DNA of 63,918 nucleotides, filler included, from Guillardia theta CCMP2712 (GCF_000315625.1; 7 parts of 6 records of this genome joined end to end with filler, not necessarily neighbours in it), one strand, 5' to 3'; counted from the first letter of the whole stretch, positions 1-63,918 are shown. Numbers and translations are program-made. The notes: a model not told the origin generated them from the sequence alone.

Positions 1-450
1 GGAGAGGAGAGGAGCAGAAAGAAGAGGATCCGTACAAGAGAAGAGCTAAACTCTCGAAGGAGTCGGCGAGAGATACAATCATGTCTCCTTGCCTGTAGCA
101 TGTCACGGAAATTGTGTTGTCGACATTGATTGAACCATCATCATCACCACCACCACCACCACCATCACCATCATCATCTCCATCATCATCACCATCATCA
201 TCATCATCATCATCATCAGTTCCATCATCATCTCCATCATCATCTCCATCATCATCATCATCATCATCTCCATCATCATCCCCATCATCATCTCCATCAT
301 CATCTCCATCATCATCTCCATCATCATCTCCATCATCTCCATCATCTCCATCATCTCCATCATCTCCATCATCTCCATCATCTCCATCATCTCCATCATC
401 TCCATCATCTCCATCATCTCCATCATCATCCCCATCATCATCTCCATCAT

Positions 451-482
<32 letters not shown>

Positions 483-795
483 CTTCGTTCTGGTCTTCAC
501 GTGAACGCCCCCCTTGCTTGCTCCCACCCGTCGCAGGCAGTTTGCAAGCTTGTCAGTGGGGCAGCAGCCTCGACACCCCCCAGCATGTCTCATGACGCAC
601 TGAACCTGCTGGGGGGTCAGCAGGAGGAGGGCAAGCGAGGAGAACGAGAACTTGTTCCGCAGCAACAGCGTTGCAGAACTTGAGAGAGTCGACTTGCGAC
701 TCGACCTCGTCCTCTTCCTCCTCCACCTCCACCTCCACCTCCACCTCCACCTCCTGTTGCTCTTCCTGCTGCTGCTGCTCCTGCTGCTCCTGCTG

Positions 796-832
<37 letters not shown>

Positions 833-1413
833 TGCTGCTGCTCCTGCTGCTGCTGCTGCTGCTGCTGCTCCTGCTCCTGCTCCTGCTCTTGCCCCTCCTT
901 CGAAGATGATGGAGCTTGTCTCGGTTTCTGGTCTTCATTGCAGGTACCTCGACCCCTTTCTCTCGCCTGCTTCTCCTTCTCGACCTTGACCAGAGTCGCG
1001 ACAAGCTCGTCGACCGATCTCCATGCTCCTTCCTCCCGCACCCCGACGCCGTGGAGGGCTTCCTCGGCTTGCTTCATGGATCTGCGCAGGCAGTGAGCGG
1101 CTGGAGACGTTCGTCATGCGCTCTACCTCTCCTTCGCGCCATCCCATGAGGATCGAGATGCGATCATGACGGCCATGGCGACCACAAGCAGGACCGAGCA
1201 GTACACCAGTCGCCTCCTTCTCCTCCTCCTGTTGCTGATGCCCTCTTCCTCGTCCTTCTCCCCCTCCCCCTCCCCCTCCCTCCTCCTCCTCCTCCTCCGC
1301 CATATCGTCAGGACCAGTCGGGAAGAAGCCTCAGTAAAACGTTTTTCCGGCAGTCGCATCCTTACCCCCCTCTTCCCCTCCTCCATCTCCGCCTGCTCGC
1401 CCTCCTCCTCCTC

Positions 1414-1455
<42 letters not shown>

Positions 1456-1641
1456 CTCCGAAGGCTTGCGTGAGGTCTTCTGCCCTCCTTCACTCGCCCT
1501 CCTGCCCACTGCTTCCTGCTCCTCCTGCTCCTCCTGCTCCTCCTGCTCCTCCTGCTCCTCCTGCTCCTCCTGCTCCTCCTGCTCCTCCTGCTCCTCCTGC
1601 TCCTCCTGCTCTTTCTCCTCAACGTCGCCCTGGTTCACCAT
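1..1641 (-). CDS. Hypothetical multi-exon membrane-anchored protein with E/Q-rich tracts (3' end uncertain)
   Basis: ORF 1123-1641 has a TM-like segment (LVYCSVLLVVAMAVMIAS) and joins ORF 553-1077 through a GT-AG intron at ~1082-1126. Downstream exons are interrupted by a (CAT)n tract. Confidence 0.4.
136..483. repeat. (CAT)n / (CATCATCTC)n microsatellite, probably intronic
   Basis: Trinucleotide and 9-mer repeats are directly visible. Confidence 0.9.
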
Positions 1642-1668
1642 CCTCTACCGCCCCGATCCTTCAAGGCC

Positions 1669-2583
1669 ATGTCATGGTCTTTAACGAGACGCGCCATCGC
1701 CGTCTGCGCCATCGCCGCCGTGATCGCGTTCCTCTTCAACGCGTTTGGCAAGAACATCCATCGTATGAGCAAGAGGATGGAGGAGGAGGTCAGGAGGGCA
1801 GGGGACCTTGGGCCAGCGATCATCTTCGCCATGGCTCTCGTCACTTCGCTGCCCATCCCCGTCTACAACATCATGCTCATGTTCGCAGGCTACGTCTTCG
1901 GCTTCGGCTCCATCATTCTGGTTACCTTCCTCGGCAGCCTCGCCGGGTCCACCTTGGTCTTCCTCCTCTGCAGGAGATGCTGCTCTCAGGATTTCTTTGC
2001 CCGCTACATCCCCCACAACAGCAGGTGGCGCCCCATGGTCGAGGCCTCGAGCGGCAACGGCTTCAAGATCGTCTGCCTCCTCCGTATCATCCCGTTCCCC
2101 TTCGCCGTCCTCAACATCGCTGCTGCTGCTCTCCCCATCTCCTCCGTCGCCTTCGTGCTGGCTAACGCGCTCACCATCCCCTTCAAGCAGGTGGGGTTTG
2201 CTTGCCCTGCTCCTCCTCCCTCTGTCCTGTCCCCTCCTGTCCTTTCCTGTCCTGTCCTATCTCAGGGGTCCCCAACTCCCTCCACTGCCTCCTGCTCCTG
2301 CTACTCTTGCTCCTCACTGTCAAGCTTGCAGGTGATCTACATCTACATCGGAAGCAGCTGCAGCAATCTCATCGAGGTTCTGGGCAAGGGCAACTCCACT
2401 AGCAGCCTGAGCTCCAGGCTAGTGCAGCAGTTTGACCTGACCAGCGCCGCTCGACTCCTCATGGTCCTCACCATTTTCGTCGCTGCCTCTCTGTACGGCC
2501 GCAAACACCTGAAGAAGATGTACCAGACCTCTCAACACCCGCATGCTGGGCACGACCTGAGGAATGAGAAGGAACTGAGCTGA
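1669..2583 (+). CDS. TVP38/TMEM64 (SNARE-associated, VTT/DedA domain) membrane protein, 2 exons
   Basis: Motifs LPIPVYNIMLMFAGYVFGF, GSLAGSTLVFLLCR, LLRIIPFPFAVLN and IYIYIGS. A 141-nt in-frame GT-AG intron lies at 2191-2331. Confidence 0.88.
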   Translation: MSWSLTRRAIAVCAIAAVIAFLFNAFGKNIHRMSKRMEEEVRRAGDLGPAIIFAMALVTSLPIPVYNIMLMFAGYVFGFGSIILVTFLGSLAGSTLVFLLCRRCCSQDFFARYIPHNSRWRPMVEASSGNGFKIVCLLRIIPFPFAVLNIAAAALPISSVAFVLANALTIPFKQVGFACPAPPPSVLSPPVLSCPVLSQGSPTPSTASCSCYSCSSLSSLQVIYIYIGSSCSNLIEVLGKGNSTSSLSSRLVQQFDLTSAARLLMVLTIFVAASLYGRKHLKKMYQTSQHPHAGHDLRNEKELS

Positions 2584-2665
2584 TAGCTGGAGATATCCTG
2601 CGGTGACGCCCCTGGTACCCTCCTTCCTCCTTCCCTCCCTCCCCTTGCTCATGAACATTTGAATG

Positions 2666-3633
2666 TCAACGACTGAGACGTTTATGAACGTCTGAGCTCC
2701 TAGAAGACTCCTTCACGTCCTTCTCCCCGTCATCCCCTCCCCGCCTCTCCTTCCCTCCTCTCCCTCCTGCTAGTCCTCCTCTCTCCCCCTCCCTCCCCTC
2801 CTCCTGCGGCAAAACTTGCTGAGCCCGGAAGTATCGGAATGCGAGCCCAGCTATGCTCGACCTGGTCCAGGAGAAGATCGACCGGCCTAGCACACATCTG
2901 CGAGAAATGAGAACTGACATGAGGAGGAGGAGGAGGAGGAGGAGGAGGAGGAAAGGTCAGGGTGAGGATGCAGGTAGCCGAGGAGGGGCGAGGAGGAGGA
3001 AGGAGGGCAGCGGAGAAGGGAAGGAGACAGAAGGAGCAGAGGATGGATAGGATACTGCGAGAGCAGCTGCTACCTGCAAGAACTCCTCCGACAAGGGCCA
3101 CACGTCTCTCAGATAACGTTGGAACGCAAGAGTCTTCAACGAGCCTTGCAGCTGATCACACAGTGAGGAGACAAAGAGAGAGGAGGGACGAAGGAGGAAG
3201 AAGACAGCAGGAGAGAATGGAAGGGGAGGTGGAAAGTTGGGGGAGGAGGCAAAGGAGGAGGAAATGAAGGGAGAGGAGGCGGAGGAAGAGAAGCGAGCAG
3301 AGGAGGTAGGGGGATATGGAGAACAAGGAGGAAGGAGGGAGAAGAGGGTGCAGGAGGGAGGAGGGCAGGATTCGGTTGAGCAAGTCAGCCAGCCATCTCA
3401 TGCTCACCTGCACGCTTCTGACCATGGACCCGCTCACCTCAGCTGGGAACGAGCTCGGGGCGCAGAAGGGAGCGAGCCGGTCAAAGATCTCTAGGATGCT
3501 CTCCCTCTCTGGAGGAAGGAAACTCCTCTGCTCCGACTTGCTGGTAACGTCAGCTACCAGACCGTCTGCGCTCTCCCCTCCCCTCCTGCTCAGCCCAATA
3601 ACGACATCCTGGCAGGTTTGTTCGTTAGAGGAA

Positions 3634-3669
<36 letters not shown>

Positions 3670-6658
3670 AAGGTAGAGAAGCAGGAGCTGGAGCAGCAGC
3701 AGCAGCAGCACGGGAGGTACTTGTCGCACCTGGACGAGCAGCAGGCCGAACTTGCGCTCGAGGGTCTCGATGACGTGAAGAAAGATAGAGTCGAGAGAAT
3801 CTGCGAGAAGCAATCAGCAGAGCGAAGAGTGAGGGAAAGAGGAAGGAGGAGGAGGGGGAGAGGAAGGAGGAGGAGGGAGAGAGGAAACAGGAGGAGGGAG
3901 AGAGGGAGGAGGAGGAGGGGGAAGGAACAGAGGGGGAGGGAGAGTGAGGGAGAGAGGGGGAGTGAGAAAGGGAGGAGAAGAAAGGAGGGGATGCGAACAG
4001 GAGAGGGAGAACAAGGAGAGGACAAAAGGGAGGAGGAGGAGCGGGGGGAGATGGGGAGGTGGAGGGGTTAAGGGATTACAGCATCTGCTATGGAGGATCT
4101 CGTTGACTTGATCGTCGCCGTTGAGGAGCGAATCATGAGCAACGCTCGTCCACAACTCGATCGCCCGGGGGGTCGGGAAAGTCTGCAGCCCCTCCACGTC
4201 ATCAACACGGTCGAGGAGGTTGAGGATGCTTGTTGGAGACGATCTCTTAGCAAGCAGGTGTGACGTTAGCATCGCTCTCTTCTCCTGCCAGCTCTGTCAT
4301 GTCCTCCCATGCACCACATAAGGAGCAGGAGCGTGCTCGCACCTCGGCATGCAGCGGGGGCATCGCGCCGATCCGCATCCTCCCCGTCCTCGCAATCCGC
4401 AGAGCAGCCGCGTACACATGCTCCTGCAGATGCTCGACAAAGAGCTGCTCCGGCATGTGCATCAGTGCGTTCCTCCTCACCCTGCCCCTCGTCTGCTCCT
4501 CCTCCACAGTATCTGCGTCCTCGGTGGAGAACCTCTCGGCCCAGAGGAAGCTCAGCTGCTCGTCGGGACCAGGAGGGTCACTGGAGATGAAGAGAAGGAT
4601 CCTCCTCCACAGTCCCTCCCTCTCCTCCTTGCTGAGCGATCGCATGTGCTCCTCGATGGCTGAGCACAGGTGGATGCACTCGTTGAACCTCAACCCGTCG
4701 AGCACCAGCACAACCTTCCTCCTCCTCTCCGCAATGATCTGCTGCATCGTGCCCAGTAACTTTGCAAACACTTGAGCATCCGACGGCTGCCTGCCCCCGA
4801 ACGCCCTGCAGCTCCCAAGGCCCTGGACTGAAAGCTCGACCGTGAGAGTTTTGAGATACGTCATATAGGTCTGTCCATGCTGCCTGTGCCAGTCCACACA
4901 TACCGGCAACCAGTCCATCCCTCCCCTTACTCCTCGCTCCTCCCCTCCCTCATCCTCCCCCCTCCTCTCCTCCTGTCCCTCATCCTCCCCCCTCCTCTCC
5001 TCCTGTCCCTCCTCCTCCCCCAACCTCTCCTCCTCCTCTTCCTCTCCCTTTCCGCTGCCAACGGGGGAAAGCCCATCATAGATATCAACCCTTGACTTCT
5101 GAACTCTCATCCCCTCCATCCCGGGTGCATCGCCGCCGGCCAGGGGCCCAGCTGCAGGAGCGCGTCCGGCGTCACCCCGAGCTGGAAAGGAGCTGTGGGA
5201 GGTGAAGATATGACCGGACTTGAACTCCCGAGCCAACTGAGCGAGCAGGGAGGATTTCCCAGCTCCCGCCTGCCCCAGCACAAGGTTGACGTAAGAGTGC
5301 CGGTATGAGGAGTCTCCCATGCTGAAGAGCCGAGCTGTCTCCAGGAGACCCTCCAGGAGCGTCACGACCGAGGGTCCTGCAGCACATCAGATGGCACATG
5401 GCAAGGGGATCAAACTCGCCTTTTCCTCCCTCCCGGTCGTCTAGAGCTGACGGCACGTAGGGAGCTCGGAAGCGCTGGAGCAGCCTGCCAGTCTCCTCCT
5501 CCTGCATGCGCCGATGGAGCAGCCACTCGCGCAGGAACAGGTCGGGAAACACCTCCTCCCTCGCCATCAGCATCCCCTTCCTCACCAGCTGCTCCTGCAC
5601 GTCAGCCAGCAGGCAGACGCCGATCTCCCTCATCTGCTCCTCCCGCGCTCGCGCGAAGGATTGGATGTCCCGCTCTTGCTTCAGGTTTCCCACAAGGAGC
5701 TCGACGCCGCTGGGAGGCGCCGGCAGCTTCGCTTTCGAAAACTCTTTCGCAGCAGAGGAGAAGAGCTGGTCAAAGAGGAGGACGGCGGCGGTGAGAGCAG
5801 GGCGATCGGAGTTGGCGGCAAGGGAGGAGAGGTAGCGAGAGAGAGCGTCCGGGTCCAGAAGGACTTCGGACGCGTCAGCCAGGAAGTCTCGTCGGACAGT
5901 TTTGAAAACTTTGACCGCAAACTCGCGCGAGTAGACGTCGGGGATCAGCCCGACCAGCTCCAGGTTTGACAAGCACTCCTCCATGCTGCACTGCCTGTCG
6001 GAGCTCTGCTGGGCCTCCTCCCAGCTGCTGCCGACCTGGCGGTCCCTTCCTACCCTCTTCCGGATCTCGAGGGTGTGGAAGGCCTTAGGGTTGGCGTGCA
6101 GCACGTAGTCAGCAGAGTAGCGACTGAGAAACTGCTCGACCAGCTGCTCCTGCGGCAGCTGGCCGAGAGCTTCCTCGTCCAACGGGGGCCGAGACGGAGC
6201 GAGGACGGTAGGATGCAAGTCCATCCAGCTCTTCAGCCACATGCTCCCATGGCCACTCTCGATCAAGGAGTGCAAGGGAAGCTTCTCCTGCAGGACGCGC
6301 ACCGGCCTTCCTCGTCCCTTGTCCCTCCCCTGCCTCTTCTCCAACTCGGGCATTGCGATGAGCTCGACGGTGACTTGCTCCGCGTCCTCCGCGTCCAGCC
6401 ATCGCCTCCTCCCAGTCTCCTGGTCCAGCATCGTGACCCGCGCCCTTCCGTCATGGTGGACAGCTACGTCCACTGCCTCCTCCACGGCTCCCCGAGCTGT
6501 CAACCACACGACCTCCTCCGCATGCTCTGGGAGCTTCACCACTGGATCGCCCTGGGGCGAAGAGGACGCGCTCTCTTCCATCGGCCATTCGCCGATCAAA
6601 GTCTGACCGAGGAAGACTCTGCAAGAGAAGCTGCCATGGTGTATGACCTTTACCCCTT

Positions 6659-6728
<70 letters not shown>

Positions 6729-9700
6729 GCAGAAAGCCTGGCTGGGCACGAGGGTGAAGGAAGTCACCAACTCGTCGCTGGAGCCGAAGCCAGGGTCATA
6801 GACCTTGAGGCGGAGACGATCACTCCAGCCCCCGTGACTGTGTAGGAGCTGATGCCTGAGATGCCCGTGACTGCTGACGGACTGACACAACTTCCCGACC
6901 CTCCCGCTGTCTCCCTCCAGCACCATCGAGTCGTCGAAGATCTTCTTGACGGACTCCGGGATGTTCGGGCTAGCAAGGAAGTTGTCGTCCCTTACGAACA
7001 CTCTAGTCTGCTGCTTCCTCCTCATCGCCGCTGCCTCGTAGTGGGACTGCCCGACCCCGAAGGAGAGTTGCAGGTGCTGGAGGTTGTGGAGCGAGATCAG
7101 ATGCTGGCAGATGTTTCTGACGTCAGCAGACTGAGCGCTTCCGGTCGACGTCAGACGGGCTCCATGTGCATTCTTGTCTTTTCCTTCCCTTGCCACGTCA
7201 CCCATCAAGGTATCAAACACCTGGAAAGAGGAGGATCACTCGATCTTGCGCTAGAGAACATGCAGCAAGCACTTCAAGTACCTCCAGAACTCCCTCAGAG
7301 TCCTCATAGCTGCTCAACGAATCGTTCAGAGACGATCTCAGTGCCGTTAAGTCTGATGGCGACTGCAGCGTGTGGAGTTTCAACTTTGCCTTGCACAACA
7401 GCCCCTCTCTCATCATCATCCGCCTCGCCTCCTGCAACCTGCTCGTCCAGCCCAAGTTGTTCTTGAGGTCGGCGAGGCAACTGATAGCATCTCTCAACAC
7501 CTGAGCACGCAGGGTTTCTTGTGCATCCTCGTCAACTACTTTCCTTATCTTCATCTTGTCTCTTCTTCCCTCCTGTCTCCACTGACCTCTCTCCTCCCGA
7601 CAGCAGTTCACAAGGTCCTCAACGTTCAGCAAGTTGTCCAACAGTAGGGCAACTCGGCGATCGAGCGAACTTTCAACCTGCTGTGTCGTCTCATGAATCT
7701 TCATGGCTGTAGTCTGAACTCTGTCAAAGAGATCGGGCGATTTGTCGCAGCTGTCGAAACTTTTCAGCAGCAACTTAACGTCGTCAGCGCATTCTTCTAG
7801 CAGCTCTGCCTGCTCTCCGTGCCCTGACTGCGCCATTGTCGCTCGTCCTGCGCCGATCACAACCACGATGCTCTCGAGCCGATTCCTCAGCTTCCCAAAG
7901 TTTGTCTGCAAGCATCGTGCACCGAGCAAGTGATCGAGTACAGAGACAGACGAAGTGCCTCCTCCTCCTCCTCCTCCTCCACGAGCACTGCTGCTCTCTT
8001 CAGCCAACCGGCAGACGCTCTCTTCCAGCTGAAGGATCTGCTGGAGACTGACATCCGGGTTGCCATCCGAGAAAGACCTCAAGGATTGTGACAAATCCCG
8101 CACATGCGCTGCATCCCCAGCATCTTCGAGGATGTCGGTCAACACGAGGAGCTTGTCAAGAGCTCGTCGCACGACGTCGGTCCTCCCGTCGGAGTACTCC
8201 ATCATCAACCTGCCTCACATCTCCGTCACCTCCTCCTCCAACGTCTCGCAGCGCAGAACCTGGCGAGCGGGACGGCAGCCCCTTCACTCCTCCCTTGCAA
8301 GAACTCCAGCAGCGTGTCGGGGAGCAGCCCTCTTGAAACCAGCTGCCGCATTCCCTTCCCAGCGATGGGGACGGCGACAGACGAGCGGTTGCCCAGGAGG
8401 AGGAGGAGGATTCTTTCAGCAGCAAGGCCCCTGGAGTCCAGCATCGCATCCTCGTCGATAATCCTTCTCAGTGCTCCCATACCCTTCTCCACCATGACCT
8501 CAAGTTTCTGCGACGACTGCGCAGCTGGCAGGTTGATCAGCTCGAACTGCAGGGAGACGCCCAGGCTGTCGAGGCCCCTCCGGAGGGCAGGGATGGCATG
8601 GCGGCAGAGGTACTCCCGCTACGAGGAGACGATGAGAGGAGAGACAGGAGGAGAAGGGGGAAAGGGAGGGAGAGGAGGAGGAGGGAGAGCAGGGAGAGGA
8701 GGAGGAGGAGGCGAAGGTGTACCTCAGCTGAGAAATCCTCCTCTGTGCTGACACATCGGAGCAGCACAGCTGGAAACAAGCCAGGGGGAGACTAGGGGAG
8801 CGAGTCAGGGGGCGACAGGAGCAAGAGGAGAGTCGTCGTACCCTCTGGGGTTGGCCGGAGGAGGAGGAAACGTGGTAGGTTCTTCTCAGCAGCTCCAGTA
8901 CATCATCAGGCAGTGGGATCGAAGAGTCTCCCCAGCACATGGCCATCAGCCTGCTGAGGTGCTTCATCGACCTCTCTGCTACCTCTAGGCTGTCCAGCTC
9001 GGCGCCTGGCAGCGCCGTCCCCTCCTCGCTCCACGGCTCGATGCTCCTTCCCCTTGGATTGCAGGCACGTCAGTCACGGTAGGGGAGGAGGAGGGGAGTA
9101 CCGCAACAGCGCTGGGAACGGAGACGCTTTTAGGACAAATGTCTGCAACCCAGGTCCAACCCTCCTCTCCTCCTCATGGCAAACTTGGAGGGCAGGGCAG
9201 GGGGTCTTGGTCACGGCCTCCAGGAGGGCCGTTAGCTTGCTCGCCACAGCAGAGCCGAAAGGCTGATGGCGGGTGTAGTTGATGGTGATGAACATGGGAG
9301 GAGGAGTATCTCTCGTGAACTCAGCAACTCTACACCCCACAAGCTTGAGAGGGCTCGAGCTCAGGTCACGATCTTGCGCAAACACCTCCTGCTGCAGCCG
9401 TGCGATCAGAGACGATGGGGCCTCGAGCACTGAGGAGACTTGGAGGATGAAAGCAACCGCTTCCTTGCTCTCTTCGTACTCCACAACCACCACCTGAGCA
9501 CCCACAGACCGCGAAAGCTCCTCCATACCTCTGTCTACCTCATCCCGCATGCTGGGGCTCGCGCTCACCGCTTCAGCATGCGCGTTTCTACGGAGCCTCA
9601 CGAAGCAGAACAGCGGGGGCTGACAGAAGCTCTGCACGTGTTTGTCTAGAGAGGCTCCGTCTGCCGCCTCTTCCGTCGGACCTCGCACAACGTCTTCATC

Positions 9701-10941
9701 CCCGTACTCCAATCTCGGCGACAAGACCCGAGCCATGTGCGGGAACTTAGGGTGGAAATCCGAGCCAGGCGCCATGGCGCCATGGATGCGTTGGTACCTC
9801 CTCACCTGCTCAGCCTCCTTGTCTGTCTGACCCTCTGCCTGCTTCGGCTTCGGCTTCGGCTTCAACACGTCCTTGCTCCGTCTTTCCACCGCCCCCCTGC
9901 TGCTTCGGAGGTTGGCGCCGATTTCGAGCCCCTGGACCGCACGGCGGAGCGCGATACAGATGCTGGACAAGATGTCTTGCGTCCTCGAGAACTTCTGGGT
10001 GAGCAGCTTCGAGGAGACCAGGATGAGCGGGCAGCCCTCCCAGGGTCTCAGCCAAACCTCGAAAGCACCTGCGCCACCATTCATAGTCAGCAAACCGCCA
10101 TGGCGATCGAGTCATCGGACCCAGCCGCGGGAAGTGCCTGTTGGCAGATGAGTGAAGGATGCCAGTGTCGAGGAAGGACCCCAAGGTCGTTGAAGTCCCT
10201 GCCCCCCAGGACGTCCTCCTTGGCTTCCTCCCGCCCTCCTCCTTCTTAACTCTCCCACCATGCAGGTAGCCTGAAGGCTCTTTCCGTCCTGCCTCGCTGC
10301 CCTCCTGAGCGTCCCCTCCAGCTTTCCCCTTGCTGACAGCAAACTCGAGCTGCCTCACGGAGTCTACATCGAAGGGTCCGTCCCTCAGCAACTCCTCACA
10401 CGCCTGGTTGCACTCTACAACAACTCGCTCGGGGGGGAACAGGTCTTGGTTACTGATCGCTGATTGCAGCGCAAGAAACCTCGACGCGTACTCGTCACGA
10501 GATCCTCGTAGGGAGCCTCCTGCTCAGACACAACTCAGAGAGATCGCCGCACGAGGAACGGGCAAGCACAGGGAACCGCTCATACCTTCAAACGGTTTCT
10601 TGTCATGGGGTTTCGGGATGTAAGAATCAGTCCTCTTTGCCACACAGTACTCCACGAAGACTTGGATGGTGATGAAGTGCATGATGAGGAAGGAAGTACT
10701 CGCGGCCCTCTACTTGGAAGTACCGTCCATCCTCCTGCCAGCCAGGTGGTGCCCGTTGCTCAGCGTTCCCGCTACCTCGTCGTCTGCCCGCAATTCTTCT
10801 CCTCTCACACTACAGCTCTCTATGACTTCTCTCCTCCTCCTTTGATACTGATCGTTTCATCGTCCTCTCCTCCTCCTCCTCCTCCTCCTCCTCCTCTCCT
10901 CCTCCTCGCCATAGTTTCGCATTTCCCCCCACTCGAGCCAT
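2666..10941 (-). CDS. Large multi-exon protein with a C-terminal STAND/NACHT-like P-loop NTPase domain
   Basis: Successive minus-strand ORFs (9074-10093, 8226-8495, 7213-8208, 5172-7220, 4247-5365, 3814-4272, 2666-2920) are separated by short introns. Walker A VLGQAGAGKS and Walker B VVLVLDGL are present. The start and single-gene status are uncertain. Confidence 0.6.
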
Positions 10942-11098
10942 GCTGCATTCCAATCTTGGATTAGGTGAAGAGGCGGGGTGGAGGTAGTCTGTTTCACGTA
11001 TTAGTACTGGTCATTTACATTTAATTTGAAGGGGTACTAAATGTGAAATTTCAAACTAAGGGTGGGGTGGTCAGTGGCCACAAACTCTTCCGTTGAAA

Positions 11099-11876
<778 letters not shown>

Positions 11877-12043
11877 CAAGACATGTCGACGTGAAGGTGG
11901 ACAACAGCCCTGACGTCCTAGACACAGTCGAAACATAGGAGAAGAGCAGCAGCTACGGGGCAGGAGGAGGAGGAGGATAAGTGAAGCTTGTCAAGAAGGT
12001 GGCTGTACATGTTTGTGGTCTAGCATACATCACAACTGCTCTC

Positions 12044-13192
12044 CTACTGCAACAATCGGTTCTGCTCGAGGTTCCAGCCAGCCTCGTTCAGTCTCCCTCT
12101 GATATACTCTATCCTCTCCTCCCATGTCTGCAGGCGGGCCCAGCGAAAGTAGGGGATGGAGAGTACATGGTACCCCTCCCGTGAAAGTAGCCTGTGAGAC
12201 TATGAGCAAGGAAAGGGATAGAGGAGCAGAGGGAGGGGCAGGGGCAAGGGGAGGAGTAGCAGAGGTAGGGGGAGGGGTAGAGGGAGGAGGGGTAGGGGGA
12301 GGAGGAGAAGGAGGGAGGGGCAGGGGCAAGGAGAGGAGGGCAGGAGGGAGGGCGAGGGGCAAGGAGAGGAGGGCGAGGAGGGNNNNNNNNNNNNNNNNNN
12401 NNNNNNNNNNNNNNNNNNNNNNNNNNNNNNNNNNNNNNNNNNNNNNNNNNNNNNNNNNNNNNNNNNNNNNNNNNNNNNNNNNGAGAAGAGAAGAGAAGAG
12501 AGGTTGGAGAAAGGAGTGGAAGAGCAAAAGAGAATTCAGCAAACGAAGAGCAGGAGGCGATGGTGAAGGAGGACAAGGGTAAACATGTGAGGAAGGAAAG
12601 GAACAAGATCCAAGGTGCTGGAGAGGCAAGGAGGGCAAGCAGGAGAACAAGGAAGGGGAGGGAGTGGGAAGAAAAGCAGCAGCAGCAGCAGCAGCAGCAG
12701 GTAGAGGAGATGTATGAGCAGAGCGCAGGAGCAAACAAACATTCTCTCACCCACGACAATGTCGATGTGGTAGACTCCCTCCCAGAACTTAACCTCGTTG
12801 AAGATCGGCACGTTAAGGCGCTTGAACGTCTCAGAGACTTGAAGGTGAAAGTCAGAGGAGACGGGAGTCTCGATGTTGGCGTGAAGGTTCTTGAGAGCCT
12901 CTAGGACCTGTTGAGCGAGCAAGGGGAGATCAGATGCAGACGCATGCCTGGAGGAAGAGGGAAAGGGAGGAGGGGGAAGAGGACGAGCAGGGGGAATAAG
13001 TCAAGGAGGGCAAGTAGAGACCCGGAGGGAGAAGCCTGTCCTTCGCTCGTCGTGGTTGAACGTCGCCAGGATGACCTGAAGGGTCAAGTCAGTTGACGTG
13101 CTGGAGACTAGCAGCTCCCTGCCTGCCCAAGTTGCCGAAGCTCCTCGATGGAGAACTCCTCCTGCCGTGATGGATGATAAGCAGGAGAGGGA

Positions 13193-13261
<69 letters not shown>

Positions 13262-13396
13262 GGGGCAGTGAGAGTACCAGACGAGCTTCCGACGCTTTCA
13301 TAAGAGCTTGCAGGAGTCTGCAGGAAAGGTGATGAGAAGAATAAACTAAAGAGGAGATGGTTGAAAAAGGAGACAACAAAGGAAGGGAGGACGTGG

Positions 13397-13439
<43 letters not shown>

Positions 13440-16391
13440 GCAGCACCTGTTACCAGACTCTGAGAACCGGTTGAATCTCGAGAATCTGAGAAAAACGATC
13501 GCCCATGCGATGTTGGCGAGGTGCAAGGTGGTAAATGTCATGAGATCTCTAGTGAGCACCTGAATATGACACGTGAGCAACATCGCCAACTACCCTCAGC
13601 TCAGCTCAGCTCAGCTCAGCTCAGCTCAGCTCAGCTCAGCTCAGCTCAGCTCAGCTCAGCTCAGCTCAGCTCAGCTCAGCTCAGCTCAGCTCAGCTCAGC
13701 TCAGCTCAGCTCAGCTCAGCTCAGCTCAGCTCAGCTCAGCTCAGCTCAGCTCAGCTCAGCTCAGCTCAGCTCAGCTTAGCTCAGCTCAGCTCAGCCCTCA
13801 GCTCGGCCCTCACCTGCTCCTCCAGGGTCGCGAAGAGTTCTTCTGCCGTCTGCCCGACGCTGGCAAACCTCCACATGTCGTCGGTGACCTCAAGAGGGAC
13901 AACAGCGCAAGTCTCATCCCTCTCCTCTCTGCTCTCCGCGTACTTGAGGATCTGCTTCACCTGCTCCTCTGCTGCACTGAAAAGACATCGAGCTGTGTGC
14001 TGCGTCTTGGCGGCTGCCCACAGGAGGTTCGAGAGTTCCTGCCGTCCTATTAGGACTCTCTCCCCCTACCCATTCCTTGTCTCCCCCCCGCCACCGCCGC
14101 TGCCATCTCCCTCCTCCTCCTCCCTCCTCCTACTCCTCCTCCTTCCTCTCCCTTCTCTCTCCCACTCTCTCCCTTCTCTCTCCCTCTCTCTCCCTTCTGC
14201 TCTCCCTCCTCCCCCCTCCTCTCCTCCCCCTCCTCCTCCTCCTCTTCAACCCCACCTGAGCTTTGAACATGGTGAGACCGGGGTCAGCCACCCGCAGCTC
14301 CTCAAGGTTCGCTCTCAGCTGCTCGTACAGGGAAGGAGCCACGTGGTCTGCCTTGGCGAACGCCCACAGCATGTTGGAGATGTCCTGCGGGGAGAAGAGA
14401 CGCAGGCCCCGGCGAACGGCCTCTCGCTCGACCTCGCCGAAGAGGAAGGGGAAGGTAAGGCCGTTGCTCGCGTGCGCCCACACCGTGTTGCTGAGCTCCT
14501 GCGGTTTGAAGCCCTGCAGGCCACGCACGAGCATCTCCTGCCCGATAACCTGGAAGAGCTTGTCTGAGGCGATGTTGAACTTGGCGAAGGACCAGAGGAT
14601 GTTGGAGAGCTCCTGGGGGATGAAGGGGCGAAGGGAGCGGTGGAGGATAAGCTCCATCTCGATCCTGTGGAAAAGCTTCTCGTCCTGCACTCCAATCTTG
14701 GCGTAGGCCCAGGCCGTGTTTGCGATCTCCTGCGGTTTGAAGTCGGCGAGGCCGCGCGAGGAGATCTCCGACGCGATCTTGAGGAAGAGGTGCTCCGAGC
14801 GATGCCCTGCCGTCGCGAACGCCCACACGAGGTTGCTGAGCTCCTGCGGCATGAAGAGCGACAGGTCCCGCGAGGCGATGTCTTGCTCTACCAGCCGCAG
14901 CAGCAGGTCCATCGGATAGTCTGCCTTTGCGAACGCCCAGATCAAGTTTGCGAGCTCCTGGTTCTTGAAGGCCGACAATCCCCTCCTCTCCGCGTCTGAC
15001 TCCACCACATGCAGCAGCTCCTTGGTGCTCTGCCCGACCGTCACGTACGCCCACACAGAGTTTGCCACGTCCTGGGGCACAAACTCTCGCAGCCCTCGCC
15101 GGAGGATCTCGAAGGCGAGGAGCTTGAAGACGGTGGGGGAGGAGAAGCCAACCGTCGCGTAGCTCCACAGGATGTTGCTCACTTCCTGCGGCTTAAACTC
15201 CTGCAGGCCTGGCACCTGCTCCTCCTCCTGCCCCGTCGAGTCACTTCTCGTCTTCTGGCCCGCGCTCCCCTTCACGAGCTGACTGCTGGCGGCAGCAGCA
15301 GCAGCTGCAGCATTAGCCTGGTCCCACTCGGAGAAGCGCTCGAAGATTGGTCGAGCTCTGCTCATCAGCTCCTTCTCGATGTCGACGAAGAAAAGCTTGA
15401 CTGTGCTCTCGTACCTGAGCCTCTCCTCCTGCGAGCACAGGTTCCAGATCGTGGCAAACGACCAGGCCAGGTTGCTCAGCTCCTGCGCCTTGAAGCTTTC
15501 AAGCCCCTTGGCGACGCTGCCCCTGTGCAGCAGCTGGAACGTCTTCAAGTCAGCAAACTGAGCCTTCGCTAGCCCCCACGCGGAGTTTGCGAGCTCTCGA
15601 GAGGTCATGTCAGACTCCGACGAGCCGTTGACGATCTCCTCCGCGAGCTTCTCCCCCAGCAGCCGCACCAGCACACCGTAGGGCTCAGAGTTGGAGAGCT
15701 GCCTGAAGATGCGCTCGTTGCCCGTCTTGGCGACACGATGGATGGCAGTGGCAATGTTAACCGAGTTGAGAGCTACTCCTCCCTCCACCGCCTCCGACAC
15801 GTTCCCCAGCACCTGCTCCGCCCTCACGCACTGAGTCAGCCGTGCGTTCAGGCGGATCTGCGGCATCATCTTGTTGTTCTTGCTCCCCCTGTTCCCTCGA
15901 TCCCACGTGCTGTTCCCTCGCCTCTGGTAGGGCGATGCACCCTCCTGCGCCATGTTCCCTCTCCTCCTCCAGCTGCTCTTCTCGTTCACCTGCTGGTTCG
16001 TGCTCCTCAGCCCCGACCCCCTTCCCCTGCTCGCTTGCGTGCGCATCGCAGAGGAAGGGTCGTTGGACCATTTCTGCTGCTGAGGGTGAAAGTTGGACCG
16101 CTTCTTCTTCTCAGAAGCCTTCTCTCCCCCTCCCTCCCGCTCGTTCTCGCTCTGGCTCATCACAACCCACCGGATGGCTGGGGCCTCCAGTGTTGGCATG
16201 CGAGGGCTGATCGCAACCCGCTGAGTAGGAGGGGGAAAGAGAAGAGGAGGAGAAGTAGGGAAGAAGTTTCGGAGAGGGCGAAGAGGATGGTAGAGGGGCA
16301 AGAACGCTGTCGCATCTTGACACATCTCCAACACAACCAAAAGCAAGAGAAAGTACATCACCACCCTCCTCGGTACAGCCAGGCGGAACAT
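12044..16391 (-). CDS. Plastid-targeted helical-repeat (OPR/HPR-like, FASTK-like) RNA-binding protein with C-terminal RAP domain
   Basis: Signal peptide ending ATA-F, then a P/S/R-rich transit-like region and about 10 repeats of FKPQELSNxxWAFAK. RAP exons FHLQVSETFKRL..YHIDIV and YHVLSIPYFRW..EERIEYI, with the stop at 12044. One exon is probably lost in the gap at 12383-12482. Confidence 0.85.
13595..13802. repeat. (CTCAG)n pentanucleotide microsatellite in an intron
   Basis: About 40 near-perfect copies are visible between RAP-gene exons. Confidence 0.95.
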
Positions 16392-18259
16392 CAGTGCTTG
16401 ATGCGAAGATCTTCCTTGAAGGAAGAGAGGATAGAACCAGGGAAAGCTAGCTCATTCTCCAGCCGTCTGCGATCACAGGACTCAGCCCCTTCGTCTCCCT
16501 CCTGCCGTCAACATTTTCCAAGGCTATGCGCAGCTACTCCTCGTTCATTCTTCAGCAGCATCTCTAATCTCACCTGCTTGTTCAAACTGATATCTACTCC
16601 CTTCAGCCAAGTGTCCTCCATACCTCTCGCCTTTCAGCGATGGCATGCGCCATCCAACAGATCTCTGTGCTCCTCCTCAACTGCCACACTTTCATTTGTA
16701 AAACGCACAGTAATCACTCGAAAGCACTCGAACGGGGTACTTCTCCATCATACTCTCATTATATTGTTCTACTTCAGCATATTCTACTGACATCTCATTC
16801 ATCACGACCTCCACAGGCCCTCTAGATCCCACGGATAGCACACGTCATGCCTCTGCCTCCCTGTCGCAGTCTTCAACTCTTATCCTCTGCCTGTGCTCGT
16901 TCCTCTCTCCTTCTTCCTGTCTGTTTGAGCCCTCATGACCTTCTCTTCATCCCTTCTCCCTCCTCCCTCCTCCCTCCTCCCTCTCCCGCCTCGTCTGCTC
17001 ATCCGACCATTCCGCCTACATTCCGGGGGCCACGTTCGGAGGGGAACAGGGCGAGCCGGGGACTCTCCGAGGCGGCCGGCCCGCCCCGGCGAGTCACACG
17101 CCGTCACCCGGGCCGCTGGCACTGCCGTGACTGGGCAGATGGCAGCCTCAGCGGGGCCGCCGCCGGGCTTACGGTACTCACAGGTAAGTAGTGTAACTAG
17201 TCCAAGTGGCGGCCCGGCGCAGCCGCCGTGACACGCCGGCGACGTCGCTGCCGCCGCGGGGGTACTACTATGCTAGGTCCGAGGCTGAGGCGCCCGCCGG
17301 CCCGGTACGGTCACTGGCCCAGTGCCGGGGGCTCACCTCAGTACTAGAGCCTAGTGGATGAGTCACTGACCGATTTGAATCCGATGATCTGTTCCGAGGG
17401 CGGTCGGCGGCTACGGGCGGCAACCGGCGCCGCACGCGGCACTGCGGCACTGCTTGCTCCTCCGCCGGGCGGCCCGCGCGGCGGTCACGGACGGTAGCCG
17501 CTGTGTGCCACGGTACGGCCCTCAGCACTTCGTGTCGGCGATCATCGGATGGCCGCGCGCGGCACTGACTCAGGCTTCAAAATCTGCCAGGACTCGGTAA
17601 TAGGCGCGCACTGGCCTCAGTGAGTCCTAGCCACGGGCTCCACTGCCAGTGACTGAGTGCCACGGTGACTGAGGCTGGCAGTCCGATCGGAGTGAACATT
17701 TTAACTTAACTTTGAGTAAAGAGAACAGGCTCTGGCTGATGACCTTCCTGCGAGCTGAATGAGGGCCTGAGCAAACTTTGTCAGATAGGGTTGCAAATTT
17801 TTTGCAGGGGTGGGGGTGATTTCTGTCAGGGTATAGATTCCAAGGGGTACGAGAATACCCCTCATTTTGTAGATTTATTTATGACAAATTTGCGGGTACT
17901 GCAAAGAGATCAAACTTTTTACACATTGAGGTGGGTACTTTGTTTCGAAGGAGGGGTCATGGGTACTTGTAAGATTGCACAAGGGTAGGGGTGGCAGCGT
18001 CACAGGGGCCGCCGCCATGGCGTTCAGTTTGCGGGGATGGCTTGCAACGATGTTGCTGGGCACATGCTGGATAACAGGTGAGAGAGAATCGTCCATGGCA
18101 AAGTAGGGTAGAAGATGCCGAGGAGGAGCTCAGTTAGCCATGAGAGGCGCCATGAGCAAGAAGTGATCAGAGGTGAAGGGGGCAGCACAGGAGTGAAGAA
18201 CGTAAGGCGAGGGATGATGATCCAGGATGAAGGTCGGGGGGTGGAAGATAGCTAGAGCG

Positions 18260-19684
18260 ATGGAGACCGTGGGTTCGAAGTTTGGGGTTCAAGCTTGCTC
18301 GATGTTCCCAGTGAGCATATGAGATGCATGTTGATGCTGTTGCTTTCTACCCGCCAGGTTCCTCAGGCTTTGTTCCCAACTCTGCCAACCCTCTGCTGGT
18401 AGCACCAGCTCGAAAGAGCGGCATAACAACAGGTGAGATGGATTCTGTTGCTTCTGGTGTACTAGATCATGTTGGTCTGTTGCTTCTCGTGTACTAGATC
18501 ATGCCTGGGTTTGCGATCTGACGCTCCCGCCCTCCTTTACGTCAGGCTTCGCCTCCTTCGCTGTGAGCGACCTGTTTGCAAGGAAGAGCAAAATGGTCTC
18601 CTGCTCCTCCTGCTCTTCCTGCTCCTCCTGTCCTGCTCCTCCCTTTTCCAGCTTAGATCTTCTCACTTTGCTACCACATCCTCCCCTCTCCTCTAGGTCT
18701 TCTTGTCTCTTTCTTCCTGGTATGACCTTAGATCAGGCACCTCCCCTGTCTGTCATGGCGGCCAAGAAGAAGTCTTCAAAGCCCAGAAAGAGCAATGGTG
18801 TGTTGATCTCCTCATCTCTCCCCCTGCTGCCCCCTCCTCGCCCTCGCCCTCGCCCTCGCCCTCGCCCTCGCCCTTGCTCTTGTCCTTGTCCTCCCCCTGC
18901 CTTTTCCTCACGCTTCATACCCAAGGTTCGAATGGGGGGAACCCGCCCTCTCCAGTAGAAAAAATGGAGGCGGCAAAGATGGCGGCTTCTGCAGCGGAGC
19001 GACTAACGTTGTTGGATGATGATGATGAGGAGGAGGACGAAGATGAGGAGGAGGTTGTGTAGGATCATGTCCAGACTCTGATGTGACTTGTTGCTCTATG
19101 TTTCAGGTTGTATTGAAGGATCAGAATGCGGAGGGAAGCAAAGAAAGGTTCGTTTCCTGCTCCTGCTCCTCCTCCTCCTCCTCCTCCTCCTCCTGCTCCT
19201 CCTCCTCCTCCTCCTCCTCCTCCTCCTCCTGCTCCTCCTCCTCCTCCTCCTCCTGCTCCTCCTCCTCCTCCTCCTCCTCCTCCTGCTTTTGATGAGCGCA
19301 CTGCAGAATTTCCAAGTTCGACGAGCAAATGAAAGAGGTTCTTTCCCTCTCCTTTTCACGTTTCATCCTCCTCTTGCCCTCCCTTGACTTCGTCCTCTCC
19401 TCCTGCTCCTGCTGCTCCTGCTCCTGCTGCTCCTGCTCCTGCTCCTCCTTCTGCTCCCCTTATTCTCGTTCACCTTCTTCTCTCGCCTGTCCTTGTCTAT
19501 TGTCGCGTTTCCTTTCCGAGATCGCATGTCCTTCCATGTCGTGCTGATAGGTGTTGGCAGGTTGTTGCAAAGCGAAAGTCGTCAGAAGAACTAGACGTCA
19601 GAGGAACGAGGTCAAGAAATGTGCCATGTTATCATCAGCATGATCGTGGTGGTGGTGGTGGTGGTGGTGGTGCTCCTGCCTCCT

Positions 19685-19726
<42 letters not shown>

Positions 19727-20307
19727 CCTGCTCCTCCTGCTCCTCCTGCTCCTGCTCCTCATCATCATCATTCTACTGCTCCTTTGCTTCCTCGGTTTGG
19801 GTCCTCACTTTGTGCGTCTTCATTGCAGACTTCCGACAAACCCCAGCAGAAACGCGCAGAGCAACAAGCTTGACGAGCTCGACCAGAGGATCAAGGCAGC
19901 TCTGAGGGTGAGGGTGAGGAGGAGGGGGGCGAGAGAGTGTTGGCGAGGGAGGCAGACGAGGAGGGGAGGGGAGGAGGAGGAGGAGGAGGAGGAGGAGGAG
20001 GAGGAGGAGGACGTTGAAGTGAGAGGGAGCAGGAGGGCACCGTGAAGGATTGGGAGCGGAGGGAGCAGTAGACAGAGCAGAAAACTCTCTTGCTCCTCCT
20101 CCCTCTCCCACCCGCTTGACCTTCCTTGTCCTGGTCCTGCGTATCGTCAGCAGCAACGTTGGCAGGATCTCATTTGAGTACAGGGAGAGCCGACGGAGAA
20201 GAAGAAGGAGACCAAGATCAAGACCGAGACTGGAGAGGAGGTGCCCTTACTCCGTCCTCCTCCCTCAACCATCCCTCCTCCCTCTCACCACCCTCCTCAT
20301 CGCCGTC

Positions 20308-20342
<35 letters not shown>

Positions 20343-20619
20343 CCTCGTGCTCGTCCTCCTCGTGCTCGTGCTCGTGCTCGTCCTCCTCGTGCTCGTGCTC
20401 GTCCTCGTCCTCTTTCTCCTGCTCGTCCTGCTTGTCCTCGTGCTCGTCCTCGTGCTCGTGCTCGTCCTCGTGTTCCTCCATCAGCACTCTCTCTCTCAGC
20501 TCACGGTTTCCCAGCTTTACCTCACTGAGTTTGCGCCTGGCGCGTCGATTTCTCCCTTCGCCCTTCCTAAAGACCTCGACGACCTCTACATGCCCCTGCC
20601 CTCCGAACTTGTGGCGAAG
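18260..20619 (+). CDS. Hypothetical many-exon protein, possibly plastid-targeted, truncated at contig end
   Basis: Short exons (GFVPNSANPLL, APPLSVMAAKKKSSKPRK, LYLTEFAPGASISPFALPKDLDDLYMPLPSELVAK) are separated by microsatellite-filled GT-AG introns. Confidence 0.4.
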
Positions 20620-20622
20620 GTG

Positions 20623-20654
<32 letters not shown>

Positions 20655-20661
20655 GATCATC

Positions 20662-20697
<36 letters not shown>

Positions 20698-20935
20698 GTG
20701 GTGGTGATGATGGTGATGGTGATGATGATGATGATGGTGGTGGTGGTGATGGTGGTGGTGATGATGATAGATATTCAGATAAGAATAGACATGAAGATGA
20801 TGATGATGAGAAGGATGAGGAGGAGGAGGCAGACGAGGAGGTGGTGGGGGGATCGCGAGAGGAGAAGGGAGTGAAATTGGTCGAGGTCCTANNNNNNNNN
20901 NNNNNNNNNNNNNNNNNNNNNNNNNNNNNNNNNNN

Positions 20936-20947
20936 TTAATTAATTAA
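20936..20947. other. Artificial contig linker TTAATTAATTAA (also at 35808, 40951, 53160, 59042, 62775)
   Basis: The identical 12-mer, with stops in all six frames, is centred in N runs six times. Confidence 0.97.
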
Positions 20948-20991
20948 NNNNNNNNNNNNNNNNNNNNNNNNNNNNNNNNNNNNNNNNNNNN

Positions 20992-21856
20992 TAGAGTCAA
21001 GAAGCCACACCATGAGCTAGTAGAGTCAAGAAGCCACACCATGAGCTAGTAGAGTCAAGAAGCCACACCATGAGCTAGTAGAGTCAAGAAGCCACACCAT
21101 GAGCTAGTAGAGTAGAAGCCACACCATGAGCTACTAGAGTCAAGAAGCCACACCATGAGCTAGTAGAGTCAAGAAGCCACACCATGAGCTACTAGAGTCA
21201 AGAAGCCACACCATGAGCTAGTAGAGTCAAGAAGCCACACCATGAGCTAGTAGAGTCAAGAAGCCACACCATGAGCTACTAGAGTCAAGAAGCCACACCA
21301 TGAGCTACTAGAGTCAAGAAGCCACACCATGAGCTACTAGAGTCAAGAAGCCACACCATGAGCTAGTAGAGTCAAGAAGCCACACCATGAGCTAGTAGAG
21401 TCAAGAAGCCACACCATGAGCTAGTAGAGTCAAGAAGCCACACCATGAGCTAGTAGAGTCAAGAAGCCACACCATGAGCTAGTAGAGTAGAAGCCACACC
21501 GTGAGCTAGTAGAGTCAAGAAGCCACACCGTGAGCTAGTAGAGTCAAGAAGCCACACCATGAGCTAGTAGAGTCAAGAAGCCACACCATGAGCTACTAGA
21601 GTCAAGAAGCCACACCATGAGCTACTAGAGTGTAGAAGCCACACCATGAGCTAGTAGAGTCGAAGCCACACCATGAGCTAGTAGAGTCAAGAAGCCACAC
21701 CATGAGCTAGTAGAGTCAAGAAGCCACACCATGAGCTACTAGAGTCAAGAAGCCACACCATGAGCTAGTAGAGTCAAGAAGCCACACCATGAGCTAGTAG
21801 AGTCAAGAAGCCACACCATGAGCTAGTAGAGTCAAGAAGCCACACCATGAGCTAGT
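20992..21856. repeat. 29-bp minisatellite (TAGAGTCAAGAAGCCACACCATGAGCTAG), about 30 copies
   Basis: Head-to-tail units with G/C and 2-bp-deletion variants and no spacers. Confidence 0.95.
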
Positions 21857-22134
21857 CACTGTAGAGTACTACGATAGCCTGAAGCCACACCATGAGCTTT
21901 CAGAGCCACACCATTAGCTGCATACCAGTACTACAGGTTGAAGCCCGGCTGTTTTCCTTTCTCGATACCAACGGCTGCCTACCATCCGCCGGGACTCAGG
22001 AACCTGGAGGAGCGGCTGGGCCATCGATATCTGGGAAAGTCTATTAGCTGAGATAGTAAATATATATCGTACTAGCTCATCCATTTTGCTTGTTGAGTGA
22101 AAGTGTGGATCGGAGATCATTTCGCTCTGACGTC

Positions 22135-23418
22135 ATGGCTGCCGTGGCGCCTAACGGTAAGGGAGACGAACATGCAGAAGCAGGAGAAGAGAAGAGAACA
22201 GAAAAGAGGAGAGGAGAGGAGAGGAGAGGAGAGGAGAGGAGAAGAGGAGGGGAAGAATGTGAAGGGAGATGAGGATAGACCAGGCGAGAGAAGAAGAGAG
22301 GAGAGGAGAGGAGAGGAGGAAACAGGAAGAGAATTCGTCTATCCTCATGCATATCCTCCCCCATCTGGCGTCCTCTTTGGCTCTTCCCAGACTGATTGGG
22401 AGCAAGGGAGCCAGGAATTCACTACACTGCGCCCTTTCTTCTCCTTCTTGTTCACCCTTCCTCCATCTCACTCATTTGCTTCCTCAGCCGAGAAGATCCT
22501 CAAGGAGATCGAGGGGCAGATCACATCGTTTCATGACAAGAGCAAAGGAAGCCTTGAGGCCATCGGACTTCTCTTCAGTGAGAGTGAGACCTTCTTGTCG
22601 CGTCTCGCTCTTCATGACTGCATAGCGACACCAGTGGCCAGCCAGCCCCTTCCCCCCCAGATGATCTGCCAGATCTTGAAGATGGACGAGGAGACGGTCC
22701 GAGCAAGCTTTGAAGCCGGCAACCCGCCTCGAGCCTCTAAGGAGCAGCTGGTTGAAGCCATAAGAACCTCCATCGACCCGGAGGATGATGTCGAGCTCTA
22801 CCGCAAAGTGAGCACGCGAGCAGAGGAGCAGACGGCCGTGGGTGTCGAATGCTGCGAGGAGGTTGAAGCCTGTCCAGGTTCTTGAGAAGCACATCACTCG
22901 GTTTGAGAACACGGAGAAGGTGTCGCACCCTCTCGCTTTATTCTCTTGTCACCCTTGTTGCTAGATCATGTCTGCTCTGTCTAGCGACCTCTCGAGCTTC
23001 CATCGACACGTGCCCGTCTCCTCCTCCTTCCTCTGCTTACTTCCTGCAGGTCGGAGGGTCCGTGGACAAGATCTCAGCTTTCTTCTCGGACCTCGCGCCT
23101 GCCCCTCAGAAAGGCGAGCCCATGCCAGAGGGAATGATTCACGCCCTCCTCCGGATCGAACAATCAGCCAAGACATGCTCGGTCTACCTCATGCCTGCCT
23201 TGTGTCTCGCCTCCTCCTCACTCTCCTCCTTCCGCATCCCCGTGGCATGTCGCGCAGACTCACGAGGCTTCCACAGGCTCAAGACTTCCTCGACTGCTTC
23301 GAGCGGAACCTGGATCTCTCCGATACCGTCACTGAGATCAAGACTGTCTCTCCTCCCCCTCCCCCTCCTCCACTCCTCATGATGCCTGCAGGTGTTGGAC
23401 AAGCATATGGCAGCTTGA
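22135..23418 (+). CDS. Hypothetical multi-exon helical protein
   Basis: MAAVAPN is followed by a GT donor. Exons include EKILKEIEGQ..DVELYRK, VGGSVDKISAFF..AKTCS and DFLDCFERNLDLSDTVTEIKT, ending VLDKHMAA*. Confidence 0.6.
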
Positions 23419-23696
23419 GCAAGATCAGCGACAATGCAATCAGCACATGCACGCTAGTCAGATTTTCTCCCTCTTTCTTCCTCTTTCGCGATTTTGTTTT
23501 CTTAGAAGACTTAACTCTGAGTTAAGGCTGTTGATGGAACGACACGAGCCAAACAAGTGAGGGGAGGAGGACGAGAGCAAGGGGAGGAGGATGAGAGCAA
23601 GGGGGAGGAGGACGAGAGCAAGGGGAGGAGGACGAGAGCAAGGGGAGGAGGACGAGAGCAAGGCGGAGGAGGACGAGAGCAAGGGGGAGGAGGGGG

Positions 23697-24227
23697 TCAG
23701 CGGTAGTGAGGGTAAGGCTCAGCTTGAGCTCTCGCAAGAGGAATCGACCAGGTAGCCACCACCAACACCATCATCGGATATCTCCGAACCATCTCGCGCA
23801 TCCTCCCCAACACCTCGAGAGCTCCCGAACCTCCTCGCCGCCTGCTCGCATCATCCGTGAGGGAGCGCAGCAAGCAGCACATCGCTGCACCTCTGACGTC
23901 GAGCTACCACCTGCCCTACTTCGAAGCGATGAGCAGAACGTACAACATGCCCGCGATAAGCCGCCTGTCAGGTTATGAGCATGAGCGTGAACTAGAGGCA
24001 GCTCCTCGCCTGCAGGCGAAGCACTAGCTTGTGTCTTCTCCAAGTTCGCTCTGCGAGCCCTCGTGCTTTGTGTCCACGGAACACTGATTGCACCTTGATG
24101 GCTGCTAAGAGCCTGAACCCTAAGCTTGTCTCAGGTTAGTACACCACGGGCCAACAAAATCATCAAACCTGTGATTTGCTTCTTGTCTCATCAGCTCCTC
24201 CGTTTGTCCTCTCTTCGGCCTCCCCAT
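23697..24227 (-). CDS. Small IQ-motif (calmodulin-binding) protein
   Basis: The spliced reading gives AAIKVQSVFRGHKAR and LRLQAAYRGHVVR (two IQ motifs), the second across a GC-AG intron at 23965-24009. The 3' end is uncertain. Confidence 0.7.
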
Positions 24228-24499
24228 ATCCTCCTCCTCCTCCTCCTCCTCCTCCTCCTCCTCCTCCTCCTCTCTTCTGTTCACTGTAGCTAGCATCCAA
24301 TTCCGCTTCTAGATTTTCGGTTTGTGAGAACGGGTCCATAAAAATGTAAATTCAGGTAAATTTCGATAATTGCACTGGGCCGGGCCCGGGGCCCCGGGCC
24401 GCGCGCGGCGGGCCCGGCGGGCCCGACCCGGCGACCGTCGGAGTCGCCCAGCGTACGACCGTCATCGATCAGCGCGGCTCAGCAACAGACCGTACTGTT

Positions 24500-27400
24500 G
24501 CTTGACCCTCGCAGGTTTAGCTTGTTCCTGCTGCTTTGTTCTGCTTGAGGCACTTGAAAGTTTTACCTTCCGAAGTTCTGCGAGCCTGATGGCTTCATGT
24601 TCAAGACGCTGGTGAGGGCGAGCCATCTCCAGAAGCTGCGCTTCTTCCTCCAGGGGTCATCTCCGTTTCTCCCGCGGGTCCAGTCACAGATTCGTCGCTT
24701 TGACCTCTCTGTCCACCTGGCGCTTGAGAAATACCACCGCTGGCCTTCCTCGCAGTACCTCGCCGCGCATCCCGACCTGCTAGAGTTTGCGAGGTTCAAG
24801 CGGGAGCTTCCGCATAGTCGGGGAGGGGACGANNNNNNNNNNNNNNNNNNNNNNNNNNNNNNNNNNNNNNNNNNNNNNNNNNNNNNNNNNNNNNNNNNNN
24901 NNNNNNNNNNNNNNNNNNNNNNNNNNNNNNNNNNNNNNNNNNNNNNNNNNNNNNNNNNNNNNNNNNNNNNNNNNNNNNNNNNNNNNNNNNNNNNNNNNNN
25001 NNNNNNNNNNNNNNNNNNNNNNGTTCATAATGCTGGAGCGATCCTCTACCGTCGTGTGAAGGCTCCTGCACCGGCTGCAGATGGCGCGGCGATCCCACCT
25101 GCCCCGGCTGCTGTGCCTGATGACGCAGGACGCCCCCCGGCATCTGTGGTACACATCCCTGGTTTGCGCGCTCTCGTCGACTCGTCTCATGAGCACTTCA
25201 TTCCTCCGCCTGCCGCAGTGCGCAGCGAAATGTGACCCCTCTTGTCATGCGCGTCTTCCCTCGCCATGTGCATGCTCGCGCTGCGCTGACCGATCAGCAG
25301 CGTGATATCCTCACCTTGCACAGCCGCAGGACACACTCGCTCAAGTCGCAGGATAGGGTCTTGCAGTCTACCATCTTCGCTCATTTTCCTGAGCGAGACC
25401 TGAGCCACTCTCCGATGCGAGTCTCGAGCTACTACCCCCTCAAGGCCTTCCCGCACCGCTATGCTCAGATGCTCGACTGCTATCTCCATGGCATGCCGAT
25501 CTGCCAGTGTCCGACGGAATGTGATGGATGTCAGCGCGAGCTCGATCCCTCCGTTGCTGCACATCATCTCCAGACCTGCAAACGCCGATCCTCCAAGCTT
25601 CCAACGGCGCATGACAACCTTACTCGTACGATTCGGTCGATGCTGAACGAAGCTGGTCTTCAGAGCGTCATCGATACAGTGGGGGATCCTCGTTCTCGAC
25701 GGCAGGTACCCTCCCATCCTCATGGCCGCAAGATGAAGGGCGATATCCACATCCCTGGAATCCGCGATCGAGGGTCCGAGAGTACGAGGGCTTGATGGCG
25801 GACGTGACGTTGGTCCACCCTGCCCTTTCTCCGTCCGCGGCCGCCCGCTTTGTGGCGGGAGCGGATCGCGTCTAAGGGATTTTCTTCCTCCTGCATGCTC
25901 CTGCTGCTTGTTGCTTGATTGCTTGACCCTTAGGCTGCTTGTCTGCGCGGCTTCGCGCTTGGGCTGGCGATGCCGCGTCTGGGTGCCAGCAGTGCTGGTT
26001 CTTTTCGGGCTTGTGTTTTGTGTGTGTTTGTGCAGCTTCTCGCTGTGGACTGTGTGCCTGCCGGTTCAGCTTGTTCCTGCTTTGTTTTGCTTGAGGCACT
26101 TTTTACCTTCTGCCAGTAAATCCTATGCCCCTTACATTGGTAGCTCTGCCGACCTGACCAAGTGGGGGGAGGTCAACCTCGACGCCCTCCATGTTGCAGC
26201 GTCTGAGAAGATTCGCAAACATCGCGCTGCATATGCTATGACTACTCCTCCTCGAGCGTTCATCCCTCTTGCCATCTCGACGGACGGTACCCTGCATCCT
26301 GACACCCATCTCGACGGACGGTACCCTGCATCCTGACACCCTCCGCTTCATCTGGTATCTTGCGGACATCATTGCTCAGCGCTCGATGCCTCTTGAGGAT
26401 GCGGCGTTTGGTCGGCACTTCGTGCCTGATGACGGACCTGCTGCTGAGGTCTTGGCTCGCAAACGCGCCGCCACCTATCAGCGCCTCACCATGCAGCTGA
26501 CGCTGGAAGCGCTCTTGTCTGGTGCGAGGCGCATGACGCCCTTGCGGGCGCAAGCACTCCTCGAGCCAGAGGACAGCTCCTCCTCGGACTTTGTCGAGTC
26601 GCCCGAGGAGTCTTCGCCGGAGGTCTCCGACTCCGATGGGGGACACCCTTCGAGTGGCCCCGACGATGGGCGCGGAGCTGGCGACTCGGAGGCGTCTCCG
26701 TCCCTCACTGTGACGTCGGGTGCCTCCGGAGAGCTCGACACGACTGGGGTGCTTGCTGCTGGTCCGAGCTCGCCTGCTTCCTCCCCGGCATCGGTCGGGT
26801 CACGCCGGTCCTTGGGCATTGCCGCGGCGTCGCCGCCGTCACGGGCGGCTACCGCTGACTCGGCTACCGCTGACTCGGAGGCTAGCGAGGAGGACTACTN
26901 NNNNNNNNNNNNNNNNNNNNNNNNNNNNNNNNNNNNNNNNNNNNNNNNNNNNNNNNNNNNNNNNNNNNNNNNNNNNNNNNNNNNNNNNNNNNNNNNNNNN
27001 NNNNNNNNNNNNNNNNNNNNNNNNNNNNNNNNNNNNNNNNNNNNNNNNNNNNNNNNNNNNNNNNNNNNNNNNNNNNNNNNNNNNNNNNNNNNNNNNNNNN
27101 NNNNNNNNNNNNNNNNNNNNNNNNNNNNNNNNNNNNNNNNNNNNNNNNNNNNNNNNNNNNNNNNNNNNNNNNNNNNNNNNNNNNNNNNNNNNNNNNNNNN
27201 NNNNNNNNNNNNNNNNNNNNNNNNNNNNNNNNNNNNNNNNNNNNNNNNNNNNCTTTTCGGGCTTGTGTTTTGTGTGTGTTTGTGCAGCTTCTCGCTGTGG
27301 ACTGTGTGCCTGCCGGTTCAGCTTGTTCCTGCTTTGTTTTGCTTGAGGCACTTTTTTACCTTCTGCCAGTAAATCCTATGCTCCGCTTCATCTGGTATCT

Positions 27401-30400
27401 TGCGGACATTCATTGGTTCAGCTTGTTCATGCTTTGTTTTGCTTGAGGCACTTTTTACCTTCTGCCAGTAAATCCTATGACTTCTTTCATTGCTCAGCGC
27501 TCGATGCCTCTTGAGGATGCGGCGTTTGGTCGGCACTTCGTGCCTGATGACGGACCTGCTGCTGAGGTCTTGGCTCGCAAACGCGCCGCCACCTATCAGC
27601 GCCTCACCATGCAGCTGACGCTGGAAGCGCTCTTGTCTGGTGCGAGGCGCATGACGCCCTTGCGGGCGCAAGCACTTCTCGAGCCAGAGGACAGCTCCTC
27701 CTCGGACTTTGTCGAGTCGCCCGAGGAGTCTTCGCCGGAGGTCTCCGACTCCGATGGGGGAAACCCTTCGAGTGGCCCCGACGATGGGCGCGGAGCTGGC
27801 GACTCGGAGGCGTCTCCGTCCCTCACTGTGACGTCGGGTGCCTCCGGAGAGCTCGACACGACTGGGGTGCTTGCTGCTGGTCCGAGCTCGCCTGCTTCCT
27901 CCCCGGCATCGGTCGGGTCAATGCCTCTTGAGGATGCGGCGTTTGGTCGGCACTTCGTGCCTGATGACGGCCCTGCTGCTGAGGTCTTGGCTCGCAAACG
28001 CGCCGCCACCTATCAGCGCCTCACCATGCAGCTGACGCTGGAAGCGCTCTTGTCTGGTGCGAGGCGCATGACGCCCTTGCGGGCGCAAGCACTTCTCGAG
28101 CCAGAGGACAGCTCCTCCTCGGACTTTGTCGAGTCGCCCGAGGAGTCTTCGCCGGAGGTCTCCGACTCCGATGGGGGACACCCTTCGAGTGGCCCCGACG
28201 ATCGGCGCGGAGCTGGCGAGGCGTCTCCGTCCCTCACTGTGACGTCGGGTGCCTCCGGAGAGCTCGACACGACTGGGGTGCTTGCTGCTGGTCCGAGCTC
28301 GCCTGCTTCCTCCCCGGCATCGGTCGGGTCACGCCGGTCCTTGGGCATTGCTGCGGCGTCGCCGCCGTCACGGGCGGCTACCACTGACTCGGCTACCGCT
28401 GACTCGGAGGCTAGCGAGGAGGACTACCTCGAGCGGTACCGTGTTCCTGTGTCCAGCCTCCCTCCGTCCGCTGCCCCTGGCGGACCCCCGGGCAGCGCCG
28501 GCTCCTTGTCGGCGGCTGCCCTTTCTCCGTCCGCGGCCGCCCGCTTTGTGGCGGCAGCGGACGTCTCGACTGACAGTGGTCAGTCGGCTGCCTCCGGGTA
28601 TCGCGTCTAAGGGATTTTATTCCTCCTGCATGCTCCTGCTGCTTGTTGCTTGATTGCTTGACCCTTCGGCTGCTGCTTGTCTGCGCGGCTTCGCGCTTGG
28701 GCTGGCGGTGCCGCGTCTGGGCGCCAGCAGTGCTGGTTCTTTTCGGGCTTGTGTTTTGTGTGTGTTTGTGCAGTTCCTGCTTTGGACTGTGTGCCTGCCG
28801 GTTCAGCTTGTTCCTGCTTTGTTTTGCTTGAGGCACTTTTTACCTTCTGCCAGTAAATCCATTATCTCAGTAAAACCTATACCTCACCTCCCTGCATCCT
28901 GACACCCTCCGCTTCACCTGGTATCTGGCGGACTTATCATTGCTCAGCGCTCGATGCCTCTTGAGGATGCGGCGTTTGGTCGGCACTTCGTGCCTGATGA
29001 CGGCCCTGCTGCTGAGGTCTTGGCTCGCAAACGCGCCGCCACCTATCAGCGCCTCACTATGCAGCTGACGCTGGAGGCACTTTTGTCTGGTGCGAGGCGC
29101 ATGACGCCCTTGCGGGCGCAAGCACTTCTCGAGCCAGAGGACAGCTCCTCCTCGGACTTTGTCGAGTCGCCCGAGGGGGAGTCTTCGCCGGAGGTCTCCG
29201 ACTCCGATGGGGGAAACACGTCGAGTGGCGCCGACGATCGGCGCGGAGCTGGCGAGGCGTCTCCGTCCCTCACTGTACATAGAATTGTAACGTCGGGTGC
29301 CTCCGGAGAGCTCGACACGACTGGGGTGCTTGCTGCTGGTCCGAGCTCGCCTGCTTCCTCCCCGGCATCAGTCGGGTCACGCCGGTCCTTGGGCATTGCT
29401 GCGGCGTCGGCGCCCGCTGACTCGGAGGCTAGCGAGGAGGACTACCTCGACGGAATACAAGTTTGTTAGACTTGTACTAGTCCAAAGTCACGCAGATATC
29501 ACATCGACCTTAGTTGTAACAAGACAGTTTTTGCTCAAGACCGAGTTTAATGCACACAAAACCAGAATTGAGGAGCACATGAGAGTCATAGGATTTACTG
29601 GCAGAAGGTAAAAAGTGCCTCAAGCAAAACAAAGCAGGAACAACCTAAGCCTCCAGGCACACAGTCCACAGCGAGAAGCTGCACAAACACACACAAAACA
29701 CAAGCGATAGACTGTATGCTAGGATGTGAAAACCAAGCTAAGGCCTCCTCTTCGTCACACGTACTACATTGCCGCCTCGCCACGTAACTTGTAAGTCGTC
29801 TTGGTTTACAGGAGAGTTTTTGTTAACTCGGCGCTATCTGACTGGCACGGCTGGCATACGTTCCATCTTCCCCCCGAGTTTCTGAAATAGTACGTTACAT
29901 CGGACGTCAGAAAGTCACACAAACAAGAGAATGTCAGCAGAGATCCAAGTCAAGATACGATGATACAACGTCAAGCTCACAGTCATGCTGAGTGGGCAAT
30001 AACCATTCAAAGGATTGTCCATTCTGAAGAAGATTTTCATGCAGGGCTATTAGATGTGCAGTAAAGAGATAAGGGAGATGCCCCTGGCGAGCCGATGCAA
30101 TGACGAGGGAAGGAGGATAAGATAAGAGAGTCTGAGGAGAGAACTTCAGATAACAGAGACTCCCCCGAGAGAGAGAGAGAGCGTGCCCGCCGGCATTTGA
30201 AGACCAAAAGATAAATTTTGAACCGTAAAGAACTTGTGACCAGAGATTGCAGTCTATCTCTCATGTGCTCCTCAATTCTGGTTTTGTGTGCATTAAACTC
30301 GGTCTTGAGCAAAAACTGTCTTGTTACAACTAAGGTCGATGTGATATCTGCGTGACTTTGGACTAGTACAAGTCTAACAAACTTGTATTCCGTCGGTTAT

Positions 30401-32465
30401 AAGCCTCGATTACATGCTCAATCATGTTGATCTCATATTTGGTTAGTTGAATTGTTTACTGTAGTTTTCTCTCTTGGTATTGTTTTCCGTTGCTGTTGAA
30501 AATTCATGCAATTTTTATCAAGCCTTACACATTCGGATGACTCCTCTCTTCAATCAGGCTCTCTCTCTAGCCCCAAGTTGTTTAGGCCTCTCATCTCAGC
30601 CTCAATTTGTTTGATTGATCTTCGAATAGGAAAAACAAGCCTTTCCCCAGCCAGATTGGTCGGTCGAATATCTGCTTAACCGTGTGGAAACGCACTTGAA
30701 GCTGATTCGATTCTTATTTTTCTTGATCTTTGAGTAGGATTTCATGTCATGGAGCTAGGCTGTGGCATGCATAACTGGAGCTACTTCTGGATCGGCGAAC
30801 AAGGTACAACTGCAAAACATCTTCAGATGAGAGGACCTTAGCAAGACGGCTAGGAAGGCCTCTTCTTCGTCACACGTTTTACATTGCCGCCTCGCCACGT
30901 AAGTCGTCTTGGTTTACAGGAGAGTTTTTGTTAACTCGGCGCTATCTGACTGGCACGGCTGGCATACGTTCCATCAGTACCGTGTTCCTGTGTCCAGCCT
31001 CCCTCCGTCCGCTGCCCCAGGCGGACCCCCGGGCAGCGCCGGCTCCTTGTCGGCGGCTGCCCTTTCTCCGTCCGCGGCCGCCAGCTTTGTGGCGGCAGCG
31101 GACGTCTCGACTGACAGTGGTCAGTCGGCTGCCTCCGGGTATCGCGTCTAAGGGATTTTATTCCTCCTGCATGCTCCTGCTGCTTGTTGCTTGATTGCTT
31201 GACCCTTCGGGCTGCTTGTCTGCGCGGCTTCGCGCTTGGGCTGGCGGTGCCGCGTCTGGGCGCCAGCAGTGCTGGTTCTTTTCGGGCTTGTGTTTTGTGT
31301 GTGTTTGTGCAGTTCCTGCTTTGTTTTGCTTGAGGCACTTTTTACCTTCTGCCAGTAAATCCATTCCTTTCGCTGGACACAGGAACACGGTACCGCTCGA
31401 GGTAGTCCTCCTCGCTAGTCAGCGGTAGCCGAGACCAACACCGCCCGTGACGGCGGCGACGCCGCGGCAATGCCCAAGGACCGGCGTGACCCGACCGATG
31501 CCGGGGAGGAAGCAGGCGAGCTCGGCCCAGCTGCAAGCTCCCCAGTGGCCGTGCTCCTGTGTCCAGCCTCCCTCCGTCCGCTGCCCCAGGCGGACCCTCG
31601 CGGCCGCCAGCTTTGTGGCAGCAGCGGACGTCTCGACTGACAGTGGTCAGTCGGCTGCCTCCGGGTATCGCGTCTAAGGGATTTTATTCCTCCTGCATGC
31701 TCCTGCTGCTTGTTGCTTGATTGCTTGACCCTTAGGCTGCTTGTCTGCGCGGCTTCGCGCTGTGCATGCAGGTTTAGCTTGTTCCTGCTTTGTTCTGCTT
31801 GAGGCACTTTTTACCTTCTGCGAGTAAACATTCACCAGTCTTCGCCGGAGGTCTCGGCCTCCGACGGTGGAAGCATCTTGAAGCCTGAGTGGAGCTGGAG
31901 AAGCGTCTCCGTTCATCATTGTGACGTCTGATGCCTCCCGAGTCCGGAGAGCTCGACGCCACTGGGGTGCTTGCAGCTGGTCCGAGTTCTCCCCGTCTCA
32001 GCTGCCGCTGCGTTATGATCACTTGGAGCGGTACCTTCAGCATGCGGCGGATCCCCGGGTAGCGCCGAGTTTTACTCGCATAAGGTAAAAAGTGCCTCAA
32101 GCAGAAGAAAGCAGCAACAAGCAAAACCGTCAGGCCGCGGACGGAGAAAGGGCAGCCGCCGACAAGGAGCCGGCGCTGCCCGGGGGTCCGCCTGGGGCAG
32201 CGGACACATGGAGGCTGGGCGCATGCTGACGGTACCGCTCCAAGTAATGCAAACAGTCCTCCTCACTGTCCGCCAGTGACGGCGACGATGCCGCAGCTAT
32301 GCCCGAATACCTTCCATGCACCCCAGTGCCGTCGAGCTCTCTGGAGGCATCAGACGTCGCAGTGATGGACGGAGACGCTTCTCCAGCACGCGATACCCGG
32401 AGGCGTCCGCCGCCGCAGAGCTGGCGGCGGGCGTCTCGACTCAAAAGGTTTGTGAAACCTCTCCG
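24500..32465. mobile_element. Cluster of nested, 5'-truncated CRE-like (RLE-type) non-LTR retrotransposon copies
   Basis: Post-RT thumb-like ELPHSRGG; CCHC knuckle CDGC..HHLQTC followed by AHDNL; RLE motifs KGDI..ADVTLVHP, EKIRKH and FIPLAISTDG; a recurrent 3' end GGCACTTTTTACCTTCTGCCAGTAAATCCTAT in both orientations. Confidence 0.85.
24597..26899 (+). pseudogene. Disrupted retrotransposon ORF (thumb - zinc knuckle - restriction-like endonuclease - S/P/A-rich tail)
   Basis: Frameshifts near 25232 and 25790, an insertion at 25822-26128 and a ~34-nt tandem duplication near 26273-26340. No RT catalytic core is visible. Confidence 0.8.
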
Positions 32466-32583
32466 ACGCAGCAGCATGAAGGGCGTAGGGTGACCTCCCC
32501 CCACTGCTATCACTGATCACTGACATGACACAGGACTTCACTGGTTTGCTGTACATAAACTACAAGAGGTTGAGGCATCTGCC

Positions 32584-33990
32584 TCATCGGCTCGTTGCTG
32601 CTGATTGAGACTTTGCGATGCGCTCCAGCACGGCCTTGAGGCTCTCCTCACCCTTCTTCACCTCCTCCTGTGCCTTCGCTGCTGCTGCCAGTGCCAGGTC
32701 TTCCACTTCCTCCGCATCCTCCGCAGCTGAACTGTCCGAGGTTGAGGTTGAGTTGCCTGCCGGTGCTCGCACAGGCTGAAAGTGAAGGGGTGAGGCTGAG
32801 GAAGCGAGTTCCTTCTCTGTACCTTGACTGTCTTCTCCTCCTTCCCCTTCCCTTGAGATTTTCCTCTCACCCGAGCCAGCAGGCTTTGAGCTTCAGCATA
32901 GCAGACCGACAAGCACTGCACCTGAGGCGCACTTGCTGTCTTCATCCCCGCAGCTGAAGGTGCCTGACGTTGCGTAAGCCCTCAACCCCTAGACCCTCTT
33001 CCTCCCCTATCCCTGTAGCTCCCTACCAGCCTCTCCTCCTACCTCCTCCCCTATCCCTGTATGTTTACTTTACTCAAAACCTGTAGCTCCCTACCAGCCT
33101 CTCCTCCTACCTCCTCTTTCTCCTTCTGCAGCGCTGTCTTGAGCGTCGTGATCGCATCGTCGATCTGTCAGTTGCCCGTCAGTCATTCGTCAGTCTCTTT
33201 GCCTCTCACCTTCTTCTCCTCCCCCGCCGCTTCTTCGCTGCTGTCCCCATGCAGCGTCGCGTTCCACTGGCTCCCAGCCGCGATCTTGCTGGCGACGCGC
33301 ATGGCGTGATCGACGCGATGATTCCAGGCAGGCCATCGCAGGTGCTGCAGCGAGCAATGCTCGCACAGAGGAAGCTGCGAGCGACGGGCGCCATGAGCCT
33401 CATCGAGCCTCCTCGACGGGAGAGGCTTGACGAGAGGCTTCTCACTTGACCAGAGCCGTTCCATCTTCTCCATGCTTGAAGCAGCCGCGTTGGCGAGAGA
33501 GGAGGACGGAGGCTTGTGAGCTCTCAGAAACTTAGACTACCCGAGGGTCAGCGGAAGCCAGGAGGAGCTAGAGTAGGAAAGAAGCAGCACGAGCAGTGAG
33601 AGTAGGAGGGGGAGGAAGAGGAGGAGCAGCAAGTAAGCAAGAGTAGCGGGAGAACCTCGGCCGCATCTTCTTCCTTCCAGAAGTCGTTGAGCTTCTGTCT
33701 CGCTTCCTTGGCAGTGAGGTAGTCGACGAGCTTCCCTGCAACATCATCAACCTCACCCTCCCTCACCCTCCCTCACCCTCCCACTCACCAGGGTGTGCAA
33801 GTGCTGGTTCCCTTCCTTCCTGCTGCCAGTACTCCTTCATCTCCTCCCGCGCCTCCTTCCCTGTCAGAAAGTCTCGCGGCTTCGCAGCCTTTTGCTCCAG
33901 ACTTGAGGCATGCGGTTGATCGTTTTTGATCGCTAGGATGCAGAAGATAAGGAAGCAAGCAGCAGCAACTGCGAACCTCGTCAGTTCCAT
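32584..33990 (-). CDS. Hypothetical secreted or membrane-anchored protein, multi-exon
   Basis: Hydrophobic N-terminus (MELTRFAVAAACFLIFCILAI), an internal repeat DFLTGKEAREEMKEYW / DYLTAKEARQKLNDFW, and a chain of minus-strand exons. Confidence 0.6.
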
Positions 33991-34385
33991 ATCCCGTTAC
34001 CGCCCTGTCTCCCTTGATAGACTCCCTTCACCATGAATTGTCTTATGTTCCTCCCTGTTTCAATGGCCATCTTCGTCCTTTCCCTCCCTCCCTCCTTCTC
34101 TCCTTCTATCCCTCCCTCCCTCCTTCTCTCCTTCTCTCCCTCCCTTCTCCTTCTCTCCTTCTCTCCCTCCCTCCCTTCTCCTCCTCCTCCTCGCACCTGT
34201 CGCGCTCTGTCGCCATTCCGCTCCCGCCATTCTATTTCTGTACACAACTGGATCTCCAGCCCTGTGAAATCTAGCCATTCTAAATAAATTATGTGGGCTC
34301 ATTAACAACTCTTAATATTATTTACAGCTTTTAATTCACATTAGAGCTGCTTTAATTCCCATTGCAACTCTTGATGACGACAACA

Positions 34386-35698
34386 ATGCCAGGGAAACAT
34401 GGCTGCTGCTGGCGCTGCTGGCGCTGCTGTCCACGGCGATGCTTGCTCGCGCAGACATCTCCCCCCGACCACCAGCAGCGGGAGGATCCGTCGGTGGAGG
34501 AATACCACCCGGAGGAGACGCTCCCCCGCCAGCTGGAGGAAGGACAGGATCTCAGCTGGGAGGAGAAGACAAGCGAGCAATGGAGAAGTTGAAGGAGGAG
34601 GAGAAGGACGCGTCCTCGCAGCTCAAGGCTACAGAGGGTCTGGTGAGGTCCGAGGGAAAGAAGCTGAGCCTTCTCGAGCCCAAGGTAACAAGAAGACGAG
34701 AACGGATGGGGGAAAGGAGCATTGAGATACGGATCCGAAGATGAAAGGGAGGGAAGGGTATCGGAGAAAAGAATTATCAGGGAGGAGGGAGGGAGGGAGT
34801 GGTGTAGGATGACTGATATCCGCTGAGACTGCACGCAGGGCTCATTGGCAGGCCCCAACAGGACGAAAGAGGAAGGAGTAGGGCAGGCGGAGGCAGGAAT
34901 CAAGGTCGAGGAGGAGTGATTTGTGAAAAAGCTGACGGGGAGGTGGCAGAGGGAGATGAAGATGGAGGAGAAGGAAGAGAAGATCCTATCGTCGACAGCT
35001 CGCACCGTCGCGAAGCTCGAGAAGAAGGAAGAGCAAGACAACGGTAGCGGAGGAACTGAGAGACGAGATGCCAGGGAGCAGGCGAAGGTGATGAGGGAGG
35101 TCAAACAAGGTCTCGACAAAGTCTCTAGCATGGAGCAGAAGCAGGGGCTGCTTATCGCCTCCACAGACAAGAAGATCAGCAAGGAGGAGGCGAAGGAGAA
35201 GGAGGGGGAGGAGGAGGGGGAGGAGGCGAAGAAGGAGGGGAGAAGGAGGGCGAGAAGGAGGGGGAGGATGCAGGCTCCGATAAGTCTCCCGCCGGCGTGG
35301 AGGAGGGAGCAGGAGAGGAGAAGGATATCCGTCAGTGTACGATCGAATGCCTGGAGGACTGCAAGAAGGACTGCAGCAAGTCGAGCAAGAGCGAGGGCGA
35401 GGCCCGCGAGTGTCTGTCCTCCTGCCGCAAAGACTGCGTGGAGGTGTGCAAGGAAGGAAAGGAGGACGAGGCTGCTGCGAATGACAAGGGGGAGGAGGAG
35501 GTCAGCGGCAGACACGGCAGACTCCATGAGCAGGGGCTGCGTCGACCAGCAGGGGAGGATGAGGAGAATGAGGAGGGAGAGAGAGAAGTAACAAGTCGCA
35601 AGCATCAAGGATCAGGGGAGGTGCAGAGGGAGATGGACATGCAGTGCTTCAATGGATGCATGCGACCCTGCCGCTCCTCCTGCCGCAGCGACGAGCCG
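34386..35698 (+). CDS. Hypothetical secreted protein with CxxxCxxxC repeats, truncated at contig end
   Basis: Signal-like WLLLALLALLSTAMLARA (the nearest ATG is out of frame), coiled-coil exons, and CTIECLEDCKKDC, CLSSCRKDCVEVC, CFNGCMRPCRSSC. Confidence 0.5.
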
Positions 35699-35730
35699 GT
35701 GATGATGATGATGATGGAGATGATGATGGA

Positions 35731-35763
<33 letters not shown>

Positions 35764-36261
35764 NNNNNNNNNNNNNNNNNNNNNNNNNNNNNNNNNNNNN
35801 NNNNNNNTTAATTAATTAANNNNNNNNNNNNNNNNNNNNNNNNNNNNNNNNNNNNNNNNNNNNTCATACCAGAGCCGCAATACTTGCGTGCTGTGTACTC
35901 CAAAAACAGATATTATTTGTAGTGACTTCATTCGATTCTTTGTACCAAAAGTCTGCAACTGGTAATGATGGTTGGGTCCCTGCGGTACAATCGTGGTACA
36001 AATAAGCTCCAATACAGTACTAAAGTTTGTGGGGTCGGATTTTCAAATGTCAATCTGAAAGTCCTAGCGTGTGCAAGGACGACATTCGGGTCATTTTAGA
36101 GCGAATTCTCATGAGAGTTTATGAACTTCTCCACTGATATTTGAATACTATACTGTTCTTCCACTGTTGCCGCCTAAACTTGATTTTAGCAAAGACGGTC
36201 AGAATTTGAAAAATAGATTTCTGCACTGGAAAATTTCCCGCCTAAAAACTGAACTATTACC

Positions 36262-38025
36262 ATGGCGAGTCGGAACGGGGCGCGGCAGCAGCCTTCGCAG
36301 GACGAGGACGAGGAATCAGCGGGGAAGAGGCTCGAAGATGTAGAGAGAGATTTCGAAGCTCTCACGCTAGATAACGTCCTCCAGAGGATCCAAGCTTTGG
36401 AGAAAGAGAATCAGCGCCAGAAAGAACAGTATGCGCTTGAGAAAGAACAATCAGACAAGAGGATCCAAGCTTTGGAGAAAGAGAATCAAGCTTTGAGGGC
36501 TTCCCAGGAAAAGACAGATATAGTGAACAAGATGAGACTCGGTGTTTTTGACGACCTTTCTTCTGGTAGTGTCGATCTTCCCAGTGCTCCTGCTGTATTG
36601 GGCAAAATTACTTGCGTTGCTTTCCAAGAATGTGCACTCGAGAGACTATCTGATCGCTGTGTGGCTGTGAAAGCATCAGCCTATAAAGATGGCAAGAGGG
36701 GTAACCCAGGTCCCTCCAACGAGAAAAGATTTGACTTGAAAGGTCGTGAGGTCAAATCATCTGCAATACAAGCTTCGCACTTAATCCCACACAGCTATCT
36801 ATGTCGGACCGACTGGGCAGCTATTTTGCAGCATACCCTTNNNNNNNNNNNNNNNNNNNNNNNNNNNNNNNNNNNNNNNNNNNNNNNNNNNNNNNNNNNN
36901 NNNNNNNNNNNNNNNNNNNNNNNNNNNNNNNNNNNNNNNNNNNNNNNNNNNNNNNNNNNNNNNNNNNNNNNNNNNNNNNNNNNNNNNNNNNNNNNNNNNN
37001 NNNNNNNNNNNNNNNNNNNNNNNNNNNNNNNNNNNNNNNNNNNNNNNNNNNNNNNNNNNNNNNNNNNNNGTGCACGGGAACTATGCGAGTAGTGCCCTTC
37101 CAAAAACTTGAAACAGAAGCAATCGGAAAGAATAAGTCAGGGCACGATCAAGTCTCCGAGGCACAGGTTGGAGAGAAGTCTCGCCTCAAGGAGATCTGCG
37201 AGCCGATGAGGGAGGACTACTTGATCCCCAGCATTTTTCCAGGTAGTATTGCTGTATGTATTTGTAGACGGGGGCCGTACCAATGAGCCGCATCTTCTAG
37301 GTGACATGGAGAAACTTCATCAGGCTCTAGAGTACATCGAGATACTACTCAAGGATGTTGCTGCGATTCAGTGCGGTCAAGAACTGAGCCTCGAAGAGCT
37401 ACTGCAGAATGCCGGAATCTCGACCAAGTCGGCACGGTGTACGAGTCTAACCAAGGTTGCTGAATGTGAAATTCTCAGGGAGAAGTTGAGAGCAGAGAAA
37501 ATGGTCAAGACATTCAAGGGACTGGAATCTACAACCGAGGAGATTGTTTGTTTCCGCTTAATAAGGTTCAAAGGGAGCAGTCCCGAAGAGGCTAAGGTTC
37601 AACGACATCGGGCTCCACATCCTCTGCTTCTCTCGCTTCGTTCGATGAACGCCATCACGAATCACTGTTACGGAGACTTGGCAAACAACGTCACAAGATT
37701 ACTTCTCATGTCCTGTTACAGCAGCTTGGACGAAGGAATGGATTTCGACTGCGAGCATTGCTTACGAATCGCGTTTGGCTTGGAATACGACGAGGAGGCG
37801 AAATATGTGATGGGGCGTGATGGGCCTGAAATTGTGTATTGCAATTCCGTTTCTGTAAGGAGTTCAGAAAACAGTCCGGAGGCATCACAGTTTTCGGCCG
37901 AAAAGTCTTGTGGGTCTGGTACAAGCGCATCATCCAGAACGACTCAAGATTCGGAGACTTGCGCTGCGAGTACTGTTCCAAGGGACCTGTTTGGTGGCTC
38001 CGATGAAGAATCTGTACCCGGCTAG
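36262..38025 (+). CDS. Coiled-coil plus putative HNH-type endonuclease (Crinkler-like)
   Basis: Duplicated RIQALEKENQ, an IQASHLIPHS motif and a C-terminal PHPLLLSLR. Interrupted by a gap and by a frame change near 37243-37267. Confidence 0.55.
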
Positions 38026-38617
38026 AAAAAGATTTTAGTACCGCCTTCTGCCGCCGCGCGGACTCTTCAGGCCCTGTTTCAAGGCGAGGCCCTGACTCTT
38101 CAGGCTCGGCAGCACTGCATGAGTCGGGTTCTCGGTCCATAGTACTTCTCCTTCAAGTAGTAAGCACTATGAATAGTTTGGTCGATACAAATATCCGTAC
38201 TCAACTTTGCGGGCCATTCCCCGGGCCCTCAGGCTCCATGCCCAACATGCACTGCTTTTGTTCTGCAAAGATTCCACTAGATCTGTTCCGAGGCTTCCCA
38301 ACGGTTTGAGGGGACCGATGCGCTTCCATTCTCCGACTCCATCAATCTCCCCCTGTTGCCATAGGTGCCATTCCTGCACTGCCGCAACATCCGGGTCACT
38401 GACGGTGATACTTGAGATGCTTGATTTTCGTGAGCCTTCCAATCTCCTCTTTCCATCTCTCTCTTCTAGAGAGGACGGCAAGCCCTGAGACTGACTCTCT
38501 GAACGGAAGAAAAGATAGAAAGATAAAGCAAAGAGTTATTCAACCTCGAAACACTTTGTCGCGGCATCCCCGCAATGGCCCGGCGCATTGCGCCGTAGCT
38601 CCATTCGCTCCTCCTCC

Positions 38618-40634
38618 TCATATTCTTGTCAAGCTGCGGCATCGGAACGCAAGGCAACAGATCGTGACTATCCCGCATGCACCCACTCCTCCCCCTGCCA
38701 TCCCCACCAGCTTCGCAGCCCCCCGCGTCAGCTGCGGCAGGAGGAGGAGCAGCTCCCGCAGGTCCCTCGTGAGGGCGACTAGCATGAGGAGCAGAGCGAA
38801 GCCCGAGAGCTGCAAGAAGGAGCCTCCTCCTCCAGGAAACAGCCGCATGCTGCTGCTGTACAGGTCTCGCTTGTCCTCTGCNNNNNNNNNNNNNNNNNNN
38901 NNNNNNNNNNNNNNNNNNNNNNNNNNNNNNNNNNNNNNNNNNNNNNNNNNNNNNNNNNNNNNNNNNNNNNNNNNNNNNNNNNNNNNNNNNNNNNNNNNNN
39001 NNNNNNNNNNNNNNNNNNNNNNNNNNNNNNNNNNNNNNNNNNNNNNNNNNNNNNNNNNNNNNNNNNNNNNNNNNNNNNNNNNNNNNNNNNNNNNNNNNNN
39101 NNNNNNNNNNNNNNNNNNNNNNNNNNNNNNNNNNNNNNNNNNNNNNNNNNNNNNNNNNNNNNNNNNNNNNNNNNNNNNNNNNNNNNNNNNNNNNNNNNNN
39201 NNNNNNNNNNNNNNNNNNNNNNNNNNNNNNNNNNNNNNNNNNNNNNNNNNNNNNNNNNNNNNNNNNNNNNNNNNNNNNNNNNNNNNNNNNNNNNNNNNNN
39301 NNNNNNNNNTCGAGGAGCCGTCGCACTGCGAGAGAAGAAAGTCAACGGGGTCCATGGAGAGAGCGCCGCCGTTGGAGGGCACGAGCGCGATGCCGACGGC
39401 GCTCCATAGGAGGCAGACGAGAAGGGGGAGGAGGGAGCCGACGAGGACCGCAATCCTGATGCGGTCGGGCTTGCCGTTGAGCATGCTGCAGACTGTGGGG
39501 ACGACCTGGAGGTACATGAGAATCTGTAGCATGATGGGCATCTGCAGCAGGAGCTTCTCGGGGGCTGAAGGAGGAGACGAGCAGCCGCGAGAAGTTCGCC
39601 TGCCCTGCTCCCATGCCGATGATGGCCAGGAGGGAGAGGAGGAAGATCATCGTGAGCACGTTGTTGACCCCCTCCGTCACGCTCCCCGACCGGAAGGAGC
39701 AGTCGGGGCCCAACACGATGACGTGGAAGGCGAGGGAGAGGAGGAGGCAGCCGGCGGCGTGGGAGCGAAGGCCGAGGAGCTTGGCGATCAGACCTCCTCC
39801 TCGAGACACTTGCGCTGTCAGCGACGCCCATTGCAGCACCAGCCAGGACACGCCCAGCAGGTTTGCCAGCTGACGCCCTCCTGCAAGCGACGCGATGGCA
39901 TCGATAGAAACCGTGCTCCTCCTCGTGATCCTCATCGCTCGCAACGAGAGCTCAGCAACGACCAGCCCCTGCTCGACGTCAGCTCCTCCACCACCACCAC
40001 CACCTCCTCCTCCTCTTCCTCCACCACCACCACCACCTCCTCCTCCTTTGATCCCCGCCCTCCCTCCCATCCTTCTCATCTTCACCTGTGCCACGAGGTA
40101 CATCCAGCATACGACCATGCCGAAGGCTGAGGGTATGAATCCTGCCAGGCATCAGTGGAGGCGACCCAAGGAGGAAGGGAAGGAGGACCGAGAGGAGCCG
40201 TAGCGTACGGGAGAGCGAGGAAGCCTCCTCCCACAGCAGAGCCAGCGATGAGGAGGACAGCAGAGACCATCTTGTCTCCTTCGCCTGAGGGAAACCAGCT
40301 TTCACTAACAATGGATTGCGAACAGTCCCCCCACCTGCTCCTCCTCGCATGTCGTTGACCGTCTGAGAGGGAGGGGAGGGGGGATGGAGATTAGGAGGAG
40401 CGGCAGAGCTGCAAAAAATGTCAGGGCCAACAACTTCGCCTCCTCGACTCGCCTTGTACGAGAGGCGAAAAGTCTTGAGATCCCAAGTTTGTGCATGAGG
40501 GGTTGGGCAGAGGGCAGCTGTTTGTCATGCAGCAGCAAGCTGTGGTCTGCTGGGGCTCCAGGGAGAGCAGAGCAAAGAGGAGCAGAGAGAAGGAGAGAGA
40601 GAGCGAAGGCGATGCGGCGAGTCGGAGTCGCCAT
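38618..40634 (-). CDS. Tyrosine/tryptophan permease family amino-acid transporter with N-terminal signal peptide
   Basis: VSAVLLIAGSAVGGGFLALPYATAPLG, YLQVVPTVCSML, IRIAVLVGSLLPLLVCLLW and many TM segments. Confidence 0.85.
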
Positions 40635-41278
40635 GTCGTGCAAGTATGCGATGATAGGATAGTCGGTTCCAACCTTCAAGTCCTTCGCATCGCTGGGGAA
40701 CAAACTTCGATCAGAATCATGAAGGACCTCGCGCACGACATTTTCATTTTCATCATTATTATCATATAACTGTGCTGATAACACGCAAAACGCTTCTCCT
40801 TGATCACAACCTTGCAAGGCATTTCCCTTTCGAGTGACAAAAGTTCACGGAGGGAGTCAAACGCTATCCTACATCATGGCATCCTCTGGAACATTCAGCA
40901 ATAGTTNNNNNNNNNNNNNNNNNNNNNNNNNNNNNNNNNNNNNNNNNNNNTTAATTAATTAANNNNNNNNNNNNNNNNNNNNNNNNNNNNNNNNNNNNNN
41001 NNNNNNGACAAGGAAAGGAAGAATAGACAAGAAAGGTGAGAGAGGAGAATGGTAAATGCCAGAAACAACTAGTAAGAATCAGAAGAAGAGTGTATCACTA
41101 TCCACTTACTCCTGCACCATCCATTCTTGTCTTTCGAACTCGAGCATCTATAAGTTACAAGTCAATCGACGATCATCCTATTGTACGCAACCATCATCAA
41201 CTCCATTATTTCCATCATCATCTCAATCATCATCTCAATCATCATCTCAATCATCATCTCAATCATCATCTCAATCAG

Positions 41279-42681
<1,403 letters not shown>

Positions 42682-42835
42682 GCGGCTGCCTCCCCTTCCC
42701 TCCAGGCCGCGACCGCCATCGGGAGCCTCAAGAGTTTGACAACGCAGGTCCGCCTCACTGGGCAATATTTTGAAGTTTGCCAGAGTGAAGTTTCAAAGTT
42801 GTAAAGTTTCAAAGTTTTCGGCCCCCCTTGCAAGG

Positions 42836-44060
42836 ATGGTAGCAATGGCAGCGTGGTCGCGGCCTAGCCTGGCGCTTCCTCAGCTGAAGTTTCTTCCCGC
42901 CTCCTCTCGCATGGTTCACCTTCCCAAACGACGACCCGAGCATCAGATTCGCTCCATGTCCGACAAGGACTTGGCCTGCCCCCCCATGCGCGCCTCCTCC
43001 TTTGTGGAATCCCTCCTCGTATGGACGCGATCGATTGAGTGCGAGGCGCTCGTGGACAAGCTTCCGGTGGTGTCTCATCCGGGCTACGGGGACGTAGAGA
43101 ACTGGGATCCCAAGCATCGGTTCGTCATGTCCAAGTTCGGCGGCATGAGGAACGTGATTGAGAGCACAATGCACTTGAGGGAGGAGGTGGAGGTGGTCGA
43201 GGACTTTGCGCCAGTGAGCGCGTCGACGCTGTGCCTGGTCCATGACAGGAAGTTCGTTGAGGACTTTTGCGAGGGTAAGATGGATCCCAGGGCGATGAGA
43301 CGCATCGGCTTGCCATGGTCACCATCGCTGGTAAGGAGGACCTTGCTGGAAGTTCAGGGAACTACCATAGCAGCGAGACTTGCGCTCGAGAGGAGGCTAG
43401 CGTGCAACGCTGCAGGGGGGACTCATCACTCGTTCGCTGACTATGGGAGCGGTAGGGTCTGGTTTCTAGCTTGAGCTTGCACTCACCAGCTCCACAGGTT
43501 TCACCATCTTCAACGACCTGGCGGTGACAGCAGCATGGCTGCGGGACGAGAGGTTGGCGAAGCGGGTGCTTATCCTTGACCTCGACGTGCATCAGGGGGA
43601 CGGGACGGCAGCGATCCATGCGGGCAATCCGGATGTAATGACAGTCTCCGTGCACTGCGAGTCAAACTTTCCCTTCCGCAAGCAGCAGTCTGACCTCGAC
43701 GTTGCCTTGGAGGACGAGGTCGGGGACAGAGACTACCTGCTGCGGCTGAGCCAGTTCCTGCCCTCCCTGCTCGCTGATTTCAAGCCCGACATCGTGCTGT
43801 ATGATGCAGGAGTGGATGTGCATGCAGATGACGAGCTGGGAAAGCTTCACATCTCTGACCAGGGGCTCTTCGACCGGGACGTCTATGTGCTGCGAACCTG
43901 CCTGGCCATGAAGATCCCCGTGGCGACTGTGATCGGAGGAGGTTACGACAGGGACCACCTCGTGCTTGCAAAGAGACACGCGATCATCGTGCAAGCGGCT
44001 GTAGCGTGCAGGCAGTGGACAAGAACTCGACTTCTCAAGTCCAACAAAGTCACCAACTGA
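42836..44060 (+). CDS. Histone deacetylase family protein (HDAC11-like / bacterial-type), 2 exons
   Basis: HRFVMSKF, AGGTHH, GFTIFNDLAV, LDLDVHQGDGT, YDAGVD and IGGGY. A 46-nt intron lies at 43452-43497. Confidence 0.93.
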
Positions 44061-44175
44061 ACTTCTCGATTCTTTCATAGTGGGCTGGGTGCCCATGTGT
44101 ACTGTTATTCCGTTAAAACGTGATCTGCGTGTCCGATCATATTAAAGGGGTCGTGACTCACAGCTAGGCATCTGG

Positions 44176-46771
44176 TCAGGCATCGCTGGAACTACGAAGA
44201 TGGCTCGGGAGCCTCCGCGCCAACCTTCGAGGTCGCCTCAGCTCGCAGCTTCTCTTGTTCCTGCTGCTCCTCCCCAACATCAGGAGAGAGGACGCGCAGA
44301 GAGTTTGGGAAGAGCACCTGCAGCTCCACCGACTTCGCGAGAGGAAGGAAGGCAAGTAGCCTCTCCCGCTCTGTCTCGCGCGCACTGCCTTCCACTACCA
44401 CGATGTAGGAGGGCGGAGAGTGAGCTTGATCGACACTCTCGATGACCGCCTGGCAGCTCGGGGTTAGTGTGCGATCAGTTGGGGTGGAGACGGGCGGCAC
44501 CTGGACAAGGCTACCGTCGGGCTTCTTGTACCAGCAGGGGCTCCCCTTGACGAGCTGTGCATTCTCTTCCCTGCAGAGGGGGAGTAAGGGAGGTGCGAAT
44601 GACAAGAGCAGCGGGTGGAGGAGACCTATCCTTGTCGTAGCAAGCATGACAACCATCCCAGTCACAGGCCCGGCAGCCCAGCATCACTGTGCCGACCTGG
44701 ACAATTTGGTTGCATAGATTGCACCTCCACTGATCGTCTGGGGCATTGAACATCTGCGAGAAATCGACTGAGCGGTAGTGATGTTGCTCGCATCACAAAC
44801 CTTCAGCTCATGTTTCTTAAGGCAGCCGAAGTTGGAAAGAATCTCTTGCCTTGGCTCCGTCTTGGTAGGCTCCTGCTTGACGCCTCCAGTCTGCTGCGTG
44901 ACCTGCACTCCGTCCCTGGGGGTTGTTGGCTTCCCCTGAGACGCAAGCAACTTCTTGAGCTCTACGGTGAACTCCTCCTCCTGCATGGGAGCAGGGGATT
45001 CAGGAGCAGAGGGAGTGGGGGACCAGGACGGAGAGAATTACATAGCAAGAAACTGGAAGACAGGAGCAGAAAGGAAAGAAGAGAAGAGATGGTACAAGGA
45101 ACAGTGTTGTTACCGTCAACCAGCCTGCAAGCTTCGACTGCTTCAACCGAAGGATGTCACTGGCAAGAGAAGGCTCTTTCTTCGGAAGCGCTGCGAAGAG
45201 AATTCAGAGGGGAGAAGGTAAAAAGGTAGAAGGCAAGAAACATAAAGGAGATCTGAAGACAAACAAGAAACAACACAATAGTTCAAAGATGTCATCGCTA
45301 ACGGCATGCAGAGTGATCAAAGAGATCGAAAGACCTTCTTGCACAGCTTCAGGGAGCTTGACTTGTTTGGAAAGGCATTCGATGCATATATCCCAATCAC
45401 ACTCTCTACAGCCGTACATGATAGCACCCTGAGCAATCTGCAGACAACCTTGAGATCAAAGGGGTGGAAGCGCCAACGGAACACCTCCGATCTACAAGTG
45501 TCACAGGCCCACTCCGAGTTAGGAGTGGAAAACTCATAGAGGACGTGCTGAGATGGGCAAACGTGCTTTGCCACTTCGGTCTGCATGTCGATCCTGCGAG
45601 CAGTTGAGGAGGGGAGGACAAGTGGTAGGAGAATCTCCTACTTCGCATCCTTCATCCCCACTCGGGCATAGCACAGGCCACAACCGTCCCAGTCGCACTC
45701 ACGACAGCTGAATACCTGAGAAACCTTTACCTTGCTAGTTTGCCTCCATGTTTTCAAAAACACTCACAAGCGACTTCATCGGAAGTGACTCGCGGCAGAG
45801 GTTGCACTCGTACTGGTAGGTCTTCGCACGATGGCAGGACAGGGGATGGTTTCCTCCGCACTGGAACAAGATGCGCTCGACGCTGCTCCCTGCCTGTTCT
45901 GTCTCCGCAGCCTTGACCGTCGCCTTGGCCTCGTTGAGACACTTTCATACATCATGTCATACACACAACATGTCTCATCCAGTAGAGACCTTGCTGCAAC
46001 CGTCCCAGTCACACATTGGACAGCTGTAAACGACAGATCCTGGTCACGGGCATGAGTGCACAGCACTGATCTCAGAGCAAAGGAGGGAGGACCTATATCT
46101 ATCTGCTGCTCGCAGACGTTGCATATCCATCCCTGCTCTTTTTTCTCGCTTTTCTCCAGCTCATGGCCATCAGGACAGCCAAACGATCTCACTCTCAACA
46201 GTCTCTTCTGCTCGAGCTGGATGCACAAAACTGGTCAGAGGTCAGACGATGAATCACACTTCTCCTGCCTTGTATTGCTCATCGCTGATCTCTCCTCGAG
46301 ACAAGAAGCCCTTCAGCCGCAGGAGCTTCAAGGCAAGGCTCCCCTCTCCCAGGTCGATCACTTTCCTGGGGCTCGCCTGGTCTAGATGGATAGTCTCAAA
46401 GCCCTCCCGCACGATCTCCTCCTCCGCGCCCTTTCCATTCACGGGCCCTTGTTTAGATGTCTCGTTGCTCACTGCGTTTCACATCACATGATCGCCGCAA
46501 CTTCAGCCGGCGTGCACCTTTTGAACTGTTGGTTGAGCTTGCATTGACATTCTCGTTCTCAGTGGTCATCTTTGAACTCTCTTTCTTCTCAAACAACGAC
46601 CGAATCTCTGCGTATCGCACATATCAGCTCTGGAGACGACCCTCTGGTAATTTCACCTTGCTGAAACGTCTCCTCAGATATCTCTTCCTTTTCCTTGGCA
46701 GCCTTGAGAGCAAGAAGTTTGGGCGCAAGGTCCTCGTTGTCCTTGGCCGGCTTGCTTTCAGCCGAGCCCAT
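44176..46771 (-). CDS. Protein with possible N-myristoylation site, SHOCT-like motifs and repeated Cys/His zinc-binding modules
   Basis: MGSAES start, GEISDEQY and EEISEETF motifs, and about four repeats of C..H.L...W.C..C....GCR.CDWD.C..C across short introns. Confidence 0.65.
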
Positions 46772-46984
46772 TTGCCGACATCGACTGAAGGGCAAAGTAA
46801 ACATACGGTGATGCAGGCAAAACAGATCTTCCAACGTCCTATCTCTTTATCTCCCTATTTCACCACATCGCTTCATTGAAACTGTACGTTCCGTGCCCTT
46901 TCACAACTCCCGGACGTCCCTGTTGAGCTATCATGACCATACTATGATGCCTAGAGCTTGGCTTTGTGTTCTCCTTTTTCTCTT

Positions 46985-47500
46985 CCTCATCCATCACCTC
47001 TCCTCTCATTCCTCCTCTCCTCTCGTTCCTCCTCTCGTTCCTCCTCTCCTCCCATATCTCCTCTCCTCTTATCTCTCCTCCCATCTCTCCTCTCCTCCCA
47101 TCTCTCCTCCCATCTCTCCTCTCCTCTTATCTCTCCTCCCATCTCTCCTCTCCTCCCATCTCTCTGCCATCTCTCCTCTCCTCCCATCTCTCCTCCCATC
47201 TCTCCTCTCCTCCCATCTCTCCTCCCATCTCTCCTCCCATCTCTCCTCTCCCCTCTCCTCTCCTCTCTCCTCTCCTCCCATCTCTCCTCCCCATCTCTCC
47301 TCTCCTCTCTCCTCTCCTCCCATCTCTCCTCCCATCTCTCCTCTCCTCTCCCCTCTCCCCTCTCCTCTCCTCTCTCCTCTCCTCCCATCTCTCCTCCCAT
47401 CTCTCCTCTCCTCTCCCCTCTCCCCTCTCCTCTCCTCTCTCCTCTCCTCCCATCTCTCCTCCCATCTCTCCTCTCCTCCCATCTCTCCTCCCATCTCTCC
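46985..47500. repeat. Polypyrimidine low-complexity tract (CTCCTCCCATCT / CTCTC)n
   Basis: About 500 nt almost entirely C/T on the plus strand. Confidence 0.9.
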
Positions 47501-48017
47501 AACCACTCGTCTTCCTCAACTCTTCTCTCGCTCTTCCCGCCCATATCGTGACGTGGTCCCCTACCCCCCCTTGGAAGACCACCCCCAATTTTTCCAGAAA
47601 CTACCCTACCCCATCCCAAACCTTTTCTTCTAGAATTGGGGTGCACCTGGTCTGATCACCCTGATTTCATCGGAACATTTGTGGTATTTGATATGGTAGG
47701 GTACATAACCCCACCCATGAATTGAACAAGGTCTTCCCATGTCGGGGCGCAAAGGCGATAATGAAAGAGAGATGGCGGAGGGAGCGAAGGGACCGAAGGG
47801 AGCAGCATGATGGAGGAGAAGGAACAGGTAACACAAGCATGCTCGCAAGAACCTCGGTCCCCATGTCTCTGCATGCTTGCCAGCTTGCGGATCTTTCAAA
47901 CAGCCCAAGGACTGTTCATCGTCTTCCTGCCTTGCGCTCCTCTGATTCTTCTCTCTCACGACGACGGCAGAGGGCGTGGGCTGAAGTTGTTCATGCTGCA
48001 ACAATGGACCTCTTGAG

Positions 48018-50648
48018 ATGGTGAAAATGCTTCGACGGCCATCGCAACTCTTGCTGGTGGCAGTGCTCTTCGCCGCCATCGAGAGAACTTGCGAGGGTAG
48101 CTCTGGTACTAGCATGCGCTCGGACATTTACATCAGATTACTTACAACGATGCTGATGCAGGAATACGATTCACAGACGGCGATCTCAACGATTTCTTGT
48201 CTCCTGCGTCAGAATGTGTCCTGCCATTGAAAGCCATGTTCTCCAAGGAAAAGCCTCCGCCAGGATCAGTCGCAGCTCCTATTAAGGCGCAAGAGAAGCC
48301 TCAGAAGAAGAAAGTTCGCCGAGTGAAGTTTCGAACAAATACATCAACAACAACCAACATCACTCTCAGCGAAACTTCTCTCTCTGCCAACACCACACGA
48401 TCAAGTGATACATTCAAGAAAAGTGAGGGCTCGCGGAAAGACCCCAAGAACCGGAGTGAAGTAGTAGCGTCAGTCTCGTTGAGCGACTGCCTTTCATGCA
48501 GTGGGTGCGTGACCTCTGCGGAGGAAGTCATGATGAAACGCCAAGGGGTCGATCATCTCACCAAGGCTGTCGAGGTGGGAAGCACGTGCGTGGTTTCATT
48601 CTCACCTCAATCGCTCTCGTCGCTGGCAGCGTGCTTCAACACAACGGCATCCAAGTTTGCGAGGAGCGTCTCCAGCTTTCTGAAGCTCAGAGTTGGAGTC
48701 AAGTTTGTGTTCGATACCTCCTTGAGCGCGCAGGTGGCGCAGCATGAGGCGAAGAAGGAATTCATGGAGCGATGGGGGGCTCGAGGGCCCTTCCCAATCC
48801 TCTGTACGGAGTGCCCGGGAGTTGTGATCTTCAGTGAGAAGAAACAGTATGACCTGTTCGCCCGCCTCCTCTCGACCGTCCGTTCGCCACAGGCGATTAG
48901 CGGTGAACGGACTTATCTCTTCTCTAGTCTCAACCCGTTTGACATGTCGACAGGCAAGCTGATCAAGCAAGTGCTGTCGTCCACGATCCGAGGCGCAGGA
49001 GGCAGCAAGGTGCGAACCCTTAAAGTTTGACCCCTGTCATCGTCCCTGCAGATCTGGCACTGCACGATCATGCCTTGCTTCGACAAGAAGCTGGAGAGCG
49101 CAAGGGAGGAGTTCAGTGTGGTTGAAACGGAAGGAGGGGCCTTAACATCCAGCCCAGAGACTGACGCTGTGATCACGACGTCGGAGTTTTACTCTTACCT
49201 GCTGCAGGAAGGGTTTCAATTTCAAGGTGTGCCGATCAATACGTGAACGAGATCTGATCTGCTCACAAACCCGGCAGACGGGGCCGACGGCCCGGGGATG
49301 GACGATATGCGAGATTTGTTCGAAGCTTCTGTCTCCCCCGCGAAGCAGGAAGCGACAGAACAAGGTGAAGCATTGAAGTCGGATCAGGATGAGGAGCTTG
49401 AAGGAGAAACGTTGGAGGGAAAGGAAAGCAATGTCGGACGAAAGTTCAAATTGCCTAGCATGTCGGAACCGCAACTTTCCGATCATTCCGCCGGCTTTTC
49501 GAATGGATATCTAGAGGTGATTTCGCTGATTTCACATGCCTTCGATTCTCTGCTTTGCTACCATTCTCCTCCTCCAATCTTCGCTTTAAAACTCTCCACT
49601 GTTTGCCTTGCCAGCCCTTTTTCATTCGCAAACTCACATGGTCTTCCTTCTTCTCCTATACAGGTGGTGGCAAGGCATGCAGCTCAACAGATCCTGGGCA
49701 TCAACCTACCACCTTCTCTTGTGTACAACTATCCAGCGTGAGCCTCTCCCCTCTTCCTTCCCTCCCTCCCTCGAAGTGACAGGTTCTGTTGCTCCCCCAG
49801 CACGGGCTCGTTGGACATCAAGGAGCTGACAGTTTCCGATGGAAGCGGAAGGGAGTTGAACTTTGCAGCTGTCTATGGTTATCGACATCTCCAGACTTTA
49901 ATACAGAAGGTCAGGATGCGCCAGTGCAAGTATCATTATGTGAGTTCGAACCGAATCGCTTCCTCCTGAATCATGGCATTCTCCTCCTCTTTCTCCTTAT
50001 CCTCCTTTGTCTGAAATTCTAATATTCCTTAACCCACGATCTTCTTCTGTAGTCTCTCTTCTACTTCCCCAGCTTTCTTTTCCACTTGAATTCTTCTCCT
50101 CCTTCTCCTCCTCCGCTCTCTATTTTTCAGCGTCATGAATATCTACAGGTGGAGTTGATGTCATGTCCGGAGGGATGCACCAACGGGGGAGGTCAATTAA
50201 AGACCGACTCAAAGGAAAGAGTGAACCAAAGGTTCTTCCTGTCTATGTTCACACCCTTCATATGCCCACCCATCATCATCTCCTCCAGCATCTCCACTAT
50301 CATCCCGGTTGTAATCATCTCAATTGTCTTTATCCCGTTTCCTGCTCTCTCCCTTCGCCGTGACTTGAATCACGTTCTGCTGATTGCACGAGCAGGTACA
50401 TCGAATATGTCGCTGGTGTGTCTGCCAATACGATGCCACAACAAGTACTTGACGGGCTGGAACGTCGAGCAAGCGATGACGCCATGGTAAGTCTGGTTGT
50501 TCAGTTTATCCGTACACATGACAACAAGCATCAGGAGGATGAGGAGGCTCAGGGGGAGAGCAAAGGCTACAAAGACAGCACATGGAACTTCCGGACAGGA
50601 TTCAAAAAGAGGGAGGACAGCATCGTTGCTGTGCTGGAGGCCTGGTGA
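48018..50648 (+). CDS. NAR1: Fe-hydrogenase-like Fe-S cluster assembly factor NAR1/NARFL with N-terminal extension
   Basis: DLNDFLSPASECVLP, SLSDCLSCSGCVTSAE, CTECPG, IMPCFDKKLES, VELMSCPEGCTNGGGQ and a terminal Trp. Confidence 0.92.
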
Positions 50649-50651
50649 GGC

Positions 50652-52996
50652 CTACTTCGCGCACAGGAAGTGGTGGATGAGGATCCCGCCTGCCACGGAG
50701 ACGTTGAGCGAGTCGAGCACGTCGTCTCCTAAATCCTTCAAGTCACTCTCGCGCAAATAACAATTCAGAGGATGCTCACCGTCGAGATCGTCGGGGGCTA
50801 CGGAAGCTGAAGCTGCTTCAATCTGCGTGAACAGATCTCACTCGTCCACCTCCTTCTCCAAGTCCCCCAGCTTTGCTTGTCTCCCTCCCTCCCTCCCTCC
50901 CTCCCTCCCTCTTCCTTCATCTGCTTCCCCTTCCTCCTCGCATCCAGCTTTCGTCATCACGGCAACGATCGCCTGTACCTGCACGAGCACGTCGCACTCT
51001 CGGAGCACATTTGTCCGCAGCCCTCGCCCTTCGTTGCCCATCACCAGGAGAGTCGGCTTTGTCAGCTTTGTGCTCGAGACGGGCACGCTGTTCTCCCCCA
51101 ATGCTGACCCGATCACCTGCAGTGACTTGAGGGACCAGAGGCGCTCTCCTCCTTCCCCACCTGCCAGCCCAGCTCCTTGGACCAGTTCAAAAACTGCATC
51201 AGGTTGCTGAGAGCAGCATGTAAGGAGCAGACGGCAGGAGCAACAGAAGGATCGTACGGACCTCACAGAGTAGACCTGATAGAGCTCCATGGCTCCTGCG
51301 CTGGCCTTGCTAACGGAGGGGCTGTCAAGGATGTCAGGCAAGGGGAGGCTCGGGGAGGAGGAACGCACGTCAGCCCAGCTGAGTTCTTGCTGCATACGAT
51401 GACGCCATCGGCTCCTAGGAAGTAAGCAGAGCGGAGCAGGGCTCCAAGATTCTGCGCTGCCGATGAGACGCGATGTAGGCGAGGACAGGATGAACCTGAG
51501 GGTCCATGACTTCATCCAGTACGAGCCAGAGAGGATGGCCATCCTTCGACTCCTCCTCGGGAATAGGGTGCATCGTTTTCAGCGGCTCAAAGGATAGAGG
51601 AGTGCAGACAATGATGAGTCCCTGCACAAGAGCTTACGGAATGAGAAGGCAAGTACACGAGTGTGAAGAGCAGATCCTGCCTGATGCGGGCGGTTATCGC
51701 TCAGAACGTTCAGTCTGCCACGAGGTCATCAAGATCAAGACGAGGCTCGCTTTCACCTGCCCTTGTCGACTTCCACCACATCACAGCCCAACTTCTCCGC
51801 CTCGGCCCTGATTTCCAAGATGGCTGCAAGAGACCGTCAGCTCGTCATCTTTGGACAGAGCTTCAGCGACGGGTTCACCATTGGAATCTTTGCGTTTTGA
51901 CATCTCCATGCTGTCCTGGAGTCACCCAGTCAGCAAGAATCCCAACCATGTTGGTTTATACCTGTATGTACAGCCGATGAATCGTCCTTCTCTTTGCTCG
52001 AAAGGCAGCCAGGACCTAAACATGCAGGAGGGTCATGGCAACCAGCTAAGGGTGCATCGCAACTTACCGGAGAGACTCCAAAGACAAAGTCAGAGGCCGG
52101 AAACTCCTCGTTCAGTTCCTCCACCCATGACTTCCTCTCGGCCTGCGCCAGAGCTGTGAGATTCGAATCAATGCTATCTCATCGACCTGCTTGGCCTGCT
52201 GCTCTCGCTGCCTCTCGTACAATTCTTCACGGGAAATCGGCTGCCTCGAGCCATCCCTTCTGAAATCATCCCTCCTGTTCATTGGCCGGTCCCCTCCTCT
52301 TGAGAATCTTCCACGAGAACTCCTAGAAAATCCGTCTTCGTCCTCACGATCTCTCCCTCTCCTGAAACCCCCTCCTGTACCATGTCAGTGGCAGCAGCCG
52401 GGTCAGTTGGGATGCTCACCCCTGCCCTCCTGGCTGTCCTGGGGCCTCGAGTTTCGTCGGGACTTGTCAGCACTGGTCTTGCCCCATCCTGTCGCCATCA
52501 TCCTAGTGTTCCGCAACCTGGGCGCTGCAAAGGAGAGGTCCCCAACTCTCAAGGGTCTCGGCTGCGTGACTGTGAGCCGTCCAGGACGATCTCGATGGTC
52601 TGCCTTGATGGATGCCATGGTCATGAAAGACGTCTGGGGCGACAGAGAATGGAAATCACGGTTGCCATTATCGGCCAAGGCCAGGGTTGAGGGCATCCGA
52701 TTGCTGAAGAACCCGATCCCAACGAAGATCGTGCGGATGCAAGGGAAGATAGAGCTAGTTCTCACTGGCTTAATCGGCATCATCCTTGAGAAGCTTAGCT
52801 GTGGATCCTACTGCAAGGGCATGTGTGAGTATCTCCCAACGCTGCTGCTCCCCAAGGCACATGTAATAACACACTTGTAACGTCTGAGCTCTCAGCTACT
52901 TCCACATCTCTCCACGTCTCTCCCTCTCTCCCTCTTCCTCCCTCCCGCTCTCTTTATCTCCCCCCCTCTCCCCCTCTCGCCCTCTCGCGCTCCATG
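50652..52996 (-). CDS. SpoU/TrmH-family rRNA 2'-O-methyltransferase (RlmB/MRM1-like); start uncertain
   Basis: FVFGVSPV, LVLDEVMDPQ, SKASAGAME, LVMGNEGRGLR and DSLNVSVAGGIL. Confidence 0.88.
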
Positions 52997-53326
52997 GAAG
53001 ATATCATCTCACTCATACTTCATTCCCATCTTTGTGTTCTTCGAAATCTGCGTCTCGGTAAAGAGCTTTTACGTGAAACCGGCCCACAACCCCCCAGGAA
53101 TTTAGTGCTCTCTTANNNNNNNNNNNNNNNNNNNNNNNNNNNNNNNNNNNNNNNNNNNNTTAATTAATTAANNNNNNNNNNNNNNNNNNNNNNNNNNNNN
53201 NNNNNNNNNNNNNNNAGTACAGAATATATACACAATATATAGTACCTACATAGCACAACAGCATATCTCGTTCCTATATAGTATATATGTACTATGGTGT
53301 ATGTGATCTAAGACAATAATTTAAAA

Positions 53327-54300
53327 TTAGGACAAAAATTTTGAATTTCTGGAAAAAATGTAAAATCAGGAAATTTTTTTTCTCAAGTTGAAAATTTATT
53401 TTTCGATTTTGCAAAATTTCTGAAATTTGAAAATTCTTGTCCTAACTTATTTTCGATATCAAGAGTTCAATATCACATGCATGCATCATGTACACAATAT
53501 ATACACAATATATACACAATATATACACAATATATACACAATATATACAGAATATATACACAATATATAGTACCTACATAGACAACTGCATATCTCTTTC
53601 CTATATAGTATATATGTACTATGGTGTATGTGATCTAAGACAATAATTAAAATTAGGACAAGAATTTTGAATTTCTGGAAAAAATGTAAAATCAGGAAAA
53701 TATTTTTCTCAAGTTGAAAATTTATTTTCCAGTTTTGCAAAATTTCTGAAATTTGAAAATTCTTGTCCTAACTTATTTTTGATATTATCAAGAGTTCAAT
53801 AGCACATACATACATACATACATACATGCATACATCATATACACAATATATAGTATATAGTATATAGTATATAGCACATATGTACTATAGTGTATGATCT
53901 AAGATAATGATTGAATTAGGACGCTTCGCTTGCCGGAGGCAACAAGAATTTTGAATTTCTGAAAAAAATGTAAAATCAGGAAAATATTTTTCTCAAGTTG
54001 AAAATTTATTTTCCAGTTTTGCAAAATTTCTGAAATTTGAAAATTCTTGTCCTAACTTATTTTTGACATTATCAAGAGTTCAATAACACATACATACATT
54101 ATTACACAATATATAGTATATAGTATATAGTATATAATACATATGTACTATAGTGTATGTGATCTAAGACAATAATTAAAATTAGGACAAGAATTTAGAA
54201 TTTCTGAAAAAAATGTAAAATCCGGAAAATATTTTTCTCAAGTTGAAAATTTATTTTCCAGTTTTGCAAAATTTCTGAAATTTGAAAATTCTTGTCCTAA
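53327..54300. repeat. Four tandem ~119-bp imperfect palindromes
   Basis: TTAGGACAAGAATTTT...AAAATTCTTGTCCTAA at 53327-53445, 53653-53771, 53916-54055 and 54182-54300. Confidence 0.92.
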
Positions 54301-54567
54301 TTTATTTTTGACATTATCAAGAGTTCAAGCTTGTAATGCCTGAGATAATCAATAGGAAAACAAATGTATAATATGTTAGCTCTGGCCCACTCCGTGGGTA
54401 CGCTCGTTTGTATTAATTGAAATGGTGTGAAAATATGCAGTGATGTGATGCTATAATTGAAAGGATGTATAAATGGTGAGCATTGTAATCAATGTTAAGG
54501 CCAAGTGTAACAGGATAGGGTGTTGCAAAGGTATGCTATTCTTCAACTTGTGGCCCAATTTGTTTTT

Positions 54568-55134
54568 TCATTCTTCTATCTCTGATTTCAATTCACTCAT
54601 TTGAAATTTTAGTTTCATATTTTCTTGATTGCAAGATTCTTTGTCATATTTGATCAATCCATTGTTATAACAAGCTAATAGATCATAGTACAAATCTTCT
54701 ACACTCTTTCTCTTGTTTTGTTCATATCTCAAATTATTTTTTAGTTTCATTATCTCTTCTTCCTCTGTTTTTTTCTTCGCTGATTCTGTTTCTTGTAGTT
54801 TTAATATTTCTCTTAATCTTTTTATTTCATTCTCATGTTCACATAATTTCGCATAGTCTCTATAAGTTAAACGTATTACATCCTCTTTCGAAAACTCTGA
54901 TTCAAACATTTTTATATCGTTCTCTTTTCTACATAAAGGACAATCATACGTTATTGTTGGATAATGCAATTCTTCATACTTATAGATTTTTACCTTCTCT
55001 AAATATCCTGTCATATGATGCACTTTTCGTGATTGTAGATTATTGATACAATCTGTGCATATTACATATCTTTTACACTGCACACATTTTATTGTCACTT
55101 CTCTGTAATTACAAACACAACAAATCCTGCTCAT
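54568..55134 (-). CDS. RING-finger plus coiled-coil protein (putative E3 ligase)
   Basis: CxxC..CxxC..CxxC..CPLCR followed by an E/K-rich helix. Confidence 0.75.
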   Translation of the reverse strand: MSRICCVCNYREVTIKCVQCKRYVICTDCINNLQSRKVHHMTGYLEKVKIYKYEELHYPTITYDCPLCRKENDIKMFESEFSKEDVIRLTYRDYAKLCEHENEIKRLREILKLQETESAKKKTEEEEIMKLKNNLRYEQNKRKSVEDLYYDLLACYNNGLIKYDKESCNQENMKLKFQMSELKSEIEE

Positions 55135-55287
55135 TCTCTTTTTTATTATTTCGCTAACTATTTAAACCTTTTTTTTGTTGTCACCCAAGATTAATATGAT
55201 AAATAAGTTAAAGTTTGGGGTTTTATGTGGCTACGAGTAGCTCCATGTTGCTTCTATTTGCTCCTTTTGACAATAGGGGCTAAACTG

Positions 55288-55380
55288 GACAGAATTGCAA
55301 CAAAATTACAACTAAACCTCTAGATCTAGATTATAAGGGAATAAGCTTGAGGTTTAGTTGCAATTTGTTGCAATTTTGTC
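55288..55380. repeat. ~33-bp-stem hairpin between the GIY-YIG and RING genes
   Basis: GACAGAATTGCAACAAAATTACAACTAAACCTC ... GAGGTTTAGTTGCAATTTGTTGCAATTTTGTC. Confidence 0.85.
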
Positions 55381-55476
55381 GACCCATGAAATTATGATAG
55401 TTATCAGGAAATAGCACGAGGACACAGTTTAAATTGAAAAAAATGTGAATATTTCTAGGGGGATAGGAATGTATTG

Positions 55477-56178
55477 TTAAGGAATAGGTATATGGTTTTT
55501 GTATTTTTCTTTGAGGGAATCTAACATGTCAATAAAATCAGATTTTTTTTTACGAGAGAATTTGATAGTTTTATTGAAAACATCGATCAAATGATCGATA
55601 TCAGAAATGAATGTTGCCTGATCATTTGTAGTATTATCATTATTGCAATTAGCCAGAATTAGTTTGGAATGTAATTTAGATTTGAGATGTTGACTTAAGC
55701 TTCTTCTTTTAATTGTAGTTCCACATTCACATGTGACGGGAATATTGTTTTCGTGTCTTTTTTGTAAAATAGCTTCTTTATTCTGAAGATATTTAAGTTT
55801 TAATTTTTGTTTTTGACGTTGGTATGATAATTTGTTGCGTATAGAAATTTCTTCACGAGTTCGAGTTTGAGTTCGGATGTTCAGTTGTTTATTAAGGGTG
55901 CCAATTTGACGTATAATAATACCTTCTCTTTGACGAAGTTGTTTTTCATTGTCGCATGGATATTCTTCATAAATCTCAATATAATAATTGTCAAGACTAG
56001 ATTCTCTAGTTTTTTTATAGAGAAGCATGTTATATGCATCAGCATTTGGATTGTAACAAGCAGATTTATGTTTAAGCCATCTTTTGTGTATAGGTTGAGT
56101 GGTAGATCCAACATATACAAGAGTATCATCAAATGTGCATTTGATAGTATATATAACACTGTTTTTGTAATCGGGCAT
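55477..56178 (-). CDS. GIY-YIG endonuclease with C-terminal CECG zinc finger
   Basis: MPDYKNSVIYTI..YVGSTT..KRW..H..RE..GTLN and CECG..HLKSKLH. Confidence 0.9.
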   Translation of the reverse strand: MPDYKNSVIYTIKCTFDDTLVYVGSTTQPIHKRWLKHKSACYNPNADAYNMLLYKKTRESSLDNYYIEIYEEYPCDNEKQLRQREGIIIRQIGTLNKQLNIRTQTRTREEISIRNKLSYQRQKQKLKLKYLQNKEAILQKRHENNIPVTCECGTTIKRRSLSQHLKSKLHSKLILANCNNDNTTNDQATFISDIDHLIDVFNKTIKFSRKKKSDFIDMLDSLKEKYKNHIPIP

Positions 56179-56509
56179 AATGATGTAAAAGCAACCTGTG
56201 CAATACAAATCATTTTTTTTGTATTAACAAGTTTGCACAGCCACTCCGTGGGTACGCTCGTTGATATTTATTGAAATGTTGTGAAAACAAACAGTGATGT
56301 GATGATATAATTGAAAGGATATATTAATGGTAAGCATTGTAATCAAGTTTAGCAAGTGTAACAGTGATAGGGCCTTGCCCACCGCATTTCATGCAGTAAC
56401 GCTGTTAAAATGTGTGGGAAAAGTGTAAAACATGCACGACATAGGTGTATATAGTAAGTATAAAAAAATATGATTTATTTTTGTTTTATTGAATAGTTCT
56501 ATAAATGAA

Positions 56510-56653
56510 TTAATCAAGAATCTCTAAATCAATAAATGTTTTAGGAAGAGGAGCATCAGCGGATTTGATAATATTTGGTGGCATATGGTCATCCAATTGT
56601 TTTTTAGGAGGCATCTGTTGATGTTTTAGACACTGATATTGAAACAGATTCAT
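56510..56653 (-). CDS. Putative mini-ORF (34-47 aa) sharing its C-terminus with the second GIY-YIG protein
   Basis: Reads MNLFQYQCLKHQQMPPKKQLDDHMPPNIIKSADAPLPKTFIDLEILD*. Confidence 0.45.
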   Translation of the reverse strand: MNLFQYQCLKHQQMPPKKQLDDHMPPNIIKSADAPLPKTFIDLEILD

Positions 56654-57488
56654 TTTTTTTAATTAAGGATTCATGCCTGCGTTTTAAGGTATGAATTCAA
56701 CCAATTGGTATCAGCATATGGGGATTGTCGACTTCATTGAAAATTAGCATTGCACTGCAGTGGTTTTCATCGAGGAATTTCAAATATGGACGACTGAAGA
56801 CTTGTAATCAAGGGTTTGCGAGTGTAATAGTGAAGCTCAAGTTGCAATGGAATAGATGAGCACTGCATGCTCATCATAGCATTCGTGTTGCTCATGCTAT
56901 ACCGCCGTTTTACATTGTGTAATTTATGCACCATACTGCAGTAATGATTTACATTGATATGAAATTAGAAAAATATCTTGTTTATTATTCTGATTCAAAT
57001 TTTGTTCAATAAATATAATTGGGTTATAATATTTTTCCAATGTTTAATCTTGAATATTGTTGGCATTGTAGTGTAATAGGAATAACAAGTGTAGCACAAG
57101 TTGCAATGGAATAGATTCGCACTGCGCGCTCATCATAGCATTCGCTTTGCTCATGCTATACCGCCGTTTTACATTGTGCAATTTATGCACCGCGCTGCAG
57201 CATTAATTTACATTGATAAGGCAATTAATATTTATTGGATATTATTTTAATTGAAATAATATTTATTGTATGGGTAATTAATATTTATTGAACATAATCT
57301 TAATAGAAATTTTGTCATTGTGTTTTCAAGTGTTTTAATTTGGATATTATTAGCATTGTACTGCAATAGGAATATATTTTAATTTTAGTAGTGTAATAGA
57401 TTTATTGTTGTATTGTACGCAGGAATCATCGTTTTTACGTACAGAGTCATATAATTGGACAAAAAAATATAAAAAAAGTATGAAATTA

Positions 57489-58397
57489 TTAATCAAGGAT
57501 TTCTAAATCAATGAATTGTTTTTGTAGAGGAGTATCAGACTGTTGAAATAAGTTATCATCATATTCAATACACGCTTGTGGAATAAGATCATCGGATTTG
57601 TGTTTATAGATGTCATCAAGAAGATCGAATTCATGATCACAAACTGTAAGATGCAAAGTCATTAAATGAGTGTTGAGTATTAATCCACAATGGCATTGAA
57701 AGATGAATGAATCATAAACATAGACGAGTGGATCCTTTGGATCAAAATGGAGATTAGGGATATGCGCATGTGAAGGTTTAGCCTTGATGTCACGACATGG
57801 TGTGAAAGAATGTTTAGTAGTTTTTTGATGAATATGAAGCAGCTGTCGAGTAAGAAGGAGACCACATTCACAAGAATAAAGGAATGTATCAAGTTTAGTG
57901 CCATAAATATGAATATCAAAATCGTAATCATTATTTGCATGCTTAGCAGCATTATTGGCAATGTGAAGATCAAGGATTTCTTTAGGGACATGACAGTTTG
58001 TGTTGAGAGTGCCTAATTTTTGAATGATATCAGCTTCTTTTTGGAACATATGTTCTCTATTGATGAAAAAGAATTGATCATAAATCTTGAATTCCCAATC
58101 ATCAAAAAGGTGAATACATTTAGGATCAAACTCTCTCATCTTGACATAGAGTGGAGAGTTGTATTTTTCGGATTTAGCACATTGTATGTGTTGATGCCAT
58201 CTTTGTTTGACATGAAAAGAAACACCTACATACATCAATGTCTTATCATGTTTATATTGAATAGTGTAAATAGAAACAACCTCTCTTTTAGGATGTATGT
58301 CATTGATCTTTAAACACTTAGCAAGGAGGTTTTGATATCCTTCTAAACTATAGAGTTCATTAAAATAAGGGTGTGAATATTTCAATGAAATTGGCAT
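57489..58397 (-). CDS. GIY-YIG endonuclease with two CxCG zinc-finger-like modules
   Basis: SIYTI..YVGVS..QRW..H..KE..GTLN, plus CECG..H..H and CHCG..H..H. Confidence 0.88.
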   Translation of the reverse strand: MPISLKYSHPYFNELYSLEGYQNLLAKCLKINDIHPKREVVSIYTIQYKHDKTLMYVGVSFHVKQRWHQHIQCAKSEKYNSPLYVKMREFDPKCIHLFDDWEFKIYDQFFFINREHMFQKEADIIQKLGTLNTNCHVPKEILDLHIANNAAKHANNDYDFDIHIYGTKLDTFLYSCECGLLLTRQLLHIHQKTTKHSFTPCRDIKAKPSHAHIPNLHFDPKDPLVYVYDSFIFQCHCGLILNTHLMTLHLTVCDHEFDLLDDIYKHKSDDLIPQACIEYDDNLFQQSDTPLQKQFIDLEILD

Positions 58398-60089
58398 TAT
58401 CTAAAAACACCTTCTGCAACAGAGGCATTTATTTTGAAATTGATTCATTTTATTATACAGAGTGTCTGTGTTTAAAGGTTAGAATTACACCAATTGGTAT
58501 CAGCAGATGGAGATTTTAGATGTCGTTAAAATTCGCATCGCACTGCTAAGGTTTTAATCGGATTCTTGCAATACACTCGCCGTCGGAGAATGTAGACCAC
58601 ACTGAAGACCATTATCCAGACGGCCTATATTATGACTCTGTTCGTAAAAACGATGATTCCTACGTACAATAAATCTATTACACTACTAAAATAAAAATAT
58701 ATTCCAATTGCAGTACAATGCTAATAATATCCAAATTTAAACATTGAAAAATATTATAACACACTGACAAAATTTCTATTAAGATTATGTTCTAAATTTC
58801 TATTAAGATTATGTTCAAAATTTCTATTAAGATTATGTTATGTGGGTAATTAATATTTATTGAACATAATTTCTATTAAGATTATGTGTATTAAGATTAT
58901 GTTCTAAATTTAATATCCAAATTTAAACATTGAAAAATATTATAACACACTGACAAAATTTCTATTAAGATTATGTTCTAAATTTCTATTAAGATTANNN
59001 NNNNNNNNNNNNNNNNNNNNNNNNNNNNNNNNNNNNNNNNNTTAATTAATTAANNNNNNNNNNNNNNNNNNNNNNNNNNNNNNNNNNNNNNNNNNNNCGA
59101 GTAGGTCGAAGGAGCGTGAGGCGCCTGAAGCCTGCAGGAGTATTACTCTATACGCTCACCTGACCATATGCAGCGTCTGTCACGGCAAACGTCTGCCATG
59201 TCACCACGCAAAAACAAGCATCCCAGACCGACTTACGCCAAGCGTTTCCTGCTGCAACTCCTGTCGGATCGACCTCGATCATCTGGACGCATAACGCAAG
59301 CGCCCTGACTGTGCCCTGAGCGGATCAGCGATATCACACGGATGCTTCTGCCTAGTCAGGCCAGTCTCGCCTTCTTGCCTGCGCCTGGAGTGATTTGATA
59401 CTTGCCGGGTCGTACTCGCGTGGGCGGCAGATAGCTACGCAACCGCGTGTTCTCTTCATCTGTCATACTGATGGTTGCCAAGCATGCCCTATGAGCATTC
59501 AATGCACAGCTGACGATGTGTGTTCATTGGGGGACCCAAATGCGCTCGACCGATCTCCCTTGCCTGCCTTGAAATCGAGGAACGAGCCCTTGAATAGGCC
59601 ACTCCATGGAAGGTATAATGTGTAATAGAAGGCAAGGTATACGTGTTTATGTGTTTGAATGATGATGTCTCCTGGCAGCATTGGCGGCGCTTGGTTCCAT
59701 GAGTCGTCTCTCGACAAGAAGCTGTCTTTGGTCTCCTTGCTCTACCTGCCCCTCTGCCGCCGTTTGCTCCTCTCCCTTCAGCCAGCCCGTCGCCTTGCAC
59801 TTCTCGCTAGTACAAAGCGCTTCCCGTCCCCGCAATCATCGCAGCAACGCATGCAGGCGTCCATGTCACGTGTCAAAGTCATCCTTACACCCGTCGTCTG
59901 GTCGTCGCAACTGTAGTATACCGAAGCCGATGGATCTACACAACGCTTGCCCTATGGTAGCATATATCCCATATGCATGAATACAAGCTCCAGCAAGGCC
60001 TCGTCACCCCGCGCCCAAATAGATGCGACTTCTACGCTCAGACAATCCGTCCGACAAGCTCCTTGTCCCTCGCGTCGCTTCTTGGTTCC

Positions 60090-60672
60090 TCATCGTGTCA
60101 CATGCTCCAGCGCCTCTCTCATCAGCTCCTCCCTGCAGAGATGGATCGCTCGACTCAGCCTCAGTCCCGCGAGGGTGGCGTTCAGCCCTATGGCTTTGGT
60201 CGTGCTGCTGGCTCCTACGACCCGCTCGTGCGCTTTTTCCTCTTCCTCGTCAACCTGCGGCAATCAAAGGTCGTCACCTATGCTGTAGTGCCCTGGTCTC
60301 TAGGCACCTGCTGGTGGCACCACTCTCTCACCTCCTCAATGTCTACCGAGAGCTTGTCGTCGTCACTGCTCTCGCTCTTCTCGCTCTCCTGAGCTTTGAC
60401 TTGTCCCTCCACCTGGTCGGGCTCTACCTGCTTTCGCCTTGACTTGCGAGGCTTCGAGTCCTTGGACCCTCGAGGCCTCCCCGCCTTCCCGCATGGCTTC
60501 CGCCTCCTCGCGCAGTCCTCCGCAGATCATGGCCTCGATAGGCCCTGTCTCTGGGCCTCGCGCCCTAGTCTCTAGTCTCCTGTCTCGCTGTCTCCTTCGC
60601 ATGCTCAGCAACCTGGCAGCATCCCGGGCTTTCCTGTCCACCTCTCGTGTGGCGTCCCCTGCCATGCTTGGT
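60090..60672 (-). CDS. AT-hook-like protein, paralog of 61174-61827 (5' part in gap)
   Basis: RRRKPCGKAGRPRGSKDSKPRK and a C-terminus AIHLCREELMREALEHVTR* that matches the neighbour. Confidence 0.6.
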
Positions 60673-61173
60673 NNNNNNNNNNNNNNNNNNNNNNNNNNNN
60701 NNNNNNNNNNNNNNNNNNNNNNNNNNNNNNNNNNNNNNNNNNNNNNNNNNNNNNNNNNNNNNNNNNNNNNNNNNNNNNNNNNNNNNNNNNNNNNNNNNNN
60801 NNNNNNNNNNNNNNNNNNNNNNNNNNNNNNNNNNNNNNNNNNNNNNNNNNNNNNNNNNNNNNNNNNNNNNNNNNNNNNNNNNNNNNNNNNNNNNNNNNNN
60901 NNNNNNNNNNNNNNNNNNNNNNNNNNNNNNNNNNNNNNNNNNNNNNNNNNNNNNNNNNNNNNNNNNNNNNNNNNNNNNNNNNNNNNNNNNNNNNNNNNNN
61001 NNNNNNNNNNNNNNNNNNNNNNNNNNNNNNNNNNNNNNNNNNNNCTTCTCTGCTTGCCGAGCGTGGCCCCCTCAAGCTTCAGGCGATCTCCTTTGCCGGG
61101 CTGGCTAGTCGACCCCTCTCGGTGATCCTTCCCGCCGTATCACCTCGTCGTCCGTGCCGGCTTTGTAGCCAGC

Positions 61174-61827
61174 ATGAAGTACTCCCCTGACCACGACTGC
61201 TTCCGTACTCGAGGAGTGCTCTCCCGCGACACCATCGTCGAGATCTACAAGCTCCGCACAAACGATAAGAAAATCAAGACCGCCGCAAGCGCCTCGGTAG
61301 GCCTCAAGCACGGCGTTACGGCCAAGGCCATCCGAGACATCTGGAACCGGCGGACATGGTGGAACGTGACGGAGGCGCTATGGACGGAGGAGGAGCGGGA
61401 GGACTACGCGAGGAGGCGGAAGCCATGCGGGAAGGCGGGGAGGCCTCGAGGGTCCAAGGACTCGAAGAAGCGGAGAGCAAAGATCGGGGCAGGTCAGATA
61501 AGCATGGCAGCNNNNNNNNNNNNNNNNNNNNNNNNNNNNNNNNNNNNNNNNNNNNNNNNNNNNNNNNNNNNNNNNNNNNNNNNNNNNNNNNNNNNNNNNN
61601 NNNNNNNNNNNNNNNNNNNNNNNNNNNNNNNNNNNNNNNNNNNNNNNNNNNNNNNNNNNNNNNNNNNNNNAGACAAGAAGAGCACAAGTCGTGGGGATGA
61701 CGACGAGGCTCGGGCATCGATAGGCATCGCATACAGCAGCTGGAGCGAGGGACCGGGGCTGCCCCGACCCATCCACATGTCAAGGGAGGAGCTTTGGGGC
61801 GAGGCTCTGCGGCACGTCATGCGATGA
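61174..61827 (+). CDS. Small HTH-like plus AT-hook putative DNA-binding protein
   Basis: KHGVTAKAIRDIWNRRTW and GRPRGSKDSKKR. Confidence 0.7.
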   Translation: MKYSPDHDCFRTRGVLSRDTIVEIYKLRTNDKKIKTAASASVGLKHGVTAKAIRDIWNRRTWWNVTEALWTEEEREDYARRRKPCGKAGRPRGSKDSKKRRAKIGAGQISMAXXXXXXXXXXXXXXXXXXXXXXXXXXXXXXXXXXXXXXXXXXXXXXXXXXXXXXDKKSTSRGDDDEARASIGIAYSSWSEGPGLPRPIHMSREELWGEALRHVMR

Positions 61828-62830
61828 CAACCACAGCGGAGAGCAGCGGCCAGTCCGTAGCAGCAGCCCCAGGGGCCATTCCACTGTCGCAGTCGCCTGC
61901 ACCTGCATCCTTCTTACCCCCGGACAGCACCGAGCTCGCAGTGTGTACAGGGAGCAGTTTGTCGCGAGTGATGTATATACATGCAGACTCCTGCATCTCA
62001 CGCCTGCCTTGGCCTATTGGCGTACGTCTCATGTCCCCGCCTCGAGCAGGCGCCTCGTCTGTAGGATCTGTCTTGAAGCTGAGAATGGCACAAGCACACT
62101 CACGCAGCTGCAGAGGCTGACGGGACCGGCTGTGTCCAGCCTTCACCAGGCCTGGGGTAAAAGGACTCAAGATCACAGAAATCCTTAGGCCTGGAGCTTG
62201 TGCTATCGTCCCCTTGCCCCTAGACCAGCTCGATCTGCGGTTCGCCTCCTCAACGCCTTACACAGCACGGGAAGCTGTGCACGCGTGCCAAGACTCTCGT
62301 CCTAATGGCTCGCATACAGATACCCTCACCTATCTCCAGCCTCTCCGTCCGTGACTCCAGGTCCGGCCAAGCCTTACCGGCATCGACAAAGAAGAGGAAT
62401 CAATAGGCTGATGATGATCTTACTGGTGCTACCAGCCAGGAGAAAGCGCCTCCCTGCGGCGCCTGTTGATCCATCCCGGTCGTCATTCCCTGATCCGTCT
62501 GGACTTTGGTCGTGGACAGGTGCGGGATCGTAGGATCGCAGGACCGCGGGCCTGGGCCTCGCAGCCTGCGTAAAGTCGCCTTTTCTAGCATGGGCCGTAG
62601 CCAAAGATGCGGCCTGCTGGGTTTGCTCTGATCATCGACACTGATCTAACGACGCACTTGCTCGGCCCAGCCTATTTTCTCTTGATCGCTCCGTATAATG
62701 CCCCAGTACACCGGATACTGGGTAATGGGGNNNNNNNNNNNNNNNNNNNNNNNNNNNNNNNNNNNNNNNNNNNNTTAATTAATTAANNNNNNNNNNNNNN
62801 NNNNNNNNNNNNNNNNNNNNNNNNNNNNNN

Positions 62831-63918
62831 TAAGCTAAACCTCCAGGCACACAGCGCACAGCGAGAAGCTGCACAATCACACACAAAACACAAGCCCGAA
62901 AAGAACCAGCACTGCTGGCACCCAGACGCGGCATCGCCAGCCCAAGCGCGAAGCCGCGCAGACAGCGAGAAGCTGCACAATCACACACAAAACACAAGCC
63001 CGAAAAGAACCAGCACTGCTGGCACCCAGACGCGGCATCGCCAGCCCAAGCGCGAAGCCGCGCCGACAAGCAGCCGAAGGGTCAGGCAATCAAGCAACAA
63101 GCAGCAGGAGCATGCAGGAGGAATAAAATCCCTTAGACGCGATACCCGGAGGCAGCCGACTGACCACTGTCAGTCGAGACGTCCGCTGCCGCCACAAAGC
63201 GGGCGGCCGCGGACGGAGAAAGGGCAGCCGCCGACAAGGAGCCGGCGTTGCCCGGGGGTCCGCCTGGGGCAGCGGACGGAGGGAGGCTGGACACAGGAAC
63301 ACGGTACCGCTCGAGGATATAGGATTTACTGGCAGAAGATAAAAAGTGCCTCAAGCAAAACATAGCAGGAACAAGCTCAACCGGCAGGTACACAGTCCAC
63401 AGCGAGAAGCTGCACAATCACACACACAACACAAGCCCGAAAACAACCAGCACTGCTGGCACCCAGACGCGGCAGCGCCAGCCCAAGCGCGAAGCCGCGC
63501 GAGGTAGTCCTCATCGCTAGCCTTCTGCCAGTAAATTCTATATCTCCGAGTCAGCGGTAGCCGAGTCAGCGGTAGCCGCCCGTGACGGCGGCGACGCCGC
63601 AGCAATGCCCAAGGACCGGCGTGACCCGACCGATGCCGGGATTTGGATTTACTGGCAGAGGGTAAAAAGTGCCGGGGAGGAAGCAGGCGAGCTCGGACCA
63701 GCAGCAAGCACCCCAGTGGTGTCGAGCTCTCCGTCTAGTACTCGGGTGGGGGACCACCGGGGAAGCGCACGTACCGTACAGAACCACAGTAGGTAGTATA
63801 GGATTTACTGGCAGAAGATAAAAAGTGCCTCAAGCAAAACAAAGCAGGAACAAGCTGAACCGGCAGAACCACACATTGCATGCTCCTGCTGCTTGTTGCT
63901 TGATTGCTTGACCCTTAG
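62831..63918 (-). mobile_element. Second cluster of the same CRE-like retrotransposon (3' parts, nested)
   Basis: Same ORF tail (..SAASGYRV*), same 3' UTR and four 3' termini as in 24500-32465. Confidence 0.9.

What the first reader, a model, noticed from the sequence alone, without database searches (positions are those of the whole stretch)
63312..63873. Four TSD-flanked micro-insertions of the element 3' end within about 560 bp on an independent contig
Seen: 63317-63499 (TSD CGAGG), 63524-63543 (opposite orientation, TSD CT), 63641-63669 (29 nt, TSD TGCCGGG) and 63789-63863 (TSD CAGAACCACA). Three interrupt recognisable element sequence, which resumes exactly after the TSD. The 5' junctions show microhomology and the 3' junctions carry short non-element additions instead of poly(A). 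Inference: these are repeated abortive target-primed reverse transcription events, independent support for self-targeting.
Basis: partly seen in the sequence, partly recalled or inferred. Interest (0 to 1): 0.8.

Follow-up and report, generated by a model that had tools for sequence, protein, structure and literature searches.

The report
Nested stubs of an algal LINE
This 1.1-kb contig of the alga Guillardia theta is a copy of a retrotransposon (a LINE) that was hit at least four more times by very short copies of the same element's 3' end; it is a clear but fairly ordinary record of reverse transcription that stopped early, plus a 5S rRNA-LINE hybrid copy.

Summary
All four inserts and their flanking direct repeats sit at the stated coordinates. 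Paralogous copies in Guillardia theta CCMP2712 scaffolds are uninterrupted at all four sites and carry one copy of each repeat, so these are true insertions with target-site duplications (TSDs).

- **The element.** It is a literature-undescribed, poly(A)-less, single-ORF LINE. It has a reverse transcriptase followed by a CCHC motif and R2-like endonuclease motifs. No AP-endonuclease or zinc-finger domain was detected.
- **Population sample.** About 165 kb of related loci plus the contig hold 63 copies with the 3' tail, 14-2049 nt long, and 35 are under 100 nt.
  - About two dozen interruptions of host copies were found. None is an internal fragment from outside the tail region.
  - Both orientations occur. 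TSDs are 1-18 nt, 5' microhomology is 0-5 nt, and there is no poly(A).
- **Mechanism.** This fits DNA-level target-primed reverse transcription that stops early.
- **Self-targeting.** It is supported only as an enrichment: 51 of 59 3' junctions lie in element DNA, against 37% of bases. No nick-site motif was found, so passive accumulation is not excluded.
- **The fourth insert.** It sits in a 5S rRNA-derived segment of a 5S-LINE chimera, not in element sequence.

Verdict: a new variant of a known kind, of moderate interest.

The parts
62831..63732 (-). Host copy A of the LINE, sense on the minus strand. It covers the C-terminal ORF part plus the 3' UTR and is interrupted by ins1-3. The contig's left end cuts its tail.
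   Evidence: 96-99% identical to many G. theta copies. Homology to other copies stops at 63732.
62858..63063 (-). Two units of a 104-bp tandem repeat in the 3' UTR of copy A. Other copies, and ins1, carry one unit.
   Evidence: TRF: period 104, 2.0 copies, 99% match. Family D1.
63064..63132 (-). The first part of the 3' UTR (called UTR1 in this report), directly after the stop codon of copy A.
   Evidence: Collinear with other copies. An inverted copy lies at 63877-63916 (I1).
63133..63316 (-). Stop codon (63133-63135) and the last 60 codons of the element ORF (...LERYRVPVSS...SGQSAASGYRV).
   Evidence: Translation. Nine proteins, 81-100% identical; eight of them end at the same ...GYRV stop.
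63317..63499 (-). ins1: a 183-nt 5'-truncated copy of the element's 3' end (tail plus one 104-bp unit). TSD CGAGG at 63312-63316 and 63500-63504.
   Evidence: ref 4038-4222, 97.3%. Empty site in five paralogues.
63505..63523 (-). Host ORF segment between ins1 and ins2 (..ASDED..).
63524..63543 (+). ins2: a 20-nt copy of the 3' end, inverted relative to the host. It is flanked by CT at 63522-63523 and 63544-63545.
   Evidence: ref 4200-4222. Empty site with a single CT in five paralogues.
63546..63640 (-). Host ORF segment. It includes a 15-bp tandem repeat that encodes ATADSATADS.
63641..63669 (-). ins3: a 29-nt copy of the 3' end, comprising 25 nt of tail plus ATTT. TSD TGCCGGG at 63634-63640 and 63670-63676, of which TGCC is also element sequence.
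   Evidence: (ref 4188-4216). Empty site in five paralogues.
63677..63732 (-). Last host ORF segment of copy A (..GELDTTGVLAAGPSSPAS). Element homology ends at 63732.
63733..63788 (+). 3' part of a 5S rRNA-like sequence plus a trailer. It continues after ins4 as CATT (63874-63877). This is the 5' portion of chimeric retrocopy B.
   Evidence: Rfam 5S_rRNA: 18.2 bits here and 25.1 bits, E 0.0018, for the longer copy L005 14132-14209. 57 of 57 nt identical to L005.
63789..63863 (-). ins4: a 75-nt insert, comprising 67-70 nt of tail plus GTAGGTAG. TSD CAGAACCACA at 63779-63788 and 63864-63873.
   Evidence: ref 4151-4220, 100%. Empty site in L005 14205-14220.
63877..63918 (+). Element copy B, sense on the + strand, 5'-truncated inside UTR1 and fused to the 5S trailer. 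The contig end cuts it.
   Evidence: Inverted repeat I1, 98%. Maps to ref 3983-4017. A parallel 5S-tail chimera lies in L005 14145-14375.

Best explanation
The contig comes from Guillardia theta. It holds a 5'-truncated copy (A) of a poly(A)-less, single-ORF LINE. The ORF runs: reverse transcriptase, then a CCHC motif, then a probable R2-type restriction-like endonuclease, then an acidic/Ser-rich tail. The 3' UTR follows, with 104-bp repeats and an 80-nt tail ending ...CTGCCAGTAAATCCTAT(A/G)T.

Copy A was later hit by further integration events of the same family.

- Each event nicked one DNA strand and used the 3'-OH to prime reverse transcription at the very 3' end of element RNA.
- Synthesis stopped after 20-183 nt.
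- The cDNA end was joined to the other side of a staggered break through 1-4 nt of microhomology, which left TSDs of 2-10 nt.
- Three such stubs sit in copy A: two in the host's orientation and one inverted.
- A fifth event inserted a chimeric retrocopy B into copy A in inverted orientation. The enzyme had switched template from LINE RNA to the 3' end of a 5S rRNA transcript.
- ins4 then landed in the 5S trailer of B.

Shown here: the insertions, the TSDs, the empty sites, the anchoring at the 3' end, the RT-coding element, and the recurrence of the pattern elsewhere in the genome.

Inferred: the enzymology (first-strand nick, early stop, microhomology joining, template switch), and that the family prefers its own DNA copies as targets.
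For: - **Empty sites.** Paralogues are uninterrupted at all four sites and carry a single copy of each TSD. Removing ins1-3 restores the ORF.
- **Organism.** The HMMER search gave nine proteins, and the two looked up map to GCA_000315625.1. That accession is Guillardia theta CCMP2712 (PMC8379373). NCBI-sourced protein hits are named GUITHDRAFT.
- **Reverse transcriptase.** Pfam RVT_1 scores 28.5-29.3 bits. Pfam PF00078 is precomputed on P0010-P0014, and five G. theta hits carry the UniRef name 'Reverse transcriptase'. All 30 nearest named Atlas clusters carry RVT_1.
- **Endonuclease.** The motif order after the RT is CX2C..H..C, (A)H, KGD, ADVT, K..K...Y, DGT. This matches the R2 endonuclease motif list in PMC4838377. 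No AP-endonuclease was found in the 1511-aa relative P0038.
- **Population.** 63 tail-bearing copies of 14-2049 nt, 35 of them under 100 nt.
- **Interruptions of host copies.** About two dozen were found.
  - Twenty carry the terminal 12-mer.
  - Two carry its first 7-10 nt.
  - Two carry damaged tails.
  - None is an internal fragment from outside the tail region.
- **Orientation and overlap.** Same versus inverted is about 13:11. Target overlap is positive (1-18 nt) in essentially all clean cases.
- **No poly(A)** at any 3' junction.
- **Different sources.** ins1/ins4, ins3 and ins2 carry different tail variants (AGAT, AGGGT, GAATTT), so they came from different source RNAs.
- **Template switching.** Two independent 5S-LINE chimeras share the same 5S end but have different junctions. 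At least 11 head-to-tail junctions exist.
Against: - No read-level or population evidence shows that the host copy existed before the inserts.
- The endonuclease assignment rests on motifs only.
  - The AF2 model was unusable (pLDDT 39).
  - PDB sequence searches gave nothing.
  - Pfam has no hit there.
- RVT_1 falls just under Pfam's cut-off.
- Insertions cluster strongly in some copies: four in about 200 nt of host sequence in L004, and three plus a chimera here. About 10 kb of equally similar copies have none. Plain independent insertion does not explain this.
- No nick-site consensus was found.
- The ins1 and ins2 repeats alone are within chance.
Confidence: 0.75

Rival explanations
1. Passive accumulation, not self-targeting. 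The LINE nicks DNA more or less anywhere. Stubs survive mainly inside dead element copies because the rest of this gene-dense genome does not tolerate them. The inserts would still be TPRT products, but would say nothing about target choice.
For: - No sequence motif appears at 21 nick sites.
- Host sites are spread along the element roughly as 3'-biased copy abundance would predict.
- ins4 and a few others lie in non-element sequence.
- The loci were chosen because they carry the element, and their non-element DNA is mostly genes.
Against: - 51 of 59 3' junctions lie in element-derived DNA, against 37% of bases. That is about 1 per kb against 0.1 per kb.
- Short inserts should be tolerated in introns and spacers too.
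- Strong clustering occurs in particular copies that are no more diverged than clean copies.
Confidence: 0.3
2. Copy-choice during one event. While copying the host RNA, the reverse transcriptase repeatedly jumped to the 3' end of another element RNA, copied a few dozen bases, and jumped back. The 'inserts' would then have arisen together with the host copy, with no separate DNA integration.
For: - This enzyme clearly switches templates: 5S-LINE chimeras and at least 11 head-to-tail junctions exist.
- Inserts cluster within single copies, often in the host's orientation, for example four in L004.
- Microhomology is present at the return junction.
Against: - About half of the clean nested inserts are inverted relative to the host, including ins2.
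- Target overlap is almost always a duplication, never a random mix of duplication and deletion. A return jump onto single-stranded RNA ahead of the polymerase should give deletions (inference).
- Inserts within one cluster carry different tail variants, so they had different source RNAs.
- ins4 is inverted relative to the chimeric retrocopy B that carries it.
Confidence: 0.1
3. Break repair. Random double-strand breaks in repeat DNA were patched by end-joining that captured or copied pieces of abundant LINE cDNA or DNA (templated insertions).
For: Microhomology at one junction, a few extra bases at the other, and very short insert sizes.
Against: - Every insert is tail-derived. About 22 of 24 start at the element's exact 3' terminus, and none is an internal piece from elsewhere in the element.
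- Targets are consistently duplicated by 1-18 nt.
Confidence: 0.05
4. Assembly artefact. The 1.1-kb contig is a chimera of repeat reads.
For: The contig is short, unplaced and repeat-only. The loci of the G. theta scaffolds examined have many gaps inside this repeat family.
Against: - Mis-assembly does not create exact target duplications at sites that are single-copy in paralogues.
- The same architecture occurs inside long scaffolds (L004, L005, L008).
Confidence: 0.03

Closest known systems
R2 / NeSL / CRE-type LINEs that carry a restriction-like endonuclease (RLE)
   Same: - A single ORF in the order RT, then CCHC, then PD-(D/E)XK-like motifs.
- No AP-endonuclease.
- A defined 3' end without poly(A).
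- Extra bases at the 3' junction, 5' truncation and template jumping. R2-type template jumping is established knowledge, for example PMC10499050 and PMC6895275, which were listed but not read.
   Different: - No N-terminal zinc-finger or Myb domain was detected.
- There is no single conserved target site or nick motif.
- TSDs vary from 1 to 18 nt.
- A long acidic/Ser-rich tail follows the endonuclease.
- The endonuclease fold is unverified.
Self-nesting LINE clusters: Zepp (Chlorella/Coccomyxa) and GilM/GilT (Giardia). These are recalled from memory and were not read here.
   Same: Copies accumulate inside and next to copies of the same family. This gives head-to-tail arrays (a roughly 1066-bp array in L001) and nested clusters.
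   Different: - As I recall, Zepp has poly(A) tails and inserts at them.
- Here there is no poly(A), insertion points are scattered along the element, and most new copies are stubs under 100 nt.
L1-mediated chimeric retrocopies (U6/L1, 5S rRNA/L1) and Magnaporthe MGL chimeras (titles and abstracts of PMC2104539, PMC4476161 and PMC6789731)
   Same: The 3' end of a small Pol III RNA is fused in the same orientation to a 5'-truncated LINE 3' part, and the whole is nested with a short target overlap (L005 14145-14375; window 63733-63918).
   Different: - The 5S part is itself 5'-truncated, at about 59 and 80 nt.
- The driver is not an L1-type element with an AP-endonuclease.
- An RNA-ligation route (PMC6789731) cannot be told apart from template switching here.
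Ordinary 5'-truncated L1 insertions with microhomology at the 5' junction
   Same: Truncation, TSDs and 1-5 nt of microhomology at the 5' junction.
   Different: - Truncation is far more extreme. The median is under 100 nt and inserts go down to 7-20 nt.
- Stops recur 17-23 nt from the 3' end (7 of 63).
- There is no poly(A).

Membership tests
Non-LTR retrotransposon (LINE) | Encodes a reverse transcriptase with LINE-type motifs | tested here: met
   - RVT_1 scores 28.5-29.3 bits against a cut-off of 29.6.
- Pfam PF00078 is precomputed on P0010-P0014, and five G. theta hits carry the UniRef name 'Reverse transcriptase'.
- All 30 nearest named Atlas clusters carry RVT_1.
- Motifs RPIVIG, LDAKNAFNS, QGD and YADN were seen by eye.
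Non-LTR retrotransposon (LINE) | Copies share the 3' end, are variably 5'-truncated, are flanked by TSDs and have no LTRs | tested here: met
   63 copies of 14-2049 nt all reach the 3' terminus. TSDs are 1-18 nt. Empty sites were found.
RLE-bearing LINEs (R2/NeSL/CRE group) | CCHC motif and a PD-(D/E)XK endonuclease C-terminal to the RT | tested here: inconclusive
   - The motif order is CDGC..HHLQTC, AHDN, KGD, ADVTLV, EKIRKH..Y, STDGT. It is conserved in the 70%-identical relative P0038 and matches the R2 motif list (PMC4838377).
- There is no Pfam or PDB hit.
- The AF2 model is unusable at pLDDT 39.
RLE-bearing LINEs (R2/NeSL/CRE group) | No AP-endonuclease domain | tested here: met
   Pfam finds nothing beyond RVT_1 in the full 1511-aa ORF P0038 or in P0010.
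RLE-bearing LINEs (R2/NeSL/CRE group) | N-terminal zinc-finger or Myb DNA-binding domain | tested here: not met
   No such Pfam hit was found in the 400-aa N-terminus of P0038. The N-terminus of the G. theta family itself was not recovered.
RLE-bearing LINEs (R2/NeSL/CRE group) | One conserved target site (rDNA, spliced-leader gene and the like) | tested here: not met
Small-RNA/LINE chimeric retrocopies | The 3' end of a small RNA is fused to a 5'-truncated LINE 3' part in the same orientation, within one TSD-flanked unit | tested here: met
   L005 14145-14375 is nested at ref 3111 with a 3-nt overlap. In the window, 63733-63918 has the same 5S end and a different LINE junction, but its far end is off the contig.
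5S rRNA (identity of the fused segment) | Reaches the Rfam RF00001 gathering score | tested here: not met
   18.2 bits (window) and 25.1 bits (L005), against a gathering score of 38. Only the 3' half is present. Local E is 0.0018 in a 151-nt search. The match is 5S-like, and the G. theta 5S gene was not available for comparison.

The most novel reading that the evidence does not exclude
The family actively homes to DNA copies of itself without a sequence-specific nick site or a recognisable DNA-binding domain. It could do this by pairing of its RNA with homologous DNA, or by acting on transcribed copies. One bound particle would then make several abortive priming attempts in a small region, which would explain the clusters of stubs in both orientations. 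That would be a natural homology-guided LINE.
Probability: 0.1. Interest if true: 0.85.

Novelty: new variant of a known kind. Interest (0 to 1): 0.42.

Why it matters
- It documents a LINE family in a cryptophyte alga that I could not find described in the searchable literature. The family has an R2-like layout but no fixed target.
- It gives an unusually dense natural record of reverse transcription that stops 7-200 nt after priming. The record includes recurrent stops about 20 nt in, template jumps, and 5S rRNA chimeras.
- Such records show what an R2-like enzyme does in vivo when integration fails. This bears on attempts to use these enzymes for gene insertion.
- If the preference for its own copies is active, it would point to a target-choice mechanism not yet known for LINEs.
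- Practically, these stubs break gene models. Many G. theta 'hypothetical proteins' (P0002, P0008, P0009, P0025, P0028) are read-throughs of nested copies.

Tried and rejected
- **Exact scans for the terminal 29-mer** in genome contigs, metagenome contigs and viral contigs gave 0 hits.
- **Literature search** for the 14-mer gave 0 papers.
- **Open frame after removing the inserts** is weak evidence on its own. Two of three frames are open in each segment of this GC-rich DNA. It became meaningful only through identity with P0002 and P0004.
- **A (T/G)ACCG or CTCGAG-like target motif** that I saw by eye at the four sites did not hold up across 21 nick sites.
- **A 3' tail hairpin** to explain the stops about 20 nt in is not supported. 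The fold is no better than shuffles (z -0.31).
- **ins1 as a full-length SINE-like derivative.** Its 5' end coincides with a repeat-unit border, but truncation points near there are scattered (ref 4031-4077).
- **Endonuclease fold.** The single-sequence AF2 model had pLDDT 39 and was not searched. phmmer against PDB gave nothing for the RT, the endonuclease region or the whole protein. The Atlas gives only unnamed clusters for the endonuclease part.
- **Rfam at gathering threshold** on all loci found nothing.
- **Counting non-anchored fragments** as a control failed because the loci are too scrambled. It was replaced by the interruption test.
- **Word-index protein searches** found relatives only in G. 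theta, plus three metagenome or read-archive contigs.
- **Coordinates.** I joined L003 1-2173 to L004 10382-12430 in scratch as a coordinate ruler (called 'ref' throughout). It is not a consensus and is not reported as a sequence.

Full report
**What is in the piece.** The piece (62831-63918, about 60% GC) is built almost wholly from one repeat family.
- Four segments share one end, TATAGGATTTACTGGCAG... on the + strand for three of them and its reverse complement for the fourth. Their other ends differ.
  - ins1, 63317-63499, CGAGG.
  - ins2, 63524-63543, inverted, CT.
  - ins3, 63641-63669, TGCCGGG.
  - ins4, 63789-63863, CAGAACCACA.
- Within the contig alone, with +/-6 nt of freedom at both borders, only the 10-nt repeat (P about 0.001) and the 7-nt repeat (P about 0.02) exceed chance.

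**Identifying the host sequence.** The minus strand carries an ORF ending at 63133-63135.
- I searched its last 60 codons (window:63136-63315:-) against 1.84 billion representative proteins. This gave nine hits of 81-100% identity, and eight of them end at the same ...SGQSAASGYRV.
- The two hits looked up lie on scaffolds of GCA_000315625.1. That accession is Guillardia theta CCMP2712 (PMC8379373). NCBI-sourced protein hits are named GUITHDRAFT.
- P0002 and P0004 read ...GELDTTGVLAAGPSSPASSPASVGSRRSLGIAAASPPSRAATTDSATTDSEASEEDYLERYRV... This matches, apart from a few substitutions, the frame I obtain after deleting ins1-3 plus one repeat copy each.

**Empty sites.**
- Alignment A2 shows five paralogous copies (L001, L002) uninterrupted at the ins1, ins2 and ins3 sites. 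Each has a single CGAGG, CT and TGCCGGG.
- The ins4 target is uninterrupted, with one CAGAACCACA, at L005 14205-14220.
- All four are therefore real insertions with target-site duplications.
- 5' microhomology is 1, 2, 4 and 3 nt.
- At the 3' junction, ins3 has ATTT, which makes a GGATTT GGATTT doublet, and ins4 has GTAGGTAG.

**The element.** An ENA metagenome contig (L003) carries an intact 947-aa piece, P0010. A read-archive contig (L010) carries a 70%-identical full ORF of 1511 aa, P0038.
- **Layout.** An N-terminal region with no Pfam domain is followed by the RT. Next come CDGC..HHLQTC, AHDN, KGD, ADVTLV, EKIRKH..Y and STDGT, and then an acidic/Ser-rich tail.
- **3' UTR.** After the stop come a 69-nt first part (UTR1), one or two 104-bp repeat units, and an 80-nt tail ending ...CTGCCAGTAAATCCTAT(A/G)T.
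- **Reverse transcriptase support.**
  - RVT_1 scores 28.5-29.3 bits, just under the 29.6 cut-off.
  - The RPIVIG, LDAKNAFNS, QGD and YADN motifs are present.
  - All 30 nearest named Atlas clusters carry RVT_1.
- **Endonuclease.** The motif order after the RT is that listed for the R2 restriction-like endonuclease: CCHC, RH, PD, D/E, K..KY, RG.W (PMC4838377). I could not verify the fold.
  - AF2 gave pLDDT 39.
  - There are no PDB or Pfam hits.
- **Domains absent.** No AP-endonuclease, zinc-finger or Myb domain was detected.
- **Literature.** I found no paper on this family. Repbase could not be checked.

**Population sample.** I fetched nine more loci, about 131 kb of non-N G. theta scaffold.
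- As a coordinate ruler ('ref') I joined L003 1-2173 to L004 10382-12430.
- Together with the piece there are 63 copies that reach the 3' terminus, 14-2049 nt long, and 35 are under 100 nt.
- Truncation points recur at ref 4200/4201 (7 copies, inserts of 17-23 nt), 4168/9, 4177-9 and 4151/2.
- The tail RNA has no significant fold.
- No junction has poly(A).

**Interruption test.** Wherever a host copy is interrupted by 8-450 nt and resumes, the inserted piece is tail-derived, in about two dozen cases.
- Twenty carry the terminal 12-mer.
- Two carry only its first 7-10 nt. One is L008 8266-8277, ctGGATTTACTG between GCTT repeats. The other is L007 10747-10766, between CTGAT repeats.
- Two have damaged ends.
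- None is a fragment from elsewhere in the element.
- Orientation relative to the host is about 13 same to 11 inverted.
- Target overlap is positive, 1-18 nt, in essentially all clean cases.
- Microhomology is 0-5 nt.

**Mechanism.** These features fit reverse transcription primed on nicked DNA at the RNA's 3' end, staggered second-strand cleavage and microhomology joining. The features are 3' anchoring, TSDs, both orientations, an RT-coding element, and different tail variants among neighbouring stubs (AGAT in ins1 and ins4, AGGGT in ins3, GAATTT in ins2).
- **Copy-choice is a real rival**, because this enzyme does switch templates (see the 5S section).
  - It predicts one orientation only.
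  - By inference, it predicts deletions at the return point, not duplications.
- **Capture during break repair** does not explain why the inserts are tail-derived and almost all start at the exact 3' terminus.

Element homology of copy A stops at 63732.
- Positions 63733-63788 plus CATT (63874-63877) match the 3' half of 5S rRNA and a trailer (18.2 bits).
- The same 57 nt occur at L005 14161-14217 within a longer 5S-like piece (25.1 bits, E 0.0018 in a 151-nt search; below the gathering score of 38).
- In L005 the unit is [5S 3' part ...CACATTT + cact][tail from ref 4077]. It is nested in an element ORF at ref 3111 with a 3-nt overlap.
- In the window the same 5S end is fused to the element at ref 3983 (63877-63918, sense on +).
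- These are two independent 5S-LINE chimeras of the kind known for L1 and Magnaporthe MGL (titles and abstracts).
- At least 11 junctions where a copy's 5' end abuts another copy's 3' tail also point to template jumping.
- ins4 therefore lies in the 5S-derived part of chimera B, which itself sits inverted inside copy A.

**Self-targeting.**
- In the loci, 51 of 59 3' junction flanks are element-derived, while 37% of non-N bases are.
- Twenty-one nick sites share no motif. The (T/G)ACCG and CTCGAG pattern I saw at the four window sites does not generalise.
- Stubs cluster.
  - L004 has four at host ref 1974, 2050, 2092 and 2174.
  - The window has ref 3783, 3765 and 3663 plus the chimera at about ref 3605.
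  - L005 has two at the same nick before TACTCCT, with 7-nt and 18-nt TSDs.
  - About 10 kb of equally similar copies have none.
- The loci were chosen for carrying the element, and the rest of them is mostly genes. Tolerance in junk DNA remains a live alternative.
- I put an active preference at roughly even odds and its mechanism as unknown.

**Verdict.** The TPRT reading is well supported. 'Self-targeting' is supported only as an enrichment. This is a new variant of a known kind and of moderate interest.

Noticed in passing
window 63733-63788 plus 63874-63918; L005 14145-14375: Two independent chimeric retrocopies. In each, the 3' half of a 5S rRNA-like RNA, with trailer ...ACAGAACCACACATT(T), is fused to a 5'-truncated LINE tail at a different LINE position (ref 3983 and ref 4077).
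   Followed up: yes
L005 14420-14560: Two tail stubs (52 and 43 nt) lie back to back at the same first-strand nick (before TACTCCT, ref about 3158). Their TSDs are 7 and 18 nt, and both end in the same ...CCTATGTCA. L001 7056/9188 and L004 9161 have insertions within about 10 nt of this site, so it may be a hot spot.
   Followed up: partly
L004 9725-10380: Four same-orientation stubs (44, 14, 17 and 245 nt; TSDs 8, 5, 8, 6) lie within about 200 nt of host ORF (ref 1974-2174) in one long copy. They carry different tail variants.
   Followed up: partly
all loci: The bases after ...AAATCC vary by group of copies: TATAT(C), TATGTC, TGTA, ATT(A/G) and ACTAC/CTAC... The recurrent CTAC/ACTACTCC extras resemble the host sequence ACTACTCCTCC at ref about 3160. 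They may be short read-through from a source copy inserted there.
   Followed up: no
window 62858-63063; L001 7938-8039: The 104-bp unit in the 3' UTR is present twice in the window's host copy and once in most other copies and in ins1. On the minus strand it translates as ...CAASRLGWRCRVWVPAVLVLFGLVFCV, which appears inside several annotated G. theta 'proteins' (P0002, P0008).
   Followed up: no
L001 6300-9200: A head-to-tail array of three roughly 1066-bp units, each being the element's 3' part joined to the next unit's tail.
   Followed up: no
L010 (Logan SRR22388310 contig, 4961 nt): A sister family with an intact 1511-aa ORF, 70% identical. Its 3' UTR runs into a (GT)n microsatellite at the contig end. 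The organism is unknown.
   Followed up: partly
L001, L002: Every larger copy of this family in the G. theta scaffolds examined borders an assembly gap (for example L002 14437-20261). No full-length genomic copy could be read.
   Followed up: no
window 63546-63578: A 15-bp tandem repeat (CCGAGTCAGCGGTAG x2.2) inside the ORF encodes ATADSATADS. Its copy sequence varies among paralogues.
   Followed up: no
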